Virus record (IMG/VR): IMGVR_UViG_2778261668_000004
Span: 1 to 11,820 of that record
DNA from: a virus
Lineage: Duplodnaviria > Heunggongvirae > Uroviricota > Caudoviricetes
DNA length: 11,820 nt
Reading direction: 5' to 3' (one strand)
The translations under genes and the position numbers were made by a program. Each line of letters begins with the position of its first letter. The first letter of the stretch is position 1. Shown here in pieces: positions 1-11,820 of the stretch. The notes beneath the pieces were generated by a model. It made no database searches. It had not been told where the DNA came from and worked only from the letters and a program-made list of their open reading frames with translations.

Positions 1-201
1 TTACCCATTGGCGCGGCTTAAGAGCTTATTTTTGAATTCACAATGGTCACGATATAACCATCTTGCTCGTCCGTGGATAACTTTGGCTTTAGGCAGGTCG
101 CCGGACTTAATCCGGTCATAGATGAAGGTCTTACCGAAGCCAGTATCGGCCATGATGAATTTCAAATCAACCAGTGAATCAGGCTGTAGTTCGTGTTGCA
201 T
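1..201 (-). CDS. torI: AlpA/Vis-family winged-helix excisionase (recombination directionality factor), TorI-like
   Basis: 66-aa ORF with ATG at 199-201 and stop at 1-3. Contains the AlpA/Vis HTH pattern (LKFIMADTGFGKTFIYDRIKSGDLPKAKVIHGRARWLY). Length and position at the opposite end from a 385-aa integrase match my recollection of K-12 TorI; the symbol is from memory, not a search. Confidence 0.8.
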   Translation of the reverse strand: MQHELQPDSLVDLKFIMADTGFGKTFIYDRIKSGDLPKAKVIHGRARWLYRDHCEFKNKLLSRANG

Positions 202-246
202 GAGTGCTATCTCCGAATAGGGAATCGAACCTGCAAATCAGGCAAG

Positions 247-269
247 AAAAAACCGCCATCAGGCGGCTT
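247..269 (-). terminator. Rho-independent terminator (minus strand)
   Basis: Minus-strand read: GCCGCC-TGAT-GGCGG followed by TTTTTT (plus-strand CCGCC 253-257, loop 258-261, GGCGG 262-266, A-run 247-252). The stop codon of the 259-426 ORF lies in the loop. Confidence 0.55.
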
Positions 270-426
270 GGTGTTCTTTCAGTTCTTCAATTCGAATGTT
301 GGTTACGTCTGCATGTGCTATCTGCGCCCACAGCATCCAGTGGTCATAGCAGTCGCTGATGTTCTCGGCTTCGATAACTCTGTTGAATGGTTCTCCATTC
401 CATTCACCTGTGACTCGGAAGTGCAT
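259..426 (-). CDS. Small hypothetical protein (55 aa), not in ORF track
   Basis: My own translation of the reverse complement: MHFRVTGEWNGEPFNRVIEAENISDCYDHWMLWAQIAHADVTNIRIEELKEHQAA. ATG at 424-426 preceded by GGAG with a 7-nt spacer; stop TGA at 259-261. Below the track length cut-off. It sits between two terminators. Confidence 0.4.
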   Translation of the reverse strand: MHFRVTGEWNGEPFNRVIEAENISDCYDHWMLWAQIAHADVTNIRIEELKEHQAA

Positions 427-437
427 TTGTCATCTCC

Positions 438-464
438 ATAAAATAAAACTCGCCGTAGCGAGTT
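438..464 (-). terminator. Rho-independent terminator (minus strand) downstream of the DUF551 gene
   Basis: 7-bp stem AACTCGC (447-453) / GCGAGTT (458-464) with 4-nt loop; on the minus strand it is followed by UUAUUUUAU (plus A/T run 438-446). Confidence 0.55.
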
Positions 465-526
465 CAGATAAAAGAAATCCCCGCGAGTGCGAGGATTGTT
501 ATTCACCTTTAACGGCAAGTTGCAGG

Positions 527-1081
527 TTAGCCACGGTTTACCTCCTGCGGCGGTTCCGGTAGCGGCATCCAGTGAGTTGCTTGCTCAATGCCATTACCCG
601 GCTTAATCGTTGCATCTCCGCGCCGAAAGGTGCTTCCGGTATAGCGTGCGGAGCATATTAGCGGTTCAACCAGAGAGCTATCGAAATTCACCGAAATAAG
701 CACGTTCTGGCCCTTTTCAGGCATTCGCTCACTACAGCTTATCCAACCATCCGGAGTTACCGGAGAGCTGCCATTTACATCGAAGTTTGGCTCTGCGTCC
801 TGAACCAGGAGGATGTAACCATTCTTGGCAGTATCAAGTTCTAACGCCTCGGTGACGGTGCCGAAATAGCGATTACCTAAATCAGCATCACAAGTGCTTA
901 CATCAATGGAAACTTCCATGCCTTCGATTAATTCTGGCAAGTTGTAAGTTTGGCTTACAGGCTCTGCTTCCAGCGATGCCAGCGTAATCCGTGCAAGTTC
1001 CATTTGTTCACCACGGGTAAGCCCGTTTTCAAGCGGATTTTTAATGAACAATTCAATACGTTCTTTGGTAATAGTGGTCAT
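527..1081 (-). CDS. Phage protein with C-terminal DUF551 domain (X member of duplicated cassette)
   Basis: 184-aa ORF. The C-terminal GWISCSERMPEKGQNVL...ATHWMPLPEPP matches the DUF551 pattern as I recall it. N-terminal ~42 aa (…ITLASLEAEPV) are shared with the 1357-1722 product. AAGGAG sits 6 nt upstream of the ATG at 1079-1081. Confidence 0.85.
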   Translation of the reverse strand: MTTITKERIELFIKNPLENGLTRGEQMELARITLASLEAEPVSQTYNLPELIEGMEVSIDVSTCDADLGNRYFGTVTEALELDTAKNGYILLVQDAEPNFDVNGSSPVTPDGWISCSERMPEKGQNVLISVNFDSSLVEPLICSARYTGSTFRRGDATIKPGNGIEQATHWMPLPEPPQEVNRG

Positions 1082-1091
1082 GTGTTACTCC

Positions 1092-1355
1092 TTAACCCGC
1101 AGTGCTTTCAACTGACGAGGGGAACAAAATCTTTTCTTCAAATCCGGCATTCATATCATGGACAGCAACACACCAATCCATTGACGAACGATTATCAAGA
1201 GCCTCCATGATTTCATCCATGCGGCGTAGGTCATACAGGTAAATGCTTTTATCGCCAATGGTGTAAAAACCAATTTTTTTCGGTGACGGGCAGCGATCAA
1301 GAACGTTCTGTAATTCGCTCAACCATGCCTGTTCCTTTTTTGTCAAAGTTGCCAT
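1092..1355 (-). CDS. Hypothetical phage protein (Y member of duplicated cassette), 87 aa
   Basis: Start trimmed from the track's GTG at 1388 to the ATG at 1353-1355, which is preceded by AGGAGAG and the upstream gene's TGA stop (translational coupling). Product MATLTKKEQAWLSELQ… shows weak but consistent similarity to the 1726-2013 product. Confidence 0.7.
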   Translation of the reverse strand: MATLTKKEQAWLSELQNVLDRCPSPKKIGFYTIGDKSIYLYDLRRMDEIMEALDNRSSMDWCVAVHDMNAGFEEKILFPSSVESTAG

Positions 1356-1356
1356 A

Positions 1357-1722
1357 TCACTCTCCTTTCCCCTGAAGCATAGCGGCACGACAGGCGTTCC
1401 AGCCTCTCACCTCTGCAATAGCGGCAACAGCATCAACCGCGTACATTTTAAGAGGGTTAGGCATTGGTTTTTCTTCAGGTACTACTGGCACTGGAGGGGC
1501 GGCATAAACAGGAATAACGTCCGATTGCTCTTTATTGCTTTCATCCGTTAAAGCCCAGAATAATTTTCCAGCCGGATGTTTGAAAATATAAGCAACTGGT
1601 TCTGCTTCCAGCGATGCCAGAGCAATTTCATAAGCCCGACGCTCAATATTGTCTCGGACGTCCAGGCTGCCTATGCGCTCTTTGATTTCTTTAATCATTT
1701 CTTTGTCGGTAAAAGTAGTCAT
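1357..1722 (-). CDS. Hypothetical phage protein (X' member), 121 aa, shares N-terminal domain with the DUF551 protein
   Basis: N-terminus MTTFTDKEM…IALASLEAEPV aligns with MTTITKERI…ITLASLEAEPV of the 527-1081 product; the C-terminal half is unrelated and Pro-rich. Start context …TAACACATGACTAC is near-identical to that of the 527-1081 gene. Confidence 0.75.
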   Translation of the reverse strand: MTTFTDKEMIKEIKERIGSLDVRDNIERRAYEIALASLEAEPVAYIFKHPAGKLFWALTDESNKEQSDVIPVYAAPPVPVVPEEKPMPNPLKMYAVDAVAAIAEVRGWNACRAAMLQGKGE

Positions 1723-1725
1723 GTG

Positions 1726-2013
1726 TTAGTCCTCATCCACTTCAACCCCATCTTTCAGCGTGATGCCGTGCCAATCATCAGCCCAACTGGTTAGCCCTGG
1801 CGCATCAATGCTAGGCATATAGACGCTTGCAGTGTGGTAGCCCTTATCGTTATCAATGCTGGCAACGTGCTCGCCGTTGTATGCGCTCAGCGTGTCCAGG
1901 ACGCTATAAAACTTTCCTCCGGATGCCCTGAAATCCTTTACAGCCTTCACAAGGCGATTCCACGCTTTTTCCTGTTCTGGCGTCAGGTCGATTAATTCCT
2001 GCAAAGTTGCCAT
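1726..2013 (-). CDS. Hypothetical phage protein (Y' member), 95 aa
   Basis: ATG at 2011-2013 preceded by AAGGAGGG and the TGA stop of the upstream ORF. The junction GGAG-N-GTGATATGGCAAC is repeated at the start of the 1092-1355 gene. Confidence 0.7.
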   Translation of the reverse strand: MATLQELIDLTPEQEKAWNRLVKAVKDFRASGGKFYSVLDTLSAYNGEHVASIDNDKGYHTASVYMPSIDAPGLTSWADDWHGITLKDGVEVDED

Positions 2014-2014
2014 A

Positions 2015-2257
2015 TCACCCTCCTTTGATGCGAATGCCAGTGGTACTCATTCTCCTGATTTCCCAGAGCACACGAGGAACACCACCGTTTCCGACCGGAT
2101 CGCGTTTACTCCGCAGCGCGACGCTTGATTCCGCCCAGCTTTTTCTTGGAGGAAGCTCTTTCACACGAACAAAACCAGCTGCGCGAAGAGATGCTCCTGA
2201 TTCATCTGCCTGGGTGTACGTAATACAACGTTGATAACCCATACCCGTGTTGGTCAC
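2015..2257 (-). pseudogene. Probable 3' remnant of a C5-cytosine DNA methyltransferase gene
   Basis: The 80-aa ORF has no convincing start (GTG at 2257 with no usable SD; internal ATG at 2242 has a weak SD). Its product carries motifs resembling C5-MTase motifs IX and X (…SLRAAGF… and …GNGGVPRVLWEI, compare GNxV…VL..I). An ORF this short cannot encode a methyltransferase. It abuts the suspected deletion junction. The family call is from remembered motif patterns only. Confidence 0.4.
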
Positions 2258-2342
2258 CTTGATGATGCTTATAGCAGCAATGGAAAGCCTGTAGGCATCA
2301 CGATTTATCAGTTACCGCGCTCAAAATACGAGGAGCTAAAGA

Positions 2343-3017
2343 ATGTTAATTTTCCAGATTGCCAATAAGCACCTCAGCAAAGCTGTGTACTGCAAAGGTG
2401 GCAGTGATGGCGGCTCAAAAGCCCAGGCACGCGCAACTGAAAAGGGTATCGAACTGCAGCGTGAAATGTGGCAAACGAACATGCAGAACCTTGCACCGTT
2501 CACGCCACTCGCTCAGCAGTACGTATCACAGTTGCAAAATCTTTCCTCTCTTCAGGGGCAAGGTCAGGCACTTAACCAGTATTACAACTCTCAGCAGTAT
2601 AAAGACCTTGCAGGTCAGGCGCGTTACCAGAGTCTGGCAGCAGCAGAGGCAACGGGTGGATTAGGCTCTACAGCAACAGGAAACCAGTTAGCAGCAATCG
2701 CACCTACACTCGGTCAAAACTGGCTGTCAGGTCAGATGAACAACTACAACAATCTGGCAAATATCGGCCTTGGTGCTCTTACAGGTCAGGCAAATGCCGG
2801 ACAGAACTACGCTAACAACCTCAGCCAACTGTATCAACAGCAGGCGGCAGCATCTGCGGCGAATGCTAACCGACCATCAGGACTGCAATCAGCCTTGGGA
2901 GGTGCCATGAGCGGTGCGGCATCAGGGGCGATGATTGGCTCTGTGGTGCCAGGAATAGGTACGGCTGTTGGCGCTATTGGTGGCGGCATTATCGGTGGTC
3001 TTGGATCATTGTTTTAA
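2343..3017 (+). CDS. Ejection (DNA-transfer/internal virion) protein, P22 gp7-like
   Basis: 224-aa Gln/Asn/Ala/Gly-rich protein with a glycine-zipper-like C-terminal tail. First of three consecutive genes whose sizes (224/433/665 aa) and position immediately before a P22-type tailspike mirror P22 genes 7/20/16. SD GAGGAG 7 nt upstream. Confidence 0.75.
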   Translation: MLIFQIANKHLSKAVYCKGGSDGGSKAQARATEKGIELQREMWQTNMQNLAPFTPLAQQYVSQLQNLSSLQGQGQALNQYYNSQQYKDLAGQARYQSLAAAEATGGLGSTATGNQLAAIAPTLGQNWLSGQMNNYNNLANIGLGALTGQANAGQNYANNLSQLYQQQAAASAANANRPSGLQSALGGAMSGAASGAMIGSVVPGIGTAVGAIGGGIIGGLGSLF

Positions 3018-3026
3018 GGTGGGAAT

Positions 3027-4328
3027 ATGGCTACTTGGCAACAAGGAATCAACTCAGGCGGCTTTCTTGCTGGTATCGGTGGGCAAAACTCAAATGCGCC
3101 AAAGGCAAGTGATGTAAGTGAGGCGTTGGCCTATATTCGCCAGAACAACGAAATGGAGCGCTCAGGTCGCAATAACATCGGCCTTCAGGCGTTGCAGGGA
3201 CTTGGTAGTGTCGCTCAAACATATCAAGCTGCAAAGCAACAGGAAGCGGATGCTGCATTCCAAAAAGAATATGCGGCAGCCATCCAGTCCGGTGATCGAC
3301 AGCAGGTTCGAGATCTGATGACCAAATATCCTGGTCAATTAGAGAAGATTCAGTCTGGTATGAAGTGGGCAGACGAAGACCAGCGCAATTCTATCGGCAC
3401 CTTAGCGGCTGGCGCACGCCTTGCGGCCTCGTCTCCAGAAGCAATGCAATCATGGCTGCAAAACAACGCCAAGGAACTGGCGCGCGTCGGTGTTGACCCT
3501 AACAGCGTTGCTCAGATGTATCAGCAGAACCCTTCAGGATTTGGTGAGTTTGTTGATCACCTTGGAATGGCCGCTCTTGGTCCGATTGATTACTTCAATG
3601 TTCAGGACAAGATGGCTGGTCGTGAGATTGACCGAGGCAGGCTGGCAGAGACAATCCGCAGCAATCAGGCAGGAGAAGCACTAACAGCTCGAGGTCAGGA
3701 CATCCAGATACGTGGACAGAACATCAGCGCACAGAATGCTGCTCTTTCCCGAGAAATACAAAGAGCAGAATTACAAGAAAAGGCTCTGGACAGACAGATA
3801 GCCAGAGAAAGCAATCAGTTAAAGCTTGAAGAGCTAAAACAGAAACAGGCAGATGTTCGGCAAAAGGCTGACATAGCCCGCGCTGACAGGCAGGCCGCCG
3901 CTCAGGGTGCAGTTGATACGTTCAGCACCGCGCTTGATTCTCTCAACGAGATAGAGCAAAGCCCAGGCCTTTCAAAAGCAGTAGGAATTCGCTCAGCGTT
4001 TCCGACAGTTCCTGGCTCTGATGCGGCTAACTTTGAAGCAAGGCTCGACACCTTTAAAGCTCAAACATTCCTTCCTATGGTGCAGTCCCTGAAGGGTATG
4101 GGAGCTCTTTCAGATGCTGAGGGTAAAAAATTATCCGATGCGGTTGGTGCCCTAAGCCCCAAAATGAGTGAAAAGGCTTTTCGTGACTCTATCGGAAAGA
4201 TTAGAAATCAGCTTGAAAGCAAGTTGAGCACTGTTAAAAAACAGTTTGATTATCAGGAGCCGGTGCAGAATATTCCAAGGCAACAATCTACTACTGGCAG
4301 TAACTTTTCTTCACTATGGGGTGATTAA
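3027..4328 (+). CDS. Ejection protein, P22 gp20-like
   Basis: 433-aa protein with long predicted coiled-coil segments (…REIQRAELQEKALDRQIARESNQLKLEELKQKQADVRQKADIARADRQ…). SD AAGGTGGG upstream; its stop overlaps the next start (TAATG). Confidence 0.75.
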   Translation: MATWQQGINSGGFLAGIGGQNSNAPKASDVSEALAYIRQNNEMERSGRNNIGLQALQGLGSVAQTYQAAKQQEADAAFQKEYAAAIQSGDRQQVRDLMTKYPGQLEKIQSGMKWADEDQRNSIGTLAAGARLAASSPEAMQSWLQNNAKELARVGVDPNSVAQMYQQNPSGFGEFVDHLGMAALGPIDYFNVQDKMAGREIDRGRLAETIRSNQAGEALTARGQDIQIRGQNISAQNAALSREIQRAELQEKALDRQIARESNQLKLEELKQKQADVRQKADIARADRQAAAQGAVDTFSTALDSLNEIEQSPGLSKAVGIRSAFPTVPGSDAANFEARLDTFKAQTFLPMVQSLKGMGALSDAEGKKLSDAVGALSPKMSEKAFRDSIGKIRNQLESKLSTVKKQFDYQEPVQNIPRQQSTTGSNFSSLWGD

Positions 4329-6325
4329 TGGCTAAAGCATGGAAAGATGTTATCGCCTCTCCACAGTATCAGGCGTTAGCACCAGAACAAAAAGCGCAGG
4401 CTCAGGAGCAATACTTCAATGAAGTCGTGGCCCCGCAAGCCGGAGAAAATGCAGAGCAGGCTAAGCAAGCTTTCTATGCTGCCTATCCATTGCCATCTGT
4501 GCAGCCAGTGGAGACACAACAACCAGTATCACAGCAACAACCACAGCAAAGTGGATTTATGTCGGATCTTGGTGAAGCCGTGAAAGAAACTGGTCGCGGA
4601 CTGGTGCAGGCTGGCGTGAACGTGGCAAACATACCTGCATCAGTTGCCGATGCTATAACAAGCGCGGCGGCTTGGGCTGGCGGTAAACTCGGAATTGGCG
4701 ATGGGACATATCACCCAACGCCACGAGTAACAACGCAGGGATTAGAGCAGGACTTTGGCCTTCAGCAAGGCGCGCTGACTCCACAAACGACAGAGGGAAG
4801 GGTATTTGCTGAAGCATTGCCTTACCTCACTCCTGCTGGCGTTGAGAGAGCGGCATCACAGGCACCAACACTTGCTGGTCGAATTGCTCAGGGGGCAACT
4901 CGCCTTCTCGCTGAAAACGCAGTTGGATCACTTGCTGCAAATAGTGCGAAAGATGATGCGGAAGCACTCGCCACCGATTTAGGCGTTGGCGTTCTGGCTG
5001 GCGGCGCTATTAACGCTGCCGGACGTGGATTAGGCGCTGCTTATCGTGGCGTTCGTGGTGCTATTGCACCAGAAGCGCAGCAAGCTATCAGATTTGCAGA
5101 GCGTGAAGGAGTGCCTCTGCACACCACAGACCTGTTACAGCCTACTTCCCGCGTCGGGAAAATGGCGCAGACTACAGCAGAAAATATCCCTCTGGCTGGC
5201 ACAAGCGGAATGAGAGCAACGCAACAGGAAGCGAGAAGCCAGTTGGTGCAGAGATTTGCTGATAAATTCGGCGAGTACGATCCGGCAGTTGTTATTGACA
5301 GCCTTAAAGCGAAAACATCAGGAATTCGTCGTGCTGCCGGTAATCGACTGGAGCAGGTTCAGAATGCTATGGCTGGAGTAAACATTCAGCCTGTGCGAGC
5401 AATTCAGCAGATTGATACTGAGATATCTAACCTGCAGAAGCTTGGTAAGGTCGCTGATAACGAGACGATTTCAAAACTTCAATCCTATCGTGATGAGCTT
5501 ATTCGCAATGCTGGTCCTGATGGTCCGGTAAATCTGGATTTGAAGCAATTAAGCGATCTGCGCAGCCAGTTCAGAATGGACGTGAAGGGGGAACGACCAG
5601 TGTTACCAAACCGTTCCGATGCTGCCATTCAGCGCGTTTACAAGGCAATGACCGACGATATCAATGGCGCCATTGGTCAGAATCTTGGCAACGATACTCT
5701 CCGTAAATATCAGCAGGCCAATGCCGTCTATGCTGACGAAGCAGCGAAACTAAAGAATACCAGGCTGAAGAATGTTCTCATGAAAGGCGATCTGACGCCG
5801 GAAGTTGTCAACAACATGCTATTCAGCAAGAACAAATCGGAAATTAAGACTCTGTATAACTCAGTTGGTCGTGTTGGCAGGGCGCAAATGCGCAATGGCA
5901 TCATTGGAAAGGCGATGGAGAAATCAGGTGGTTCCCCTGACCAGTTCCTTCGGCAGCTTAACATCCTGCAAAACCAGACTGGCATCACATTTAAAGGTCA
6001 GGAAGCCGCTTATCTGAAAGGATTGAAAAACTACCTGCAATCCACGCAGCAGGCTGCAAAAGCGGCAGTAACAACACCAACAGGGCAGCAAACCATCCCG
6101 TTCATTATCGGGTATGGGACGGCAATGAACCCGGCAACAACTGGCGCAGCAGTAAGCTACGGACTTCTTACTCGCGCCTATGAGAGCGAGCCATTCAGAA
6201 ATGCAATGCTCCGAATGGCAAACACACCACGCGGATCAACAGCGTTTGAGAAAGCCATGCAGCAGGCGCAAAAGGCCATTAACGCCATGACGCAGGGGGC
6301 TAAGTCTGATGCATTGTCAGAATAG
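4328..6325 (+). CDS. Ejection protein, P22 gp16-like
   Basis: 665-aa Ala/Gln-rich protein, translationally coupled to the preceding gene (TAATG overlap). Third member of the trio by position and size. Confidence 0.75.
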   Translation: MAKAWKDVIASPQYQALAPEQKAQAQEQYFNEVVAPQAGENAEQAKQAFYAAYPLPSVQPVETQQPVSQQQPQQSGFMSDLGEAVKETGRGLVQAGVNVANIPASVADAITSAAAWAGGKLGIGDGTYHPTPRVTTQGLEQDFGLQQGALTPQTTEGRVFAEALPYLTPAGVERAASQAPTLAGRIAQGATRLLAENAVGSLAANSAKDDAEALATDLGVGVLAGGAINAAGRGLGAAYRGVRGAIAPEAQQAIRFAEREGVPLHTTDLLQPTSRVGKMAQTTAENIPLAGTSGMRATQQEARSQLVQRFADKFGEYDPAVVIDSLKAKTSGIRRAAGNRLEQVQNAMAGVNIQPVRAIQQIDTEISNLQKLGKVADNETISKLQSYRDELIRNAGPDGPVNLDLKQLSDLRSQFRMDVKGERPVLPNRSDAAIQRVYKAMTDDINGAIGQNLGNDTLRKYQQANAVYADEAAKLKNTRLKNVLMKGDLTPEVVNNMLFSKNKSEIKTLYNSVGRVGRAQMRNGIIGKAMEKSGGSPDQFLRQLNILQNQTGITFKGQEAAYLKGLKNYLQSTQQAAKAAVTTPTGQQTIPFIIGYGTAMNPATTGAAVSYGLLTRAYESEPFRNAMLRMANTPRGSTAFEKAMQQAQKAINAMTQGAKSDALSE

Positions 6326-6489
6326 CTTCGCAAACACCAGGAACGTGCAAAAACCAAATATGTAGAACGTAATGTTCAACAAATCTCTTTGCATAGACTC
6401 ATCTCATAATTAACAAATCATAACTGACATTAGTGCAATGCCGGGCAGGTTGCGTCTTGTCCGGAATTGCTACGTCCGGAGCAAATTAA

Positions 6490-7953
6490 ATGACAGACAT
6501 TACAGCCAATGTTGTAATTGGGATGCCTTCGCAACTCTTCACTATGGCTCGTTCTTTTAAAGCGGTTGCCAATGGCAAAATTTATATCGGTAAAATTGAC
6601 ACTGACCCGGTAAATCCTGAAAACCAGATTCAGGTTTATGTGGAAAACGAAGACGGTTCTCACGTTCCTGTTTCTCAACCAATCATCATTAACGCTGCTG
6701 GATATCCGGTATATAACGGACAGATTGCCAAATTCGTAACTGTGCAAGGCCATTCTATGGCTGTTTATGATGCTCTAGGAGTACGGCAGCACTATTTTTC
6801 TGACGTGCTTAAATATAATCCAAACACCCTGAGAAATGAGCTGGCTCAGGACGATGGAATGAAGCTGATCGGGCAGAAGGTAAACTACGGAAGACCAACT
6901 GGATCATCACTGACTCAGGGGGTGATGTGGTTATTTGATAAGGAAAAAGGATCTCTTAGAGTTGGTGGCTCTGATCTTGAGCCGCTAGATGACGAGAAGA
7001 ACTACTGGCGAGGACTTCCATCAAGAAACTCATGGGGAGACCCAGCCATGATTGGTGACTACTCCGTATCTTTTAACAGAAACGGTGCGTCATTCGCGGT
7101 ATACACCACAACTTTCGGGCATGACTGCGTTACGTATGGCGTGGCATCTATTGCCGGTGGTGCTGGTTCTGCTACTGGCAACCCAGATCAAATTACCTCA
7201 CCAAATGCTGAAGGGTACTGCTCTTTTGCATTTGGGAAAAATGTCATTGCTCTTGGCGCAAAATCTGCCGCATTCTGTGAAGAAACGGAAGCGCTTTCAA
7301 GGGCGGCTTTTACAACAGGTTATTTTACGCAAGCCAGACCGGGATACACTACAGACCCCGGCGGGGTTGCAAGTGATGGCATTGGTGCGGCGGCCATTGG
7401 ATATCGAACTCGCGCGGCAGGAGATGGCTCTTTTGCTGTAGGTAAGAATATTCAGGCTTATGGTGGTTCGATTGCGATCGGGTGCGGCACTGATGAAGAT
7501 AACCCAGCAGTCAATCCACATAAAGACTCAGTGATGCTGTTTGCAAAATCGCTTATTCCAGGTATATCCGTTGTACCTGGTGGCGGTGGGCCGGAGGAAC
7601 CATCGCGTGTAGGGGTGCACACAAAATACCCTAAAGAAATAGTGGATGTAGTACTGGAGGGAGGGGGCCACGCAGCCATCAGAATACCAGGGATAGGAAC
7701 TGGTACGATCTTGCTGCAAGGGACAGATAACGACGGCAATGCACTTTCTATCGCGTCGCTTGAATGGACAAGCGGAAACGGAGGTAGTGCTGTTGGTTCG
7801 TTGAAAATAAACATGAACAACGACGCACCATGCATTGAATTTCTGGAAGATGGCAAGGTGGTTTTGAAGAACGTAAAAACGCTTGAGGAGATAAACGGCG
7901 CCCCCGCGGGCACCATTTATAAGGATGCTTCTAACTTCCTTAAGATTGTTTAA
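6490..7953 (+). CDS. Tailspike/tail fiber with P22-type head-binding domain and non-canonical distal domain
   Basis: The N-terminal ~125 aa ([11 protein letters not shown]…[38 protein letters not shown]…[13 protein letters not shown]…VLKYNP) closely match the P22 gp9 head-binding domain as I recall it. The remaining ~360 aa are unrelated to the P22 enzymatic domain and contain short Gly/Ala-rich repeats (SFAVG, AAIGY, SIAIG). At 487 aa it is shorter than the classical tailspikes I know. Confidence 0.9.
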
Positions 7954-9065
7954 GAGAAGTCATCGCCAAGGAAGGCGGTGAGAAGCGCTTCTGCAATCAC
8001 CCTATGGCCTAGGTCCGCAGGATGGTTAACCCCGTTGCCAGTGATAGCATATCTATTTTTTACTTGCAGTAATTGTTGCCATACGTTCGTAATATCAACA
8101 AAAGTAACATGATTATATTTAAGAGAAAGTTTTTTTAACTCCTCGCTATAAAGAGGGAAGTATTCTTTCTTAGGTAAAATCCATTCTGGATTTGGTAAAA
8201 TTGATGATAGCAGAACTATACGAGCATTCTTATTCTTGCTTTTTATGTTTTTGATAAGCGCATCAATATTAAACGAGTAGGACTCGGCAGGAACATCTGT
8301 CGCATCATTCATACCAAAAGCGATAATATAAATGTCTGAATTTAGCTTTGTTAATCTTCCATCTGTATTATAGTACGCGTTATTTGTGTTCCATCCTGCC
8401 ACTGATGGATTGTAGTAATAGTATTTTCCACCCTTCACCATAGACATATAAGCAGACACCAGACCAACATATGGAGGTTGATGTGGCTCTGAGTATGTAT
8501 CGGTAGCATTGGCTCCGAAAGTGATGCTGTCACCATAATAAGTCACCCTCATTTCATTCAGGCTTTTAACATAATTACGTAAGTCCGTAACCTCACCACT
8601 CATCTTTAGGCAAAGGCGATCATCTTTCTTGTAAGAGGCTGAAATCTGATACTGCTGATACTCAGTAGTTACGTTAACGTTGAAGTTTTTATCTTCTTTA
8701 ATTGGTTTGTTTAATCCGGATTTTGCAACAGGAATTATTGAACCTTCAGGAATAGATATGCCATCTCCGGAAACCTTGAAGTCACTGCCATTATGATAGA
8801 TAGCTCCAGTCGTTTGGTTGAACATCATAACCGGCCCGATAGGTTTGAATAATAAACGGTCTGTTTTAAAGTCTTCAGATGCATAAATAATATCTGAATA
8901 GATGAATTGCCCACCAAAGAAAGAAGGGTGAATATTAAACTTATTCACAATGTAGTTGCTGCACTTTACATCCGTACACGTCGTGTAGTCATCAGGTGCA
9001 ACTGGTATTTCAGCGGCGGCGCTGAATGACACAGAAAATAGTGAAGTAATAATTAATTTTTTCAT
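7950..9065 (-). CDS. Secreted SGNH/GDSL-family hydrolase-like protein with N-terminal extension
   Basis: 371 aa with an N-terminal signal peptide ([18 protein letters not shown] / EIP, no lipobox). SGNH blocks are present: GDS in [16 protein letters not shown], and DxxH in [11 protein letters not shown] at 9063-9065 overlaps the upstream AT3 stop (ATGA); SD GGAGAA lies within the AT3 3' end. The gene is visibly AT-rich by eye. Confidence 0.85.
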
Positions 9066-10135
9066 TTAGCTTCTCCGTATGCTTTTTTCTTTATCCAGCC
9101 ATTAACAGGCTTTTCTATAAGCTTATAGCAGGCAAGAGCAATAATCTGACAATAGATATAGTATATGATGACATAAGGCAAGATTCCCACGGTCTTATCG
9201 AGCCCGAACTGTGTCCAGATAAACAGGAAAACAGGTGCTGAAATACCATGTGACAGGTAAAGGCTGTAAGATGAGTCACCCAGCAGCAGGAAAGTGCGGT
9301 TGTGAGGAATAACCCCTTCAAGGCTCAGAGCCGACCAGACAATCACGAACGCCGGGATGCCCCATGTCAGCAGTCGGGAATAATCGTTATAAGCAAAAAC
9401 ACCCGAGTTAGCGAAAGCAAAAAGCGGGAAGAAAGAAGCAATACCCACCCACGCCAGCCACTTCGGCAGGACGCATCCTGCGGAATACATCCGGTACAGA
9501 TACATGCCAAGGATAAACTCGATAAACATCTGGCTGGATAGCGTTACCAGAACCTTACTTTCGCCGTGAGCCAGCGCATTACCTGCGCCGAAAACTACCA
9601 GGGCGCAGACTGAATAAAACTCGAGCGAATTTGCTTTCTTGATGCCAATCGCAAGAAGACCCGCAAGCAAGAAATAGAACAGGAATTCAAACTGCAAAGT
9701 CCAGCCGATTCCAAGAATTGGTGGCTTGTCAAAGTTCATGAACGTCATCGTTTTGATGATCCACATGAGGTCTAGCCGCGAGCCGTTGAAGATATATGCA
9801 AAATCTGCAGTAGGTTGGGATATAGCACCAGAATCAACCAGCCATGATATGAACACAACGACTAGTGTTGCCACAAGGTACAAAGGCCATATGCGAGTTA
9901 TGCGGCGCTTTATGAAACCCAGCGGCGTTAATTTTGGCGTCATGCCATCCTTATAGAGGCCGCCGTAAATAATGTACGGCATTATAAAGCCGCTGATGAT
10001 GAAAAATATGTCAACGCCAACACCGCCAAGGTTTGTGATCTGTGGGGTGATGCCATAAACGGCAAGGTTTGCGTGAGCATAAATCACGAGGAAAGCGGCG
10101 AGAAAACGTAAATATTGTATGTTGGCAATCATCAT
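9062..10135 (-). CDS. Acyltransferase family 3 (AT3) integral membrane O-acyltransferase, Oac/OafA-like
   Basis: Polytopic hydrophobic protein with AT3 hallmarks: N-terminal R…H (LRFLAAFLVIYAH) and VDIFFIISGFIM. Start is ambiguous: TTG at 10136-10138 (track start) or ATG at 10133-10135 or 10130-10132; I chose the first ATG. Confidence 0.9.
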   Translation of the reverse strand: MMIANIQYLRFLAAFLVIYAHANLAVYGITPQITNLGGVGVDIFFIISGFIMPYIIYGGLYKDGMTPKLTPLGFIKRRITRIWPLYLVATLVVVFISWLVDSGAISQPTADFAYIFNGSRLDLMWIIKTMTFMNFDKPPILGIGWTLQFEFLFYFLLAGLLAIGIKKANSLEFYSVCALVVFGAGNALAHGESKVLVTLSSQMFIEFILGMYLYRMYSAGCVLPKWLAWVGIASFFPLFAFANSGVFAYNDYSRLLTWGIPAFVIVWSALSLEGVIPHNRTFLLLGDSSYSLYLSHGISAPVFLFIWTQFGLDKTVGILPYVIIYYIYCQIIALACYKLIEKPVNGWIKKKAYGEAK

Positions 10136-10147
10136 CAACTTTCTAGT

Positions 10148-10174
10148 CTGTTAAAAGGCGAGTGATTTTAACAG
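10148..10174. promoter_or_regulatory. Perfect 9-bp inverted repeat carrying a candidate extended -10 for the AT3/SGNH operon
   Basis: CTGTTAAAA (10148-10156) – 9 bp – TTTTAACAG (10166-10174). On the minus strand the right arm reads TGTTAAAAT (TG-n-TAAAAT), placing a possible start site about 25-30 nt upstream of the AT3 start. No good -35 found. Confidence 0.4.
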
Positions 10175-10187
10175 CTAAGAGGAATCC

Positions 10188-10230
10188 GATCATTCTGTTT
10201 GCAAAAGCGACTTGATCGACATCACCGATC
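10188..10230. promoter_or_regulatory. Cluster of three Dam (GATC) sites upstream of the AT3/SGNH operon
   Basis: GATC at 10188-10191, 10214-10217 and 10227-10230, all within 43 bp, roughly 30-70 bp upstream of the candidate extended -10. Confidence 0.4.
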
Positions 10231-10235
10231 GATAA

Positions 10236-10255
10236 TACTGTATGTATATACAGTA
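10236..10255 (+). promoter_or_regulatory. LexA operator (SOS box) upstream of the umuD'-like gene
   Basis: TACTGTATGTATATACAGTA fits the E. coli consensus TACTG-(TA)5-CAGTA with one mismatch. It lies 18 bp upstream of the ATG at 10273, next to a GATAAT -10-like hexamer (10231-10236) and the SD GGAGGTGAG. Confidence 0.8.
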
Positions 10256-10272
10256 ACTATCGGAGGTGAGTT

Positions 10273-10656
10273 ATGGGATTCCCGAGCCCGGCTGCTGATT
10301 ACGTTGAGAGCCGACTTTCGCTTGATGAGCGATTCATCCACAAACCATCAGCTACGTACTATATGAAAGCTTCAGAGACCATCTATCGCTGCGGCATCAT
10401 GAAAGATGCGCTGCTTGTCATCGACTCGTCACTAAATCCCTGTGATGGCTCTTTGCTGGTCTGTGAGATAGGAGGTGAGTTTAAGGTGAAGATTTACCGC
10501 ACATATCCTCAGCCTCACCTTGAGAACGCGATGAATGGAAGAAAGGAAAAGTTACCTGGTCACTTCGAAGGGATAGAGAGCCCGGTATTTGGGGTCATCA
10601 CGTACATCATCAACGATGCGCTCACAGGTGAGTTTGATGATTGCCCGGTGATGTAG
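10273..10656 (+). CDS. UmuD'-like (pre-processed UmuD / HumD-like) peptidase-S24-fold protein lacking the catalytic serine
   Basis: 127-aa product starts MGFPSPAADYVE…, i.e. at the residue corresponding to Gly25 of E. coli UmuD (…QC/GFPSPAADYVEQ…). Aligned through …PSATY(F/Y)(V/M)KAS…LL(I/V)(V/I)DS…GEF(T/K)VK…VFGV(V/I)… The GDSM serine motif is replaced by ETIY; the Lys in EFKVK is retained. No umuC-like gene follows. Confidence 0.85.
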   Translation: MGFPSPAADYVESRLSLDERFIHKPSATYYMKASETIYRCGIMKDALLVIDSSLNPCDGSLLVCEIGGEFKVKIYRTYPQPHLENAMNGRKEKLPGHFEGIESPVFGVITYIINDALTGEFDDCPVM

Positions 10657-10676
10657 GTGGCGCTATGCCACCTTTT
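10656..10676 (+). terminator. Rho-independent terminator for the umuD'-like gene, embedded in the integrase 3' end
   Basis: Stem GGTGGC (10656-10661) / GCCACC (10667-10672), loop GCTAT, then TTTT (10673-10676). The integrase stop codon (10663-10665, minus) lies in the loop. No U-tract in the minus direction, so it is unidirectional. Confidence 0.6.
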
Positions 10677-11820
10677 CATCTAACCATTCAGCCCACCACT
10701 GCATCATTTCTCTGCGCTTATCGAGATACTGAGCATGGTTGTAAATCCCGCGCACAGATCCGCCGTTGGCATGTGCCAGTTGCACTTCAATAGCATCAGC
10801 AGGCCATTCGTTCTCGTTCATAATCGTGCTGAATTCATGCCTGAATCCGTGACCGCTTTCCAGACCCTCATAGCCGATTTGTTTGATCACAAGTAATACC
10901 GCGTTCTCGCAGATTGGCTTCTTCTTATCGTTGCGCCCGGCAAAAACAAACTCTGACACTGGTTTAGTGATTGAGCTTAGCGTAGTGAGAAGTTCAACTA
11001 CCTGGTCTGACATAGGAACCACATGAATTTTGCGTCCCTTCATCACATTGGCGTCGATGGTGATAATCCTGTTTTCAAAATCGACGTTCTTCCATAGCAT
11101 GGAACGAAGCTCTTTTGTTCTGAGGGCTGTGTAGCGTAAAACTTTGGTCGCAATGAGCGATACGATGCTTCCTGAAAATGTTGCCAGTGCTTTGTTAAAT
11201 GCCGGGATCTGGTCTGCATGAAGAAACGGGAAGTTTTTCTTGCGGTATCCCTTCATGGCGTCAGCAAGGTCAGGTGCCGGGTTATATTTAGCCCTACCAG
11301 TGACAATAGCGTAACGGAAAACCTCGCCGCATCTTCTGCGGGCTTTGTTGGCTCGCTCCATTGCACCGCGATCTTCAAATCTGCGGATTACTTCAAGAAG
11401 TTGCATCGGCTCAATATCCTGAATTTCAAGGCCGCCGATGATGGGTAAAATGTCGTCATCAAACATTTTTGCAAGTTCATTTGCATAGCCTACTGACCAG
11501 ACTTGCTTCTTGTGCTCGTACCATTCCTTGTAAATGGCGCTAAAGGAATTGTTGTTAGACGAAGCCTTTTTCGCTTTTACCGGATCGATGCCAACCGAGA
11601 TGTCTTTCCTCGCAGTCCATGCTTTATCCCTTGCTTCCTGCAAAGTCATAAGCGGATATTTTCCGACAGTCAGGATTTTCTCCTTACCGTCAATCTTGTA
11701 GCGAAGCTGCCATACCTTTTTCCCTGATACAGGGACATAAAGGTACAGGCCATTACCATCGAGTAGGCGGTATGGTTTTTCTTTCGGCTTTGCTGCTTCA
11801 ATCTGCTTAACGGTGAGCAT
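10663..11820 (-). CDS. intS: Tyrosine site-specific integrase with DUF4102-type N-terminal arm-binding domain (P4/IntS-like)
   Basis: 385 aa. N-terminus MLTVKQIEAAKPKEKPYRLLDGNGLYLYV…KKVWQLRYKIDGKEKILTVGKYP is the typical DUF4102 arm. C-terminal catalytic region has HGFRHEF (HxxR) and the tyrosine in …RGIYNHAQY. The ATG is at the last three bases of the window, so the true start could lie just outside. Symbol is from recollection of K-12 IntS. Confidence 0.9.
   Translation of the reverse strand: MLTVKQIEAAKPKEKPYRLLDGNGLYLYVPVSGKKVWQLRYKIDGKEKILTVGKYPLMTLQEARDKAWTARKDISVGIDPVKAKKASSNNNSFSAIYKEWYEHKKQVWSVGYANELAKMFDDDILPIIGGLEIQDIEPMQLLEVIRRFEDRGAMERANKARRRCGEVFRYAIVTGRAKYNPAPDLADAMKGYRKKNFPFLHADQIPAFNKALATFSGSIVSLIATKVLRYTALRTKELRSMLWKNVDFENRIITIDANVMKGRKIHVVPMSDQVVELLTTLSSITKPVSEFVFAGRNDKKKPICENAVLLVIKQIGYEGLESGHGFRHEFSTIMNENEWPADAIEVQLAHANGGSVRGIYNHAQYLDKRREMMQWWAEWLDEKVA

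Follow-up and report, generated by a model that had tools for sequence, protein, structure and literature searches.

Genes and features of the locus

Four small genes lie on the minus strand of the 11,820-nt stretch of DNA analysed here (the window), in the order Y' - X' - Y - X and with lengths of 95, 121, 87 and 184 aa; all features given coordinates below are read from that strand. All four open reading frames (ORFs) are real, as a first-pass annotation made from the letters alone had proposed. Y' (1726-2013) encodes a small protein of phrog_2821, which occurs in Enterobacterales prophages only. X' (1357-1722) begins with a module that we call N2, followed by the peptide IALASLEAEPV, a small middle module, an AAPPVPVVPEE linker and a GWNACRAAMLQGKGE tail that runs to the stop codon. 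Y (1092-1355) encodes a small alpha/beta protein of phrog_1714, 87 aa long when read from its ATG; the 98-aa, GTG-initiated ORF listed for it (to 1388) arises by reading through the junction, and the ATG is the real start. X (527-1081) carries another N-terminal module, N1 (MTTITKERIELFIKNPLENGLTRGEQMELAR), then ITLASLEAEPV, a middle block (774-937) and a DUF551 domain. The genes are as tightly packed as those of an operon, with gaps of 1-10 nt and a Shine-Dalgarno sequence (SD) for each, and two of the starts sit a single nucleotide past the preceding stop, which suggests translational coupling.

The early-left accessory region goes by the name 'exo-xis' in lambda and 'ea' in P22. BLAST matches in E. 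coli and phage place the four genes in the slot between the recombination genes and xis/int. Downstream of X, two terminator-like hairpins (446-497), detected by consensus scan only, precede a 55-aa ORF of phrog_676 (259-426) and, next to it, the gene for the excisionase TorI (1-201), 100% identical to K-12 TorI; these two ORFs (1-426) mark the xis-proximal end of the exo-xis/ea region. Upstream of Y' lies a 5'-truncated ORF of the XF1762 family (Mom-like/GNAT-like; 2015-2257) with the C-terminus TGIRIKGG, which matches NCBIfam XF1762_fam with an E-value of 1.7e-15 over profile positions 87-130 of 143 only; an XF1762-type ORF is present at full length (163 aa) in two related loci, L023 and H1. 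The window also contains IntS. We are confident that positions 527-2257 represent the xis-proximal part of the early-left accessory region in a defective lambdoid (P22-like) prophage of the CPS-53/KplE1 type. None of 5,426 complete E. coli genomes holds the whole arrangement, and 3,764 hold parts of it.

A circular 11.8-kb element was first suggested by the xis stop at position 1, which abuts the int start at position 11820. It was rejected, as prophages of the CPS-53/KplE1 type end with TorI and start with IntS, and in genomes that carry the two pieces together these span 749 bp, against 500 for the joined ends. No sigma-70-like promoter was found upstream of the four genes, and the native PL promoter belongs to the deleted part of the prophage; X, X', Y and Y' may therefore be unexpressed in this remnant.

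Repeated junction blocks

Three short blocks, J1, J2 and J3, each occur twice among these genes. J1 surrounds the Y starts: J1a (2002-2026; AAAGGAGGGTGATATGGCAACTTTG) combines the SD AAGGAG, which the upstream frame translates as K-G-G, with a TGA stop, one spacer nucleotide and the opening codons of Y' from the ATG onwards, while J1b (1344-1368; AAAGGAGAGTGATATGGCAACTTTG) comprises the K-G-E end of X' with its stop, the SD and the start of Y. The two copies agree at 24 of 25 nt. J2 holds the SD and start of the X genes, that of X' in J2a (1708-1738; ..GAGGACTAACACATGACTAC..) and that of X in J2b (1067-1097; ..GGAGTAACACATGACCAC..), with 26 of 31 nt identical. The proposal that both kinds of junction are conserved at the nucleotide level thus holds. 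Its detail that the upstream stop falls inside the SD of the Y starts is slightly off: the TGA lies 1 nt before the ATG, and it is the SD AAGGAG that is read as K-G-E/G codons. J3 is an intragenic linker, encoding (E)IALASLEAEPV in X' (J3a, 1595-1626) and ITLASLEAEPV in X (J3b, 957-988), and its copies share 28 of 32 nt, 20 of them as an exact match. The core of each block occurs exactly twice in the window, where about zero occurrences would be expected (200 shuffles).

The consensus of J1, (GCATTCGCATC)AAAGGAGrGTGAT-ATG-GCA-ACT, unites SD, stop and start, with the SD doubling as the codons for the K-G-E tail of the preceding protein. That of J2, GGAsTAACAC-ATG-ACy-AC, provides SD and start of X-type genes, and that of J3, CTGGCATCGCTGGAAGCAGA, encodes (I)ALASLEAE(PV) at the end of a short N-terminal module. 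The last 26 nt of the XF1762-type ORF (2040-2015) match the 3' end of lambda ea22 (GCTGGCATTCGCATCAAAGGAGAGTGA) at 25 of 26 positions. Across prophages the residues of IALASLEAEPV are invariant while their codons vary synonymously and, judged by this pattern, the motif is under protein-level selection.

Such blocks might be nothing but translation-initiation or coupling signals and a conserved peptide, with no role in recombination, in a mosaic produced by illegitimate recombination and filtered by selection. J1 and J2 do hold strong SDs at ideal spacing to the ATG, the selection apparent on IALASLEAEPV fits the same idea, and it is an accepted alternative in the field (PMC3233612). We nevertheless consider it improbable: identity over 25-32 nt, third-codon positions included, exceeds the needs of an SD and a start codon, 26 nt are held in common with lambda ea22, and similarity breakpoints recur at the blocks.

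The X and Y proteins

X and X' were thought to share an N-terminal module of ~43 aa and to differ in their C-terminal halves. The second part is borne out, with DUF551 in X alone (aa 112-179; 545-748; Pfam PF04448, E 2.6e-22, 79.9 bits against a cutoff of 22) and a Pro-rich stretch in X'. The common N-terminal part shrinks to an MTT-T start and I-LASLEAEPV: the BLASTP alignment covers just 18 aa (E 1e-4), the likeness over residues 1-31 does not exceed that of shuffles (p=0.13), and the same is true of the middle of N1 and N2. The N2 module of X' is 83% identical to K-12 YfdT aa 1-42 over 42 aa (E 1e-21) and conforms to the YfdT-like N-terminus MTTFT(D/N)KE...ERRAYEIAL(A/V)SLE(A/V)EP, a form that has no curated family, while N1 of X is a different subtype that aligns weakly with YfdT (33%, E 0.026). 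X' as a whole corresponds to the N-terminal ~120 aa of many DUF551 proteins of 185-212 aa, at 94-98% identity; it lacks DUF551 in the window, where most of its relatives run on into that domain. X' ends in QGKGE and X in NRG. The N-module that closes with IALASLEAEPV would have a function at the protein level, probably as a helical oligomerisation or adaptor element on which variable C-terminal domains are displayed, an analogy drawn from the N-terminus and coiled coil of Ea22.

Database searches add little. A Pfam scan at E of at most 0.1 returned DUF551 alone for X and no match for X', NCBIfam and sequence searches of the PDB gave no match for X, X', Y or Y', and full-text literature searches found the LASLEAEP motif in no paper and nothing functional on YfdT beyond PMC4776307.

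Y and Y' had been described as distant paralogs, for which we find little support. BLASTP finds no match between them, their similarity is close to that of shuffles (p~0.12), and they fall in different PHROGs. Initial, shallow profiles gave an hhalign probability of 0.3%, with no signal in local or global mode or by comparison with a reversed control. A deeper profile of Y reached a probability of 7% and an E-value of 0.005 against Y' over the N-terminal ~46 residues, scoring above 150 of 150 column shuffles, a lenient null for such a comparison; the C-terminal halves have nothing in common. Y has a confidently predicted fold without a solved relative, and the AF2 model of Y' is of low confidence (pLDDT 58.9); both models open with a helix and then a beta-hairpin. 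BFVD contains one relative of Y and no match for the Y' model, and nine longer or fused Y homologues have no match in Pfam.

These faint resemblances bear on a further reading, in which the two pairs are ancient diverged alleles (idiomorph-like cassettes) of a single 'small gene plus N-module' unit, stacked by unequal recombination rather than by local duplication, with unit ends held uniform through selection and recombination. The units have the same bounding sequences and internal organisation and nearly the same length (426 vs 406 nt), N1 and N2 both begin with MTT-T-(D)KE and end with IALASLEAEPV, and the deep-profile score and the common opening of the two models point the same way. However, the hhalign probability is only 7% under a lenient null, confidence in the Y' model is low, Y and Y' have no likeness in their C-terminal halves and the middles of N1 and N2 are no closer than shuffles. 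We hold this reading to be possible, if on balance unlikely.

Mosaicism across prophages

The IMG/VR loci compared with the window (at least 119 in the scans) were retrieved via the junction motifs themselves, so frequencies and breakpoint histograms are biased toward J1, J2 and J3. In a first scan, J1 preceded at least 5 downstream families and ended at least 10 upstream families; in a second, it preceded at least 16 and ended at least 8. The J2 junction TAACAC|ATG stands before 100 of 223 X-type starts, after several different upstream genes. J3 joins N-modules to C-parts: among 133 distinct X-type proteins, at least 9 clusters of N-modules are combined in 45 ways with 29 clusters of C-parts, DUF551 and dATP/dGTP pyrophosphohydrolase among the latter. 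A conserved N-terminal piece with swappable C-terminal parts, as the first-pass annotation envisaged from two proteins, is therefore real across prophages.

Against 221 related loci, a sample drawn by motif, similarity breakpoints coincide with the junctions or with one of a few further borders of domains or linkers, and none was found inside modules. Ends of the BLAST alignments (HSPs) in this motif-retrieved sample cluster at 960-1004, 1050-1094, 1335-1409, 1590-1634, 1710-1739 and 1995-2054. The 5' edge (712-773) and the 3' edge (500-578) of DUF551 are likewise conserved blocks with breakpoint clusters. Other prophages contain relatives of Y, Y', N1 and N2, each at least 94% identical, that occur separately and in other orders, and module order differs in three of the loci (L014, L038 and L023).

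The clearest picture comes from a locus (L296) with a single DUF551 gene, P0219. By blastn, the stretch X'-Y-X (window 1760-500) is colinear with this one gene apart from clean block indels. A block of ~401 nt holding Y and the N1 module (968-1369) is absent from P0219, and in the window it supplies a stop, a ribosome-binding site, the Y gene, a second ribosome-binding site, a start codon and a new N-terminus; the middle block of X (774-937) is missing from P0219 as well.

Pairing of Y and X genes

A small partner gene was said to precede each X. This is so in the window and is usual downstream of Y and Y', where an X-type gene comes next in 73 of 93 and 24 of 25 loci, respectively (a non-X gene or nothing follows Y in the other 20 of 93). 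Viewed from the X side the association loosens, as X-type genes are often found without Y or Y'. N2-type X genes (n=62) are preceded by Y' in 24 cases, by Y in 8 and by other genes in 30, and N1-type genes by Y in 47 of 70. YfdT of K-12, which has the N-module type of X', is preceded by YfdS and not by a Y' gene. Distant homologues of Y sit in P2-like surroundings and elsewhere with no X gene (prophages of Pectobacterium and S. diarizonae are examples), and an Edwardsiella prophage keeps the Y-then-X adjacency with a different N-module. The obligate co-occurrence expected of a toxin-antitoxin, effector-immunity or defence pair is thus not seen for Y and X, and the 24 of 62 and 47 of 70 counts speak against a dedicated Y-X partner system. 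The suggestion of an effector or anti-defence locus likewise finds no backing, with no PADLOC match and no Pfam match to defence, anti-defence or toxin families.

The same data bear on the idea from which the locus was first described, a two-gene cassette of partner Y and adaptor-effector X that was tandemly duplicated and then diverged, its two products cooperating as, for example, effector and immunity protein, toxin and antitoxin, or anti-defence protein and chaperone. In its favour are the fact that the two units are laid out in parallel and differ little in size, the frequency with which X-type genes follow Y and Y', the retention of Y-then-X order in Edwardsiella despite another N-module, and the weak profile signal between Y and Y'. 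However, tandem duplication predicts similarity along the whole unit, and identity does not extend beyond three blocks of 25-32 nt; it also predicts that the copies in the window are closest to each other, and both have closer relatives elsewhere. Unrelated interiors between near-identical junctions do not fit duplication followed by divergence, the same junctions border many unrelated genes, and each unit is found alone and in other orders in other prophages. N2-type X genes mostly lack Y', Y homologues exist without X in P2-like and other prophages, and neither PADLOC nor Pfam offers a match beyond DUF551. We regard duplication of a cooperating pair as very improbable.

A probable mosaic accessory region

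The locus is in all likelihood a mosaic exo-xis ('ea') accessory region, built by recombination at conserved boundary sequences: ordinary lambdoid mosaicism. The border sequences are common to unrelated flanking genes and, in the motif-retrieved sample, coincide with the breakpoints. The repeated blocks would then be pan-lambdoid boundary sequences and not relics of a local duplication, and the two gene pairs look duplicated because both carry the same short linker sequences. We infer that lambdoid genomes which reside in or infect the same cell recombine homologously at these patches of 20-30 nt, and that modules lying between the patches are thereby swapped, inserted or lost. The window would represent two stacked modules of the 'small gene plus N-module' type, Y'+N2 and Y+N1, of which the latter would divide into X' and X what other prophages have as one DUF551 gene. 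On this account recombination would be targeted to the junctions, rather than its products being merely selected afterwards. Two considerations weigh against boundary-sequence mosaicism: the junctions may persist only as translation signals, with joints that arise by illegitimate recombination and selection (PMC3233612), and the weak N-terminal profile likeness of Y and Y', together with the parallel layout of 426 and 406 nt, may reflect an ancient common origin.

A bolder version of mosaicism, which we rate as improbable in its entirety, sees a family of insertion cassettes with the structure [KGE-stop/SD junction] - Y-type gene - [SD/start] - ~40-aa N-module ending in IALASLEAEPV. Such a cassette would drop into the flexible linkers of modular exo-xis proteins and turn one gene into two functional ORFs, the downstream half would gain an N-terminal adaptor conserved at the protein level, and Y would be the cognate partner of that adaptor. 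If true, X-type proteins would constitute a large polymorphic family of host-directed effectors, with a common adaptor and exchanged C-terminal warheads.

Boundary-sequence mosaicism itself has practical consequences. A unit of exchange can extend across a gene border, and modular genes can be split or fused by it, which affects annotation and the building of families: PHROG and DUF551 families link unrelated modules in chains, and ORF callers push starts through the junction. Clarifying the apparent duplicated 'adaptor plus partner' locus also guards against its being taken for a novel effector or anti-defence system. For functional studies of the exo-xis region, sensible starting points are the IALASLEAEPV motif, which recurs in a large and uncharacterised family (K-12 YfdT is a member), and the fold of Y.

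Comparison with known systems

The likeness to polymorphic effector/immunity or toxin-antitoxin cassettes is superficial, consisting of a constant N-terminus, variable C-termini and a small neighbouring gene. Unlike in those systems, the small gene lies upstream and is neither obligatory nor specific to the variable C-part, the window proteins have no toxin, immunity or defence domain match, and the N-modules are themselves highly diverse.

Much closer is the boundary-sequence recombination model of Susskind & Botstein (1978) and Clark et al. (2001, on HK620), as cited in PMC3233612, with its short conserved border sequences that are common to unrelated modules and coincide with breakpoints. 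Compared with the model as cited there, the window differs in that one junction (J3) is intragenic and also conserved as a peptide, and that the exchanged unit straddles a gene border, taking in a whole small gene and the first ~40 codons of the next.

The exo-xis region of lambda and Stx phages offers the nearest protein-level parallel. Its Ea22 genes are mosaic, with a conserved N-terminus and a variable C-terminal domain, DUF551 among them (PMC10834534), and all Ea22 proteins end in K/R-G-E, a feature of unknown significance (PMC7093339). The window genes occupy the same slot between the recombination genes and xis, combine a conserved N-terminal part with variable C-terminal domains (DUF551 in Ea22_V2), share the K-G-E tail in X' only, and have next to them the sequence (2040-2015) that is 25/26 identical to the end of lambda ea22. 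X and X' differ from Ea22 in having neither a match to Ead_Ea22 (PF13935 / IPR025153) nor a long coiled coil, and their N-modules, of the MTTITKE...IALASLEAEPV type, are a different family. The junctions described here offer a reading of the Ea22-type tail, which is probably the SD of the downstream gene (AAAGGAG) and common boundary sequence, read in the upstream frame.

Finally, CPS-53 (KplE1) of K-12 is a prophage of the same type, with an identical TorI and an IntS. The YfdT-like N-module of X' and the DUF551 domain that X has in common with YfdS tie the window to yfdS/yfdT, although the C-terminal parts are not alike, genes for Y and Y' are missing from K-12, and YfdQ and YfdR are absent from the window. 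In K-12, YfdS (DUF551) or YfdT, plus YfdQ and YfdR, is needed for the multicopy inhibition of replication initiation (PMC4776307). This yfdS/yfdT phenotype is the nearest experimental hint to what X, X', Y and Y' might do.

Short repeated blocks between the two units

On the minus strand, a 5'-truncated XF1762-family ORF (2257-2015) is followed by Y' (95 aa, 2013-1726, phrog 2821), X' (121 aa, 1722-1357, with a Pro-rich linker and no domain found in a Pfam scan), Y (87 aa counted from ATG, 1355-1092, phrog 1714) and X (184 aa, 1081-527, with DUF551 at residues 112-179, Pfam E 2.6e-22), with intergenic gaps of 1, 3, 1 and 10 nt. The ORFs of 527-2013 are real, as the first-pass annotation held, but its tandemly duplicated two-gene cassette is not supported, because the two units resemble each other at the DNA level in three short blocks only and their junctions are common to many unrelated genes. 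On the minus strand, the block at Y-type starts (1344-1368 versus 2002-2026) matches at 24/25 nt (AAAGGAGrGTGATATGGCAACTTTG), that at X-type starts (1067-1097 versus 1708-1738) at 26/31 nt, with core TAACACATGAC, and the intragenic block (957-988 versus 1595-1626) at 28/32 nt, with core CTGGCATCGCTGGAAGCAGA coding for LASLEAE. Shuffles predict 0.00-0.01 occurrences of each core in the 11.8-kb window, which holds exactly two, so conservation of the junctions at the nucleotide level is real and not due to chance.

The '43-aa module' said to be shared by X and X' shrinks to a start motif (both begin MTT-T) and an 11-residue end motif around an equal-length but dissimilar middle, since BLASTP aligns 18 residues (ITLASLEAEPV..., E 1e-4) and similarity across residues 1-31 does not rise above that of shuffled sequences (p=0.13). 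Support for Y and Y' as distant paralogs is likewise slight: BLASTP yields no alignment, a shuffle test gives p~0.12, the two are assigned to separate PHROGs, and their family alignments (A1/A2, hhalign) reach a probability of 0.3%, with nothing in global mode or in the reversed control. The Y family comprises 207 clusters after exhaustive search, and a deeper Y profile (Neff 5.3) aligns with that of Y' over 46 columns (Y 3-51/Y' 9-55; probability 7%, E 0.005), its score of 18.7 lying above that of every one of 150 column-shuffled controls (mean 10.9, SD 2.0, maximum 16.7). The confident AF2 model of Y (pLDDT 91.3) runs helix, two strands, two helices, strand; the poor model of Y' (pLDDT 58.9) starts, like Y, with a helix and then a hairpin. 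A remote relationship between the N-terminal halves is hinted at, and nothing stronger.

Neighbours of Y and X genes

Neighbours were counted in 290 IMG/VR loci, with X-type genes divided by N-module subtype (N1 in X, N2 in X', and N3). Y (n=93) is followed by N1-type X in 47 cases, N3 in 13, N2 in 8, other X in 5, a non-X gene in 8 and nothing within 80 nt in 12, and Y' (n=25) by N2-type X in 24. Conversely, Y precedes 47/70 N1-type genes, Y' precedes 24/62 N2-type genes (Y 8, other 30), and N3-type genes are preceded by Y in 13 cases and by others in 36. This association, neither exclusive nor obligatory, is that expected from close physical linkage (about 130 nt). The X-type gene that follows a distant Y homologue in an Edwardsiella lambdoid prophage carries a further, different N-module; in a Pectobacterium P2-like prophage a Y homologue lies after gpA and before an unrelated gene, and in S. 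diarizonae one precedes an unrelated 59-aa gene. The counts upstream of N1- and N2-type genes and these last two cases tell against a dedicated two-gene system. Searches of PADLOC, NCBIfam, PDB sequences and BFVD found no defence, anti-defence, toxin or solved-structure relatives.

Junctions shared by unrelated genes

A first scan of IMG/VR with the junction motifs returned at least 119 loci and at least 123 junction matches. Complete downstream ORFs starting at the Y-type junction fall into at least five unrelated families (among the matches listed, Y 85, Y' 24 and three others), and ORFs terminating there into at least ten, all ending ...KGE*. With the upstream half of this junction (TCGCATCAAAGGAGnGTGATATG) as query, at least 16 downstream families, including X-type genes, a 171-aa family and several small Cys-rich proteins, and at least eight upstream families were recovered. 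The TAACAC-ATG junction stands before 100/223 X-type starts, behind several different upstream genes.

The KGE codons, AAA-GGA-GAG, are the next gene's Shine-Dalgarno sequence in the upstream frame. The 3' end of lambda ea22 (GCTGGCATTCGCATCAAAGGAGAGTGA, 1048-1075 of the lambda locus L222) matches window 2040-2015, where the unrelated XF1762 gene ends, at 25/26 nt, and its protein terminates in ...AGIRIKGE. All Ea22 proteins carry this tail, described as 'of unknown significance' (PMC7093339); the junction's roles as Shine-Dalgarno sequence and shared boundary offer a plausible explanation. In lambda no gene begins after ea22, and the junction there looks vestigial. Mechanical ORF calls stretch gene starts back across the junction (window 1356-1388 and many IMG/VR loci), as in a 98-aa version of Y starting at GTG (MPLCFRGKESDM...) and in the ...AFASKESDM... 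prefixes recurrent elsewhere; being the junction in another reading frame, such extensions are a likely source of mis-annotated database N-termini.

Within genes, the LASLEAE block joins at least nine N-module clusters to 29 C-part clusters; 45 combinations occur among 133 distinct proteins, the C-parts including DUF551, dATP/dGTP pyrophosphohydrolase (PF04447) and many without a Pfam match. The proposed constant N-terminus with swappable C-termini is thus upheld, as an already known property of this genome region. I-A-L-x-S-L-E-A-E-P-V/I is constant across 72 distinct DNA versions while its codons vary synonymously (ATT/ATC/ATA, GCA/GCG/GCT, GAG/GAA, CCG/CCA/CCT), so the motif is selected as protein too, beyond a mere crossover patch. 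By analogy with Ea22, in which an N-terminal segment and coiled coil present varied CTDs (PMC10834534), the N-module may be helical and display variable C-terminal domains. Further linkers or tails recurring inside X-type proteins (IMG/VR loci, P0173-P0292), namely (V/L)YAAPPxPVVP(E/D)E, GWNACRAAML(Q/H)G and AEPV, look like additional module joints; AEPVSQTY(K/N)L follows LASLE in X and AAMLHG in P0219, the single DUF551 gene of locus L296.

Breakpoints and a split gene

When window 1-2400 was compared with 221 related loci, a sample biased because two junction motifs served to retrieve it, similarity ends clustered at 540-584, 720-779, 960-1004, 1050-1094, 1335-1409, ~1500, 1590-1634, 1710-1739 and 1995-2054, and none fell inside a module. 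The locus fits the view that lambdoid mosaics arise at boundary sequences (Susskind & Botstein 1978; Clark et al. 2001, both cited by PMC3233612); the main rival, illegitimate recombination followed by selection (also cited there), is a less likely source of the mosaic. In locus L023, XF1762-Y'-X'-Y is present with 98.7% identity, and similarity breaks off 20 nt inside X. The order of modules varies: L014 has Y, 177-aa gene, Y', N2-type X, and L038 the order N1-like X, Y, 177-aa gene, N2-type X.

Many 185-212-aa DUF551 proteins begin with ~120 residues equivalent to X' (94-98% identity), and its 121-aa KGE* form is also found. Against P0219, window 1722-1370 is 95% identical, 1369-968 (Y and the N1 module, ~401 nt) is missing, 967-938 (AEPVSQTYNL) matches at 27/30, 937-774 is missing, 773-712 matches at 94%, the DUF551 core differs, and 578-500 (stop and following sequence) matches at 97%. 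X'-Y-X corresponds to one gene elsewhere, and by this pattern the Y+N1 block behaves like a module that has been inserted or deleted, closing the upstream half with KGE*, adding a small gene and restarting the downstream half from a new N-terminus.

Prophage context and known systems

Of 5,426 complete E. coli genomes, 3,764 contain parts of window 400-2300, as do 531 phage records, for the most part from Stx-converting, Escherichia, Salmonella and other enterobacterial phages; no record covers >=80% of it. Annotated homologues lie between RecT or Erf/Abc2 and excisionase/integrase, which places the region in the accessory interval called exo-xis in lambda and 'ea' in P22. Downstream of X, a pair of terminator-like hairpins is followed by a 55-aa ORF and then the excisionase gene; minus-strand hairpins of this kind lie at 497-476, 465-446 and 269-250. 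Sigma-70-like promoter sites number 0 in window 1-2700 against 3.6 expected, and, PL being deleted, the remnant's ea genes may be untranscribed.

The excisionase (1-201) has 100% identity to K-12 TorI, and IntS is the integrase (10663-11820). Since torI is the last and intS the first gene of the K-12 cryptic prophage CPS-53/KplE1 (argW), the window is a whole CPS-53-type remnant, from intS start to torI stop. With the two genes meeting across the window boundaries, the sequence resembles a circular element; this reading was rejected, since they are the terminal genes of an entire defective prophage. A deletion joint at ~2242-2243 links the 5'-truncated XF1762 ORF (minus) to a DUF2824 (gp14-like) gene (plus) at the latter's 3' end, so that everything that normally separates an ea-region gene from the P22-like DNA-ejection genes is missing; this joint is absent from every complete E. 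coli genome. Window 2343-10656 encodes three P22-type ejection proteins, namely gp7 (PF25688), a gp20-like injectosome translocase (PF16928) and a 665-aa protein in the gp16 position without a Pfam match, as well as a tailspike with a P22 head-binding domain, an SGNH/GDSL protein and an Acyl_transf_3 acyltransferase, which likely serve O-antigen modification, and a short S24-peptidase-like ORF.

In K-12 CPS-53, YfdT shares 83% identity with X' across aa 1-42, and YfdS, like X, is a DUF551 protein. YfdS or YfdT, plus YfdQ and YfdR, is needed for multicopy inhibition of replication initiation (PMC4776307), the sole pointer to a function of these families. Mosaic Ea22 genes, with DUF551 among their CTDs, have already been described (PMC10834534). 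The locus is a further example of an established type of mosaic, and it adds a plausible account of the KGE tail together with a clear instance of a gene-splitting module.
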